From positions 248,001-312,000 of the forward strand of contig NW_013657661.1 in NCBI RefSeq assembly GCF_000142905.1: a stretch of 64,000 nt of DNA, in the 5' to 3' direction. Shown in pieces: positions 1 through 64,000 of the stretch. The translations under genes were made by a program, and so were the position numbers. The DNA comes from Thecamonas trahens ATCC 50062. Taxonomy: Eukaryota; Protista; Apusomonadida. How positions within the stretch are numbered: the first letter of the stretch is position 1; each line of letters begins with the position of its first letter. A model generated the notes under the pieces. The model saw only the letters and a program-made list of their open reading frames with translations, was not told where the DNA came from and did no database searches.

Positions 1-3000
1 GATGCGATCTGCAGCGGCGTCGCGCCGTCCTTGGCGGCGGCGACGTTGACCTTGATGCCCTCGTACGAGAGCAGCTCCTGCACAACGTCGCGTCGATTCT
101 CGTATGACGCCGCGTGGAGCGGGGTGACACCCTGCTCGGCGGCGGCGTTGACGTGGACGCCAGGGACCGAGAGCAGGGCCCGGACTGAGAGCAGCCGGCC
201 CTTGTCGGCCGCCATGTGCAGCGGAAGGTACCCGTGACGGTCGGCAATGTTGACGTTGACCCGCGAGTCGTGGACGAGCAGCTCGCACACCTTGTGCTTG
301 CCGTGCATGGCAGCCACCAGCAGCGGTGTCCGCGACTCTTTGTCCATGGCGTTGACGTCGAGCGCCGGCGCGAGGAGGAGGACGCGCACGACCTCGGCGT
401 TGCCTCGGTAGGCCGCGGCGTGCAGCGGGGTGAGGCCCATCTCGGCCGGCGCGTTGATGTTGCATTCAGGGTTGTCCAGCAGCGTCATGACCACGTCGAG
501 GTTGTTCTTGTCCACTGCAATGTGGCACGGCGTGTACTTGTGCGAGTCCGGCAGGTTGACGTCGATGTTGCGCCCGCGCGCGAGCAGGTCGGCCACCACC
601 GCCTCATGGTTGTGCATTGCCGCTGTGTAGAGGGCGGTGCACATGTGACGGTTGAGGATGTTGACGTCGAGGTCGTGGCGGTCGAGGAGGGCGGCCACAA
701 CGCCGGCGTGGCCCTTGGCTGCCGCGTAGTGCAGCGCAGTGAGGCCGTCCTTGGCGTTTTTGGCGTTGACGTCGAGAGCCGGAATGGCCACCAGTTCGCG
801 AACGACCCCGGTGTGGCCGTACTCGGCGGCAGACTGCAGGATGGAGAACTCGTCGGCGGCCACGTCATTGACCGCCTCCGGCTCGCACACTTCTAGCAGC
901 AGTCGCACAATCTCGGAAGAGCCCTTGTCGGCTGCCACGCGCAGCGGCGTCTTGCCGTTGATGCTCTCCACCGGCGACACGTTGATGCCTGGCATGGAGA
1001 GCAGCTTGCGCACCGTTTTGACGTCTGACCGCTGCGCCGCAAAGTACAGCAGTGTGATTCCGTCCTGGTCCGAGCAGTTGACGTCGACGCCGTCGGCAGA
1101 GAGAATGACGTCGAGTACCTCGGCTGACGACGCCATCAGCAGCGGCGTGCAGTTCATGTGCCCGACTGCGTTGAGGTCCACCCGCGGGTGCGAGACCAGC
1201 GACGCCACCACGTCGACGTATCCAAGTGCGGCCGCTACATGCAGCGGCGTGTTCATGTCGCCCGTCAGGTTGACGTCGATATCCGGGGCCGTGAGAAGAA
1301 CGTCGACCGCCGCCACGTGGTTACGCTCCGCTGCCATGTACAGCGGCGAGCAGCCCATCTTCGAGATCGAGTTGACGTCTATGACTGGACCCGAGAGCGG
1401 CGACGAGAGCAGGAGCTCGATAACCTCGGCCTGGCCCCACCCAGCGGCAAAGTGCAGCGCAGACGCCCCGTCGTAGTTGCGCGCGTTGACGTCCAGATCC
1501 TCGAGGTGGAGGAGGAACTCGACCAGCGTCACGTCACCGCGCCATGCCGCCTCCATAAACAGCGACAGATTGCCCTTGTCGGTCACCACGTTGACGTCGA
1601 CGCACGACGAGAGCAGCGCCGCGCGCTGCTCAGGCCGTCCGCACTCGGCCCGCGCAAGGTGCTGCGCCACGAGCGAGAACCGCTCGTATGTCGAGTACCG
1701 GCGCACAAAGGCCTCGGTTGCGCCCGAGACCGTAAACTTTTGGCGCGCCTCGGGCCGGATCGTCGCCACAAAGGCATCCAACTGCGCCTGGAGCGCGTCG
1801 GCGCCCGAGATCCGCGACGTCTCGGTGAGGAACGATGCCGTGATCCACACCACGGCTAGCACCGCGTGTGCGAGTCCTTTGCCGTCAGCCAAAAGCTCAT
1901 CCTGCCCATCGAGCCACTCTAGCAGCGCCGCGTGCGCCACAGACATCCGCACCTGCGCCGTCGGATACCGCAGGTACGGGTCGCGGAACGAATACGGGAC
2001 CAGAAAGTTGTCCTCCATGTATGTCAGTGCGTCATCCGGGCCTTCACCGCCGTCGCCGGCCCCAGCGTTGCTCGCGCTGCCGGTGGGCAGCTTGGCGCTC
2101 GCGCCGCCCTCGACCTTGCTTGGGGTCTCGTACTCGTACTCGTACTCGTACTCGTCCGAGTCGGCAATCTCAGTGACGCCGTGGTCGAGGTCGAGCTTGT
2201 CGAGCGCCTCCTCGGCGCTGCGCCTGACCCGCTTGCGGCAGCGTACCCGCGAACGCTTCGGCTGGCCGCTCTCACCCGCCGCTCGCGCCGGCTTGCTCTC
2301 GCCGCCCTCGCTCTCGGCCAGGTCTAGCAGCGGGTCCAGCTGCGTCTCCAGCAGCGGCATCAGCTGGCCCTCGAGCAGCGCAAGGCTCTGCGTCCGCGAG
2401 GCAAACATGATCTGAGGGTACGTCAGGTCCATGGCGTCGAGCAGGAGCGTCGGCGAGAGAAGCTGGACAGAGGTGAGGACCATGGCGAGGGCAAGGACCG
2501 CTGGCTGGCGCGTCTCCAGCAGCGCGTCGTAGAGCGGCGCCGAAGGCGGGAGCGAGAGGCACAGTGCCTTCTCGTACACCAGCCACTGGTAAAAGTCGAG
2601 CTCAGGCTCGTCGACCAGCCGCCGCAGGCCGTCCATGTCGGTCACCGGGTCGCACCAGTAGTAGAGCGTGTGGAGTTGGAAGAGTGAGAGCCGGTGTGGT
2701 CCCGTCCGGACCGTGAGCAGCGAGTGGAAGAGCTCACGCATGGCGGGATCCTTGAGCAGCGCGCTCGGCTGCGCCGCGCCCGGATGCGCCGGCCCACTTG
2801 CCGCCAGCCCGCCTGTGAGCGGCCCCCCCGAGCCCTCCAGCGCAGCCTCGTACTGGACGAGCGCTTCGAGAACGTCGACTGGGTCGAGATCGAGGTTGAC
2901 CGTCCCACACAGCCCGCCAAACCGTGATGGTAGCGCCGCTGGCGCAAAGCACGGCTGCGGGAGAACTGCAGCCGGAGCTCCGCTTGCATCGCCGGCTGTC

Positions 3001-6000
3001 GAGATGACCAACCGGAACTGCGGCGGGAAGGCTTCCTCGGGCGTCGCCGCAAGGATCGAGTGGATGGTATGGAGGCCACAGGTTGGCGCCTTGTCTGGGA
3101 GCGCGAGCGACTCGTCGAGCCCGTCCAGGACCAGTACAACCATGGTCGAGAGCCGATCGTCGGCGAGCGTTGCGTTGTGCTTGGAGACCGCCGCGAGCTC
3201 GGTAAAGTACGCCGATAGCGGGGCGAGGACCGCCTTTTCGAACACCTTGACCGGGTTTCGGGCCACGTTGCCTGGGGAGAGGAGCTTGCGGACCCGGTGG
3301 AGCGCGTCGCGCAGGTGCGGGATGGCACGCACAAGCTGTGCCGAGATGCCGTGGATAAAGTAGTACGGCTCGAGCGAGTCGAGATCGCGCACGTCGCAGA
3401 ACCAGTGCAGCACCGTCGTCGACGGCGCGAGGTACCGGTACGCGTCGAGCACAAACCGCGAAAGGAACGACGTCTTGCCGCAACCCGGCGAGCCAACCAC
3501 ATACAGCGCAGCAGGCACTGCCGGGCCGGCGTACAGTTCGTCGACCAGAGGCGTGTCGCCTTCTTCCTCGGCCTTGGTCTCATCGCTCCCACTGGCCTCG
3601 CTCTTGGCCTCGGCCTCGCTTCCGCCGGCTGGCTGTTGGGCCTTGGCCATCATGCAGAACAGCTGAGTTAGGTCGTCGGCCCGCTCAGTGTCGTAGGTAA
3701 AGAGTGCGACCGAGCGTGAGTCCGGAATGTCGGCCTCGTCAAAGGTGGGCGAGCCGGCGGAGAGCCGCGAGACCGCGGTCTCGTCGACCACACCCTTGGC
3801 CGTCGACTGCGGCGCACTGCCGCTGCTCCCGCTCGCGCTTCCACTCCGCGGCTCACCGCGCTCATCGGCGCGCATCGAGTTCCAGTTGATGATGACCAGG
3901 TCAGAGGGAGCCGTGTTGGTGGCGGCCCAGGCCTCAATCTCGGCAGCGCGAGTGTTGAGCGAGGCGACGGCGTCGGGCGCGTCGCCGGCGGCGGTCGACG
4001 GCGGGACCCCGATGTGAACCACCAGGCCGCCGTTCTGCTGGTTGGACGCAGCGTTGAGCGTCCGCGTTGTGGTCGACGTCGTGATGTTGCGATGGCGCGA
4101 GACACGGGCATCGCCTGACGGCTCCAGCCGGCCCAGACCCTCCGACTCGGCAGCCTCGGACTCGGCGGCGGACGCCAGCGGCGCCCGCGGCGGAATGTAG
4201 ATGAGCTTGGCCAGGTCCACGTCAGCAACAGGGCCAGCACAGTCTCGTGCCGTCACCAGCAGCTCTGACCGCTGCTTATCGGTGAGGGCGAGGGCGACAA
4301 TCGAAGTATACATCGACGGGTCAGGCACGTACACGGCCTTCTCCTGCATGTACTCGTCAAAGTCGGCCTCGCACAAGTGCTGCAAGACCCGGACCGACAT
4401 GTCATTCTCGTCAAAGGCTTCCAGCGACTCGGGGTCGAGCGCCGACGCCAGCAACCGGGTGTTGACCGACGCGTCGTCGTCCATGTCGACGTCGGTGGGC
4501 CCGGCCTCGATGTCCAGCCGGGTCACACTATGCCGTTTGTATGCAGCCAGCGTCGGAATGCAGTGGTACGACGCCGCGTCGGTCGCAGACGCCAGGTCGC
4601 CAGCCGCCGCCACGGGCGCCTGCGTCACCACCGACGCCTTGATCTTGGACGACCGGATGGCGAGCGGCCGCATCGGGTTCATCGGGCCGGCCCCTGCTCG
4701 GCCACTGCCGTCGCCGGCGACGCTACCACCTTCGTCACTTCCAGCAGTGACCATCACCCGCTCGCTCGGGCCCAGGGCGGCCTGCGCGTTCATCAGCGAG
4801 TCGACGTCGGATCGGGCAGCAGTCGGCTGAGGGCCCCCCCTTGGGGCGGTGAGCCGGGCAAGTACCTTCAGATCATCGTGGTTGAGGTTCTCGGGATTTC
4901 GGATCATGGTGGCCAAGTCCTTCTCGCCGCCCTGGTACACCACCGACTTGGGGTGCGGACCGAGCGCCGACGCCGGCAGCAGTGTCGGCGCCGGCGGCAG
5001 CGGCTCGGCATCTGACGACGTTGGCGTGTCGTCGGCAAGAGCCGGAGCGTCATCACCTTGGGCGTCGGCGTTGAGCTGCGTCGGCTGTGCGGGCTGTGCG
5101 GCCGTCTTGCTGGCACCGTCATCCCAGAACCGCTCGAGGGCGACCATCATCTTGGGTCGCGGGAGCGCATGGTCCTTGAGCGACTTGTACGAGGCGATGA
5201 TGGCGGCGTTGGCGTGGAGATGCGCTTCGACGTATGTGGCGTCGTACAGGACAAGGTTCTCCAGAAAGGTCTTAAAGTAGACGAAACCGTCCTTGGGCCG
5301 AAAGTCTGGCGAGTCGATGCCGACCGAGGCGTGGACGCCTGTTGAGCAGAGCAGCGCAATCCGCTTTGACTCGGGCGTGTTGAACAGGCAGCACCGGATG
5401 TTGTTGTTGCGGAAGAGCGAGCGGAGAATGACCTTCTCGGCGTTGGGTTGTTGACCAGGTACGACGAGACCGGAATGCCGTCCATGTCGCCAAAGGCCGA
5501 GATGTGGAAGATGTGCGGCTGGTACGCATCAACATACCGCGAGATGTCGTCGAGGCTCTGAAGCTCCTTGGCCACCAGCACAAAGGTGACGTCCGCCGGC
5601 GGTGTGGTGTTGAGCGCGGCCTTGCCAGGCTCGGCCGCCTCCTTGGTCTCAGGCAGCTGCAGCTCGTCGGCGCCGTCGGGCAGCAAGCCGTCGGCATGAT
5701 GCACGGCAGCCATAGCCGTCTTCAGCTGCTCGACCGTCTCTGGCGGGCCAGCAGCGCCGGCAGCGGGCGCGGCGACCCGAGCGAGGGTAACCCCGTCGGC
5801 CGAGTGGATAATCACGTCGGGCTCGTGGACGTGGCGGACGAGGAGGGCATGGGCAAAGCGGGAGACAATATGGTTGACCCACTCTGCCGAGTTTGGGTAC
5901 TGCGTCGACGCGTCAACACCCGGGCGAGCCTCCACAGTGGTAGCAAACTGTGAGCGGGCATACAGCCAGAGTACGACCACTCTGTTGTCGTCGCCGAAGA

Positions 6001-6085
6001 AGTATTCAAGCCCCGGGTTGTCCGACGGCTCGTTGGGGTCCACGTCGTCCCACTTGGAGTCGACAATGTCCGAGATGGACGCCAT
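1..6085 (-). CDS. NLR/TANC-like protein: degenerate CHAT (caspase-like) domain + P-loop NACHT-like NTPase + many ankyrin repeats (3' end runs off window; one apparent frameshift at ~5445)
   Basis: ATG at 6085 (MASISDIVDSKW). After adding 1 nt at 5445-5447, the frame is the same at every point I translated down to base 1. Walker A LYVVGSPGCGKTS (~3471-3500), VLHWFC, Walker B VVLVLDGLDES (~3110-3140). Ankyrin repeats (e.g. GIKVNVAAAKDGATPLQIAS) over ~1-1600. Confidence 0.85.
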
Positions 6086-6515
6086 TCCGCCTGCTCGTGT
6101 ACCCTTGCCTGCAAGCTCTGTCTCGTTGGGAGGGGGGCGGGGGGGGGGGTGAAGGGGAGGGGAGGGAGAGGTGTATCCCAGCAGCTGAGAGTTGAGCGCA
6201 GAGCGGTGAGAGTCACAGCAAAGTCGAGTAGCAGACCACAGCAGACGGTAGCAGCATCCGTTGCCTGCTCGATCGCCCGGCCACCAGCCGGCAGTCGGCA
6301 GCATTGAGTCGATGCTACAAAACCATGCTCCGGCTTGACGGCACTCGCGATCGCTTTGGCATGGCTCCTTGCTGCTGCCTCTGCAACTCCTTGCCTCTGC
6401 ACCTCCCGCAGTCTGGCTATACCCCACTTCCTTCCCCGCCCACACCACCACCACTCTCACAACTACAGCCACTGCCTACCACCCTCCCCCTTCCCACACC
6501 TCGGGACAGAGCGCC

Positions 6516-7832
6516 ATGAACGAGTCGGGCGAGTCCGCCTTTGAGGGCCTCTCGCTGGATTCCGTCGACCTCGACTTGGGTCTGGGCATGGGCATGGACA
6601 TGGGCGTGGTTATGGGCATGAATGACGACGGCGGACATGGCGATCTGCCGACGGGAGAGGGAGGGTCACTGCTGTCGGACCTGGACCTCCCCACCATGGG
6701 CATGGGCATTGAGCCGGCAGCATCGCCGGCGCCGCCCACGGGCCTTACCCACCTCGACCTGAGCATGCTCGGCTCGCACGACTCGCCGCCGCGCTCGCTG
6801 CATCCGGCACTGGTGGCGGCAACGCCTGCAGGCTCCATTCCGTCGACGCCGCTACGGATGGCGCCGTCGGGTCCGACGACCCCGCGCTCGGCACGCGGCG
6901 GCCATCCGCACATGGTGGGCACGCCGCGGACGCCGTCGTTTCCGCCGACCACCTTTGACGGTGGCCTGCTTCCGGGCTCGGGCCTGCACGTGGCCGAGGC
7001 TGCCGCCGAGCGGCTGAACCTCGAGCTTAATCATGCGTCGATGGCGCGGTACTCGGTCAACGGGCTGGAGGGCATGGTTCCGCCATCGCCGTTTGCGTCA
7101 CCGTCGATGCGACGCGCGTCGACCACCGATCCGCGCCAGTCACTCGCCTATGTTGCCGGCACCTCGGGTCTCTCGTCGATGGCCCAGTCGGACTCGAATG
7201 GTCTGGGCGCCTCGCCGTCGCACCACCTCTCGCGCGTTGCCGAGTACCCGGATACTGTCAGAGCCGGGCTGGCGGCGTCGAGCTCGCTCCCCGACGAGCT
7301 CTCGTCCGGTGCCACCTCGAGCATCCTCGACATGATGCTCTCGGATGCCATCGAGAGCGAGCCTGTGCCCGAGGCCCCGCCGCAGCTCAAGTACGTCCGC
7401 AGACGAACCGGCAAGTCGTCCATCCCGCGCCTCGCCGGCTCGAGCGGCGGCAAGCTCAAGCTCGCCTCGTCGTCCAAGGCTGGTTCCAAGCGCAAGCGCT
7501 CTACATCACACTCCGCCGCTGCCGCTGCCCTCTCCACCACTCCCCTCTTCCCGATCCCAGAGCCGCCGCGCAAGAAGCCGATGCCGGCAAAGTCGGCCGC
7601 CGCCCCGCAGATGACCCGCGCCGCTGCCCTCGCCTCGCATTCAGAGACCTTTGTCCCACCGAAGGCCTCCCACTCACGGGTCTATGAAGTCGAAGTACTC
7701 GGCACCAAGCTCGTCAACGGCGTCTGCTTCCACCTCGTCCACTACGTCGGATTTCCCTCCACATACGATACCTGGCAGGCCTCGTCATCGCTTCAGGTCC
7801 TCGAGATGCAGCTCGCCTCGGCCGCCTCCTAA
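6516..7832 (+). CDS. Low-complexity protein with C-terminal chromo/Tudor-knot (chromo-barrel) domain
   Basis: ATG 6516 (MNESGES). C-terminal YEVEVLGTKLVNGVCFHLVHYVGFPSTYDTW matches the chromo/Tudor-knot pattern. Basic NLS-like SKRKR. Confidence 0.7.
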   Translation: MNESGESAFEGLSLDSVDLDLGLGMGMDMGVVMGMNDDGGHGDLPTGEGGSLLSDLDLPTMGMGIEPAASPAPPTGLTHLDLSMLGSHDSPPRSLHPALVAATPAGSIPSTPLRMAPSGPTTPRSARGGHPHMVGTPRTPSFPPTTFDGGLLPGSGLHVAEAAAERLNLELNHASMARYSVNGLEGMVPPSPFASPSMRRASTTDPRQSLAYVAGTSGLSSMAQSDSNGLGASPSHHLSRVAEYPDTVRAGLAASSSLPDELSSGATSSILDMMLSDAIESEPVPEAPPQLKYVRRRTGKSSIPRLAGSSGGKLKLASSSKAGSKRKRSTSHSAAAAALSTTPLFPIPEPPRKKPMPAKSAAAPQMTRAAALASHSETFVPPKASHSRVYEVEVLGTKLVNGVCFHLVHYVGFPSTYDTWQASSSLQVLEMQLASAAS

Positions 7833-7918
7833 CGGCAGCATTGAACCCACAATGCGTCGATGCATATAATACTGCGCCTGCCAGCCACAGCAGCAATCCA
7901 ATCCCCCCCCCCCCCCAC

Positions 7919-8149
7919 NNNNNNNNNNNNNNNNNNNNNNNNNNNNNNNNNNNNNNNNNNNNNNNNNNNNNNNNNNNNNNNNNNNNNNNNNNNNNNNNNN
8001 NNNNNNNNNNNNNNNNNNNNNNNNNNNNNNNNNNNNNNNNNNNNNNNNNNNNNNNNNNNNNNNNNNNNNNNNNNNNNNNNNNNNNNNNNNNNNNNNNNNN
8101 NNNNNNNNNNNNNNNNNNNNNNNNNNNNNNNNNNNNNNNNNNNNNNNNN
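7919..8149. other. Assembly gap (N run)
   Basis: N run flanked by poly-C tracts. Confidence 0.99.
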
Positions 8150-8437
8150 CGCCTCGCCACGCCACCACGCAGCAACTCCCCCCCCCCCCCCCCCCCCCCC
8201 CCCCCCTTCCTCCCAGTACGCTGGCTGGCACTGTCATGCCGTGTGGTCTACCGTCAGCGTTTTCAGCAGCCGGCCTTTTTCACTCCTCACCACCTGGCGC
8301 CACCCCCGGCTGCGAGACCCCCCCCGTCCACCTGCCCTTGCCACACGTTTCCGCTCGTCCACACCCTCCCCCCCCTCCCCTCCCCCCTCCCCGCTCATCC
8401 CAACCCTTCTCGCGTCCCATTTTACTTCTCACACATC

Positions 8438-11400
8438 ATGGTCAAGCGGAGACCGCTGCCACCCGCCCCGGAGAATGACGGTGAGGGAGGCGAGCGTGCG
8501 CGTGAAGCAGGGCCCGAGCCAGAACACACGCCGCCCGACGTGCTGACCACGGCAACCAGCCCCGAGACAGCCACCGCTGACACTGACAACCCCGAGCAAA
8601 CTGCCCCTGATGCTGCCAACCCCGAAAGGGCCTTGCCCGGCTTGGAGCTGCCGCAGGTGAGGAGCGCACGGGCATACTCGTCGCTGGCAGAGCGAATGCC
8701 CGAAGAGGAGCAGGCGGCGGTCATTCTCCAGCGGTATGGCCGAATGTGGGCGGCCAAGGCGCGGACGCGAAGTTTGCGCAAGCGGACCCCATTGCGCGCG
8801 AGATTCTGGAAACCGAGCGCGGCTACGTCGAGTCGATGCACATTCTCATCGAAGTCTATCTGCAGCCGCTGCGGTTTTCGTGCGAGACGTCGCCATCGCC
8901 AGTGCTCTCGCGGTCGCAGATTGCCACGGTCTTCTCCAACATCGAGCTCATTACTAACGTCAACGCCGAGCTGGCCGAGGCGCTCGAGGCGCGGCTTCGC
9001 AACTGGTGCTCGGCGTACACCTGCATCGGCGACGTAATCCTCCGCATTGCCCCGTTCCTCCGCATGTACACTGCGTATGCCGAAAACTACGACCGGGCCG
9101 TAGTGACCGTCTCGGCCGCCGCCAAGGAGTCGTCCAAGTTTCTCCGCCTCTTGCAGACGGCGCAGGCCCACCCAGACTCGCGGTCGCTCACGCTCACGGC
9201 GCTTCTGTTGATGCCGATCCAGCGTATTCCGCGGTACATCCTTCTCCTCACCGACCTCATCAAGTACACCCCACGGTCGCATCCAGACTACTCGGACCTC
9301 TGCGACGCACTGGACCTCATCTCGGCCATCGCCGACCGGGTCGACAACTCGATTGTCATTGCAGAGCAACTCTCTAAGGTGGTCACCATCCAGAACCAGC
9401 TCATCTCCAACCCGCCGCTCCTGGTTGTCCCACCCGCAAGTTTGTCAAGGAGGGCGTGCTCCGCAAGAACAAGGAGAACCGCATGTTTTTCCTCTTCAAT
9501 GACATCCTCGTCTACGCCCAGCGCTCAGGCTCGCTCTTCAAGTACAAGGGTACCATCGACCTCGGCACGTCGTGGATCAATGACATCGACAGCGCGACAG
9601 CAGCCAAACACTCGCTCCGCGCCCCGTTCCAGATCGTCTCGCTCGACAAGACCCGGACCGTCGACGCTGAGTCGCCGGCGGACAAAGCCGCCTGGGTCTC
9701 GGCCATCGAGTCGCAAATCAACGCGCTCACCGCCGCTGACCCTTCGCTTATTGAGCGACGGGCGCCGGCGGCCAAAGCCATTGTCTCGTCCAAGCTCAAG
9801 GCCATGCTGCGGAAAAAGTCGTCATCGAACGCAGCTGCCTCGCCATCGACACCGTCGGCCGAGCAGAGTGGGCCGGCACCACCGGCGTCACCAACCTCGC
9901 CACGGATGCCAGGCGGAAACGGACAGTCCAAATCGCCGCAGCACGCCTCTGCCCGCAAGCTCCTTCGCAAGATCCGCCTCGCCGAGGTCAAGCGGTCCGG
10001 CCCGCTTCACTCGGGTCGGCTCCGCAAGGCCGGCGTCAAGTACAACAAGGCGTATCGGACCCGGACGTTTTTCGTCGCTGAGGGCTTTGTCTTTTACTTC
10101 AAAAGTCGCGGTCGGACGCCTTGCCCGCAGGCATCATCCCCCTTCATGGCTACACCGCTATCCGTTGCTCCATGGTCAAGTCGAACTGGCTGTTTGAGCT
10201 CTTCCAGCTCGGCACGAGAACGTACTCGCTCTCGGCCAAGTCGGAGGCCGAGATGAACACGTGGCTCAAGCTCATTTCGCTAGCGGCCGTCCCGCCGGTC
10301 CGCGGCGTTCCCAGCCCGCCGCCCATCTCACCAACCGGCCTCGAGCTTGTAGTCTCACTGCTCACCTACACCGAGTCGGAGCCGGTGGTCCACCAGGCAG
10401 CCTCTCTCCTCGCCGCGTGGGCCACCGTTCCACTCGCGGATGAGCACAAGGCGACGCTCTCCTCGCTCGAGCTCTTCATCCTGGAGCCGGTCGTCGAGTC
10501 GCTCTACTCGCACCTTCCCGACGTTGTTGTTGCCGCCGCATCTGCCCTCTGCCACATGTCTGCGCTTCCTGCCACCGCCGACCTTCTTGTTGACGCCTCC
10601 AAGTGCAACGCGCTCCTCTACCTCACTGACTTGCTGACGTACTCGGCAGTTCAGGAGGCCGCCGCATGGGCGCTTGTCCACCTCACCTGTCTCGACTTTG
10701 CCAACGCTGCCGATGAGGAGGCGCTGGCGGCGGCTGGCGGGTCGTCGCGGCTCTCTGCTACTGTCGAGCTCCCGTACCGAACCCGGGTGTACACCGGTGC
10801 CGGCGCGGTCCAGCCGCTGCTCATCCTCGCACAGGCGAATCCAATCCCAGGCGTCCGCCTCACGGCGCTTCGTCAGCTGGCCCGCATCGCCGCCAAGCCC
10901 TTCCACCGCAAGGCCTTCCTCGCGCTCGAGCTGCCGGTTGTTGCCTGGCTGGAGGAGTTTATGCGGAGTACCGAGGTGGAGGTTGTCGAGCTTGCGGTTG
11001 TCATTCTCGGCTTTCTCGGCCTCAACGACAAGTTCCGGCCGCGGCTCTTTTACTCGCGGCTGGTAGCATCGCTCGTTGGCTTTCTCTCGCTCTCGTCGAG
11101 CCGGATGGTGGCCAAGGCGCTGTTTGCAGCCAAGTCGATTGCGCTCTCGACAGACGGACTCGCTCTCCTGCTTGATGAGCTGTATGTGGCGCGGCTGCTG
11201 AACCTGGCGACCGCAGCGTCGCCTCTCATTCTTCGCGAGTTGGCGATGATCTCGCTCCGGACCCTGTCGGCTTTCAATGTTGGGAGGGCGGCGGCGTTGG
11301 ATGCTGGCATTCTCCCCGAGCTGGTTTCCATTGTGGCTGCTGGTGAGCACGCTATTGTGCGTGCCCATCACGAGCTCGAGTCATCGCGGATCCGGACCGG

Positions 11401-13363
11401 ACGCCCGCAGCTCGACGCCTACATGGGCGCCGACATTCCGGGAACGGCGGCAGCGATGGCAACGACTTCGCACCTGTCGTCGGCGTACGCCAGCGGCGAG
11501 GACATGCGGTTGCTGAGCGACTCTGCGCTGGTGGATGCCGCGCTGCGCGACTCGGCGTCCAAGGTGGTGGCCCACGCTGTGTGGTGCATTGCCAACGTGT
11601 TTGCGCTCGACGCGCCTGACCTCATGATCGAGGCGCTGCGGTCGCTGGACGGCCTTGACGCGCTGCTCGCGCTCCTCACGCCCGAGCGGCTTGGCACTCA
11701 GCCGGAAATCATCCGCGGCGTGCTGGCGGCGCTCGGCAACATTGCGCCGTTTGCGGTTGTCGACGTCCTCGCCTCGCGCACCGCCCTCCGGGTCACCGTC
11801 GACGCGCTCAACGAGGACCTGTACGAGGCCGATTTGCAAGTCCAGGCCTCCACCTTTCTGCATGCGCTCGTCACCGCGCCGATGCTCGAGCACTCGATCA
11901 TCTCGCAGGGCGCGGCGCATTCACTACTCCACACGCTCGGCGAGGTGTTGCTGGATGCAGCCAGGCTGTTTGAGGCGAGCTTTTTGCTCCTCGCCTCGCC
12001 GCGGGCGTCGACGTCGAAGCGAGTGCAGACCCGCTACAACTTGGTCATATCGATTGCCAAGCTCCTCTCGCTCTCATCGGCACTCTACTCTCTGGCGTGG
12101 AGTGAGAGGCTGGTCAAGGTGGCGTCGGCCATGGAGCCGCAAGCCGTCGCCCGCCTCGAGCGCAACCTTAACGAGCAGCTGCGGATGCGGACGTCGGACC
12201 GCGAGTTTGTGCTCGCTGTCTTTACCATTGTCGACACGATTGGATGGAACTCGGCCTTTGTGACCCACGACCCGCTGCGGCTCTTCTATGAGCAGCAGCT
12301 CGCGGATGAAGATGCGGTCGGGCGAAAGGGCTTCGGCACAGGTAGCAACGTGACTGCTCCGGCCGCACTTCTCGTGTCGACAGGAGTCACGACCAAGGCT
12401 GAGAGCGCTCGAAAGCGCAATTCGACACTTGCCGGTGTGCGGCGGTCGCGGCGTGTCACCATGTCCAACGGCGCGGCGCTCGACCAGGGCTACCTCGTCT
12501 CCGACGGCTTGGATTTGCCTGTTGAGCTGCAAGACGCGTCGTCCATGTCGCACCGTGAGCACTCGATCCTGTCGCGGCTCTCGGTACTGGACATGCCTGG
12601 CGACGACTTTGACGAGACCGGGTTCGACCTCGGCTCGGACTCTCTTGACGACGACGACAACAACGACGACGACGGCAAGTACAGACTCGAGGCTGGGGTC
12701 TCGGACTCGGACTCGGACTCGGACATGCCGCACGATCTTGACGGCTTTGTGCCGAATCCTTTCTTTACCGGAGTCTCGCAGGCGCTGGCGGCGACTGCAT
12801 CCGACTGCGAGAGCTCGGGCGTCGAGCGCCGTAGCGTGACCGTGCCTGCACTGGCGCTCTCGCCGCAGGCCTCGCGGGCAGCCGAAGACGAGATGGTCGA
12901 GGATGCAGTGCCGAGCTCACCGCCGAGTGGTGCCCACGCGCCACCCGACATCGTGGTCGCTGTGGGAAACTCTCAAGTACGGCTCCCGAGCGTGCTGTCG
13001 ACCAGCGCTGTCTCGTCGCCGCGGACGACGTCGGAGAATGAGGATCGCAAGGACTCGCGCGACATGTTCTCCAACATTGTGAGCGAAGCCGACCTTGTGG
13101 CGACGCTAGACGCTGAGAAGAATGCACGCCTCTCGCGCGCGTTGGCGTCGCGGGCCGCGATCTCGCCGCCGACTCCTACCGAAGGCGCCGTACCGGGCGA
13201 GGAAGACGCAAAGGACGACGAGGAGGCCGAAGTCGAGCCAGCAGCAAGCAGCGATGCTCCTGACGAGGATGCCGGTGGCAGCGCGCTCCACCGTGCCAGC
13301 AAGGTGGACATCCAGGCAGACGAAATCGCACCGATGTTTGACAGCGATGCGTTTGGGTTTTGA
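8438..13363 (+). CDS. Rho guanine nucleotide exchange factor: IQ-DH-PH-PH-ARM repeats (three apparent frameshifts at ~8788, ~9430, ~10102)
   Basis: IQ-like AAVILQRYGRMWAAK. DH: IAREILETERGYV...VFSNIELI...LLMPIQRIPRYILLL. PH1: RKFVKEG...RMFFLFNDILVY. PH2: SGRLRKAG...YRTRTFF...YSLSAKSEAEMNTWL. Helical ARM-like repeats (VQEAAAWALVHL, HAVWCIANV), then an acidic tail. Confidence 0.85.
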
Positions 13364-14746
13364 GGCAGCGGTTGTGGCCGTGTGACCGTCTCGCCAAGAG
13401 TAGACGTTTATGCTGGCATGGAGTGCGGCGGCACGGGCAGAGATAATAGCAACCAGCGGCTCGCGATCCAGGTCCTGGAACTTGCGTGTGAGCGAGACCG
13501 AGTCGAACTCTGCAATGATAAAGTCGAGAGCGACACGACGGAGCGGGGCGAGGCCGAACTTGGTGGCGCCTTCGTAGACCCAGGCGGCGTTGGCGACCGA
13601 GATGTTCTGGGCGAGGCGCATGGCGCAGATAAGGAGAAGATAGTTGAGCTGCAGCCACTGACAGAGCGGGACCAGCTCCATGGCCAGCTCGAGGGTGATT
13701 TCGGTCATCTCCATGTAAAGGAACTTGAGCGCCTTGCGGAATACAATCGGTCGGGTGTCGGTGACCGGGATGACCGCCCGGTGCTCAGGGTACTTGGCAA
13801 AGAGCTCGCGAAAGACTGGCGAGTGGTTGGCGAGGACAGCGCGGTGACCGTGGACAGTCTCGGAACCGACCGAGAAGAAGACGTCGGCATACTGCGGCGA
13901 CATCAGCATCTGGCGCATGTACAGCTGGAGGCGGGTGAGCGGCGAATTTGGAACCGGCGGCTTGACCAGCATCATGACCTGGTCGGGGGCAACGACGCGG
14001 ACTTGCGACGACTTGAAGCTGCGCTTTCCCACGGTCTTCTTGCGAGTTGCGTAGGCGGCCTGGACTTGCTGCGCCAACTGCGCCGCAAACATCTCCTCAC
14101 GGGACGGTCCCTGCCCCGGCGGCGCTTGCCCGCTCGCCACGTTGGTGCCGAGCGGCGAGAGGACCGGAGCCGGTGGTGAGGTCGGCGGCACCGGCGGTGA
14201 GGTCGGTGGCGGCGGGCCGGATGCTGGCGGCGAGGTTGGCGGCGAGGTTGGCGGTGAGGTCGGCGGATCTGGGCCGAGGCCAGGCGGCATGCGCGGCGGC
14301 GAGAGGAGCGGCGAGGCCGGGCGCGGCGGCGACGACTGCAGCGGCGACGAGTGCCAAGCGTGGGTCTCGTACTGCATCGAGAGCGGCGGCGGGGTGGCGA
14401 GGGCGACACGGCGGCGATCAGCGGCATCGGTAGCGGCGGCGGCAGCGGCGGCGGCAGCCGACATCGACGACGGCGGGCCGGCAGCAGAGCGGGCAGCCCA
14501 TGCAGGCACCGGCGTGGCGCGGACCGCCGCTCGCGGGTACGGCATGCTTGCAGACAGCGACGATGGTCCGGGATGATGGGCGTACGTCCCAGCGTGGTTC
14601 TCACTCTGCAGCGGGGCGTACGTCTCGCGGCCGCCGAGCTCGAAGCGGACATTGGCCAGGCAGTCGGCGCACTTGGCGCCCTTGCGGGCGACAGCAGCGC
14701 CGCACAGGGCGCACCCGTGGTGCTCCAGCCAGGGAGCAGCAGCCAT
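13106..14746 (-). CDS. BTB/POZ(-BACK) domain protein with N-terminal CxxC-CxxC finger and Pro-rich linker
   Basis: ATG 14746 (MAAAPWLEHHGCALC...KCADC). BTB: YADVFFSVGSETVHGHRAVLANHSPVFRELF...FRKALKFLY, followed by BACK-like ISVANAAWVYEGATKFGLAPLRRVALDFI. The 3' end is uncertain because it overlaps the RhoGEF end. Confidence 0.8.
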   Translation of the reverse strand: MAAAPWLEHHGCALCGAAVARKGAKCADCLANVRFELGGRETYAPLQSENHAGTYAHHPGPSSLSASMPYPRAAVRATPVPAWAARSAAGPPSSMSAAAAAAAAATDAADRRRVALATPPPLSMQYETHAWHSSPLQSSPPRPASPLLSPPRMPPGLGPDPPTSPPTSPPTSPPASGPPPPTSPPVPPTSPPAPVLSPLGTNVASGQAPPGQGPSREEMFAAQLAQQVQAAYATRKKTVGKRSFKSSQVRVVAPDQVMMLVKPPVPNSPLTRLQLYMRQMLMSPQYADVFFSVGSETVHGHRAVLANHSPVFRELFAKYPEHRAVIPVTDTRPIVFRKALKFLYMEMTEITLELAMELVPLCQWLQLNYLLLICAMRLAQNISVANAAWVYEGATKFGLAPLRRVALDFIIAEFDSVSLTRKFQDLDREPLVAIISARAAALHASINVYSWRDGHTATTAASKPKRIAVKHRCDFVCLDVHLAGTVERAATGILVRSIAACCWLDFGLLVVLCVFLARYGAFGRSRRRDRGPRRQRAREACILLSV

Positions 14747-14974
14747 AGTGGGGTGAGTGGGGAGGGGGGTAGGAGAGGGTGGGGGGTGGGTGGGTGGGGT
14801 GGTCTTGGGGGTGGCGCAGTGGCGGGGACTCGGTGGCAGCAGGTGGCGCCTGGCCAGCGGGTTGGGCCGGTGGCGGCTGGCGGCGTGTCGCACACACGCA
14901 CACGCCACTCGGCCAATTGCTGGCGGTCCTTCAATTCGGACTAAGCCTTGCTGGTCTGCGGCGGTGTGTTTGCC

Positions 14975-17900
14975 ATGATCGACATTCCGGGCATCTACAT
15001 CGGAGCCAAGCCACTGCCGTGCAGAGGATGGAGCGGGAGGCGCGGGCGTGGTGACGGATATGCCGCCGTGCCGCTCGGCGACAGCTCGGACGTCGAGGCA
15101 AGCGAGGACGGTGGACCTGGTGTCGCATCTGCAAGTAGCGCATCTCCGGACGCATCGCTGGCGGGGTATGCTCCCAATCCCGAGATGGGCGCCGGCATTG
15201 TGTCGCGCATGTTCTTCACCTACGTCAATGCCATGCTCGCCACAGGCTACCTCCGCCCGCTCGGCCTCGCCGACATGTACCAGCTCATGCCCGTCGACGA
15301 CCCGACAGTGGCGTTCCGCAAGCTTCGGCGCGGATGGCTCGCCCGCGGTTCCGAGTCGGTTATCTGGGCACTTGCCCGCGGCTGGGGCTGGCTTCATCTG
15401 GTCAACTGGATCTTCCTTGCCATCGCCACCGCCGCAGAGCTCGCTGGCCCGCTCTTCATCCACGCCATCCTCCGCTGCCTGGCGTCGTCGGCAACGTGCG
15501 GCTCGAGCGTGTGGATCTACGTGGTGGCGCTCTCGGCTACGCAAATCCTCCGAGTCTTGGCCAACGCTCGCTTCAGCTACTTTATGAAGCGCTACTGCAC
15601 CGCAGCAAAGTCGGCGCTCCAGGTCGACGTCTTTGACTCGCTGCTCGGGCTGACCGCCGCCGGCTGCGACGAGCTCGGCAAGGGCAAGATCATCAATCTT
15701 GTCGGCGTCGACGCCGGCACCATCCGCGAGTCGCTCTCGTCGGTTCACCTTGCGGTCATCACGCCTGTTCAGCTCGCGCTTGGCTTCTATCTTTTGTTCT
15801 CGTTCCTGGGCGTCTCGGTCCTTGCCGGCCTTGCCTCGCTCGTTGCCCTCCTCCCACTCAACCTCATGCTTGCCCGCGGGCTGAAGCAGGTCGAGAAACG
15901 GGTCATGGTCGCCAAGGACGCTCGCAACAAGGCCATCGCCGACATGCTCGGCGGCATCAGAGTCGTCAAGCTCCTCGGGTGGGAGACCTTCTTCTCGCGC
16001 AAGATCGGCGCGCTCCGCGCCACCGAGCAGGCAGCCATTCAGAGACGCGGCGTCCTCCTCGGCCTCGGTCGACTGCTCAACGCCATCATTCCATCGCTGG
16101 TCTCGGGTGTCACCTTTGCTGTCTACGTCGCCCGCGGCAACGTCATGACGCCGGCCGCCACCTTTGCCTCACTCTCGCTCTTCTCCATCCTGCAGGGCCC
16201 ACTTGACTCGGTTGCCCGCGAGCTCCTCGCCGCGTACGCGACAGGCAAGGTTGCTGCTAGCCGGCTCTCGAACTTTGCCGGCGCCCCACAGCGCCACCTT
16301 CCGCCACTGGCAGCCGATCCGCTCGCGCCACGGGAACAGCCGCTGGCCCTCTGCGGTACCTACGCCTGGGCGTCGGACGATCCTTCGCCAGTCCTGTACG
16401 ACCTCGACCTTGTCTTTCCGCCCAACTCGCTCACCCTGCTCATGGGCCCGGTTGGCTGTGGCAAGTCGGCCATTTTGCTGGCGCTGCTTGGTGAGCTTGA
16501 AGTCCTCTCGCCGGGATCGCCGCAGTTTCCGGCCGGCTCACCGCGTCCAGCCATCGCGTACGCTCCGCAACGGCCGTGGCTCCTCTCGGCCTCGCTCCGC
16601 GCCAACATTGTTCTCGACGCCGAGTTTGACGCTCCGCGCTACGCGGCGGCGCTCACTGCTGCCGGCCTTGAACACGACCTCACCCTCTTGCCGGCAGGCG
16701 ATGCGACTGAGATCGGCGAGAAGGGTGTCAACATCTCTGGTGGCCAGAAGCAGCGGGTGGCGCTGGCTCGGGTTCTCTACTCGCGGGCGCCGATTGTTCT
16801 CCTCGACGATCCGCTGTCTGCAGTCGACCCGGAGCAAGCCGCCACCATCTTTGAAGCCGCCATCCGGCCGCTCGCCGAGCGCGCTGTAGTCGTCGTCGCC
16901 ACCCACTCTCTTGCGTTTGAGCAAATCCCCGGCCTACGGATCTACCATGTCGCGGCTGGCCGTGCCGAGTTGGCCTCGCCACGGACGCTTGCTGCGCAAG
17001 AGTCAAGCAACGAGCCTGCGGCTCTACCGGCTGGCACTCTTCCCGACGACAACCGAGAGCGCGCGCCCCACGACGCTGCCGCCGTCGCGGCCGGCGCCAA
17101 GCTCAAGGTCAAGGAAGACCGGGCATCGGGCTCGGTTGTTGCCAAAGACTACCTGCAGTACGCGCGCGCGCTCGGGTGGACGGCTGTCGGCACTATCGCG
17201 CTTGGGCTGGTCGCCATGGAGGCGCTCGACGTGGGACGCAACATGTGGCTCTCCAAGTGGACCCATGCCGCCAGCGAGCGCGGTGGCGCAGACAACAGCA
17301 AGTACCTTGGCGGCTACTTTGGCCTGATTGTGGCGTCGGGAGTAGCCACGGCACTCACCGCTACCCTCGTCTTCACCGCTTCGGCTGTTGCTGGCACCAA
17401 GTACCACGCTGCGGCGCTGGTGGGTGTGACGGCGTCGCCGCTGACGTTCTTTGACGCCACGCCGCTCGGACGGATCCTCAACCGGTTTTCCAAGGATGTG
17501 GCTGACATGGACTCGGGCGTCTTGCCTGTGCTTGTGAGGGTCATCATGACGCTGCTCAAGGCCGGCGCGGTGGTCTGCGTCATCGGCGCGGCCACACCGT
17601 GGTTCTTGCTCGCCGTCCCGTTCATTGCGCTGACCTACTACCCAGTCTCGGTCGTATATCAACGATCAAAGCGCGAGCTCCAGCGGACCGGTTCGATCGT
17701 CACCTCGCCGCTCATCGCCCACGTTGCTGGCGTTATCGAAGGTCTAGCCTCAGTCCGGGCTTATGGCCTTGAGGAAAGCTTTGCGGACAAGCACACCCGA
17801 AACGTCGAGGCGACGGCACGGGTGTGGAACGGTAAGGTCAACACCAACCGGTGGCTCCTGCTCCGGCTCTCGCTCCTCGGCGGCGGCGTGGTCTCGCTCT

Positions 17901-18879
17901 CGGGCTGCCTCGCGGTCTCGGCGGCGTCGCAGGGCACGATCACGGCCGCGACCGCCGGCCTGGCTCTGCTATATGCCTCGCAGCTGACCGGTGCGCTCAT
18001 CCAGCTGTGCGCAGCGGTGACGAGGGTCGAGGTGCGGATGAACGCGGTCGAGCGGCTCGGTCATTACTTTGATCTACCGAGCGAGGCTCGCGCCGTGGGT
18101 GGGCCGCAGAACGGGACAGCTGCGGCGCGATGGCGTGTTGTAGACGGTGCCATCTCGTTCGACAACGTAGCGTTGCGATACCGCGACTCGCTCCCCTTGT
18201 TCTCCGTGACGTCTCATTCGAAGTGCCAGCGCGGGCCAAGGTTGGAATTTGCGGTGCCTCGGGTGCCGGCAAGTCGTCGCTCCTAGCGGCGCTGTTCCAA
18301 ACCGTCCCGCTCGCAGGGGGCTCGATTCGCATCGACGGCGATGACATTCGCGAGGTGGGCTTGGTTGCGCTTCGGCGGAGCCTGGCCATCATTCCGCAGG
18401 ACGCGCAACTGTTTCTCGGTACACTTGCGTTCAACATGGATCCGACGGGCACGACTCGTCCCGAGGCGATGTGGCAGGCGCTTGAGGCGGTCGGCATGGC
18501 CGAGGTTCTCCGCGATAAGGCCTACGAGCTCGACGCTGATGCCGACCCGCTTGACCTTGAGCTGAAGAACAATCTGTCGTGCGGCGAGGCACAGCTTGTG
18601 TGCATGGCGCGGGCGCTGGTCCGCGATGCCCGGATCATTGTCATCGACGAGGGCACCGCATCGGTAGATGCCGAGTCGGACGCGCGGATTCAGCACGTCA
18701 TTCGCACGGCCTTTGCCGACCGCACGGTGCTCACCATCGCGCATCGGCTGGCAACACTCGCAGACTACGACCGGCTCCTGGTCATGGTGGACGGCGAAGT
18801 TGCCGAGTACGACACGCCAGCAGCACTGCTGGCGGCGGAAGACTCGATCTATGGCCGACTCGTGGCCGCACAGACATAG
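14975..18879 (+). CDS. ABCC: ABC transporter subfamily C (MRP-like), TMD1-NBD1-TMD2-NBD2 (apparent frameshift ~18195)
   Basis: NBD1 GPVGCGKS, EIGEKGVNISGGQKQRVALAR, LLDDPLSAVD. TMD2 FFDATPLGRILNRFSKD. NBD2 GASGAGKSS, LSCGEAQL, IDEGTASVD, TIAHRL. Confidence 0.95.
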
Positions 18880-18901
18880 GCGCACGCGCGCGGGCAGCGA
18901 G

Positions 18902-20584
18902 TCAGGCGACCATCATGCGCTCGACGCCGGCGGGATCAACAAGCAAGTGCTCAACAACACGTCCGCGGCCGCGGTCGAGCACGAGCCAGCCCGACGGGAG
19001 AATGACGACCGGGATCCAGCCGGTCCGGGTCCTTTTTCCGAGCCAGGCTCCCGGATCCGGAGCGTCTGGGTTGTCCGGCTGCTTGGCGGCAAAGGCGTAC
19101 TCGAGGCCGCAGGCAAGGCGGCCGTGCAGGAACGGAAACGACGGCAAGCCGTCGCGCGGATGGACGATGACGACCTCGGCCACAGCAGCACCGCGATTGT
19201 CGGGCGCGTTGGTGTCGGAAAATGACATGTCGCCCAGAATGTACTCGACGCCGTTGGCGCGAACAAGGGTGGGCGAGTCGGAGAACGGCTTGTGGCCCGA
19301 GACGACCCGAGCGATGCCCGAGTCGCGGAGCGCCAGCGCCACGTCGGCCGGCGGCTCGTTCGGCACGCCTCGAGTGAGCGACGGGTGGATGGCGACGGAG
19401 CGGCCGTGGACGGCACGGGTGTAAAAGTAGGAGAAGAGCTGTGCGCCGCCGCGCTGATTGCGGTCGAGGTCGAGGTAGCCGGGCGAGGCAACAAAGGCGG
19501 CGAGTGCGCGGAGCTGCCAGGCGCGGAGGGCAGCGACCCACTCGTGGATCGAGGCCGAAGGAGGCAGGGTGGTGCCGACGGCAGCGCGGGTCACCCCATC
19601 AAAGGCGTCGTCGGCTGGGACAAAGCCTAGCGCACGCCGCGAGACGCCGCCGTGGACAAAGAGCGAGTCGTGGACGAGAGCAGCGAGCTCGGAGAGGACC
19701 ACGTACTTGAGCGCCTCGCCGCCGCCAGAGGCGACGATGTCGTGTGGACGGACACAGACATGTCCCTCACGCGGAACCACTACCGTCTCCTGCGACGCTG
19801 GATGCCGTGGATCGGCGGCAGCGAGGAACGAGTCGACGACCTCGTCGTCCGAGACGTCGTCAGGCGAGGAACGGCCGGCGAGGAGGGCGAGTTCGGCCTT
19901 GCGGGCCTCGAACATGGCGGCAGCACCCATGGTGCAGTGCAAATGGTAGCGGAGGCGGGCTGACCGCGAGTCTGGCAGCGCCCGCGACGCCATAAACTGC
20001 GCTGGCGTGACGTAGCTCGAGAGGCCCGACCACCAGTACGGGCCCGGCAGGGTGTGCACCGACTGTGAGAGCTCCGGGCCAGTGAGATGCGCGACTAGCT
20101 TGAGCTTGTTGGCGTCGCGGTTGCCGAGAATGAGGTGAACGTGTTGCGGATAGCGGATCTTAAAGTCGACCAGCAGGCGGGCAAGGCGCAGATCACCATC
20201 GCCCTTGTCGAACACGTCGCCGCCGTAGACAAAGTGGAGATCAGGGGATGCGTCGGGAGAGCCAACGGGATCGCTCGGCTTGCGCCACTGCAGCCGCTCA
20301 TGGCCATCGGGACCGACTTCCAGCATCACCACCAGTGAGCGCGCGGCGTAGTCCTGGAACAGCGCGAGCTTGCCCTCGACGTCGGTGACGTAGCCGACGA
20401 GGGCGGCGGCGGTCGTCCCGCCAGCGGCCGCCAGCGCCTGGGTAGCCAGCGGGCGGCCTGCGGGCGGCGGCGGGGCGGCAAAGGCCGTAGCGGCCGGCGG
20501 GCAGACGGCTGCAGCGAGCCAGGACAGTCCGTATGGCATGGAAGGAGAGTGAGAAGAGAGGTTGGGGGGTCGCTCAAAGGGCAT
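18902..20584 (-). CDS. Calcineurin-like metallophosphoesterase (variant motifs)
   Basis: YVTDVEG, GGDVFDKG, LILGNRD, LFVHGG, VVSGHKP in the order expected for the family. Start could be 20584 or ~20539. Confidence 0.8.
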   Translation of the reverse strand: MPFERPPNLSSHSPSMPYGLSWLAAAVCPPAATAFAAPPPPAGRPLATQALAAAGGTTAAALVGYVTDVEGKLALFQDYAARSLVVMLEVGPDGHERLQWRKPSDPVGSPDASPDLHFVYGGDVFDKGDGDLRLARLLVDFKIRYPQHVHLILGNRDANKLKLVAHLTGPELSQSVHTLPGPYWWSGLSSYVTPAQFMASRALPDSRSARLRYHLHCTMGAAAMFEARKAELALLAGRSSPDDVSDDEVVDSFLAAADPRHPASQETVVVPREGHVCVRPHDIVASGGGEALKYVVLSELAALVHDSLFVHGGVSRRALGFVPADDAFDGVTRAAVGTTLPPSASIHEWVAALRAWQLRALAAFVASPGYLDLDRNQRGGAQLFSYFYTRAVHGRSVAIHPSLTRGVPNEPPADVALALRDSGIARVVSGHKPFSDSPTLVRANGVEYILGDMSFSDTNAPDNRGAAVAEVVIVHPRDGLPSFPFLHGRLACGLEYAFAAKQPDNPDAPDPGAWLGKRTRTGWIPVVILPSGWLVLDRGRGRVVEHLLVDPAGVERMMVA

Positions 20585-20727
20585 CGCTGCAGAAGGCCGC
20601 AGCGGATGGTGTCAGTCGCCGGGTCGACGGGAGCGGGCGAGCGAGGCTGACGACTGTAGCGGGCTGGCGGCGGTTGGAAGCAGGCTTCTGAAAGCGTGGG
20701 CGGAGGTGGGATCTCTGTGGTTGGGCT

Positions 20728-22268
20728 TTACTGCTGGGCACAAGAGACACCCGGGGCGCCGCCGTAGGCCTCATCGTCCTCGTCGTAAGCGTTGTTGCCG
20801 TGAGCGTGCGAGGAGCGGCCTGTGTGGGCGTGGGACGACGGATCGTAGTTGTGCAAGTGGACCTCCTCGACGTCGTCAGGGGAAAAGGCCGGGAGCTTCG
20901 GCCGCGGCGGGAGGACAGACTCGAGAACGCGGGCATTCTCGGGGGTAAAGGTGCCTGCGGGCGGGAAGGCGACGGTGAACTTGACAAAGAGGCGGCCGCG
21001 GGTAAAGGGCGAGCCGTGGCGCGGCATGCCCTCGTTGCGGATGCACTTGACGTCGCCAGGCTTGATGATCTCACCAGGCTCCGAGGTGACGAGCAGGACG
21101 CGGCCGTCGAGGTGGGTGACAAGGAACTGGTAGCCGCAGAGAGCCTCGACCAGGGTCAGCTCCTTGTCGACGTACAGGTCGTCGCCGTCGCGGGTAAAGA
21201 TCGGGTGATCCTCCTGCTGCAGGACAATGACGACGTCGCCAGGCAGGTGGTTCGGGGCCTGGTCGGCCTCGCCGCGGAACACGATATTCTCGCCGGTGGC
21301 CATGCCCGGGTCGATTTCGACGCGGAGGACCTTCTTCTTGACCACGACCTTATCGCCGGAGCAGCCGGTGCAGCGGTCGCCGGGGCGGATGAACTCGCCG
21401 GTGCCGCGGCAGTCGCGGCACTTGGACTGCAGCTGCTGGACCATGCCCGGGCCAACCTGGCGAAGCTGGATCTGGATGCCTTGCCCGTTGCAGGCGGTGC
21501 AGCGGCGGACCTCGGATCCGCCCTTGCCGTCGCAAGTCTCGCACAGCTCGTTCTTCTTGACGGCGATCTTCTTGACCTTGCCGTTGTACAGCTCCTCGAG
21601 CTTGACGCCCATGCGGTGCTTCATGTCCTCGGTCTTGGGCGGACCGCGGCGGCGACCGCCGCGGCCAAAGAACCCGCCGCCAAACATCTGCTCAAAGATG
21701 TCTGCGGCGCCAAAGCCGCCCATGCCGCCGCCGCCGCCGCCCATGCCACCCTCGAGGCCCTCCATGCCATACCGGTCGTAGATCTCCTTCTTCTGCGGGT
21801 CTGAGAGCACATCAAACGCCGCAGAAATCTCCTTGAACTTCTCTGCGCCGTCCGGGTTCTTGTCCGGATGGTGCTTCAGCGCGAGCTTCCGGTACGCCTT
21901 CTTGATCTCCTTGTCCGACGCCGAAGGTGAGACGCCTGCGCCCGCCACCACCGCCATCACACACACACGCACACACAACCATCCAACATCCTCACCATGT
22001 GAGTCTCCCCCATCCTTGCATCCCTCCTCCTGCTCCCCTCTCCCCCTCGGCTTGTCCCCTTCCCCTCCATCCCCGTCTCCCTCCCTCCGCCGTCGTCACT
22101 CTCGTGAAAGTGGATGGGCCTTCTTGAAGACACCGACCGAAAGGACATGGGCGGGGGGCCGGGGGGGGGGAGGGCGGGGGGGAGGGGGGGGACAGCCATG
22201 GACCATGGACTCGTTCAGCACGTGTGCGTACCAAGCACGTCGTAGAGGGCAGTGTCAGCAACCGACAT
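20728..22268 (-). CDS. DNAJA: Type I Hsp40/DnaJ (DNAJA/Ydj1-like); exons 22268-22232 and 21935-20728
   Basis: J-domain HPDKN, G/F region, four CxxCxGxG-type zinc repeats, C-terminal CaaX (CAQQ). Exon 1 [13 protein letters not shown] joins via a GTACGC...CAG intron (21936-22231). Confidence 0.97.
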
Positions 22269-22402
22269 GGTTGTCTGATGAGAGAGAGGTGGAAGGGGTA
22301 GAGATGCGAGGGGAGGGGGGAGGAAGGGAGTGTGGCTGCTGGCGCCATGATCATGCCATGATGTCGGAGGGGAGGGGGGGAGGGGGAGGGGGGGGGGGGG
22401 GA

Positions 22403-22502
22403 NNNNNNNNNNNNNNNNNNNNNNNNNNNNNNNNNNNNNNNNNNNNNNNNNNNNNNNNNNNNNNNNNNNNNNNNNNNNNNNNNNNNNNNNNNNNNNNNNN
22501 NN
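22403..22502. other. Assembly gap (N run)
   Basis: 100 N between G-rich and C-rich tracts. Confidence 0.99.
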
Positions 22503-22721
22503 CCTACTACGTACCGACTCACCACCCCCCCTCTCCCCCCCCTCCCGTATGATGATCCTTACACTGTCGTGTCCCTTCCCATCGCCATGACTACATCCCT
22601 CCTTCCCCCCCCCTCCCCCCTTCCCCTCCCCGCCACCTGTGCTCGACACCCCCACCCCTCCCTCTCCCTGGCCCATACCCACCACCACCCGTCTGTCTCA
22701 AAGGCACTGGCACTGGCACAG

Positions 22722-23583
22722 ATGGCGGCCACCGAAGAGCCTCCGGTCTTTGAGCTCACTGCACGGTAGGTACAGCCACTAGCCATTGAGCCGTAGCCAT
22801 ACAGGGTATGGTGGTGGCGAAGTGACGAGTCATGCGCCGGCCACTTGGCCACCACACCCACCACCACCACCACCACCACCACCACCACCCGCCACCACCC
22901 GCCACCTACCACCCACCCCTACTCACACGCACACACTCTCCCCTCCCCCCCCCCCCCTACCTCACTCCTCCCTCCCCTTCCTCGCCCCCCCCCCCTTGTG
23001 CACGGGCAGGTTCAACAATGCCGTCCGCCTGATCAACGCCGTGGACGGCAAGCGGTTTCCGCTCATGCTCACTCGCATCGTGCAGAACCTGCACAGGGTC
23101 TCCGAGGCCCCGTTCTCGCCGCAGGAAATGACTCAGCTGGCAGGCGTGCTGGGCATGCCCGAGGCCGACATCACCGCCATCCTCGACGCCGCCACATACA
23201 TGTTTGAAAAGGCAGCCTACCACACTCTGTCCATCAAGAAGCTCGGCACCGCCCTTGAGGCCGCCGCCATGGACGCAGACAAGATCGTCTCGGTCCAAAA
23301 GGTGTGGCAGGACAACGGGCGGACGCTGCTGGAGAACCTCAAGAGTTCGACCGTCACGCCGCGCGTTCTCGAGTCCATCAAGTCGCGGACCCACCTCGAG
23401 GTGGGCCAGGACTCGCTCCGCGGGGTGAAGGAGCTGCGCGCCATCCTGCAGCTCGGCCTCGAAGCCCCGCCTGGTGGCTCGGCCGAGCCCGAGGATGTCA
23501 TTGTCGAGATGTCCAAAGACCAGCTCCGCGACTTCTTCCTCCAGTGTGAGACCATCCAGGGCCAGCTTGACGCCCTCGCCTGA
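22722..23583 (+). CDS. COMMD10: COMM domain-containing protein 10; exons 22722-22765 and 23010-23583
   Basis: AVRLINAVDGKRFPLMLTRIVQNLH...FEKAAYH...EMSKDQLRDFFLQCETIQGQLDAL resembles human COMMD10 end to end. GTAGGT...CAG intron 22766-23009. Confidence 0.9.
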
Positions 23584-23680
23584 GCGCGCTCGCCCTCGCT
23601 CTCGCCCTCTCGCCCTCCCTCCTGTGCAGGTGCTAAACATCACAGCATGCTTTATTGTGCGCAGACAGCCTACCCGCTCC

Positions 23681-24552
23681 TCACAGCTTGCGGCAGCACT
23701 TCTTGTACTTCTTGCCCGATCCGCAAGGGCACTTGTCGTTCGGCTTGACCTTGGGCCCCTTGGCCACTGTCGCCGTCGTCGTCGACACCTTCTTCAGCGG
23801 CTGGAACTGCTTGCCGGTGGGATCGACAAACGGATCAAACGCGTGGTCCTCTGCCAGCCGCGACAGTGGGTTCTTCGGGTTGTTGTGCGGCAGCGTCCCG
23901 CTGAGGAACGTCGCGTGGCAGGCCTCGCAGAGGTCTGTCTCCGCGACCATCGAGAGCCATCCCATGCGTCGACGACATGCATCGCGAGCAAAGAGCGGTT
24001 GATGGGAGCCAGCGAGCGAGCAGGAGAGAGAGAGAGACATTACATTACGGTGAGCGAGATTCTGATGGCGCCGGCCCCCCCCCTTTTCCTCCTCATCACC
24101 GTCACCATCACCTCCACCATCACCTCCACCAACCCCCAACCCCACCTCCAGCTGATCCCAACCGAGCCACCTCCCTGTCCAGGCTCATGCCCCGCCAAGG
24201 CGAGCTTCAGACACATGGACCACCTCTACCACCCACCGGTCCCCTACACTCTCGACCGAGACCACTGCACCGTCTCCTCTGCCAACTCCTTGCCTCAGCC
24301 GCCATCCCCAGCCCCCCCCCCCTTCCTCTCCCCCGGCCACCACTTCCCTCGGTCTCGTACGGCTCATCCCTCCCTCACCTCCTCCCTCACTCCCCCCCAA
24401 CCCCCCAACCCCTCACACACATCGCCCGTACCATGGTTGGCGCACTTGCTGCACTTGTACCGGAGACCAAACATGGGCTCGACACCGCAGCCATCGCAGG
24501 TAATGCCCGGATGGGTGCCCATCATGTTAGCCAGCGACTGAGTAGCAGCCAT
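23681..24552 (-). CDS. Small ZZ-type zinc finger + SEC-C motif protein (124 aa); exons 24552-24432 and 23934-23681
   Basis: Exon 1 HPGITCDGCGVEPMFGLRYKCSKCANH splices (GTACGG...CAG) to DLCEACH, completing a ZZ finger. C-terminus KPNDKCPCGSGKKYKKCC is a SEC-C motif. Confidence 0.85.
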
Positions 24553-24614
24553 TGTGAGAGAGAGAGAGAGAGAGAGAGGTAGCAACTAGCGGAGGGACAG
24601 TTCCCCCTACCACT

Positions 24615-24945
24615 ACGATCACCATCACCACCACCATCACCACACCACCATCACCATCACCACCACCATCACCACCACCATCACCACCACCACTACCACC
24701 ACCATCACCACCACCATCACCACCACCATCACCATCACCACCACCATCACCACCACATCACCATCACCACCACATCACCATCACCACCATCACCACCACC
24801 ATCACCACCACCATCACCATCACCACCACCATCACCACCACATCACCATCACCATCACCATCACCATCACCACCACCACCATCACCATCACCACCATCAC
24901 CACCACTATCACCACCACCACCACCACCACCACCACAATCACAAT
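24615..24945. repeat. (CAC/CAT)n trinucleotide microsatellite, ~330 bp
   Basis: Imperfect caccaccat array in the divergent intergenic region between the ZZ-SEC-C gene and the RBR gene. Confidence 0.95.
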
Positions 24946-25089
24946 CACCTTCCGCCCCTCCCCCCGCCCCCGCCCCCCCCTGCCCCCCCTTCCTCGGCTC
25001 CTCCCAAACCGGCAGTCTCAACCTCTCCCCTCCCCCGCCCCCACCCCACACGCACACACACTCCACCCCACTCACCCCACCCGCCCGCC

Positions 25090-28000
25090 ATGCCCTCCCG
25101 GCCCCTACACACGACAGCATGCCTGTCACTGCTGCTGCTGGCGGCGCTGGTAGCCTTGCCTGTCCAGGCTAGGGTAGGCGCCCAGTTCAAGGAGGCCTAC
25201 ACGGCGGTGCCTGGCTCCTGCACCAGCGACACCCACTGCGGCCTGTACTCGTTCTGCAACGACGACGGCATCTGCGAGAGCTCACTGACACAGGGCCGCA
25301 TTCTCGGCGGCATCATGCCCACGGCTACCGTCGTCGTTGTCGCCATCTTTGGCGCTTGCGCCGCCGCCATCGCCTGCGGCTGCAGCTCGTACTGGGCCTC
25401 GCCAGGCGCCCGATGCGCTTCGCCCGGCGAGGCCGGCATCGAGCGCGCAGTCCTCTCTGCCCAGGCTGCCACCATCTGCTGCATTGTCACCGCTCTGGCC
25501 CTCGGCCTCACCCTCGGGCTCTGGTCGGCCGACGTAACTCCGTCTGCGCCAGGCGCAGGCCGCAACTGCACCTCGCTACAGGCTCTGGCCTGCGAGCCCT
25601 ACTTTTGCGATCTCCGTGTCGAGCAGTGCTTCACCGCATGCTCCACCCAAGCGCACTGCTCGCTTGGCGCAGAGTGCAAGGCCGGCGTCTGCGTCTCCAC
25701 CCGCACCAATCTACCGTCCAACTCGGAGGGGCAGTCCCAGCCCAAGAACCCGGCCGGCCGCGTCGCCGCCATCGCCATCTTCTCCGCCCTCGGCTGGTTC
25801 TGCCTCTGCTCGGTCAGCGCCTTGTTTTGGAACATCAACGCCAACAAGTCCGACTACGATTGGTACTTTTGGTCCAAGTGCTGCGCCACAACAGGATGCA
25901 TCGCCATTGCTCTTGGTCTTGGCCTAGGCCTCGGCCTCCCACGCGCCACCATCGTACCTATCATGCCGGCCATCAACTCTACCACATGCGCTGGCGACCG
26001 CGCCTGTGCCCCGTACCTATGCAACGAGGACATCGGCGCGTGCTACGATGCCTGCGCCACCTCGGACGACTGCTTCACCTCGTTCTCGTGCTCGGCCGGC
26101 AAGTGTGTCCCCGGCTTTGCCGGCGTCGAAGTCCGCTCCGTCTCGGTCGGCGGCACTGTCGCCATCGTTGCCGCCATCGCCGTCTTTATCTGCTGCTGCT
26201 TCTCGTGCTTCTTTTACAAGTGCGACCCGTGCAGCGTGTACAACCAAGAGGAGCGCATGGTCGGCGGCCTCTTCTGCGCTCTCCTCTTCACCATTGTTGT
26301 TGTCGTCGTTGCCGGCCCGCTTATTGGCCTTGCCAAGCACGACGTCGAGTTTGCTCATCCCGCGCCACTCAATGGCACCGCTCACTGCGCGCAGGCCGAC
26401 GCTCTCGCCTGTGCGCCCTACTACTGCGACCTCACCTCGTCCAAGTGCCGTGCCTCGTGTGCTGCCGACGACGAGTGCATCACCGGCGCAAAGTGTTCCA
26501 AGTCAGGTGAGTGCGTGTACGACGGCCCGTCGCGAGAGTCCATGCTAGACTCGAAGCGCCGTACTCTTCCGGCGTGGGCCACCACCATCATCGCCCTCGT
26601 CAGTCCGCTCCCGCTTGTAGTCCTACTCCTCGGCGTCTTTATTCTCTTCACCGTCTTTAGGAACACCCGGTACGTCGTCGATCACGAGTACGACCTGGCT
26701 CCAGCCTCGTGTAATGGCGCCATTCTCTGCTGTGTCATCATTGCCCTCACTGTCGGCCTCGCCCTCGGCCTCACCCAGGTCGCCGGCAGTCCGTCGCCGC
26801 ACGCCGGAACCGTCACCCCGCATCTTGCCCCGGCCTTTCCTACATGGTTTGTCGTCACTGTCACCATGGCGGCCGCATGCGGCTCGTGCGGGCTTGTCCT
26901 TGTCATCGCGCGCTGCACCCTGTCGCTTCCGTGGCGAGCCGGCGTCATGTCCCTCGTAGAGTCCGACTCCCACACCGCTAAGGCCTTCTCCGCCTTTTGC
27001 TACCTTGTCATTACTTTTGCCGTTGTCATGACTGCTGTCGGCGTCGGGATGGGGACCCAGACCAAGCTCGTTGTTCCCGCCGCGCCTGGTGCTGTCAACG
27101 GCACGTCGTGCGTGACAGCCACCGACCCGCGGTGCTTCCCCTTCCGCTGCGACGTCTATGCCGGGACATGCTACGACTCGTGCACCACGTCTGAAGAGTG
27201 CATCGATGGCCAGCAGTGCCGCGCGGGCCAGTGCGCCACACCACCGTACAGCGGTCTCCTGCGCCCGCGCAGACTCAGCGCCGTCGTCGTCGCCGGCGCG
27301 GTTCTCCTCGCCTTCTCGCTATGCTTTATCTGCATCTCGTCGACCGCCGGCTGGCGGCCGCGCGCCCGACTCTGGCTCTCGGGCTTCCAGCGGTACCGGG
27401 TCCCGCTCATCAGCGTCACCTCGTGCTGCTGCGCCGTATTCGTGGGCGTCGTCGTCGCCATGCTGCTCCTCATGTGGAGCCGGGTCGACGATGTCGCACC
27501 GGTGGCCGCCACCGGTGCCGGCGCGCGGACCTGTCACCACATCGCTGACCTCGCGTGCGCGCCGTACCTGTGCGACTCGATCACTTCGAGCTGCTACAAT
27601 GTCTGCTCGTCTGACCGGCACTGTCAGGACTACTACGAGTGCGACAAAGCGGCCGGAAAGTGTGTGTATGCCTCGCGAGACTGGGCCCGCTTTATCGGCA
27701 ACATCCTCATTGCCGTCCTAGCCACCGGCCTGGTCCTTGGCATGGCCTCGTTCCGACTCGATCACTTGTACACCGCCCGCAAGATGAAGGCTGCGCTTCG
27801 CCGCCGCGAAGAGTTCCTCCGCCGGCTGCAAGAGTTCAAGGCCCAGCAAGCCGCCATCGAACCGGTTGTTCTTGACGTCGACACTCCAGTCGGTGAGGAT
27901 GGCCCGGACCCGACGCTGCCCACACCTGCCGGGGCAAGCGCCGGGGAAGGCGCCGCCTTTGACTTTGAAGGTGCCGAGCCCGTCGACATGGATGCACTGG

Positions 28001-30303
28001 CGGCTGCCGGTACAGCCGCGCCTGCGCCGCACACCTCGGATGTTTGCGGCATCTGCTACTTTGCCCCGTCAACTGTCCGCTTTGTCCGCAAAAACTGCAC
28101 CCATGGCTTCTGCAACGAGTGCGCGGCGTCGTCGCTGCAGATGATCATCGACACTGACCAGTTCCCGGCCCGCTGCCCAGGCTGCCTCGCCGAAGACATG
28201 GGCCTGGCGCCGGACGATCCCATGTTCCAAGCCTCGCTCATCGAGTCAGGTATCATCGAGCGGCTCGCCCGCCGTATGGTCATCGCCATCGACTTTGCCC
28301 GTCGCTTCATCTCGCTCCAGCTGATGAAGGCGTTTGCCTCGGACGACATCGTCATGTGCCCGGCGTGCTCGCTCCTCAACATCAAGCCCGACTGGGAAGC
28401 GGTGACCAAGTCGGCTCCGAATCGGTACGTGGTCACCTGCCCTAACTGCACCTCGGAGTTTTGCGCCGAGTGCCTTGGATTCTCGTTTGAGCACGACGGC
28501 TACACCTGCGAAGAGTACGCCCGCGCCATGGAGCGCGGTGACGACCGCCAGACCCAGGCTTTTATTGCGTCGACGTCCAAGCCGTGCCCATCGTGCGGTG
28601 TGCCGACGTCGCGGTGGCGCGGCCACGCCTGCCACCACATCACGCCTGGAACCGGGTGCGTCAACTGTGGCCATCACTACTGCATCGTGTGCCTCCAGCC
28701 GCATCCATGCGGCGGCTCAGACCACGGCCTCTTCTGCGACGACCGCTGCGACTGCCTCCCGTGTCCCGACTGCAGACCCGGCTCGCCATGTGCCCACTGC
28801 TACGGCGACGAGTCGTGCCCGTCGTGCCATCCGCCCCGCACCGCCGACGCGATGCGGAATCATGGCTTCACGCCCAACGACATAATCGGCGGCTTTGGCC
28901 TGCAGGACATGGGTAACGTACCGCTGCAGCCCATTCCACGCCCGCCGTCGCCGCCGCCGATGCCGCACGAGCCGGGCCATGCCCTCGACGATCTGCTCGG
29001 CGACCTCGGCCTTGACTACGTCCCTCCCGGCTTCTGGGACCCCGTCATTCCGCTCGCGCCATCATCGCCGGGCGATGTCGCCGGGCCGTCGGGCGCCGCT
29101 GGGCCGTCGGCGCCGCTGCCGCTGGCCGCACAGCGCGATACGCTCCTGCCGCCGCGCCGCCTTGTTATTCCCGAGGCCGGCGCTGGCATGACGCTCCACG
29201 ACCACATCCGCCTCATATCCGAGAACGGGCCGGATCGGCTGCCGCCTGCACCGCCACCGCTCCCGCCACCGGACTGGCGCCGCTCGTGGCGCAACGCAAC
29301 CTCGCACATCACCGCCCGCTCGCCCGAAGTAGTTCCGGTCCCAGCCGCAACCAGACTCGCCCCGCGCCGGCTTTCGGACGCTGACGTGCACTCTACATCG
29401 CGCAGCGCAAGCTCCGCTTCCGACGACGGCATCCAGCTCGAGCCTGTTCGGCCGCGGCCGTCGCGGCTCCAGCTCCCGACCCGAGGCCCGGCCACCGACG
29501 GCCATACGCCCGAGTCGGCCAACGATCGCGCATCGCCGCTCTACCTCCGCCGCGGGCTCAACCGGCTCGAGCTCACCCCCGAGGCCGTGACCAGCGCCTC
29601 ATCAGCAGGCGTCGACGACAACGCAGCCAACGTCTTTGACTTTTCCGCCTTTCCACGCACTGCTCGCGAGAATCTGGCACCGGTCACCTCGCGCTGGCTC
29701 TCGCCGCTCTCCGCCAGCCGGGCCCACCCGGCAACCGCATCACGGCGGCCACTCTCCAGCGAGTTCTTCCGCTTTGACGCGCCGCAGTCGGGCGGCGGCC
29801 GCGCCCTGCACTCCGCTGACGGGTCGACCCTTCCGCCTGTAGTGCGAACGCCGGCCTCGGCCCAGCGCCCGCGCATCGCCCAGTTTATGGCCATCACCGG
29901 TGTTGCTACCGAGCGCATCGCACGTAACTACCTCTCGCTCTTCAACTTTGACCTCGCCAGCGCCGTCCACTACCACAACGATGTCGAGGCCACGCTGCAA
30001 GCTCGCAACTACAAGTCGACCGCGAGCAGCGAGTCTGCGTCTGAGGCTGCGCCACCGCCGCCACCGCCTCCTGTGCCTGCCCCTGAGGCTGCGCATCTCT
30101 CGCCGGCAAGTCCCCGCGATGACATTATCCACCATCACCCACTTCCAGACTCTGAAGGCTCGGACGAGAGCGAGCTGACATCGTCGGCGACTGAAACATC
30201 ATCGACGGCCTCGACCTCGTCGTCTGCTAGCTGTGACGGTCGCGCTGCGCCAACCACCTCCAGTCATGTCACCGTCTCGTCGTCTTCTGCTGATCTGGTG
30301 TGA
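25090..30303 (+). CDS. Multipass membrane protein with repeated extracellular Cys-rich modules fused to an RBR (RING1-IBR-RING2) E3 ubiquitin ligase and a UBA-like domain
   Basis: Uninterrupted 1737-aa ORF. Signal peptide, ~13 hydrophobic segments and five 8-Cys modules. RING1 CGIC...CTHGFCNEC...CPGC, IBR CPAC...CPNCTSEFCAEC...H...C, RING2 KPCPSC...HACHHI...CVNCGHHYCIVC. UBA-like IAQFMAITGV...ARNYLSLFNFDLASAVHYH. Confidence 0.88.
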   Translation: MPSRPLHTTACLSLLLLAALVALPVQARVGAQFKEAYTAVPGSCTSDTHCGLYSFCNDDGICESSLTQGRILGGIMPTATVVVVAIFGACAAAIACGCSSYWASPGARCASPGEAGIERAVLSAQAATICCIVTALALGLTLGLWSADVTPSAPGAGRNCTSLQALACEPYFCDLRVEQCFTACSTQAHCSLGAECKAGVCVSTRTNLPSNSEGQSQPKNPAGRVAAIAIFSALGWFCLCSVSALFWNINANKSDYDWYFWSKCCATTGCIAIALGLGLGLGLPRATIVPIMPAINSTTCAGDRACAPYLCNEDIGACYDACATSDDCFTSFSCSAGKCVPGFAGVEVRSVSVGGTVAIVAAIAVFICCCFSCFFYKCDPCSVYNQEERMVGGLFCALLFTIVVVVVAGPLIGLAKHDVEFAHPAPLNGTAHCAQADALACAPYYCDLTSSKCRASCAADDECITGAKCSKSGECVYDGPSRESMLDSKRRTLPAWATTIIALVSPLPLVVLLLGVFILFTVFRNTRYVVDHEYDLAPASCNGAILCCVIIALTVGLALGLTQVAGSPSPHAGTVTPHLAPAFPTWFVVTVTMAAACGSCGLVLVIARCTLSLPWRAGVMSLVESDSHTAKAFSAFCYLVITFAVVMTAVGVGMGTQTKLVVPAAPGAVNGTSCVTATDPRCFPFRCDVYAGTCYDSCTTSEECIDGQQCRAGQCATPPYSGLLRPRRLSAVVVAGAVLLAFSLCFICISSTAGWRPRARLWLSGFQRYRVPLISVTSCCCAVFVGVVVAMLLLMWSRVDDVAPVAATGAGARTCHHIADLACAPYLCDSITSSCYNVCSSDRHCQDYYECDKAAGKCVYASRDWARFIGNILIAVLATGLVLGMASFRLDHLYTARKMKAALRRREEFLRRLQEFKAQQAAIEPVVLDVDTPVGEDGPDPTLPTPAGASAGEGAAFDFEGAEPVDMDALAAAGTAAPAPHTSDVCGICYFAPSTVRFVRKNCTHGFCNECAASSLQMIIDTDQFPARCPGCLAEDMGLAPDDPMFQASLIESGIIERLARRMVIAIDFARRFISLQLMKAFASDDIVMCPACSLLNIKPDWEAVTKSAPNRYVVTCPNCTSEFCAECLGFSFEHDGYTCEEYARAMERGDDRQTQAFIASTSKPCPSCGVPTSRWRGHACHHITPGTGCVNCGHHYCIVCLQPHPCGGSDHGLFCDDRCDCLPCPDCRPGSPCAHCYGDESCPSCHPPRTADAMRNHGFTPNDIIGGFGLQDMGNVPLQPIPRPPSPPPMPHEPGHALDDLLGDLGLDYVPPGFWDPVIPLAPSSPGDVAGPSGAAGPSAPLPLAAQRDTLLPPRRLVIPEAGAGMTLHDHIRLISENGPDRLPPAPPPLPPPDWRRSWRNATSHITARSPEVVPVPAATRLAPRRLSDADVHSTSRSASSASDDGIQLEPVRPRPSRLQLPTRGPATDGHTPESANDRASPLYLRRGLNRLELTPEAVTSASSAGVDDNAANVFDFSAFPRTARENLAPVTSRWLSPLSASRAHPATASRRPLSSEFFRFDAPQSGGGRALHSADGSTLPPVVRTPASAQRPRIAQFMAITGVATERIARNYLSLFNFDLASAVHYHNDVEATLQARNYKSTASSESASEAAPPPPPPPVPAPEAAHLSPASPRDDIIHHHPLPDSEGSDESELTSSATETSSTASTSSSASCDGRAAPTTSSHVTVSSSSADLV

Positions 30304-30390
30304 GATCCAGCCTCGCAGCCGTAAATCCCTCCTGCCGCCGGCAGCTGTCACCTGCCTGCCACTGCCACCGTCACTCCCACACTCCACTCC

Positions 30391-32619
30391 ATGAACTCGT
30401 CCGAGTCTGGGTCGGAGGCTCACTGGTGGGAGAGCGACTCCGAGTCGGGCTCGGCTGAGGAGCATGTGCCTCGGCCCGAGTCTGCCCTCCAGCTCTGCCT
30501 TACCCTCCATGCCCACGGCCTGGCCTTTCGAGTCCGCGAAGCCCTCAAGAGCCGGGCGGAGCGTGGTGGGAGTGGCAGGAGTGGCAGCAAGGATGTCGGC
30601 CGAAGCGCGCGTGCGAGGATGGCGGCCGTGGGCGAGGCGACGGCCCAGGTGCTACGTGGGCTGGGCCTGGAGGCCAAAGTCGAGGTGGAGGATGGTGAAG
30701 CCGAGTGTGAAGCCCGCGGGCGCGCCGACGCGCTGATGCGCGCGCGTCAGGGTGTGGCCTACGTCTTGGTCGGCCCATCGTCACGCAAGGCGCTGGAGGA
30801 TGCTTTTGCCGCTGCACAAGTGGGCGCCGCCGAGGCTGTCCGCATCTTAACGCTCTGCGGCTCGGCCCGGGTCCAGCAGATGGTGCTGGCGGTGGTACGA
30901 TCGGCGCGGACGTCAGCAGCGCTGGCAGAGACCATGAGCAACGCGATTAGAGCCGGCGATGGGGAGGCAGACGCCACCGATGCCACCCTCAACGAGCTGG
31001 TCGACCTGCCGCTAATCGGTGCTCTCGAGAGCACCGGCCTCCTCGCCGACGTCTGCGCCCTCCATGACAAGGCATCCCAGGCTGAGCTCTTCGACGCACT
31101 GGCGTCATTCAAGCTCACGCTCAGCCTAGGCGCACTCCCGCTTGACGCCATCAACAACTACTTTGGCTCTGAGATTGCTTTCTACTTTGCTTGGCTCCAC
31201 ATGTACACGGTGTATCTGGTTGCACCTGCGCTCTTGGGCTTGCTTGTCTTTGTCCATCAGTGGCTCGCCGACGCCTCGTTTGTGTGGCCGCTCATCCCCT
31301 ACGGTATCTGCCTCTCGCTCTGGTCGTCGGTCTTTCTACAGATGTGGCGGCGGCGGCAGTCGGCCATGGCCTACAAGTGGCTCGATGGCGAACTGGAGCT
31401 GCCGGCCACCCGGTGGGAGCACCGACCAGGCTTTGAGGGCGAGTGGATTCGCCACGAGCCGAGTGGCCTCTACGTCCTGCAGTATCCGACGTACATCCGG
31501 TATGCCAAGTATGCGGCGTCGGCGGTGGTCCTATTCCTGTTTGTGGCTGTGGTGGCCGGCTCGATCTGGGGTGTGCAAGAGCTGACGCGGACGCTCGAGG
31601 CCGAGTACCCGGCGTGCTACGATTGGGGCCACATCAAGGCCTCGCTCCTCGGCAACGAGTCGCCACCGCACGTGACCGCCGAAGCATTGTGGTGGTGCCA
31701 GGTCATCCGCATCGTGCCTGGCCTTGTCTCTGCCGTCGCCATCCAAGTCCTCTCGCGGGTATACACGGTCGTGGCCCGGCGCATCAACGCGTGGGAGAAC
31801 TACAAGTCGGAAACCTCGGCCCGCAACCACCTCCTCGCCAAGCTCTTTGTGTTTCAATTTGTCAACCACTTTGCTGCACTCTTCTACCTGGCCTTCTATC
31901 TGCGGGACTGGGACAAGCTCCGCCAGCGGTTGCTGGTAGTCCTTGTCTTCAACCAAGTGCTGGACAACTTCAAGGAGACGCTCGCTCCGGCGGTCATCAC
32001 GCTCCTTCGGGCATCCGTTCCGCTGGCGGCGGCTCCGGTTGCCCGCGACTCGCCTCACGCCGAGCTCATCGACCAGACCAACCGTCCTCGGTATGATGAC
32101 ACCATCTCAGACTTTCTGGAGATGCTCATTCAAACGGCGTATGTCACGTTCTTTGGCGCAGCCTTTCCGCTCGCCGCCGTCCTCGCTCTCGCCAACAACC
32201 TGGCGGAGATCCGAGTTGACGCACACAAGCTCTGCTCGCCGGGTGGGTACGCACGACCGTTTGCCCGTGCTGCGGCTGGCATTGGCGTCTGGTTGTACCT
32301 GCTTGACTTTATTTCGATTGTCGGTGTTCTCGTCAACACGGCCCTGCTAGTCATGACAACCAACTCGATCGACGAGTGGTGCGCGCGGTACGGATGGCCC
32401 GAAATGCTTGGCGTCTCGGCCGCGGTGCTCAAGATTGGTGGCGTCTTTGTGGCGGAGCATGCCATCCTCGGCATCAAGCTCGCGCTGCACCTTCTCATTC
32501 CTCCTGTTCCAGGCACCGTCAAGTGGTCACGGATCATCGCCGCCACGCCCAAGGCGTACCTGCACGAAAAGTCGGGCCCGTACGCCCGATCAATGGTCCG
32601 CAAGGCCAAGATCGCGTGA
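30391..32619 (+). CDS. Anoctamin/TMEM16 family (ANO10/TMEM16K-like) scramblase/channel
   Basis: PLDAINNYFGSEIAFYFAWL, WENYK, KLFVFQFVNHF..LFYLAF, DFLEMLIQTAYVTFFGAAFPLA, NNLAEIRVDAHKL. Confidence 0.93.
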   Translation: MNSSESGSEAHWWESDSESGSAEEHVPRPESALQLCLTLHAHGLAFRVREALKSRAERGGSGRSGSKDVGRSARARMAAVGEATAQVLRGLGLEAKVEVEDGEAECEARGRADALMRARQGVAYVLVGPSSRKALEDAFAAAQVGAAEAVRILTLCGSARVQQMVLAVVRSARTSAALAETMSNAIRAGDGEADATDATLNELVDLPLIGALESTGLLADVCALHDKASQAELFDALASFKLTLSLGALPLDAINNYFGSEIAFYFAWLHMYTVYLVAPALLGLLVFVHQWLADASFVWPLIPYGICLSLWSSVFLQMWRRRQSAMAYKWLDGELELPATRWEHRPGFEGEWIRHEPSGLYVLQYPTYIRYAKYAASAVVLFLFVAVVAGSIWGVQELTRTLEAEYPACYDWGHIKASLLGNESPPHVTAEALWWCQVIRIVPGLVSAVAIQVLSRVYTVVARRINAWENYKSETSARNHLLAKLFVFQFVNHFAALFYLAFYLRDWDKLRQRLLVVLVFNQVLDNFKETLAPAVITLLRASVPLAAAPVARDSPHAELIDQTNRPRYDDTISDFLEMLIQTAYVTFFGAAFPLAAVLALANNLAEIRVDAHKLCSPGGYARPFARAAAGIGVWLYLLDFISIVGVLVNTALLVMTTNSIDEWCARYGWPEMLGVSAAVLKIGGVFVAEHAILGIKLALHLLIPPVPGTVKWSRIIAATPKAYLHEKSGPYARSMVRKAKIA

Positions 32620-32648
32620 GCTGCAGTCTGGCTACCGCATCACTCGTC

Positions 32649-35435
32649 TCACGAAAGATGCAGCGTGCCGCCAATGTCGGCGTCAACCTTGCCGAGGCGG
32701 CTCCGCTCTTCGTCGATGACCGAATCAAAAAGATTGGTGGTGTTGTCGGCGCGGCGGACGATATCGGTGGCGGCGATGGAATGGCCGAGGGCGACTCGCT
32801 CGGCATCGTTATAGAGCTCGAGATCAAAGAGCAGGTTCTGGGTCGCCTGCGTCGTGCCGCGTCGGATGCGAATGGACCGCACCTCGACCGGCGCCATCGA
32901 GCCGGTCGTCGGATTGCGAGCCCCACTCGCAGCCTCTTGGGCAGCGTCCGAGTCGTCCAACTCGGCGCCAGCGTCGCTGTCAGGCGACGAGTCGTGCTTG
33001 GCGATTGCGCCCGGGCCGTCGTCGTCCTGCGGGATGAGCTCGCCGTTGGGGCCGTGCTTAAAGGTGTGGGAGATAATGATGTCCCTGCGGGCAGCAGCGC
33101 CTTCGTCAAGGCGCTCCAAGTACGCACGGATGTCGTTCTGCAGCGCCTGTGCGATGGGCATGGAGCCCGATGAGGTGACGGCTGACTTGAAAAGCGAGGC
33201 CCTGATGGCTTGGGCACGCTTGTTTGTGCGGTCAAGCATGGCCTGTTTGCGCCGCTTGTCGGGCTCCGCAGCGATACGAGCCTCGAGCGACTGCAGCTTG
33301 GCCAGCTCACCGTTGAGCCAGGCCCGGGTCGACTTGATTCGCTCGCTGTTGAGTGACATGGCTGCCTCGGCAGTCTCCTGCTCAGCCCGGTTACGACTAG
33401 TCATGACGCGCGACGCGAGCTGGAAGAGCTCGGGGGCATCGCGGGTGACAACTCCACCCTCGTCGTCAAAGATGAGCGGTTGAGCTTTGCCGGGCACTGT
33501 TCGCGGCACCTTTTGAGTCTTGCGAGCAAACGGCGACGAGCCGTCGAGGTAGCGAGTGACTGCTGGTGAGACCTGATAAACGTCGAGGACCTCCCGCCGA
33601 ATAGGCTCATTAGCGATCTGGTGCGAGTTCTCGACCTGAGCCCGCTCGTAGAATGGTATATTCCGCTGAGGGACCCGGAGCGAGGCGTCCGTCACATCGT
33701 GAACATCAGAAACAGGACCAGCTGCGCCAGCGGCGGTGTCATCATCGCTCTCGTCAGCAGAGTGGGTCGCCTGCTCGTGGGCCTTGGCAAGCGCTTCGGC
33801 ACGCTTGATGTCGGGGAGGACCGCCAGCTGGCAGGCAAAGTCGTAGGTCTTGCGGGTGATGCGCATCAGCTTGTCCAGCTCCGGCGGAGGAAGAGCGCCC
33901 GGTTCGAGCGGGCCCGACGCCGAGTGTGCGAGCGACGACCGCGAGCCGGCGTGGAGCGAAGCAATCGAGGGCTGGGTGAGAAACGTCTGTCGGTGCGGCG
34001 GCGGCTGGACGGTAGGGCCAATCCCCTTGCGGGTCCGGCGCGAGAGGCCGAGCTTGGACTCTTCGAGTCGGAACATGGCCTTGGTGTTGAAGACTTTGAG
34101 CAGCGGCCGGTTGTCGCTTGACTCCAAGGCAAACGAAGCAAAGTTAGCCGATGGGAAAAGTGTCGTCTGCATGTGCTCGATAAGCGACTGCGAGACCTCA
34201 AACCCGTTGAGCAGCGAGCAGACGAGGCGGTAGACGGCGTTGCGAAACTGAGGGCCAAAGACTGCTGCTGCCTTGGGCTGCAGTGGGAACGAGGCACCAA
34301 AGAGGAGGTAGACGGTTTCTGCAAGCGCATAGCCGACGTAGAGGAGAAAGACGTTGCGGTAGACGCCAAAGAACGAGGCTTGGACAAGCTCGATGAACTT
34401 GGAGCAGATGGCATGGGTGAGAACGCGTGCCTTCTTGGTCTCCTTGGCCTCGGCCTCAGGCTGCCTGCGGCCCTCAAAGTAGATGACAAAAACGTACCAG
34501 AAGAGCCAGGCAACGAGCTCTTGAGAGGCAAAGCCAAGAAAGGTCTCGCCAAACGTGGCCGGTGAGTGCTGCTTGGGAATGCGGATAGTGGAGACGACGA
34601 GAGCAACGCCGGCCTCGACGTCCGGCTCAAACGGAGGGTTTCGGAGCGAGTAGACGGTGGTCTGAACTCTGCGGTTGGGGATCGACGCCGCGCTGTTGAC
34701 CTCGGTCTGGCCAGAGACGAAAGACTGCACCTTGCGAAGCGCTGGCCGCTGCCGGCGCGACGCAATGATCTTGGACGGCGTGCGGACAAACGTGAAGTGC
34801 GGGTTGCCTGCTCTGTTTGCCTGCGAGTGGCCGAGCTTGCGAGACGACGCCTGCCTCCTCAACTTGGAACCAACACCTAACTGCGGTGGGTTTGCACCGC
34901 GGCGCGAGGGGACAGCGCCCTTGATTGGCGACGAGGCCTGGAAGGCGCGGCCGACGGTGGTAGAGCGCCAGGCAGTAGTCGAGCCGACGGCCGAGACCAG
35001 CGAGTGTGACGAGATAATCGAGTCGATGAGATCTTCTTCCGAGTCGGAGCCCGAGGCTGTGAACGATAGCGAGCACGACGACGAGCCGAGCATGCCGGAC
35101 GAGCCCGAGCCAGACGACAACTCGTCGTCGTCACAGCGGCGACGGCGGGAGCGCGTGGCGGTGATCGAGTCGTCATAGTCGTTGGCAATGAGCTGTGAGG
35201 TCGAGCGGATCCACTCTAGCACGTCCGGTGCCTCCTCGGCCGCCGCCTCCATGGCGTACGACGAGTGCACCGAGGCAAAGTAGCCCGGAAGAGCGTCCAG
35301 ATCGGCGAGGGGGCTCGGCCTGGTCCGGGCCGCCGTCGCACCCAACGGATCCATGGAGCCGACCGCCAGCCCACCTGCTCGTCCTCTGCGCCCGCCCCGC
35401 CGCCCACGCGGTTTGACCATACTCGAGGAGAACAT
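32649..35435 (-). CDS. FAM227: FAM227 / FWWh-domain protein
   Basis: 928-aa ORF. ASQELVAWLFWYVFVIYF...ALAETVYLLFGASFP...FGPQFRNAVYRLVCSLLNG resembles the FWWh domain. Confidence 0.65.
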   Translation of the reverse strand: MFSSSMVKPRGRRGGRRGRAGGLAVGSMDPLGATAARTRPSPLADLDALPGYFASVHSSYAMEAAAEEAPDVLEWIRSTSQLIANDYDDSITATRSRRRRCDDDELSSGSGSSGMLGSSSCSLSFTASGSDSEEDLIDSIISSHSLVSAVGSTTAWRSTTVGRAFQASSPIKGAVPSRRGANPPQLGVGSKLRRQASSRKLGHSQANRAGNPHFTFVRTPSKIIASRRQRPALRKVQSFVSGQTEVNSAASIPNRRVQTTVYSLRNPPFEPDVEAGVALVVSTIRIPKQHSPATFGETFLGFASQELVAWLFWYVFVIYFEGRRQPEAEAKETKKARVLTHAICSKFIELVQASFFGVYRNVFLLYVGYALAETVYLLFGASFPLQPKAAAVFGPQFRNAVYRLVCSLLNGFEVSQSLIEHMQTTLFPSANFASFALESSDNRPLLKVFNTKAMFRLEESKLGLSRRTRKGIGPTVQPPPHRQTFLTQPSIASLHAGSRSSLAHSASGPLEPGALPPPELDKLMRITRKTYDFACQLAVLPDIKRAEALAKAHEQATHSADESDDDTAAGAAGPVSDVHDVTDASLRVPQRNIPFYERAQVENSHQIANEPIRREVLDVYQVSPAVTRYLDGSSPFARKTQKVPRTVPGKAQPLIFDDEGGVVTRDAPELFQLASRVMTSRNRAEQETAEAAMSLNSERIKSTRAWLNGELAKLQSLEARIAAEPDKRRKQAMLDRTNKRAQAIRASLFKSAVTSSGSMPIAQALQNDIRAYLERLDEGAAARRDIIISHTFKHGPNGELIPQDDDGPGAIAKHDSSPDSDAGAELDDSDAAQEAASGARNPTTGSMAPVEVRSIRIRRGTTQATQNLLFDLELYNDAERVALGHSIAATDIVRRADNTTNLFDSVIDEERSRLGKVDADIGGTLHLS

Positions 35436-35709
35436 GGGAGGGAGGGAGTGGGAAGGAGTGGGGAGGAGGGAGGGGGGTGAGGGTGAGGGTGAGGTGGGCG
35501 TGGGGTGGGAGGGGGAGGGGGAAGGGGAGGGGGGTGACGCCTGGCGTTCAGAGGGAGAAGCTGGTGGAGGGGATTCGGATGGGGAAGGACGAGGTGAGGG
35601 TAAGGTGGCAGCGATGGAGGGGGGGGGGGTCAGTTGGTGCTAGGTGTGTGTGCGATGGTGGGGGGGGTGGGATCGGAATCGGGGTGGTGGTGGATCGAGA
35701 AGGGAGAGG

Positions 35710-35816
35710 GCAGGGGGAAACAGGGGCAGGGAAGGGGGGACGGGGCCGGGGCCGGGGACGGGGACACGGGCGGGGACGGGGACAGGGACCGGGACGGGGA
35801 CAGGGACAGGGACAGG
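35710..35816. repeat. (GGGACR/GGGGCC)n G-rich hexamer repeat
   Basis: Imperfect gggacggggacagggacc array upstream of Mic10, with G-quadruplex-like G tracts. Confidence 0.8.
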
Positions 35817-35856
35817 GATTGGAACAAGACTTGTCTGGACGAGTAGAGAGTAGAGT

Positions 35857-36258
35857 ATGGCGAGCAGTGGACGGCATGGGCAGTCTGAGCTCCTTGTGTC
35901 TGGCATCTTTGACCAGTGCTATGCCAAGGCCATGACCTATGGCGCGGGTGGTGGCCTGGCTGGCCTCACCTCTGCCGTCCTCTTCATCAAGAGTACGCAC
36001 ATGGGATGGGTGGAAGGGAGGAGAGAAGGGGGGGGGGAGGGGGGGGGGGAGGGGAGGGAGGGAGAGAGAGAAGGGGGTCATACAGCTTCTGATAGTCTCA
36101 CACTCTCCGTTCTGTGGTCAGACTCGAATGCTGTCCGCATGGCGGTGGTGGGCATGGGCGTCGGCGTCGGCCTCGGCATTGCCGTCGCCCAGTGCTCCCA
36201 GGCCCTCAAGACGCCTGTCATTACAGAGAAGGTCGCCCACGGGACAGCAAACGAGTAG
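35857..36258 (+). CDS. MICOS10: MICOS subunit Mic10; exons 35857-35992 and 36122-36258
   Basis: SELLVSGIFDQC...GAGGGLAG..AVLFIK and GMGVGVGLGIAVAQC give two Gly-rich TMs, as in Mic10. In-frame GTACGC...CAG intron 35993-36121. Confidence 0.85.
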   Translation: MASSGRHGQSELLVSGIFDQCYAKAMTYGAGGGLAGLTSAVLFIKSTHMGWVEGRREGGGEGGGEGREGEREGGHTASDSLTLSVLWSDSNAVRMAVVGMGVGVGLGIAVAQCSQALKTPVITEKVAHGTANE

Positions 36259-36353
36259 GAGTAAACATGATGGTTAGCTGGTGCCTTTCGTGTTGTGTCC
36301 TTTGGGGAAGGGCGCGGGGGGAGAGGGGGGCAACGAGGCGCGGCTGCCGTCCG

Positions 36354-39300
36354 CTACTTGCGCGGCGGCTGATAGGCGGCGGGGAGCATGCGCTTCTGGA
36401 GGGCGTTAAAGGCGTAGCCGGTCTTGCCTGTGTTGAGCTTGACGTTGTCCTTGCGGACGCCAAAGGCGCGCATGGTGTCGGCAACGTCGACAACGTCCTC
36501 GCTGACCCCGTGATGGCGGGCAAGGAGAAAGGCATGCTCGAGGGTGACCGACATGGCTGTGCGGTCTTTGGCCGACTTACAGCACGTCGCGCGCCCTCCT
36601 CCGACCGCCCGGGTCAGTGCCGACGCGATCTGCAGCAGCTCGGTGTTCTTCGAGCCGCGCGCCGTCGCGCTGAGGCTGCGCTCCAGCTCGGCGACCAGCT
36701 CGGCCACGGCCGCGCCGCGGTCGAGCCGTGCCGTGTACGCCCGCAGCGCCTCGAGCGCTTCCTCGTTGATGAGGCCCTGGAGCTCGGCAGAGCCCAGTAG
36801 GAAACGGAGGCTCGAATGGGCCTCGCCAAAGTTGGCCAGTGACTGCTGCTCGTTGATGCCCTGCGAGACCAGGAGCGGCACGACGCCAAACTCGACAAAC
36901 TCGCGCCACCGGCCACCGAGCGTGTCCAGCGTTGCCTGCTTCGCCACCGCTAGCGAGAGCGAGAGCACGTATCCGCCCGCAGGCCGCCGCCCAAGCTCCA
37001 CAACGTCGAACGACGCCGCAGACGCAGAGCCGACAAGCGCCACAGGGAAGAAACGCAACCGCACGTCGACCTTGGTCAGCGACCGCATGCCCACGTCCAT
37101 GTCGCCGAGCATGCCCAGCTCGCGCCCGCGGGTTGAAAGCAGCGACTCGATCTGGAACAGATACCCGCATGTCGCCCATGAATTGAGCCGCGCCACGTCG
37201 CCGCGGTCGGCTGCGGTGCGCGCCTCGGTCGCTAGCGACGTTGTCAGCATTGAGAGCACATGGCAGAGCACGACCTCGACCCGGATCGAGATCTCCCACG
37301 CCACCGCATCAACCCGTGCCTGTCGTGCCTGCCGCGCCTCCTCCCGCGCTGCTGCCACGACCTCGTCATCGCCACCACTTCCGTCGTCGTCGCCTGTTGC
37401 TGAGGCGAGCCCTGCGCGCTCCAGCGCAACAAGCTCTTCGTGGAGCTGGCGGAGGCCGCCGTTCTTGAACCCATACACGTGGGCCGCCGGCGCGCCCGAC
37501 GTCACGGTCACGTACTCGGTCTCGGCCTCGACTTCTAACCCGCGACCACGGACTCGCAGCCGTTGGATGTATAGATTTGTCGCCACAAATCGCGCCGCAT
37601 CGTCAGCCTTGCGAGCTGATGCTTTGAACTGCGAGCCGTGGACCGACGACGCGAGGCAGACTGCGAGGCCTGTCGCAAGCACTCCAGCCAAGTAGTGGCG
37701 CAGCTTGTTGATCTTGTCCACAAGGAGCTCCTCGCCTGGCGTCGGTCTTCCGGTCTCGACCACTCCCATGTACGTTCCGGCAAATTGCGTCGTGGCTTCT
37801 GCGAGCTGGGCCATTCGCTCCTGAGTGTACATCAGCAGCAGCTTGCGTGGGACGTCAAATGTAAACGGCGACGGCGAGAGTGTCTCTGTTGCCAACACCA
37901 TACTGCTCTCGCCCGCGCGCAGCGCGTATCGCCGCTCGGCCAGCGCCCGATGCCGCGCCACGGCCACGTCCTCTACGCTCACCGCCAAATGACCAGCTGG
38001 GCTTCCGGTCGCCGGGACTCGAATCGGCCGACCAACGCTGCCGCCCGGCTCGAGCTCGAGCGCAGACATGGCAAAGGACGCGCGCCCGACGCAATTTTCC
38101 GACACTTCTTGGTTATGCCGCGCGCCAGCGCTACTCTCCGCCGAAGACCCGCGCCGCTTTGAACCAAGGCGAGAGAGGAACGAACCCGAGCGCGCGCGCC
38201 CGGGAGGCCCCGCGGTCTCGGCATTGGCCGCTTCGCGGTCGCGCGAGGTGACAAGCGTCAGGTTCTTGGCTGTTGTGCTCGGCGAGCCGGCGCAGAGCTC
38301 AAAATGGACCCGCGACCGCGACCGCCGCTCGGCGCCGGCACAGAGCGGAACCGGTACCATGATGAGAAACCGGGCACTTCGTTCGGCGCCCACAATCTGC
38401 ATCTCCGTGTGGCCCACGAGCTTGTACTCGGCAGTCGCAACCTCGGACGAGAGCACACGCTTCCGCAGTTCGACCGGCTCGCTGCCTTGGCCACGGCCTC
38501 GAGCAAGGAGCGCGCACGAGTCTGACCCGCTTCGTGCCCTCGCTCCGCCGCTGATCTCCAAGCCTGACTCGGTCGCTGCAGGGTTTGCCGAGCCGGAATC
38601 GGTCCCAATCTCGCGCGCTTCCGGCGCGGCGGCCATCAGACACTTGACATTGACAAACACGCCCGAGCCTACCAGTGCCTCGTCAACATCGTCAGCCGCC
38701 ACTGAGACCCAGACCAGCTGCTCGTAGTCGTTTTCGCTTCCGCTTGGCTCTGACGACGTGTCCGAGTCAGAGCCCGAGTCTGAGCCCGAGTTGGGCCCCG
38801 AACTTGGACCTGAGTCGGAGGCGCTGTCGCTGCCGTCGTCCTGAGCCTCCGCGGGCTCGGCGCCAAACAGCAGTTCAGCCGCCTCCATAGTAAGAACGGC
38901 ATCGAGTGCGTCCGAGGTGGCAGCCACCGATGCAGCCACCGGATCCGCGCCTCCCGGCCCCGCCTCGCGGCCGTAGCAGCGGCAGCACCCGTCTTCGGTG
39001 ACGGCGATGCCAAAAAGTGACATTTGCTCGTGACAAACACAGGTACAGGTCACGCGGGTAAGGTCGAGCGAGCTGGGCCGGCTGCTGTCGCCCGCGGCAG
39101 CATCACTGTCGGTATCCGTCGGCGTCGGCGTCAGCGTCGGCGTCGGCGGCAGAGGGCGCTTGGGACGGGCGGGCGACTTTGCGGCCGCAACTGCAGCAGA
39201 AGCAGCGGCAGCAGCTGAGACCGAGCGCGAGGCTTGCGAGAGCGGAACCATCGAGGCGCGACGCTTGGAGACGGCCAGCTGGCCTAAATGATCGGCAAAC

Positions 39301-39746
39301 TCGGCCTGGAACTTGAGCGTCTCCTGTAGCCAGCAGACTTTGCAGACGGCATCGTCCGCACCGGACTTTGCCGGATCAGCAGCGGTGGCGTCTGCTTGTT
39401 GCAGAGCGGGGGCAGGAGCAATGGGCGGCGGCGGCGCGTGGAGCGGCGAAAAGGCGACAGGTGGCGGGCGAGGGAAGCGAAGGCATGGCGCGCAAAAGCC
39501 GAGACCACAAGCGGCACAGACGCACCGCCTCCTCTTGCGCTTCTTGGCAAAGGCCACACCGCACAGTGCGCATGCGTCCTCTCCTACCAAACTCTCCTCC
39601 AGCGGGTTCCCGCCCTCGCCACTTCCAGCCGAGCCACTCGCCGTCGCCGTCGCCGCCGCGGCCGCCGTCGCCGCCGCTGACCCGTGGCGCTCTCTCCCCG
39701 ACATGCGCCGCGAGATGCGTCGTAGCAGACCCGGACGTTGGGCCAT
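36354..39746 (-). CDS. INPP4: Inositol polyphosphate 4-phosphatase with N-terminal FYVE-like zinc finger
   Basis: Catalytic CKSAKDRTAMSVTLE, FVATNLYIQRL, GAPAAH, ESLLST, QGINEQQS, YAFNALQ. N-terminal CALC...CAACGLGFCAPC...VCKVC. Confidence 0.93.
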   Translation of the reverse strand: MAQRPGLLRRISRRMSGRERHGSAAATAAAAATATASGSAGSGEGGNPLEESLVGEDACALCGVAFAKKRKRRRCVCAACGLGFCAPCLRFPRPPPVAFSPLHAPPPPIAPAPALQQADATAADPAKSGADDAVCKVCWLQETLKFQAEFADHLGQLAVSKRRASMVPLSQASRSVSAAAAASAAVAAAKSPARPKRPLPPTPTLTPTPTDTDSDAAAGDSSRPSSLDLTRVTCTCVCHEQMSLFGIAVTEDGCCRCYGREAGPGGADPVAASVAATSDALDAVLTMEAAELLFGAEPAEAQDDGSDSASDSGPSSGPNSGSDSGSDSDTSSEPSGSENDYEQLVWVSVAADDVDEALVGSGVFVNVKCLMAAAPEAREIGTDSGSANPAATESGLEISGGARARSGSDSCALLARGRGQGSEPVELRKRVLSSEVATAEYKLVGHTEMQIVGAERSARFLIMVPVPLCAGAERRSRSRVHFELCAGSPSTTAKNLTLVTSRDREAANAETAGPPGRARSGSFLSRLGSKRRGSSAESSAGARHNQEVSENCVGRASFAMSALELEPGGSVGRPIRVPATGSPAGHLAVSVEDVAVARHRALAERRYALRAGESSMVLATETLSPSPFTFDVPRKLLLMYTQERMAQLAEATTQFAGTYMGVVETGRPTPGEELLVDKINKLRHYLAGVLATGLAVCLASSVHGSQFKASARKADDAARFVATNLYIQRLRVRGRGLEVEAETEYVTVTSGAPAAHVYGFKNGGLRQLHEELVALERAGLASATGDDDGSGGDDEVVAAAREEARQARQARVDAVAWEISIRVEVVLCHVLSMLTTSLATEARTAADRGDVARLNSWATCGYLFQIESLLSTRGRELGMLGDMDVGMRSLTKVDVRLRFFPVALVGSASAASFDVVELGRRPAGGYVLSLSLAVAKQATLDTLGGRWREFVEFGVVPLLVSQGINEQQSLANFGEAHSSLRFLLGSAELQGLINEEALEALRAYTARLDRGAAVAELVAELERSLSATARGSKNTELLQIASALTRAVGGGRATCCKSAKDRTAMSVTLEHAFLLARHHGVSEDVVDVADTMRAFGVRKDNVKLNTGKTGYAFNALQKRMLPAAYQPPRK

Positions 39747-39819
39747 GGCTTTCCCCCCTGGTGCGTGACGTGAGAACAGTGTGGGAGAAGGGGGGAGGGA
39801 GTGAGAGGAGTATGGCTAC

Positions 39820-39884
<65 letters not shown>

Positions 39885-40520
39885 ACTCGGTGGCTGCGTG
39901 AGGAAGCGGCTGGCCGTCGCCGTCGCCGTGGTGGTCCTCGCCATGGCCAGGGAGTCAATGACAGGATTTGCTTGGCCATTGGCTGGCTGACTCTCTCGTT
40001 GCGTTGCAAGTTGGGTTGGGGAAATCGTTGCTACCGGCCTTTGCTGAGGCAGCGTACGGCTGCAGGCCGATCGGGCTTGGGGTTGATCAACTGCAGCGAC
40101 TACCCTGCCTTTATGACGCCATTGAGGTGTGAGTCCCGGGCGTGGGGTGCTGCTGGCTCATCACGGCCGATCCAGCCCGATGTTACAGCTTGAGGCTGTC
40201 CTCATGGCTTGTGGTATTAGCCAATCGCGCCCTGTGGAAGCCCATCATGACTTGTGAATGCCTTTGCAACTACCAGTACTACCCAGCTACAAAGTGTGGT
40301 TGCTCTCTTGACGCTATTGTTCTGATGCTAGTCCGGAGTGCAGCCGATCGCGGCCTGTGGTCGCCAGCCCGGGCACGACAAGGCCGCCGCCATGGCACCG
40401 GCACGGCCAAGTCCAAGTCGCGCACGCGAGAGAGAGGGTCACCCCCCCCCCCCCCCCACACACACACACACACAACACACACACACACACGCATACCTCG
40501 CTCCCTCGCCTCACGCATAA
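39747..40520. promoter_or_regulatory. Putative bidirectional promoter between INPP4 and myotubularin
   Basis: Divergent starts 774 bp apart. Oppositely oriented CCAAT boxes (ATTGG 39978-39982; CCAAT 40221-40225) and a (CA)n tract at ~40457-40490. Confidence 0.45.
39820..39884. repeat. (GTGGTC)n hexamer microsatellite
   Basis: About 10 perfect copies just upstream of the INPP4 start. Confidence 0.95.
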
Positions 40521-42815
40521 ATGGACCTGCCGTGCTCGCCCGAGCTGGCCGTCGGCACGGCAGCCATGGTCCTCCACGAGACGCCGGGCTACCTTGCCTG
40601 GGGCGGGGCCTTTGCCCCGGGCGTCGTCACTGTCACTGCTGTTGCCCTCCACTTTGCCCCAGACTGTGGCGGCCGCCCGCTACGCTGCCCGCTGCTGGCA
40701 GTGGCCAAGGCCTCGCTCGGATCGTGCTTGGAGCTCAGACTCCGCGGTGCTGCAGGACGCATCGTTCTCGCCTTTGACGCCCCTCAGTCCGGCCGCGCTC
40801 TCCTCGCCACCCTGGCCGGATACTGGACGGCGGCCAAGGCGGCCGGTCGTGATCTCGCATCGCAAGCGGCCATCGCCTGCGCCTACGCCCGCGTCGCTTC
40901 TCTGCCACCTGGCGCGGACAGCGGGCTTGGCGTGTTCTCGGTCGTCGACGAGTTTGACGGTCGGATGCAGGCGACCGACGCCGGCTTCCGCGCCTCGTTT
41001 GTCAACAGCGAGTACGCCCTCTCCGACTCGTATCCGAGCGTACTGTACGTGCCGGCGGGCGTTGCGGATGACATCCTGCGCGCTGCAGCGTCGTTCCGGG
41101 CCAAAGAGCGCATCCCGGTGCTCTGCTGGACGCTCCCGGGCTCGCCGGCGGCGCTGTTTCGGTCGGCCCAGCCGGCCACCGGCCTCATCGGCCACCGGTG
41201 CGACGCCGACGAGCGGCTGGTGGCGGCAATGGCGGCGCTCAACCCGGGCGCCCCGTTTGTCATCATCGACGCGCGGCCGTACGTCAATGCCGCCCTCAAC
41301 TCGGCCAAGGGCTACGGGACCGAGCGCATCGGCAACTACCCCAACGTGACCCTTGAATTTATGGGCATTGGCAACATCCACGTCATGCGCGACTCGCTGC
41401 ACAAGCTTGCAGCGGCAGTCAACTCGCCCAAAGCGCGCGCGCGCCCGTCAGAGTGGCTCTCCCGCGTTGCAGACTCGGGCTGGCTCGACCACGTCGCCAA
41501 GGTTCTCGCTGGTGCCAACCGAATCGCCCACATCCTCACCGCCGAGGCCGGCTCGGTCCTTGTCCACTGCTCACACGGCTGGGACCGGACGCCGCAGCTG
41601 ACCAGCCTCGCGCAAGTCCTCGTCGACCCGTACTACCGCACCCTCGACGGTCTCGTCACCCTTGTCCAGAAGGAGTGGCTCAGTTTTGGCCACAAGTTTG
41701 CCGATCGCACCTCCCAGTTTGCGGACGTCCGAGTTTCATCACGTAGCTCCAAGGGCGGCGGGAGCGCGACGCCCGACCCGTCCGTGCCCGGTGTCGGCTT
41801 TGACGCGGGGTCTGGACCAGGCGCCGCCGGAAGCGACGGGCCATCGTCGTCGTCGTCAGTCTTGCGCGGCATGCGCTCGCTCGGCAAGTCTCTCTCACGC
41901 AACCTCGGCCGGCTCTCCGGCTCGTCGAACGAAGCATCGCCCGTGTCCAGGTCCAAGGGTGTGGGGCCGACCTCAGAAGAGTCGCCCATTTTTCTGCAGT
42001 TTCTGGACGCGCTCTATCAGCTGCTGCACCAGTTCCCGTGGGCCTTTGAGTACAACGAGGACGCGCTCATTGCGCTCGCCGATGCGGCGTACTCGGACTT
42101 GTTTGGTACGTTCCTGCTCAACTTTGAGGCTGAGCGGGTCCAGGCCGATCTCAACTCGTCGACGCTCTCGGTGTGGCCCTGCCTCCTCGCTGCCCGCGAT
42201 CAGTTCATTAACCCGCGGTTCGACGCCTGCGACGAGGTCCTCACAGCCGCCACGACTGGCCATCACGTCTCAGTCTGGACAGGCTACTACGGTCGGTATG
42301 TCTCGTTTGGTCATCCCGCACCAGCCAGGTGCCAGTGCCTGGTACCAAAAGCCGAGCGATCGCTCTCGGTCATCCCGCCGTCGCTGCTTGACGAACTAAG
42401 TGACGATGGCGACGATCACTACCTGTCGGCCGGATCCGGCGAGGACGTGAGCGCCGGAGAGGCCGAGGGCAGCACGTCTGTGCACCCTGGCGAAGCCGCC
42501 AACCACGTCTCGGAGGATGAGGCCTCGCTCTCCTGGGACGAGTCGTGGGAGGCGGTCGAGAGCGAGCAAGACGTGGCCGAGACCGGCGACGGCAGCGAGT
42601 CTGCTCTGGCCGCGCCCGCCGTCCGATGGGTGCCAGACTCGGAGGCGTTCCAGTGCGCCCAGTGCCAGTCCAAGTTCTCGATCTCGGTGAGGCGGCACCA
42701 TTGCCGACTGTGCGGCAAGGTGTTTTGCAACAAGTGCACCAAGGCGCGAATCGTGCTGTTTGACGACGGCAAGAAGCACCGCGTATGCGACACGTGCGCA
42801 AAGGCGCGACACTAG
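40521..42815 (+). CDS. MTMR: Myotubularin-related phosphoinositide 3-phosphatase with C-terminal FYVE domain
   Basis: SDSYPSVLYVP, FRAKERIPVL, RSAQP, DARP..NA, IGNIHVMRDSL, VLVHCSHGWDRT, KEWLSFGHKF, SPIFLQFLD. FYVE: WVPD...RRHHCRLCGKVFC...RVCDTC. Confidence 0.96.
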   Translation: MDLPCSPELAVGTAAMVLHETPGYLAWGGAFAPGVVTVTAVALHFAPDCGGRPLRCPLLAVAKASLGSCLELRLRGAAGRIVLAFDAPQSGRALLATLAGYWTAAKAAGRDLASQAAIACAYARVASLPPGADSGLGVFSVVDEFDGRMQATDAGFRASFVNSEYALSDSYPSVLYVPAGVADDILRAAASFRAKERIPVLCWTLPGSPAALFRSAQPATGLIGHRCDADERLVAAMAALNPGAPFVIIDARPYVNAALNSAKGYGTERIGNYPNVTLEFMGIGNIHVMRDSLHKLAAAVNSPKARARPSEWLSRVADSGWLDHVAKVLAGANRIAHILTAEAGSVLVHCSHGWDRTPQLTSLAQVLVDPYYRTLDGLVTLVQKEWLSFGHKFADRTSQFADVRVSSRSSKGGGSATPDPSVPGVGFDAGSGPGAAGSDGPSSSSSVLRGMRSLGKSLSRNLGRLSGSSNEASPVSRSKGVGPTSEESPIFLQFLDALYQLLHQFPWAFEYNEDALIALADAAYSDLFGTFLLNFEAERVQADLNSSTLSVWPCLLAARDQFINPRFDACDEVLTAATTGHHVSVWTGYYGRYVSFGHPAPARCQCLVPKAERSLSVIPPSLLDELSDDGDDHYLSAGSGEDVSAGEAEGSTSVHPGEAANHVSEDEASLSWDESWEAVESEQDVAETGDGSESALAAPAVRWVPDSEAFQCAQCQSKFSISVRRHHCRLCGKVFCNKCTKARIVLFDDGKKHRVCDTCAKARH

Positions 42816-42842
42816 CCGCTAGCCGACCGGTGGCCCGAGGTT

Positions 42843-45367
42843 TTACTGCTCGAGGCTCGCCTCCGAGACCACCAGATGGCGCTCGCCGAGCAGGAGCTCC
42901 CAGCGGAAGAGAAGCCGAATGTTGGGCACGTTGGAGAGCGAGATGTCATTGCCGGACGCGCCGGCAGCCTTGTAGTTGTTGCCGAGCCAGTAGCGCTTGA
43001 CCGGGTCTTCGAAACCGGACTGCAGGACCGACTGGCGAGCGATTTCCGAGAGGTCGACGGCAGAGAGCTTGAACAATGCGCCGAAACGGCATACTCCTCC
43101 AGCAGCGCTTCGCGAGAGAGATGGAACTGCAGCGGGTCGTCCGACGAGAGCGAGATAGGGAGGCCGACCGCGTAGAAGCGCGGCAGCGGCGAGCGCGAGA
43201 TCTGAACAAAGAGGGCGTGGTTGGAGAGCGGCGACATGGCCATTGGAACCTGGTCCAGGTAGTACAGATACTGCATGGCCGGCGACTTGCGGAGATTGAT
43301 GCCATGGTTGATGCCGTTGGCAAGAAGAAAGGCGGCGTCGAGGTGGTCAACCGAGCCAGCCTCGCCGACGTGCGGGCGGAACTTGAAAGTGTTGAGGCCG
43401 CGGAGAGCGCGGAGCTGGTTGAGCGAGGCGAGGTTGGCGTAGAGGTAGTAGAGGTACATGGAGAACGGCGGGTTCTCGGGCACCGTCCAGTCGTAGGCCG
43501 AGGGGAAGACTCCAGAGAGCGGGACGTCGGGGGTGGACTCGTCATCGACCGAGTCAAAGCCGACAATCTGCTGCAGCACGTTATGGAGCTTGATGTTGGA
43601 CTCGGGGTTGAGCGAGACCTCGAAGAGCGGGCGGAAGATGTTGTCGAGCATCTCGCCAAACGAGGAGATGAGGCCAGAGGCCTTGTAGACCGCGTAGAGG
43701 CGTGGAACCTGGATGAGCCAGCGGACGTGCGGCGAGGCGATTTTGTGGTCGGAAAACCACGAGGCAAGCGAAGCCCACTCGCCGGGGTCCTTGCCGTAGA
43801 TGGAGATACGGTACTCGGCAAACTGATACTTGGCCTGCTGGAAGTCCTCGAACAGCTCGTGGGTGATTTCGGCGAGGAACCGGCCCTTGATGTGGTTCGA
43901 GGTCTTGAGGAAGATGACACGGAGCTGGTTGAGGCCGATGGGCGAGTACTTGGCATTGAAGCGGTCGAAGCGGTGGAAGAGGTTGTGCGACTGGCCAGCG
44001 TGCATGTCGAGGTGGTCGACGGAGAGATCGTATGCGGTGAGTCCGACCTTGTTGAAGACGTCAGCCAGCGTCTCCTCCTTGCCGTCTTCCGAGACGGCGA
44101 CAACCGTGTTGGGCTCGGACTTGAGCTTGTGCTTGATGAAACGGAGGAGGTGCTTGTGGTTCATGGACGAGGTGTGGTGGACGTGGGTGTCGACCTTGCG
44201 GACGTTGTAAAAGTCGCGGTGTGAGGTCTGCTTGGCCTCGATGAGCTCGTGGTCGGTGTTGAGGAGCTTGTGCAGCTCGTAGCGAGCCTCCAAGAGCTTG
44301 AGCCGCCGCCAGGCAAACGAGCGGACCGGCCCATCGTTGACGGTGGCTGACAGCCAGGCGAGGTCGTGCGAGAACTCGGTCTTGTCCGGCACGACGTCGC
44401 CACCAACGGCCTCGCTCGTCTCGGGATTGACGGCAAAGTACACACCCTCGCGCGACTCGAGGACGTACGCGGCGTCGAGCGGCTCGGGCATCGGCGCATT
44501 CCACGGGTCAAACGGCATGCCCGGCGACGCCGGCTTGTCGGCGTACATCTCCGGGAGCTTGTGGACATACTTGGACCGGAGCTCAAGCGCCTTGTGGAGC
44601 TGTTCGCACACGTGCCGCTCCATCTGCGACCGCTCCGAGTCAGGGTGGACGATGATGACCCGCGAGAAGGTTGACGACGCCGGGTGGTCCGACGCCCCGG
44701 CCTCGTCGTAGGTGCGGGTGAGGAGGACCGGCTGGTCCGGAACCGACGGCGAGGTGGCGATGGGGCGGTCGGGGGTGGGGCGAGCAAACGAGGCGTGGGC
44801 GGCAATGCCCGAAGCCATGGGTGTGGCACCGTCAGGTGACGGCGGCAGGATCGAGGCGACGGCCGCCGAGACCATAGGGGACATCCGCGCCGCGGCAACA
44901 CTGCCGAAGGAGGTCCCGAGCTCGCCGGCAGCCGAGGGAGAGGCAAACTCGTCGTCTGCAGCAAGGGCACGGGCCACCGCGGCATGAACCGGGACAGAGC
45001 CAAAGACCTCCGAACCAAAGACCTCTGAGCCCTGCGGGGTGACGAGGGCGGTAGCCTCCGGGTCGAGGCGGACGACAGGCGACGAGAGCGGGTTGTGGCG
45101 TGAGCCACGTTGTGGCGAGCGAGGCGGACACGGCGAAGGTGAAGACGGCGAGACGCCCGAGGTGGAGGGAAAGGCTGCAGATGCAGAGGTGGCCATGATT
45201 GCAACGGGTGACGAGGCCGAGGCCGAAGCTTTCGGCTCGTCCGAGTCGGACGAGTTGGACGACGTTGGCTTCGGCACCGAGACCGACATGCCCTTCTGAG
45301 CCGAGAGCAGCGGCATGTCCAGTCCACGCGGGGTATCGCCAGCAGAGTCAGATTCGGAGGACTCCAT
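42843..45367 (-). CDS. AMPD: AMP deaminase (apparent frameshift ~43075)
   Basis: HRDFYNVRKVDTHVH, FHRFDRFNAKY, EYRISIYG, GFDSVDDES, FRPHVGEAG, SPLSN, SLSSDDPLQFH. C-terminal FKLSAVDLSEIARQSVLQSGF lies in the shifted frame. Confidence 0.96.
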
Positions 45368-45545
45368 GTTGAGTGTGGAGTCGAGTGTGGGAACTTGTCG
45401 CGTTGGAGGGGGGGGGTTGCAAAGACGGCGGAGATGGGGGAACGTGTGCTGCGTTCGGTGGGGGGGAATTGGTGGTGGAGGCAGAAAGTGTTCGGGGGGG
45501 GGAGGGGAGGGGAGGGAGGGGAGGGGAGGGGAGTCCGAGGAGTCG

Positions 45546-45808
45546 NNNNNNNNNNNNNNNNNNNNNNNNNNNNNNNNNNNNNNNNNNNNNNNNNNNNNNN
45601 NNNNNNNNNNNNNNNNNNNNNNNNNNNNNNNNNNNNNNNNNNNNNNNNNNNNNNNNNNNNNNNNNNNNNNNNNNNNNNNNNNNNNNNNNNNNNNNNNNNN
45701 NNNNNNNNNNNNNNNNNNNNNNNNNNNNNNNNNNNNNNNNNNNNNNNNNNNNNNNNNNNNNNNNNNNNNNNNNNNNNNNNNNNNNNNNNNNNNNNNNNNN
45801 NNNNNNNN
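45546..45808. other. Assembly gap (N run)
   Basis: N run flanked by G-rich tracts. Confidence 0.99.
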
Positions 45809-46117
45809 AGGAGCACACAATCAGATCGGGGGGGGGGTGGGAGGGATGGAGTTTGGGGGAGGGGGAAGGGGGGGGAGGGGGAGGGGGGGGGGGAGGGGGG
45901 GGAGGGGGGATGGGGATGGGGGGAGGGCAGGCGGGAAGGTGAGGTGAGGAGAGGAAAAAACGTCATGTTGGCGTCACGGTGGAAGCGATGACGACGCGCC
46001 AATGGCTTGGCCGCTATGAGGCGTGACTGGTGTCATGTGATGCATGGGATGACTTGTGTTGGGGGTGGATGTCAACCTTTTGTGTTACAGTGGCCCCATC
46101 AATGTGGAATTGCTGCT

Positions 46118-47384
46118 CTACGAGAGGTGGGTGGAGCCGGCGAGCGAGTCGACGACGAGCTGGGCGCCAGACTCGGTGAGGAGGCGGTTGCCCTTGTAGG
46201 TGGCGACAAGGTCGGCGGTGATGGCCAGGTCTGCGGTGGCTGCGGTGAAGAACTTGGACTTTTTGACAACCTTGACGGGCTCGCCGAGGGTGAGGCCCTC
46301 GACCAGGATGCGCTCGCCAGGAGTGGCGGTTGCGGGCGGCTTGACGAGCTCGACAACGGTGTGGTCGTCGTTGGACGCGCAGAGGACCATGGCGTAGGAC
46401 ATGATGCCGACCAGCTTGGACGGCTTGAGGTTGCACACGCACACCACGGTGGCGCCAATCATCTGCTCAAGCGGAATAAAGTCGACCAGGCCCGAGATAA
46501 CCGTCCGCGGCTCGTCCTCACCGACGTCGATCTTCTCGAGGTAGAGCTTGTCGGCATCGGGGTGCTTGATGCACTCGACAATGCGGCCAACCCGGAGCTC
46601 GATGCGCTCGATGGCATGCTCGGGCCCAGTGGCGTTGCCCTTCTTACCGCCGTCGCCGCCCTTCTTGCCGCCCTTCTTGCCGCCCTTCTTGCCGCCCTTC
46701 TTGCCGCTCTCGGGCGCACCGCCCACAACCTTGACCGGCAGCGACGGCAGCGGAGTGGCGACGTTGATGGCAATGGTGGGCACGGCATCCGAGGCGAGCA
46801 TGGCCGGCGTGTGCTGGATGAAATCGAACCAGCGGGTGAGGTTGGCCTTGGCCCGCATGCCGGCAGCATCGAGGACCGACTCGCACGAGGGGTCGTAGAG
46901 CGGGAAGACCTTGGCAAAGTAGACCAGATCAGCCAGAGTCAGCGAGGTACCCACCAGGTAGTTGGCCATGGCCAGTTCGTCGTTGATCTCGTCGGCCGAG
47001 GCAAGAGGCGCCGCATCGGCTGCCTCAGCCTCACAAGCGGCATGGACCGAAGCAAGGACCTTGGACACAGCATGTCGGTTGGACTTGGACGTTCCCAGCA
47101 GAGTGTTCATTCCGGCCGTGCCCACGTCGTCCTCGAGCGTCGCTGTCGACTTCTACGGGCGTTGGGGGGGGGGGAGGGGGGGGGGGTGGAGGGAGGGGGT
47201 GGAGTGGGGGGGGGGGTATGGCCAAGGGAAGGCGACAAGGAGGGAGGAAGGGGACGGGGGAGGGAGGGGGCGGGCGGGGAGGGGGGCGTACGATGGCGTT
47301 GTCGCCATTGCCAGCGCCGGAGATGTAGGCGTTGATGACGGTGAGGAGGAAGGTCGGAAAGTCGGTCGAAGCAGTCGAAGACAT
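46118..47384 (-). CDS. Arc1p/AIMP1-like aminoacyl-tRNA synthetase cofactor: GST-C-like domain + EMAP-II tRNA-binding OB fold; exons 47384-47292 and 47152-46118
   Basis: YLVGTSLTLADL...NLTRWFDFIQH (GST-C-like), (GKKG)n linker, IELRVGRIVECIKHPDADKLYLEKIDVGEDEPRTVISGL...CNLKP...MVLCAS. GTACGC...TAG intron 47153-47291. Confidence 0.9.
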
Positions 47385-47518
47385 AGTTGCGTGCGGTGGG
47401 AGGGAGGGGGGAGAGGAGTGGTGGCCGGGATGAAATGGTGGGGGGGGGGGAAGGACGGGCACACAAGCACCGACCATCCAAGGATGCTGTTCAATGAGGG
47501 GGAGGGGGGGGTCTCCTA

Positions 47519-50500
47519 CTACGTGCGACGCTTCCACATCAAATCGCCGTCGACATCGACGCCGGCTGCAAGCATCGAGACGACAGCAGACTCAGAGGCG
47601 GAGAGGACGCCGACCACCGAGTTGGAGAGCGAGGTGGCGCAGTCGACAACGACGCCGAGAGCGTCCGAGTCGGCACCATCATCGAATGACATCCGCACAC
47701 GCGCCATCATCTTGAGCTGGGTCGAGATGGCCGGAATAGCTTCCGTCAAAGTCCGCAGATCGCCTTGCAGCACCCGATCCGGGCACCGCGAGCTGAGTGT
47801 GTTCGAAATGTCCGCCAACTGACCGGCAAGCGTCACAATCTCTCCGGCGGCAGCCACCACACCCTCCTTATTGCGCGCGCGCATCGCCGCAGACATGGCT
47901 GCAAGAAGCTCTGCCACCTGCTCCGCCAGCGAAAGCATCCGGTTGCCCTCGGCGTTCCACTTGGCTGTCGCACGCGACACAGCACGCGCCGCAGAGTCCA
48001 GGCCCTGGCCCGCCGTTGCCTCGGCCGAGCCATCCGCCGCTGCTGCCGCCGCCTCCGCCGCTTCGGCCTCTGCCGCCGCTGCTGCTGCTGCTGCCGCCGC
48101 CGCCGCCGCTGCAGACTCGGCGGTCGGCGGCACGTGTGAAAGCTGCGACATCGGCCGCCCAGAAAGAGCGGCGAGGATGTTGTCTGAGAGCGCGTCGGCA
48201 CGGGCGACCTCGGCCGCCAGCCGGGCGCTGTGGGCTCCGCCAGAGCGCAGATCAGCATCCAGCACGTCACGGAGCAGGCCCTGCTGCTGCTGAAGCTCGG
48301 TCGCTTCCTCGATGACAAATCGGACTCGGGCCTCGTCGGTCTCGTCGGCAATGCCACGGCCAACAGCAACAAGCCGGAGCGACTGTGACTCGGACTGGTC
48401 CATAAACGCACGCGCAGAGTCGGCGTCATGATCGCCCGCCGCCCCGCGCATCAGCGCCCGCGTCTTTTGCCCTGTGCTACCAGCACTGCCGCCTCTGTTT
48501 GCGGGGCGAGCCGGCCTGCCAGCGCCGCCTGAGCCGCTGCGATCTCGGCCTTGGCCAGCTGGACCCCAACCGCCACTCCGGCCGGGTCGCCCTTAGCCAC
48601 CAGCCGCTCCAGCGATGTCGTCGCCGGCCCAAGGTTGTCAAAGTGCGAGTGCGCCGCCTTGGCCGAGACTGGATCCGCAAGCATGTCCGCCGCCTCGTGT
48701 CCGGCCCGTGCCAGCGCCTCGTGCACAGCCTTGACCTGCACCATGAGCGCAGCAGCCTCGGCGGCAGAGTTGGCTGCCATCGCCTGGTTGAGGGCGTCCA
48801 TGAGGTGCTTGGACGCGGCCGCGATTTTTCCACCAGCGAAAACGGCGACTCGGTGCCGGCGGTCACGCCGACCGCCACCTCGCCCATCGCTCGCGCCGCC
48901 GCTGTGATCGAGTCCAGCGCCGCAGGTTGGTTGTCGCCCACCGCCCGCATGGCGGCGGCCTCAATCGGCTTCTTCAGTCCGCTCATCACCATCGATGCCG
49001 TCTGTGCGTCCATCGGCCGCGCTGTCGCCTGGGACACCTGCCCAGCAAGTGAAGCCAGCAGCTCGTGCAAGCCAGTTGCGCGCGCGACCTGGGAGTGGAC
49101 CTCGGCCCGCGACGCAGCATCGCCGTTGGCGGCACGCGCCGCCGCTAGCCTCGCGCTCCGCAGCGCAGCATCCGACTCTGCCGCAAGATGAGCAGCAAGA
49201 ATTGCCGCCGGTGAGTCACTGTCCATAACCTTGCCGAGCGCAAGCGAGGCAGCCAGAGCTTCTGCCACAGCCTTCTTAACCGCAGCTGCCAGATCGGCCG
49301 CGTTAGCCGGTGTGAGCGCGTCTGTGAGCCCAGCAAGCGCGTCCTGCAGTCGGTCGGCAGCTCCCAGCAGCGCCGCAAGGTCAATCGGGTCCATGCCAGG
49401 CACCGCGCCGAGGCGCGCGGCATCCAGCTGCTCCTGAAGCGCCGCCGCAAGAAGCGCCACCTGCGCCGCTGTGCCAGCACCATCGCCGGCATTTGCCGCT
49501 GCCACCGCGGCAGTTCCGGCACGCAGCGCGTCCTGCTCGGCAGTGGCCGGTCCACGAAGAGCAGCAATCTTGGCAGCAAGCGGCGGCGAAACTCCGGGCG
49601 GGCTTGCCGATGCGTCTGCCTCGGCCGCCGTCGACAGCCCGTCCAGCGCGTTGTGGATGGCTGCGGCCCGCGGCGCGTTGCCGTCAGTTGCCGCCGCATC
49701 CGCGACCTTTGCGTACGCATCCGACGCAACCGCGGCGGCTCGGGCAGCGTCGGCCGGACGGCCGCCGTTGACGGCGTCGACCAAGGTCTCCAGCGCACCG
49801 CGTCCGCGAGCTTCGACCTCAGACGCTGGGCGCCGTCGCCGCGGTCAAGTGCGTCAAGCACGCCGCCAATTTCGTCGAGATCAGCCTTGGTGCCGGCGAC
49901 AGCCTCGCCGAGGCGGGCTTTGGCGTCAGCGTCGGTTGCGTCCTTGGCCAGGTCAACGCCGGCCTCAACCGCGGTCAGGGTGTCGTTTCCGAGCTTTTTG
50001 GCGGCCACACGAAGAGTCGCACCCATCTGAGGATCATGGATGCGCTCGGCAAGAGCCTCTGCGCCAGCGAGGACCTTGGCGGACGCATCCCGAAGCGCCT
50101 TGGCCGCCGGCACAAAGCGAGCCATGTCGCCGGCACGCGCGGCGTCGTACATGTCGCGGATGGCTGGCGGAACAGCGGCCAGATCGTCGCGGAGCTGGCT
50201 TGCCATGCCATCGCGGAGCAGCGCATTGATGTTGTCGGCCTCGTCGCCGCCAACCTTGCGCAGGTTGCGGAGGACACGAAGGAACTCGGGTTCATCGACG
50301 GCGCGGCGGGCGGCGTCATCAAACTCGTTGCCCACCTTCCGCAGCCGCCCTAGCGCACCATCCAGCTCGTTCTGAGACGCTTCGTCGGGAAGATACTTGC
50401 GGTTCGCGCGAGCGGCATCGATAAGGTCGCGGATGTCCTGCGAGAGACCGCCAAGCTCCTCGTTGACGGCAGCGGCGTCACCAGCGGCGGCCTTGTCCTC

Positions 50501-52325
50501 GACTGCCTTCATACGGAGGCGGAGCTTGGCAGCAGCAGCCGCACCCGGCGCGGTGAGGCCAAGCCCGGCGGCCTCAAGGTTGTCGAGGATCGAGCCCAGC
50601 TCGGCGTGCGAGTACGGCTTGTTGGGATCAAGCGCAGGGTAGGCCGACTCGACGGCCTTGGCGCCATCAACGAGGCGAGCGGCCTTGGTCTTGTCCGGCT
50701 CGTGCATGGCAACAGTCTTGGCCATGGCGGCCTGGCGCTTGTACGCCGCGCGGGTCTTGGCGGCGCGGGCCTGTTGGGCAGCATCGAGCGGCTTGCGGCT
50801 ACCGCCGTCGGAGGCCGGATCAGCGTCAAAGTCGCGAAGGACCGAGCCGACACCCGGCGACACGCCGCGCATGTCATCCATGGCAGCACGAGCCGAGTCA
50901 GACTGGTCGGCAAGGTCATTCTCCGACGCCGCCGTAATCTCCAGCGCCTCCGACCGCTTGCGCATCGACTCACGCCCACGGCGCGCCCGCGCAGACCGAG
51001 CCTGGGCTTGCTGTGATGCCTTGGCCTGCTCGGCCGCCAACCGACGGGCCTCGTCCTCTTCGGCGCGCTTGGCGGCAGCCTTCTTGTCCTCATACGCCGC
51101 CCGGACAGCTGAGGCTGCAGCACGGTGGTCAGCGCAGTAGAACGCCGGCGACGGCCCATCCGGATCGTTGTAGGCCTCGTCACAGATGTCGGGGTACAGA
51201 TAGTAGCCGGTGCCGGCAAGCGGGACCGAGCACATGCAGCACGAGAAGCAGCGGACGTGGAAAAATGCCCCCTCGGCCTTGATCACTGGGTCGATGCCGA
51301 GCGCGGCCGAGCAGACCGGGCACGGATCCGCCGGCGAGTACGTGAGCGACGCGGTGCTTCCGCCGTCCTTGGAAGCGTCAAACTCAGAGGCGAGAATGAT
51401 GTGGACAGTGAGCTCGCCACCGTCAGCCGCGTCCGCACCGGCACCGGCGCCGGCGCCTGGCTCAACAAGCGCCACACCGACCTGGGTGTAGCGGTCCGAG
51501 AGCAGGGCAGTCAGCGCCGATGGCGACTCGGCAGCCAGCAGGGCAAGATGGTGGTTTGCCTGGTTGGCGCGCGTAGTGAGCACGTGCTCGGTGACTGGCC
51601 CCGTTACAGCACCAAACTTGGAGATGGCCAACTCTAGCGGCAACGAGTCGTCTGACACCCGTGTGGCAGCAACAGCGCAGAGATCTGGTATCGGAGCATT
51701 GGGACAACGAAGAGTGGAGGCGATCGTAACAGCGGTCAGCGGTGAGCATAAGGGTAAGGATGAGATGAGTACGTAAGCGAGTGTGATGGTGAGTGGGTGG
51801 GTGGGTGGATGGGTGGGGAGGGTGGGGGGGGTGGGGGGGTGGGGAGGGTGACTGACTGCGGGGGAGGGAGGGGGAGGGGGAGGGGGAGTGCTCTTCATCC
51901 ACGCACCGTGGCCATGCAGGTTTTCGCCCATTTTTCGCCGGAAACCTGACGGACGCACGAGGGGGGGGGGGGGGGAGGGGGGAGGGGAGAAGGGGGAGGG
52001 GAGGGGGGCACAGGAGGAGAGCAGGACATGGGAGAAGCTACATACCGGACTCTACACGAAGAGCATGTGTCGGTTGCGCAGAACGGAGAGTGCGGATGGC
52101 GACAGTGGCCTTGGTGGCCAGGTCGGTGGCGGCAAAGGCAGGAAAGCCAGTTAGGCGGACAGCAGCCGAGGCAGGCGTCCAGCCGTCCACCAGGGCAGAG
52201 AGCTCGGCTTCAAAGCCAGCTGGCGCAGTGCGGAGCGAGTCAACAGCCGTACTGAATGCTCCGCGGTAGGAGACTTCTCCCGCAGGCCCACCGGCTTTGG
52301 GAACCGTTCCCGATGTGCTCGCCAT
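47519..52325 (-). CDS. Vinculin/alpha-catenin family protein with N-terminal CAP/SCP-like and LIM domains; exons 52325-52046 and 51684-47519 (three apparent frameshifts at ~49798, ~48827, ~48466)
   Basis: C-terminal AKWNAEGNRML...RCPDRVLQGDLRTLTEAIPAISTQLKMMARVR...SLSNSVVGVLSASE...LMWKRR aligns by eye with the vinculin tail. LIM CPVC...FHVRCFSCCMC...YCADH. Degenerate CAP-like N-terminus (VDSLRTAP...LLSDRYTQVGV). Long Ala-rich helical bundles. GTATGT...CAG intron 51685-52045. Confidence 0.8.
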
Positions 52326-52829
52326 GCTGTGATGATCGAGAGATGTGGTCAGACAGGCACGCCACGTCTCCCTCGTCACCGCTTTCTTCTGCCAGTCCGT
52401 CTGTCTGCTGACGGTCATGATGTGATCGATCCATCGACCCTACAGTCCGGACCGAGTCAAACGGGTCCGATCGGTGGTCCACATAGCACCATCACAAGCT
52501 GCCATCGATCCGCACGACTGTGCGCAGAGCGACTGGAACAGGGGAGGTGGGGGGTGGGGAAGATCATGCGATCCACGACGTCGACTCAACCGATACAAAC
52601 TTCTACACACACACACACACACACACGCACACATTGATTTCTTAGCTATCTCCCCGATCTCCCGACGTAGTACATGGTCCGGAGCATGTTGACGTCACAC
52701 GCATTCTCCATTCTTCACACGAAGAACCATTCGAATCACGGCAGTGAACAGTGATCATGCATGACTCCGACTGGATGCGGCGTCCCAACGTCATCCACAT
52801 CTCTCTCTCTCGCACAGGGTGAGCAAGGG

Positions 52830-54542
52830 ATGAAGGCACAGCTTGTGCATGCAGAGGTGCGCGAGAGTCTTATTCATCGCCGCCGGTTCCAGCATCTGGC
52901 GACGTGGCAGCGGCAGCGGGAGGCGGCGGCGAGCAGCAAGGCTGGTGACGTCGGACGACGGGGACGCGGGCCGGGACGGGGACGGGGACGGGGACGGGGA
53001 CGGCGACACACCACATGGGCAGCGTTTCCGGTGGGGAGTGCTGGCGGGAGGAGGGAGGAGGGAGGCGGACGGACAACAGGGGTTGCGTGTGTTCCGCTGC
53101 ATGAGCCTCAACCGCCGCATGAGGCGCTCGCCCTCGCTACCGCCCGCTCGTCTCATGTCCTCTCGTTGGAGGCGGCCGACCCACCGCTGGCTCGCCTCGC
53201 CGAGGTTCATCCGGACGGCGTCTCGTTTGTGGCACTACCGTTTGCGGGCTCCCCACCGGCGGTGTGGGCGGTCGATCCACCAGCTCGGGTGGTCGCCGGC
53301 CTAGGCTGGGCGCCACGCCATCGCATCTTTGCCCTCCGCCTTGCGCTCGGTCCGGCCAAGCCCGATCGCATCGTGTTTCTCGACGGTTTGGCCGGCACCG
53401 AGCTGGCGCATGTCGAGCTGCCGGCGCAGATGGGCGAGGTCAGCTCCGGAAATGTGGTGGTGGCTGACGGGTTTGTTGCCGCAGGCTGGCTTGCTGACGA
53501 TGTCTTTGCCATCGTTCTTACCTCTGGCTACCGGGTTGTTACTTGGGTTGATGGTGCTGGTGAGCCAGCACTGGCTGGCGTGGCCGATGTGCCGGACGTC
53601 GCGCTGGTGAAAGCGCTGGAAGGGATCAGCGACGTGAACTTTGACGTGCTGCCTGCAGCTGTGATGACGCGGGCGGGCGCAGCGGTGCTCGTCATTCCTC
53701 TGGTGGCCACACCGGTCCCGGTCTCGCTCCTTCCGCTCGCTGGCGCCTCGCTCACCTCGCCGAGTTTGAACGTGCTCGAGACCACGCTCGAGCTGAGCGG
53801 GACAAGCGCCACCGTCGGCTCGGGTCTTCCGTCGCTCTTTGACATCCATGGGACTGGCGCATCGGCGGCAAGGAGCGGGCCGAGCCTTCCTCCGCCGCAC
53901 ATCCTCGACTCTGGCTTTGCGCTCCTTGCACTCTCGGCCAAGGACGACGGCGACGGCGGAGTCCGACTCGAGCTCTCGCACCTCGAGGCTTGTGCGGCGA
54001 GCATCTTGGAATCGGGCTTGGTGCCAGTGGCCCTGACGCCGCTGTGGGGCGGAAAGGCGCTGGTGCACAACGCGGGGCCGCAGGCGGTTGTTGTCGACGT
54101 CTGGACCGGCGAGCTTGAGCCGCTGAGCCTCGAGCCGCCGGTTCATCCGAGCAGCGTCATCTTGGGCAGCTCGGCCGAGGCCAAGGCGGAGCTCGGCTAC
54201 CTGCTTGTCGGCGTGCCGGCTACGTCGAACGGTGGCGAGCCGTTTGCGCGGCTATCGACGGCGACGCTCTTTGAAGAGCTATGCGTGTACGTGGTGGAGA
54301 AGAACGGCGACGCGAGGAGCGAGCAGGAGACCAGCGACGGCAGCGATGACGAGGCGAGTAGCAAGGCAAGGGATGGCGAGGTCGAGCCGAGCCTAGGCGA
54401 GCTGAGCGCGCAGATTGCGGCATTGGCTGGCGTTGTGGCTGACGGGTTTGGGCGTATGGAGGCTGGGATGGCGGCACTGGCTGCGCGGGTGGCAAGTATG
54501 GAAGAGCGCGTGGAAGAGGCCTTTAGTGAGGCTGAATGTTGA
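52830..54542 (+). CDS. Hypothetical protein, possible beta-propeller plus C-terminal coiled coil (weakly WDCP-like)
   Basis: Long ORF with genome-typical codon bias. VHPDGV...VAGLGWAP motif and a C-terminal heptad LSAQIAALAGVVADGFGRMEAGMAALAARVASMEERV. The 5' structure is uncertain and may include an intron. Confidence 0.55.
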   Translation: MKAQLVHAEVRESLIHRRRFQHLATWQRQREAAASSKAGDVGRRGRGPGRGRGRGRGRRHTTWAAFPVGSAGGRREEGGGRTTGVACVPLHEPQPPHEALALATARSSHVLSLEAADPPLARLAEVHPDGVSFVALPFAGSPPAVWAVDPPARVVAGLGWAPRHRIFALRLALGPAKPDRIVFLDGLAGTELAHVELPAQMGEVSSGNVVVADGFVAAGWLADDVFAIVLTSGYRVVTWVDGAGEPALAGVADVPDVALVKALEGISDVNFDVLPAAVMTRAGAAVLVIPLVATPVPVSLLPLAGASLTSPSLNVLETTLELSGTSATVGSGLPSLFDIHGTGASAARSGPSLPPPHILDSGFALLALSAKDDGDGGVRLELSHLEACAASILESGLVPVALTPLWGGKALVHNAGPQAVVVDVWTGELEPLSLEPPVHPSSVILGSSAEAKAELGYLLVGVPATSNGGEPFARLSTATLFEELCVYVVEKNGDARSEQETSDGSDDEASSKARDGEVEPSLGELSAQIAALAGVVADGFGRMEAGMAALAARVASMEERVEEAFSEAEC

Positions 54543-55575
54543 GGACGTCGCGGAGGTAGTTGTAGACGGCAAACTGGATGGCGGCGCCTGGGAGGCAGCG
54601 AATGGCATTGACGCCCATGCCGTTGGTAAAGGCCTTTGCACCCTCGTGCTTGGCGATGTGGCGGATGCAGGCCATAGTCGACGGGTACAGCGGCTGGGCG
54701 CCGCCCATGCCCGACAGCTGCATGCGCCGACGAACGACGTCGCCTGGAAAGGTGACCGACTGGGCAATGAGGCCTGCGCCAGCGCCACAGAGCAGATTGC
54801 CGACGACCGAGGCCGAGCCGGGGCCTGCGTCGAGCCACGACTTGAGCTGGCCAAAGATGCCCATCTGCAGGCCGACGTACGGGGTAGCGGAGACGATGGT
54901 AGGGAGGAAGCCCTTGTAGAGAGCAGCGAAGCCCTCTGAGCGAATGGTCTCTGTAGCGCAGTGGACGATTCCCTTGTAGTGGCCGAGCGAGGCCGGCATG
55001 GTGAGGCGGGCGCGGACAGTGTCGATGGGATGGGTGATCGAGGTCTGGACGAGGCCAGCGAGCGAGCCCGAGGCGACGAGGGTGGCGAACGAGGGCTTTG
55101 AGCCATCTGTAGGGCTGAACATGGCCTTGAACTCGTCATTGAGGGTAAACTTGAGCGCGTAGACGGGAATGACTCTCACCACGTTGGCGCCGTTGCCGCG
55201 GAACAGCCCGCGCACGCCCTCCTCACGAAAGAGACGGACCAGAGTGGGGATGACCCCGTCGTACATGGCAGGAGCCGCCGCCCCCGCCCGAGCCCCTGCC
55301 GCCGCCCCCGCCGCAGAAGTAGTCCCAGCCTCAGCCCCAGCCGCCGCCGTAAGCCCGGCCGTAGCCCCAGCTCCCGCCACCCGGGCCATGCCCTGGACCT
55401 GGAAGATGATCTTGACCCGCTCGAGCGGGGCGACACAGGTCTTGGTCACGGCGCCTGCGCCTGCACCGGCCAGCAGCAGGCGCAAGGCAGTTTCTGAAGC
55501 ACTCATAACCTCTTTCTTCTCTACCTCATCATTGCTAGCTACAAGCGGAATAGCCTGTGGCGGAGGGGTAGCCAT
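54523..55575 (-). CDS. Mitochondrial carrier family protein (SLC25; CoA/adenine-nucleotide carrier-like)
   Basis: Three carrier repeats with PX[DE]XX[KR] signatures: APLERVK, HPIDTVR, FPGDVVRRRMQ. Also GLFRGNGANVVRVIP. Confidence 0.95.
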   Translation of the reverse strand: MATPPPQAIPLVASNDEVEKKEVMSASETALRLLLAGAGAGAVTKTCVAPLERVKIIFQVQGMARVAGAGATAGLTAAAGAEAGTTSAAGAAAGARAGAAAPAMYDGVIPTLVRLFREEGVRGLFRGNGANVVRVIPVYALKFTLNDEFKAMFSPTDGSKPSFATLVASGSLAGLVQTSITHPIDTVRARLTMPASLGHYKGIVHCATETIRSEGFAALYKGFLPTIVSATPYVGLQMGIFGQLKSWLDAGPGSASVVGNLLCGAGAGLIAQSVTFPGDVVRRRMQLSGMGGAQPLYPSTMACIRHIAKHEGAKAFTNGMGVNAIRCLPGAAIQFAVYNYLRDVLNIQPH

Positions 55576-55998
55576 CCACACACCCCACGCAGCGTGTGTG
55601 TTGTGACGCAAGAGCAGCGTGGCCCGCTCTCCGCTCAACACCCGCCCAAAGAGACCTTTGTTTTTGGCTCGGCAGTGCTGCCGCTTTCCCGCTGCCGCAC
55701 AGAGCACGGCTTCCTCGCTCGGCAGCTTCCAATCGAAAGCTGCGATCACACCGTGAAGCGTCGTTTCTTCTCCTTCTACACCCTTTCCCCTCCCCCCTCC
55801 CCCCCCTCCCTTTCCTTCCCCTGATCCCGTTCTCCCCCGGCTGCCTCCCTCTGTCTGTGTGCGCAACAGTGGCACGTGCGATATGCGACCGATGACACTT
55901 TATTGGTGTGACAATGGTCATCATAGATGATCATCATATCTCCTTGCCCAGTTGTTGCGCTCCTGCATCCACCAACCACTTTGCAACGCTCAGGATTC

Positions 55999-56098
55999 NN
56001 NNNNNNNNNNNNNNNNNNNNNNNNNNNNNNNNNNNNNNNNNNNNNNNNNNNNNNNNNNNNNNNNNNNNNNNNNNNNNNNNNNNNNNNNNNNNNNNNNN
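55999..56098. other. Assembly gap (N run)
   Basis: About 100 N. Confidence 0.99.
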
Positions 56099-56385
56099 TT
56101 GCCTTCGCCCTCCCCTCCGCAGCCTTACCCCCCGCCTCGCCCTGGTGCACACCTGGCCCATACGTTGCTACACCCGTTTTGCCCAATTTCTCCCAATTTC
56201 ACCCAAATGGCCCCATTTCGCCCCTCCGGCCCATTTCGCCCCTCCGGCCCATTCCGCCCGTCTGTCTGTTCCCCATTCGCTCGTCCGTTTCGCTCGTCCG
56301 TTTCGCTCCCACGTTGCTGCCTCCCTGGCCACCCCGTCGGCGGGTCTCGCCAGGCCACAGCTGACTTGCAAGAGAGCAAAGCGGG

Positions 56386-59015
56386 ATGGCAGCAACGCGA
56401 GAGGTGCTGTCGCGTGATGTGCTCAAGTGGCTCCAGTCGCTCGACCTCACGTACCCAGTCAAGAACCTCCGCCGTGCCTTCTCCAACGGCTTCCTCGTCG
56501 CCGAGGTCCTTTCCCACTACTCCAACGATATCCAGATGCACGCCTTTGATAACGGGACGGCGCTCAAGCGCAAGCTGGCAAACTGGGAGATGCTGTCCAA
56601 GGTATGCGCCAGACTCTCCTCCATCCCTTCCTTCCTCCCTCCCCCCCCCCCCCCCCCCTTGTCCTACCTCACTCACTCACTCAATCCTCCTCGCAGTTCT
56701 TCCGCAAGCACAACATCCCCGTCAGTCAGTCGCAGATCGAGGGCCTGGTCCATGCCAAGCGTGGTGCGGCGGTGCCGTTTATTGAGTTTCTGTACACCTT
56801 TCTCACTCGCAAGCCTGTCAAGAAGCGCAAGCGCCGTGGTGCGCCGGCCCTGGCCGGTGCAGAGGGTGCGCCGACGCCCGACTTTGCCAAGCCGACGGCG
56901 TCCAAGCTGATCAAGGAGGCGCTGACTATGACCGAGGACGAGCTGGTGCAGGATCGCGAAGTCCGTGCCGCCATTAACCAGGAGACCATTCGTCACCACC
57001 TCGAGGAGAAGCGCGAGCACATGCGGATGACCAAGACGTCTGGCCGCGGCGGCGCGGGTGAGTCCATCTCGCGGCGCGGAACGTCGTCGATGCGCGGCTC
57101 GTCCGGCCGGCGCCGGGAGAGCGGCGGTCGCCGCTCGGGCGTGGTGGAGATCAAGGAAGTGAGTCGGAGCAAGGACGGGCGGGTCGGGCGTGGTGGCGGC
57201 GGTGCCGCCGACGGCGGCGACACCTCGCGGGCCGACTACGATGCCATGGACGGCGCGCTCCTCGACGACAACGAGATGGCGCATCTGGAGCTGCTCGGTG
57301 ATGAGAGCGACGGCGCGGGCCTAGGCGTCACTGGCGGGCACTCGGTCGTGGCCATGATGAACGAGGAGGTTGAGCGCGCACTCAAAGACACCGAGGTGTA
57401 CACTGTGTTTGAGCCGCGCGATGCGCCGATCTCGTCGTTCCTCGAGCACCTGCGGACTATTCCGGCCAATGCCGCCGGTGCCGTCTTTCTGGGCATTCTC
57501 GAGCGGACTACCGAGTTTACCGAGGTCTTCCTCCGCGAGTCGTCGGTTCCGGTCGACGAAATGCTCGGCCGCGAGAGTGGGCACGAGCGCGGCGGCGGCG
57601 GTCAGTTTGCGGCCTTTTCCCGGGTCATGCTCTCCGCGCTGCAATTCTCGCCGGCGTTGTCGGCGTTCGAGCATGCATGCCACGTCATGTGCAGCGTCGG
57701 CCAGCAGCTGGTCGCGGTCTCGCCGGCTGCAGCCTGGGCGCTGTTTGAGGACGCGGTTCTGCCCAAGCTGGTGGCCCGGCTGGCGTCGGTCCAGGCTGCG
57801 CGCGGCCTGCTGCTCAAGGTTGTGCTCTCGTTCTCGGACAATACGCCGGCGGCGCACTTGCTGGTCATCACCAAGATGGTTGAGTACCGTGGCGTGCTGT
57901 CCAAGAAGAACGCACTTGTCCCGTGCCTGCTCGTCCTCTTCCGGATGGAGCCGGCATTCGACGGCCCGCTCCTCACCACCTATGTCCAGCACGCCGACGC
58001 CGGGCTCACAAACACGGTTCCGTCGGTCCGGATCGCCGCCCTCGCGCTCCTCACCCACGTCTGCACCTCGTCGTCGGTCCAGCGGTCGATTGCTAACGGC
58101 CTCCTGGCCTCGTCGGCCGTCTTTGACTACGTTCTTCCGTACGTCGAGCATATGGCCGGCATCGCCGCCGACGCCAACTGGCAGGTCCAGGCGCAGCTCC
58201 TCTGCCTCACCGGCTTTCTGCTTGAGCGGCTTCCGTCGCGGCACCCGTCGGAGCGCGGCATCTACGCGCTGGTCGAGGACGTGCTCGCGCCGAGCTCGCC
58301 CATCTCTGTCAAGAAGATTGGTTTGGCTACGCTCGCCCCGTGTCTTCGGGCGCACCCCTCACTCGGCCTCCACTACGTCCTCGTTCTTCTCTCGCTCCCG
58401 CACCCGCTCCGCGACTCGCTCATCCGGGCCGAGGCGGTCCCGTTTGTCGTCGCCTCGCATAGTCTTTGCGTCCAAGACTACACACTCCCGCCGCCAGTCC
58501 ACACCTGGAGCCCGCTGGTCATCGCCAACGCCATCGTACTCCTCACCCAGGAGCGTGGCCTCGACAACCTCGAGCGCGAGCACATGGCTGTTCTCCGCGC
58601 CGCCGTTCGGACCGAGGCCCGCTCGCTCGATTCGAGCGCGGTCTCCGAGTGGTCGCGCGTCTGGTCCGTCCTTCACGAGTACGTCTTTGTCGGCCTCTGC
58701 GATGACGAGGTTTGCGGCGAGACCGTCGGCGTTCTTCAGGAGCTCTTCCTCCTCGTCCCGGGCCTCATTATGGACTCGCTCACGACCCACCGGCCGACGC
58801 TCATCGGCTGCCTCCGCATGCTCATCCGCATGGGCTCGCTCACCTCGCAGCAGATGACTGCCGACTGGCTGGCCTCACTCTTCAACCAGGGCGGCTCATG
58901 GCAGCAAGTCGTCGGCCAGCTCATGCTCTCGTCGTCGCCGTCCGAGGTTGGCCGCCAGGGCGCGCCGCTCCAGCGGCTGCAGGCCATGGTCCAGCAGTTT
59001 GCGCAGTCGCAGTAA
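56386..59015 (+). CDS. SPATA4: SPATA4/SPEF1-type calponin-homology (CH_2) protein with long helical C-terminal extension; exons 56386-56601 and 56697-59015
   Basis: [14 protein letters not shown]...[10 protein letters not shown]...[14 protein letters not shown]|FFRK resembles SPATA4. GTATGC...CAG intron 56602-56696. Confidence 0.82.
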
Positions 59016-59053
59016 AACCGCATGCAAGGAGGCGGTCGATTCAATGCTCCTCG

Positions 59054-60129
59054 TCACCAGCCCGAAAAGCAGGCGATGGCGTCGGCGAGTTGCGGCTCGG
59101 TCCACCCGCCCGCAACAATGTCGTGCTCCACGGTGATCGGTGGGCGCTCCAGCAAGTCCAGCGGGGAGAGCCTGGCCATGAGCGCCGAGAGCGCGTTGAC
59201 CATTTGGCCGCGCATGACCTGCATCTGGTGCTCAAACGACTCGTCGTCGTACGAGGTGTCGAGCTCAAAGACGTCGCGCAGCGCAGCCGCAGTCGAGTCC
59301 CACTTCATGTTGTCGTGGAGGATCGGCTCGAGTTCGGCGGCAAGCGTGTCCGAGAACGGAAGGGCAGCCTGCGGAAGAGAGGCCCAGGCGTAGGGATATG
59401 TCCGGCACCCGTTAGGGTGCTTGAAAGGAAATGCGAGGCCGTTGTCGATGGCGGCGATGGCGACACGCGGCGCGTCCGACATGGCGTCGTCGACGCGGAC
59501 AAGCCAGTTGTCGGTTCCGCGATCGGTGTTCCGGATGATGTAGTCGAGGATAACCAGCCGCTCAAACTGGGCCTGGAAGGCACGCGCGAGCGGGGAGGTC
59601 GGATCGGCGAGGGCCTCGGCGTGGGTGTCGAGAAAGGTCTGCGCATCGACGTAGCCGTTGACAAACAGCTGGAATGAGCCGATCTTGGGTGAGAGCGAGA
59701 GCGGCTGGCGGATGCCGTTCTCGTACTGCTGGCCATAGTTGAAGACCGGCGAGGCGAGCATGACGAGGTTGGTCGGCGGGACGATGTCGAGGCCCAGCGC
59801 CTCGTCCACCACAAACGCCGCAGCCTCCGAGACAAAGCCCTGGTTGGCAATGAGGCACGCCCGCCCGAAACAGCAAGGAGCGAGCGTCTTGTGCAGCCAC
59901 TTCATCCACTTGGGGTTTCGGTCGCCGTACGGCTCCTCGTCCTTGGCTTGAAGATGGCCCGAATGGTGTTGCTGGCGTCGCGGACAAAGTACGAGCCTGA
60001 CGAGCCCTGCGAGACCCTGGTCGGCTGGACGCCGCTGGCAATGCCGGCGCGGACTGTGGAGAGCGCCACAACCACGTCCGGATGGACTGGCTGGATCGAG
60101 TCATCTACTGCATACCGCATTGGTGACAT
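59054..60129 (-). CDS. PI4K2: Phosphatidylinositol 4-kinase type II (apparent frameshift ~59945)
   Basis: QGSSGSYF, FKP(K)DEEPYG, CCFGRACLI.NQGFVSEA, KIGSFQLFV, LDYIIRNTDRG.DNWL, AAIDNGLAFP.KHP. Confidence 0.96.
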
Positions 60130-60602
60130 CAATGGTGCCGAGTGTCGCGCCCCATTTCAAAGCTGTCAGCCGCCGCGTTGATGGAGAGGCTCGGAGGAAG
60201 GGCTGCGTTAATGGAGAGGCCCGCCGGGTGGGCGACCACGTCATGGAGCGACTCGCTCGACGTGGCCTGCTCACGCCCTGGCACTTCTGCCATGTGTGTG
60301 TGTGTGTGTAGAGTGCAGGAGGGCCCTGGTTGCTTGCGTGTGTGTGCAGGGGCGTGAGGGTGGGGTGGAGTGGAGGGTTGCGGGAGTGAGGTCTGCCGCT
60401 TGCGTCTTACGTAGGCCGCGGCGAATGACTGTGGCTGTCACATGTGATGGCCCGCGCGGGTGCGATCGATCAGGCGGCGGGTGGGAGGAAAAGGTCTTGT
60501 GGTGTTTGGGCGCCAAGCCCGAGGGGAGAGGGAGAGCAGGCGAGGTCCACGGGTATACGGAGCATAGCACTGCACTTTCGGAGAACCAGAGTCAGGGAGA
60601 GC

Positions 60603-61142
60603 ATGTCGCAAACAGGAGCCATCATGCCTCAAGGTGGAAGTGGCAAGGGTGGCGGTGTGCAGGCTGCGTGGACGTCGACGTCGTCGTCGTCCGACGAGAA
60701 GGAGAATGCCGGCCTGGCTGGCAGTGCGGGCCTCGGCCGGCCGTCCAAGCGAAAGCGGCTGCTGGAGCCTGTGGAAGGGAGCAAACAGGGTCAGATAGGT
60801 GGCGCAAGCAGCAGAGACTCTCACTCGGCCGAAAGTCTGCCCGCTGTCACCACCGCCTTTGCCATCTACGCCGACGAGGTCCCCCGCCCGCCCGCGGCGG
60901 TAGATTCGTTGGAAGCGCGCGGAGGGAGCCAGCCAGCCAGCGACGGCGACCACGAGCTGGCGTACAAAGTCCTGGTGCTGGAGCAGGAGGTTGCCGCACT
61001 GCGCCGAGCGCTGGCCAGTGCCAATGCGGCGGCTCGGGATGCTGACCGTGTCCGCGCCGAGCGCGACGAGCTTGCTGTGCTGGCGAGCCAGCAAGCGCTG
61101 ATGCTGGCGTGCGTGCGTGCGGCTGACGAGGGTGGTGCGTGA
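60603..61142 (+). CDS. Small coiled-coil protein with KEN box and ABBA-like motif (candidate geminin-like)
   Basis: EKENAG...SAGLGRPSKRKRLL, FAIYADE, then a heptad region ending RVRAERDELAVLASQQALM. Start codon uncertain (60603 or 60624). Confidence 0.6.
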   Translation: MSQTGAIMPQGGSGKGGGVQAAWTSTSSSSDEKENAGLAGSAGLGRPSKRKRLLEPVEGSKQGQIGGASSRDSHSAESLPAVTTAFAIYADEVPRPPAAVDSLEARGGSQPASDGDHELAYKVLVLEQEVAALRRALASANAAARDADRVRAERDELAVLASQQALMLACVRAADEGGA

Positions 61143-61198
61143 CCAGTGTGCAGAGTGCGCAGGCAGTGCTTCATTGCAGGCATTATGCGCAGCTTACC

Positions 61199-62547
61199 TC
61201 AGTCGGCGGCGTCGGCAACGAGCTGGCGGAGATGAGCAACGTAGGCGATGCCGAGGCCAGCGTCGTCAAGGGCGCGCGCACGGGCCAGCTCGTCGTCGGG
61301 ATCGGCGTCGAGCGAGGCGAGGGTGGCAGCAATGCGCCTGGTGGTGATGCCGAGCGCAGCATCAACAACCGACCGTGTAGAGCCAAAGGTCGATGAGAGC
61401 ACGCCGGCGATGGCGGCGGCGCGCTCGTCCTGGACGGCGTCGTCCAACGAGTAAAGGGTGACAGCCAGTTCCGGGAGGTCCGAGGCCATGACAAAGAAAA
61501 CCAGCTCCTGCCAGGCAATGGCCTCGGCGAGTGGGAGGATGGGAATGGTGTAGCCGCGGTGGACGACGACCGGAACGGCGCCAGCGGCCATGACTCGGAA
61601 GAGCTGCTCCGGGCCGGCGTTGGTGAGCACGTCGAGGACGACGTACTTGGATGCACGATAGAGCGCGCGCTCGGCCTCCGCGTCGACGGTGCACTCGTCG
61701 CAGCGGACGACGTACGGCGGATCGTGGTCGATCTCGGGCAAGACATCGCGGGGACCGACGACTGCGAGCAAGTGACTCCGCTCCGAGGCCGAGAGCACGG
61801 CCGGCGCATCGGGCTCGGCATAAGCCGCAACCTCGGCCACGGCGCCTGACGACGGAATGACCAGGTCGTGGTGGTACCAGTAGCAGCGCTCGTCGGCAGC
61901 GCGGGCCCAGCGGACGGCACGGCCGGCCGGGTAAGCATCGCACGGCGGCGAGAGCGCGTCGAGCACAAGGTGGTTGCCGCCGTCGGCCCCCAAGTTGGAA
62001 GCTCTGGAAGCTTGGTCCCTGCGCCTGGTGCCGACGAGTCGAGGCCCGGGACAATGAGGCAGGCGGCGTCTGGGGCGTCGACTGCGCGGGTCGCGTTGGA
62101 CGCTGCGAGCGCGTGGACCACCGCATCGTAGTCGAAGAAGGCGGCGCCGGCAAGCGGGACCGGAACCGAGGCGCGCGGCTCGGCTGAAGGCACGACGTGG
62201 ACGGTGATACGGCCGTCTCGGGCTGCGCTGCAGCCCGGTCTTGCCACCGAGAAGCAGCGATTGCCTGCGCAGGGGACATGATCGCGGAGGATGCGCGGAT
62301 GGACGACGCCAGTAGACTCGTCGAACCGCATCGGCTTGACCTCTTCTGGTGCAACAGCAATAGATAGCTGGAAGCCCGGCTCTGCGGTCTTCCACACGCC
62401 TAGCGAGATGGCGATGGCCAGGAACAGCGCCCAGCCGAACCACCAGGTGATGCACCGCACGTCGTCGGAGGACAGTCGCCAGGCTCCGGGCGCTCCGGGA
62501 GTCCCAGGCGGCGGCGGCGGCTGGCTCTCTGTTGGGCCGTCAGCCAT
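61199..62547 (-). CDS. Exostosin-like GT47 glycosyltransferase, type II membrane protein (apparent frameshift ~61989)
   Basis: N-terminal TM WWFGWALFLAIAISLGVW, then PDAACLIVPGLD...LPTW(G)ADGGNHLV and LFRVMAAGAVPVVV...LPLAEAIAW, resembling the EXT1/EXT2 GT47 domain. Confidence 0.75.
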
Positions 62548-63074
62548 GTCACCCCTGTGTGTGTGTCTGTCTGTGTTGTTGGGTGTTTCACAGTGTGCAG
62601 TGCGAGTGGTGGTGGCCTGGGCAAGGGAGGGGGGGGGGGTATGGGGGGTGGATCGGGGTGTGGTGGTGATCAGGCGAGGGAGTGATCGATCGCCGCGGTG
62701 ATCAAACACCACACAGTTGGGCTACAGAAGAGCTGAGAAATGATGATGGATGTAGAGGCTGGTGGGTGGGGCTTGTGATCAGGAGCCCATTGGTATGGCG
62801 ATGGATGATGGGAGTGGCATGGGGATGGGTGCGGGGTGGATGGACGTGATGATGATGGCGAAGACCTTCCATCGGTGACGAACGGGAGGGGTTGCCGGGT
62901 TGGGGCAATGGGCTGGCTGGTGCCCCCAAACGGGGAGCGCTCGATGGCAACAAAACCGGGGCCATGGACAGGTCGACGTCACATCTTTGCTGAAGACACA
63001 CAAACATACAAGCACACGCACAACACAAGTTGTGAGCTACACTCGATCTTAAGCAGAGGAACAAGAACAAGAAG

Positions 63075-63650
63075 ATGAACAAGTCAATCAAGCTGGTTAC
63101 TGTTGGCGATGGGGCTGTGGGCAAGACCTCGCTCCTGATGTCGTACTCGAGCAACGCGTACTCGGAGGACTACCTGCCGACGATCTTTGATAACTACTCG
63201 GTGACGGTGATGGCTGGCGGCAAGCCTGTCTTCCTCGGCCTGTGGGACACGGCTGGGCAGGAGGACTACGATCGGCTCCGCCCGCTCTCGTACCCGCAGA
63301 CCGACGTCTTCCTCGTCTGCTTCTCGCTCATTTCGCACGCTTCGCTCGCCAACGTCCGCGAGAAGTGGATTCCCGAGATCCGCCACCACTGCCCGCACGT
63401 CCCGATTGTGCTCGCAGGGACCAAGTCTGATCTGCGCGCCGACAAGGCGACACTGGAGGGTCTGCGTGGCCGCGGCGAGACGCCGGTCACCTACGAGCAG
63501 GGCGTCCGCGCCGCGCGCGAGATCGGCGCCACCTATGTCGAGTGTTCGGCCAAGGAGGCCAAGGGCATCAAGAGCGTCTTTGACCAGGCCGTTAACCTCG
63601 CCCTTGCGCCGCCGTCGATGGCCAAGAAGAAGAAGTGCGCCATTCTCTAG
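63075..63650 (+). CDS. RAC: Rac-like Rho family small GTPase
   Basis: [52 protein letters not shown], polybasic KKKK and CaaX CAIL. Confidence 0.96.
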
Positions 63651-64000
63651 CTTCATCCACCTGCAAGCCCGAGGCCGCTTCTTGGACCGGCACTGCAGCC
63701 GGCCATCGGGAATTGGAGGCTCCGAGGGCAAGACCAACACCAACACAATGAACCTTCACATCACATGATCACAGATGTGGAACATACGATACCACCGCCG
63801 CCGCCGCCACTCCGTACAGCCCCAGCGAATGCTCAGCTGCGCAACTGCAACATGGGTGCCACTGGGCTGGCGAGCTGTGTGATCGGTGGCTCGGATGTGG
63901 CCAATGACAGCGATTGGCCCTGCCTGTGCCACACGTGGTGGTGTCAGGCCGCGCACGCGCACTCTCATCACCGCACCACTGCTCCACACCGAGTCACACC

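What the first reader, a model, noticed from the sequence alone, without database searches (positions are those of the whole stretch)
25090..30303. Receptor-like 13-TM protein with five repeated 8-Cys ectodomain modules fused to an RBR E3 ligase and a UBA-like domain
Seen in sequence: a signal peptide, a half Cys module, then a repeating unit of two TMs plus a Cys module. The five full modules share an 8-Cys pattern with a CxP[YF]xC core (e.g. CAGDRACAPYLCNEDIGACYDACATSDDCFTSFSCSAGKC), and four are preceded by N-glycosylation sequons (NCT, NST, NGT, NGT). I count 13 TMs. An odd number places all modules outside and the C-terminus in the cytosol, where RING1-IBR-RING2 (~28045-28710, putative catalytic Cys in HACHH), an extra Cys cluster and a UBA-like domain (~29870-29980) lie. 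Juxtamembrane CC/CCC clusters may be palmitoylated. Established knowledge: membrane-associated RBRs (RNF144, RNF19, RNF217) have one or two TMs and no large repeated ectodomain. Inference: this could be a cell-surface or endomembrane sensor that couples extracellular binding directly to ubiquitination. I do not know of a described protein with this architecture. The modules recall Cys-rich repeats of myxobacterial surface proteins (impression only).
Basis: partly seen in the sequence, partly recalled or inferred. Interest (0 to 1): 0.85.

Follow-up and report, generated by a model that had tools for sequence, protein, structure and literature searches.

The report
Multipass membrane RBR ubiquitin ligase family
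This Thecamonas trahens gene encodes a ubiquitin ligase anchored by 13 membrane helices that display five copies of a small bacterial-type cysteine-rich module on the outer face; relatives keep the same layout and no description of it was found, but what it does is untested.

Summary
Window 25090-30303 (+) is one 1737-aa ORF, Thecamonas trahens AMSG_04901, annotated as uncharacterized.

What the sequence shows:
- A signal peptide, a 4-Cys half module, 13 hydrophobic helices and five 8-Cys modules with all eight Cys invariant.
- A complete RING1-IBR-RING2. The family profile matches ARIH1 at E 6e-12, and C1181 aligns with the ARIH1 catalytic Cys.
- A conserved Cys-rich extension after RING2, and a UBA-like domain (Pfam UBA_4, above threshold).

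It is one gene, not a fusion artefact. T. trahens has four paralogs with the same layout. Full-length relatives 33-38% identical occur in a Tara Oceans metagenome and in one other sequencing run. Every copy has an odd helix count (11 or 13). Half the modules carry an N-glycosylation sequon just before their first Cys.

The module is not lineage-specific. Its profile hits 1913 representative proteins, mostly lipoproteins and surface proteins of Myxococcota-type bacteria.

The best reading is a polytopic RBR ligase with a cytosolic catalytic domain. Ligand sensing is only inferred. It is a new variant of a known kind. First readers flagged what appear to be paralogs elsewhere in this genome.

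The parts
25090..30303 (+). Whole gene: single 1737-aa ORF including stop (T. trahens AMSG_04901)
25090..25170 (+). Signal peptide (aa 1-27, hydrophobic core 9-27, ends VQA). The public model skips it through a predicted 28-nt intron at 25150-25177.
   Evidence: the full-length relatives P0002, P0009 and P0012 also begin with a signal-like segment
25189..25287 (+). N-terminal half module (4 Cys, matches the C-terminal half of the 8-Cys module)
   Evidence: at least three of the four paralogs also show it (the C46 match is insignificant, E 0.63)
25327..25521 (+). TM1 (aa 80-98) and TM2 (aa 126-144), with a short cytosolic loop between
25549..25704 (+). 8-Cys module 1 (aa 154-205), sequon NCT159
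25771..25938 (+). TM3 (aa 228-246) and TM4 (aa 265-283)
25966..26118 (+). 8-Cys module 2 (aa 293-343), sequon NST296
26158..26325 (+). TM5 (aa 357-375, ends in a CCC cluster) and TM6 (aa 394-412)
26365..26526 (+). 8-Cys module 3 (aa 426-479), sequon NGT428
26587..27039 (+). TM7-TM10 (aa 500-518, 543-561, 588-606, 632-650). The outer loop between TM8 and TM9 (aa 562-587) has no module, so this is a module-less repeat unit. P0002 has the same extra pair.
27088..27246 (+). 8-Cys module 4 (aa 667-719), sequon NGT670
27280..27471 (+). TM11 (aa 731-749) and TM12 (aa 776-794, starts with CCC). The loop between has 5 K/R and no D/E.
27511..27675 (+). 8-Cys module 5 (aa 808-862)
27691..27747 (+). TM13 (aa 868-886), followed by a juxtamembrane segment with 10 K/R in 40 aa
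28045..28185 (+). RING1 (C986-C1032, C3HC4)
28357..28509 (+). IBR (C1090-C1140, C6HC). Pfam IBR E 3.6e-4, below its cut-off.
28585..28692 (+). RING2 / Rcat (C1166-C1201). Putative catalytic Cys C1181 (nt 28630-28632) in GHACHH, with His at +2.
28708..28827 (+). Conserved Cys-rich extension after RING2 (nine Cys, C1207-C1246), probably a further zinc-binding element
   Evidence: Cys invariant in 6 sequences; also in soluble relatives; published analogy to the RING2 extensions of HOIP, RNF216 and HOIL-1
29875..29967 (+). UBA-like domain (Pfam UBA_4, aa 1596-1626)

Best explanation
The gene encodes a polytopic membrane-anchored RBR-type ubiquitin ligase and belongs to a small multigene family of Thecamonas-like protists.

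Shown or directly readable:
- A signal peptide and an odd number of helices (13 here, 11 in other family members).
- Five disulfide-type 8-Cys modules and the half module, all in the long loops.
- A complete RING1-IBR-RING2 with the Cys-x-His active-site motif, a conserved Cys-rich extension after RING2, and a UBA-like domain after the last helix.

Inferred topology: the modules face the lumen or the cell exterior and are N-glycosylated. The RBR and the UBA-like domain face the cytosol.

Inferred mechanism: RING1 binds a ubiquitin-charged E2. Ubiquitin passes to C1181 as a thioester and then to a substrate at that membrane. The post-RING2 extension probably helps position the acceptor, as the RING2 extensions of HOIP and RNF216 do. 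The UBA-like domain probably binds ubiquitin or a ubiquitin-like protein, or regulates the RBR.

Most speculative step: the knottin/Dickkopf-like modules bind an outside partner, and clustering or a conformational change relieves the autoinhibition usual in RBRs.
For: One gene:
- Continuous ORF.
- Four T. trahens paralogs repeat the layout of half module, five modules, RBR and, in at least three of them, a UBA-like domain.
- Full-length relatives as single called ORFs: P0009 and P0012 in Tara metagenome ERR868368, and P0002 in SRR30952584. They are 38%, 35% and 33% identical to the C50 paralog, the C46 paralog and the window protein.

RBR:
- The single sequence matches RNF216, ARIH1 and parkin.
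- The family profile matches ARIH1 across RING1-IBR-RING2 at E 5.8e-12, ARIH2 at 1e-10 and RNF216 at 4e-9. The ARIH1 residue at chain position 357, its catalytic Cys by my knowledge, aligns with C1181.
- All zinc ligands and the C-H-H motif are invariant in six sequences.

UBA_4: above the Pfam cut-off here, and E 1.5e-9 to 1.6e-10 in relatives.

Topology:
- Signal peptide, and an odd helix count in all six full-length proteins analysed.
- Eight Cys in every long loop that carries a module; short loops hold 0-4.
- 6-10 K/R in the 40 residues after the last helix.
- A sequon just before the first Cys in 12 of 24 family modules, against 16 of 348 non-family modules.

Module fold: AlphaFold pLDDT 91. 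The weak best Foldseek matches are the Draxin and Dkk4 Cys-rich domains and knottins.
Against: - No activity, localisation, glycosylation or ligand data exist.
- There is no transcript spanning the gene. Read laying gave only genomic-looking contigs plus a few exact 151-nt contigs from two metatranscriptomes.
- Topology rests on hydropathy and rules, not on a dedicated predictor.
- Pfam IBR is below its cut-off for the single sequence.
- The AlphaFold model of the RBR was poor, pLDDT 62.
- The module's fold matches are not significant (E 0.19; no VIA-align match).
- Nothing shows that the ectodomain regulates the ligase.
Confidence: 0.72

Rival explanations
1. It is a membrane-protein turnover or sorting ligase without ligand sensing. 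The polytopic part only anchors the RBR in an endomembrane or the plasma membrane, and perhaps recognises substrates within the bilayer, as the MARCH, Doa10 and HRD1 ligases do. The glycosylated Cys modules are structural or protective loops.
For: The helices are rich in small residues and Gly-x-Gly-type runs, which suit helix packing and intramembrane contacts. Known polytopic RING ligases work this way (review PMC4021871; also my knowledge). Nothing in the data requires a ligand.
Against: Five independently conserved modules, with all eight Cys invariant in 25 copies, persist through paralog and species divergence. That implies selection on the ectodomain itself. Related bacterial modules sit in surface and secreted repeat proteins.
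Confidence: 0.3
2. It is a gene-model artefact: two adjacent genes (a multipass Cys-loop membrane protein and a soluble RBR-UBA protein) read through as one ORF.
For: No spanning transcript was obtained. At two paralogous loci (C12, C21) the membrane half and the RBR half lie in different frames, and the public annotation splits the C12 locus so that AMSG_03164 is the membrane part only. Soluble proteins with the same RBR subtype exist.
Against: There is no stop between the halves in the window gene, in the C50 and C46 paralogs, or in the two full-length environmental relatives P0009 and P0012. P0002 is also continuous from the membrane part into the RBR but is cut in RING2 by the end of its contig. 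The linker after the last helix is conserved in character, K/R-rich. The C21 paralog is annotated as one protein spanning both parts (P0003).
Confidence: 0.03
3. It is a catalytically inactive RBR-like scaffold: a surface or adhesion protein whose cytosolic tail only binds ubiquitin-system components.
For: No biochemical data exist. The RING2 C-terminal part is unusual, and the single-sequence Pfam IBR hit is sub-threshold.
Against: All RING1, IBR and RING2 zinc ligands, the catalytic Cys and the His at +2 are invariant across paralogs 40-46% identical and in a 33% identical environmental relative. Such conservation is not expected of a dead enzyme.
Confidence: 0.05

Closest known systems
RBR E3 ligases (Ariadne/ARIH1-2, RNF216/TRIAD3, parkin)
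   Same: RING1-IBR-RING2 order and zinc-ligand spacing. The catalytic Cys followed by His at +2 aligns with the ARIH1 catalytic Cys. Like RNF216, HOIP and HOIL-1, it has an extra zinc-type element at the end of RING2.
   Different: It falls in no named subfamily: the best PDB match is only E 6e-12 with a profile. It belongs to a subtype marked by a G-H-A-C-H-H RING2 motif and a Cys-rich tail with a conserved C-D-C and C-P-x-C pattern. That subtype occurs in various unnamed protist proteins. The N-terminal 890 aa have no counterpart in those proteins.
Membrane-associated human RBRs RNF144A/B, RNF19A/B and RNF217
   Same: An RBR attached to hydrophobic membrane segments (PMC4021871).
   Different: Those proteins have one or two hydrophobic segments C-terminal to the RBR and no sizeable ectodomain (my knowledge). 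Here 13 helices and five Cys-rich ectoloops lie N-terminal to the RBR, with a signal peptide. No specific sequence affinity to them was seen.
Receptor-like and polytopic RING ligases (PA-TM-RING such as RNF13, ZNRF3 and RNF43; MARCH; Doa10; HRD1)
   Same: The functional analogy of a luminal or extracellular domain, or a polytopic anchor, joined to a cytosolic E3 domain.
   Different: The catalytic class differs (RING, with no thioester intermediate). There is no homology in the membrane or outer parts, and none has repeated TM-hairpin-plus-module units.
Cys-rich repeats of Myxococcota lipoproteins and surface proteins (Pfam DUF7107, Dickkopf_N and EB-like neighbourhood)
   Same: The same 8-Cys module with the C-x-P-[YF]-x-C[DN] core. 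Single bacterial modules score about 30-44 bits. The hits include lipobox proteins, MYXO-CTERM proteins and TIGR03382-family proteins.
   Different: In the bacterial proteins examined, the modules stand in tandem (about 47-aa spacing) or alternate with other domains in proteins with at most a few hydrophobic segments. They are never separated by TM hairpins and never joined to an RBR. Pfam models do not reach threshold on either set.

Membership tests
RBR (RING-between-RING) E3 ubiquitin ligases | N-terminal RING1 with C3HC4 cross-brace ligand pattern | tested here: met
   The pattern C986-x2-C-x13-C-x-H-x2-C-x2-C-x17-C-x2-C1032 is read. All eight ligands are present in the five T. trahens sequences; the environmental relative P0004 lacks the last Cys pair. 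The region aligns to ARIH1 RING1.
RBR (RING-between-RING) E3 ubiquitin ligases | Central IBR domain (C6HC) | tested here: met
   C1090, C1093, C1117, C1120, C1125, C1128, H1135, C1140. Pfam IBR E 3.6e-4, 21.0 bits against a 24.3 cut-off for this sequence alone. P0012 reaches 33.8 bits. The family profile aligns through the ARIH1 IBR.
RBR (RING-between-RING) E3 ubiquitin ligases | RING2/Rcat with a catalytic Cys (and usually His two residues on) | tested here: met
   C1166-x2-C-x11-C1181-H-H, then C1190-x2-C-x4-C-x2-C1201. C1181 aligns with ARIH1 chain position 357. Invariant in six sequences.
RBR (RING-between-RING) E3 ubiquitin ligases | Thioester-dependent ubiquitin transfer activity | not testable with these tools
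   Needs an in vitro E1/E2/ubiquitin assay, wild type against a C1181 mutant.
UBA-like domain (Pfam PF14555 UBA_4) | Score above Pfam's gathering threshold | tested here: met
   27.1 bits against 21.8, aa 1596-1626. Relatives score 23.8 to 41 bits. A PDB sequence search finds only the FAF2/ETEA UBA-like domain, at E 0.61.
RNF144 / RNF19 / RNF217-type membrane RBRs | One or two TM segments C-terminal to the RBR and no large ectodomain | tested here: not met
   All 13 helices are N-terminal to the RBR, and none follows it. About 400 aa of ectoloops. The features of these families are from my knowledge and from PMC4021871.
Pfam DUF7107 / Dickkopf_N / EB Cys-rich modules | Score above the family's gathering threshold | tested here: not met
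   Best DUF7107 hit E 0.062, 14.1 bits against a 24.6 cut-off; EB E 0.22. The relation is suggested only by the Atlas neighbours of a bacterial homolog and by a weak Foldseek match to Draxin and Dkk4.
Unnamed 8-Cys repeat of Myxococcota-type surface proteins | Significant profile match with the same eight Cys and the C-x-P-[YF]-x-C core | tested here: met
   1913 representatives at E <= 1e-3 and 254 at E <= 1e-10. The strict pattern occurs in 80 of 155 listed non-family proteins. Bacterial gene context for P0006. Names MYXO-CTERM and TIGR03382.
PA-TM-RING / ZNRF3-type receptor E3 ligases | Luminal PA domain, single TM, RING-H2 | tested here: not met
   There is no PA or RING-H2 hit in Pfam. 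The architecture differs, so the resemblance is functional only.

The most novel reading that the evidence does not exclude
A receptor-type RBR ligase. The five bacterial-type (Myxococcota-like) knottin/Dickkopf-like modules, held close to the membrane between TM hairpins, bind an external ligand such as a surface component of bacterial prey or substratum. Binding-induced clustering switches on the cytosolic RBR, so that outside recognition is converted directly into ubiquitination at the membrane, for example to drive uptake or receptor turnover in a bacterivorous gliding flagellate. The module may have entered the apusomonad lineage from bacteria.
Probability: 0.2. Interest if true: 0.85.

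Novelty: new variant of a known kind. Interest (0 to 1): 0.6.

Why it matters
RBR ligases are studied almost entirely as soluble enzymes or as tail-anchored ones. A conserved family with a large repeated ectodomain and 11-13 helices wired to an RBR would be a new way of placing, and possibly regulating, this catalytic class.

It also documents an 8-Cys module that no Pfam model reaches. The module is common in myxobacterial surface proteins and has been reused inside a eukaryotic multipass protein. That is a clear case for studying domain transfer or convergence between bacteria and a bacterivorous protist.

Practically, it corrects the public gene model's N-terminus. It also gives testable constructs: the cytosolic fragment with C1181, and single modules that AlphaFold models with high confidence.

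Tried and rejected
- The full-length word-based homolog search found only the protein itself, because low-complexity words filled the 8000-candidate limit. That blank is not evidence of absence; the region-restricted and profile searches did find relatives.
With bacterial P0006 it found nothing in reference genomes. The taxonomy of the bacterial hits therefore rests on Atlas neighbours and source names.
- The Atlas search with the window's N-terminal 903 aa could not run because the machine was busy.
- NCBIfam finds nothing for the membrane part.
- Read laying: the runs of the organism itself look like genomic contigs. One contig runs colinear from 27794 to the end of the laid stretch (30450), past the stop at 30303, and carries 2966 further letters beyond it. 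The runs therefore cannot show a transcript or test the annotated 28-nt intron. Joints reported in the metatranscriptomes have short sides (21 nt) and come from GC-rich repeats, so I discarded them.
- The AlphaFold model of the RBR with only six sequences was poor (pLDDT 62; extension below 50). I did not use it for fold search.
- VIA-align found no match for the 52-aa module.
- I considered the RNF144/RNF19/RNF217 subfamilies and rejected them on architecture.
- I considered a dead enzyme and rejected it on conservation of the catalytic residues.
Full report
**What is there**

The window is GC-rich (about 64%) eukaryotic DNA carrying long uninterrupted ORFs on both strands. The finding's ORF, 25090-30303 (+), encodes 1737 aa. 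It is identical, apart from the first residues, to Thecamonas trahens ATCC 50062 AMSG_04901, which sources name 'uncharacterized protein' or 'RING-type domain-containing protein'.

The public model starts at an ATG at 25119 in another frame. It splices out 28 nt (25150-25177), which replaces the signal peptide with ten residues. Every full-length relative begins with a signal-like hydrophobic segment. I therefore take the ATG at 25090 as the start.

**Membrane part**

Hydropathy scanning gives a signal segment (aa 9-27, ending VQA) and 13 helices. The long loops carry five 8-Cys modules, and a 4-Cys half module follows the signal peptide. The repeating unit is two helices plus a module. One unit (TM7-TM10 region) has lost its module.

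In an alignment of 25 modules (24 from five T. trahens genes, one from a sixth protein) all eight Cys are invariant. The core is C-x-P-[YF]-x-C-[DN].

Several features fit a lumen or exterior position for the modules and a cytosolic C-terminus:
- The short loops are poor in Cys, and some are rich in K/R.
- The 40 residues after TM13 hold 10 K/R.
- The CC/CCC clusters all lie at predicted cytosolic helix ends. This is compatible with palmitoylation, which is untested.
- Twelve of the 24 family modules have an N-x-[ST] sequon within a few residues before their first Cys. The figure is 16 of 348 for modules of non-family, mostly bacterial, proteins, and there are only 3 sequons in the 851 cytosolic residues of this protein.

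**Cytosolic part**

The zinc-ligand spacing of RING1 (C3HC4), IBR (C6HC) and RING2 can be read directly from the sequence. The single sequence matches RNF216, ARIH1 and parkin in the PDB at E 1e-4 to 2e-3.

A profile of six family sequences matches ARIH1 over the whole RING1-IBR-RING2 at E 5.8e-12, ARIH2 at 1e-10 and RNF216 at 4e-9. In that alignment C1181 (in G-H-A-C-H-H) pairs with ARIH1 chain position 357, which I know as its catalytic Cys. A His stands two residues on, as in the Cys-His-Glu/Gln triad described for many RBRs (PMC9834252).

A block of nine further Cys (aa 1207-1246) follows. It is invariant in the family and also occurs in soluble environmental relatives. Published work shows that zinc-finger additions at the end of RING2 in HOIP and RNF216 bind the acceptor and set specificity. 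I infer a similar role here.

A UBA_4 domain (aa 1596-1626) passes Pfam's threshold. In relatives it scores up to E 1.6e-10 and usually sits at the extreme C-terminus. The stretch between the RBR and the UBA-like domain is Pro/Ser-rich and probably disordered.

**One gene, and a family**

A profile made only from the window's modules finds four more loci in the T. trahens genome, on contigs C50, C46, C12 and C21. Each has a half module (the C46 match is not significant), five modules separated by helix pairs, an RBR and, except where the C12 ORF breaks off, a UBA-like domain. Public models exist for three of them: AMSG_09394, AMSG_04998 and the partial AMSG_03164.

Relatives from other organisms keep the whole layout as single called ORFs:
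- P0009 (1489 aa) and P0012 (1333 aa, 7 near-identical members) come from the Tara Oceans protist-fraction assembly of ERR868368.
- P0002 (1172 aa, cut by the contig end) comes from SRR30952584.
- Their best matches are the C50 paralog (38%), the C46 paralog (35%) and the window protein (33% over 1173 aa). The paralogs therefore separated before these species did.
- The Tara contig has 63% GC, and its neighbouring gene is 60% identical to a T. trahens gene. This points to a Thecamonas-like organism.

Helix counts are 13 (window protein, P0002) or 11 (the C50 and C46 paralogs and their closest relatives), so they are always odd. These facts make a two-gene artefact very unlikely. They also show long-term selection on both halves together.

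**RNA evidence is thin**

Two metatranscriptomes hold exact 151-nt contigs over 25388-25535 and several places between 28760 and 29890. DNA carry-over cannot be excluded. The organism's own runs look genomic.

**The module**

No Pfam or NCBIfam model reaches threshold on it; the best is DUF7107 at E 0.06.

Searching 1.84 billion representative proteins with the 25-module profile gave 1913 hits at E <= 1e-3 and 254 at E <= 1e-10. Among the 150 best, only ten have modules separated by helices. These are the family itself plus the environmental fragments P0064, P0092 and P0127. In most of the other listed proteins the modules stand in tandem or alternate with other domains, with at most a few hydrophobic segments.

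The non-family hits I examined are bacterial:
- Many start with lipoprotein-type signals.
- P0006 sits among TetR, LysR and integrase genes.
- Its Atlas neighbours are Myxococcota proteins labelled DUF7107, Dickkopf_N or EB.
- Source names include MYXO-CTERM and TIGR03382.
- Pfam also fails on these bacterial proteins.

A sixth T. trahens protein, on contig C22, joins DUF4215 repeats, one module and one helix. By my knowledge DUF4215 is the Myxococcus Cys-rich repeat.

AlphaFold models the module confidently (pLDDT 91). The weak top Foldseek hits are the Draxin and Dkk4 Cys-rich domains and knottins (E 0.19 and worse), and VIA-align finds no match.

**Interpretation**

The supported core is a polytopic RBR E3 ligase with glycosylated Cys-rich ectoloops and a cytosolic catalytic and UBA-like region. 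How it is used is inferred.

RBRs are generally autoinhibited and are switched on by partners or by ubiquitin species (PMC9834252). Ectodomain-driven clustering is therefore a reasonable activation route. An anchoring-only role in membrane-protein turnover fits the data about as well.

**Comparison with known proteins, and novelty**

Human membrane-associated RBRs are listed as having hydrophobic regions (PMC4021871). By my knowledge those regions lie C-terminal to the RBR, and the proteins lack ectodomains. Receptor-like RING ligases (PA-TM-RING, ZNRF3/RNF43) are functional analogues only.

Literature searches for RBRs in Thecamonas or apusomonads, and for transmembrane RBRs, found no description of this layout. 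These searches cover open-access texts only.

I rate it a new variant of a known kind.

**Earlier notes of this scan**

First readers of other windows of this genome independently noted what appear to be three paralogs. I found the paralogous loci by search before seeing those notes.

Read laying was given 5501 letters.

Noticed in passing
window 24610-25085: About 330 nt of imperfect (CACCAT/CACCAC)n microsatellite, then a C-rich tract, lie directly upstream of the start codon.
   Followed up: no
window 25119-25177: The public model AMSG_04901 starts at an out-of-frame ATG (25119) and removes a 28-nt GT..AG 'intron' (25150-25177), losing the signal peptide. Relatives argue that the unspliced ATG at 25090 is right.
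   Followed up: partly
L025:3875-5494 (G000 contig C22): A 540-aa T. trahens protein has DUF4215 repeats (E 4e-15), one copy of the same 8-Cys module and a single helix. It is a second, simpler host of the bacterial-type module.
   Followed up: partly
P0004 (L026:452-3736), P0005, P0169-P0174, P0178: An unnamed RBR subtype is marked by a G-H-A-C-H-H RING2 motif plus a Cys-rich tail. It occurs in other architectures: small soluble proteins, an N-terminally anchored form, and ankyrin fusions. P0178 (Aureococcus anophagefferens, ankyrin repeats) matched the RBR profile at E 2.3e-7, but its sequence was not inspected for the motif.
   Followed up: partly
L023:3154-7705 and L024:3411-7756: At the paralogous loci on C12 and C21 the membrane half and the RBR half lie in different frames that overlap. 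This could be an intron or a frameshift. The public annotation splits C12 (AMSG_03164 is the membrane part only) and truncates the N-terminus of C21.
   Followed up: no
window 28398 and 28429: Contigs of two runs of the same organism read G for A at 28398 and A for G at 28429, relative to the assembly. These may be strain or allele differences, or assembly errors, inside the IBR region.
   Followed up: no
window 25388-25535, 28760-29158, 29740-29890: Exact 151-nt matches to this T. trahens gene occur in a subsurface metatranscriptome and a seawater metatranscriptome. The cause may be environmental presence of the species, carry-over, or DNA in the libraries.
   Followed up: no
window 30391-32619: An anoctamin/TMEM16 gene (Pfam E 6e-97) starts only 88 nt after the stop codon, on the same strand.
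   Followed up: no
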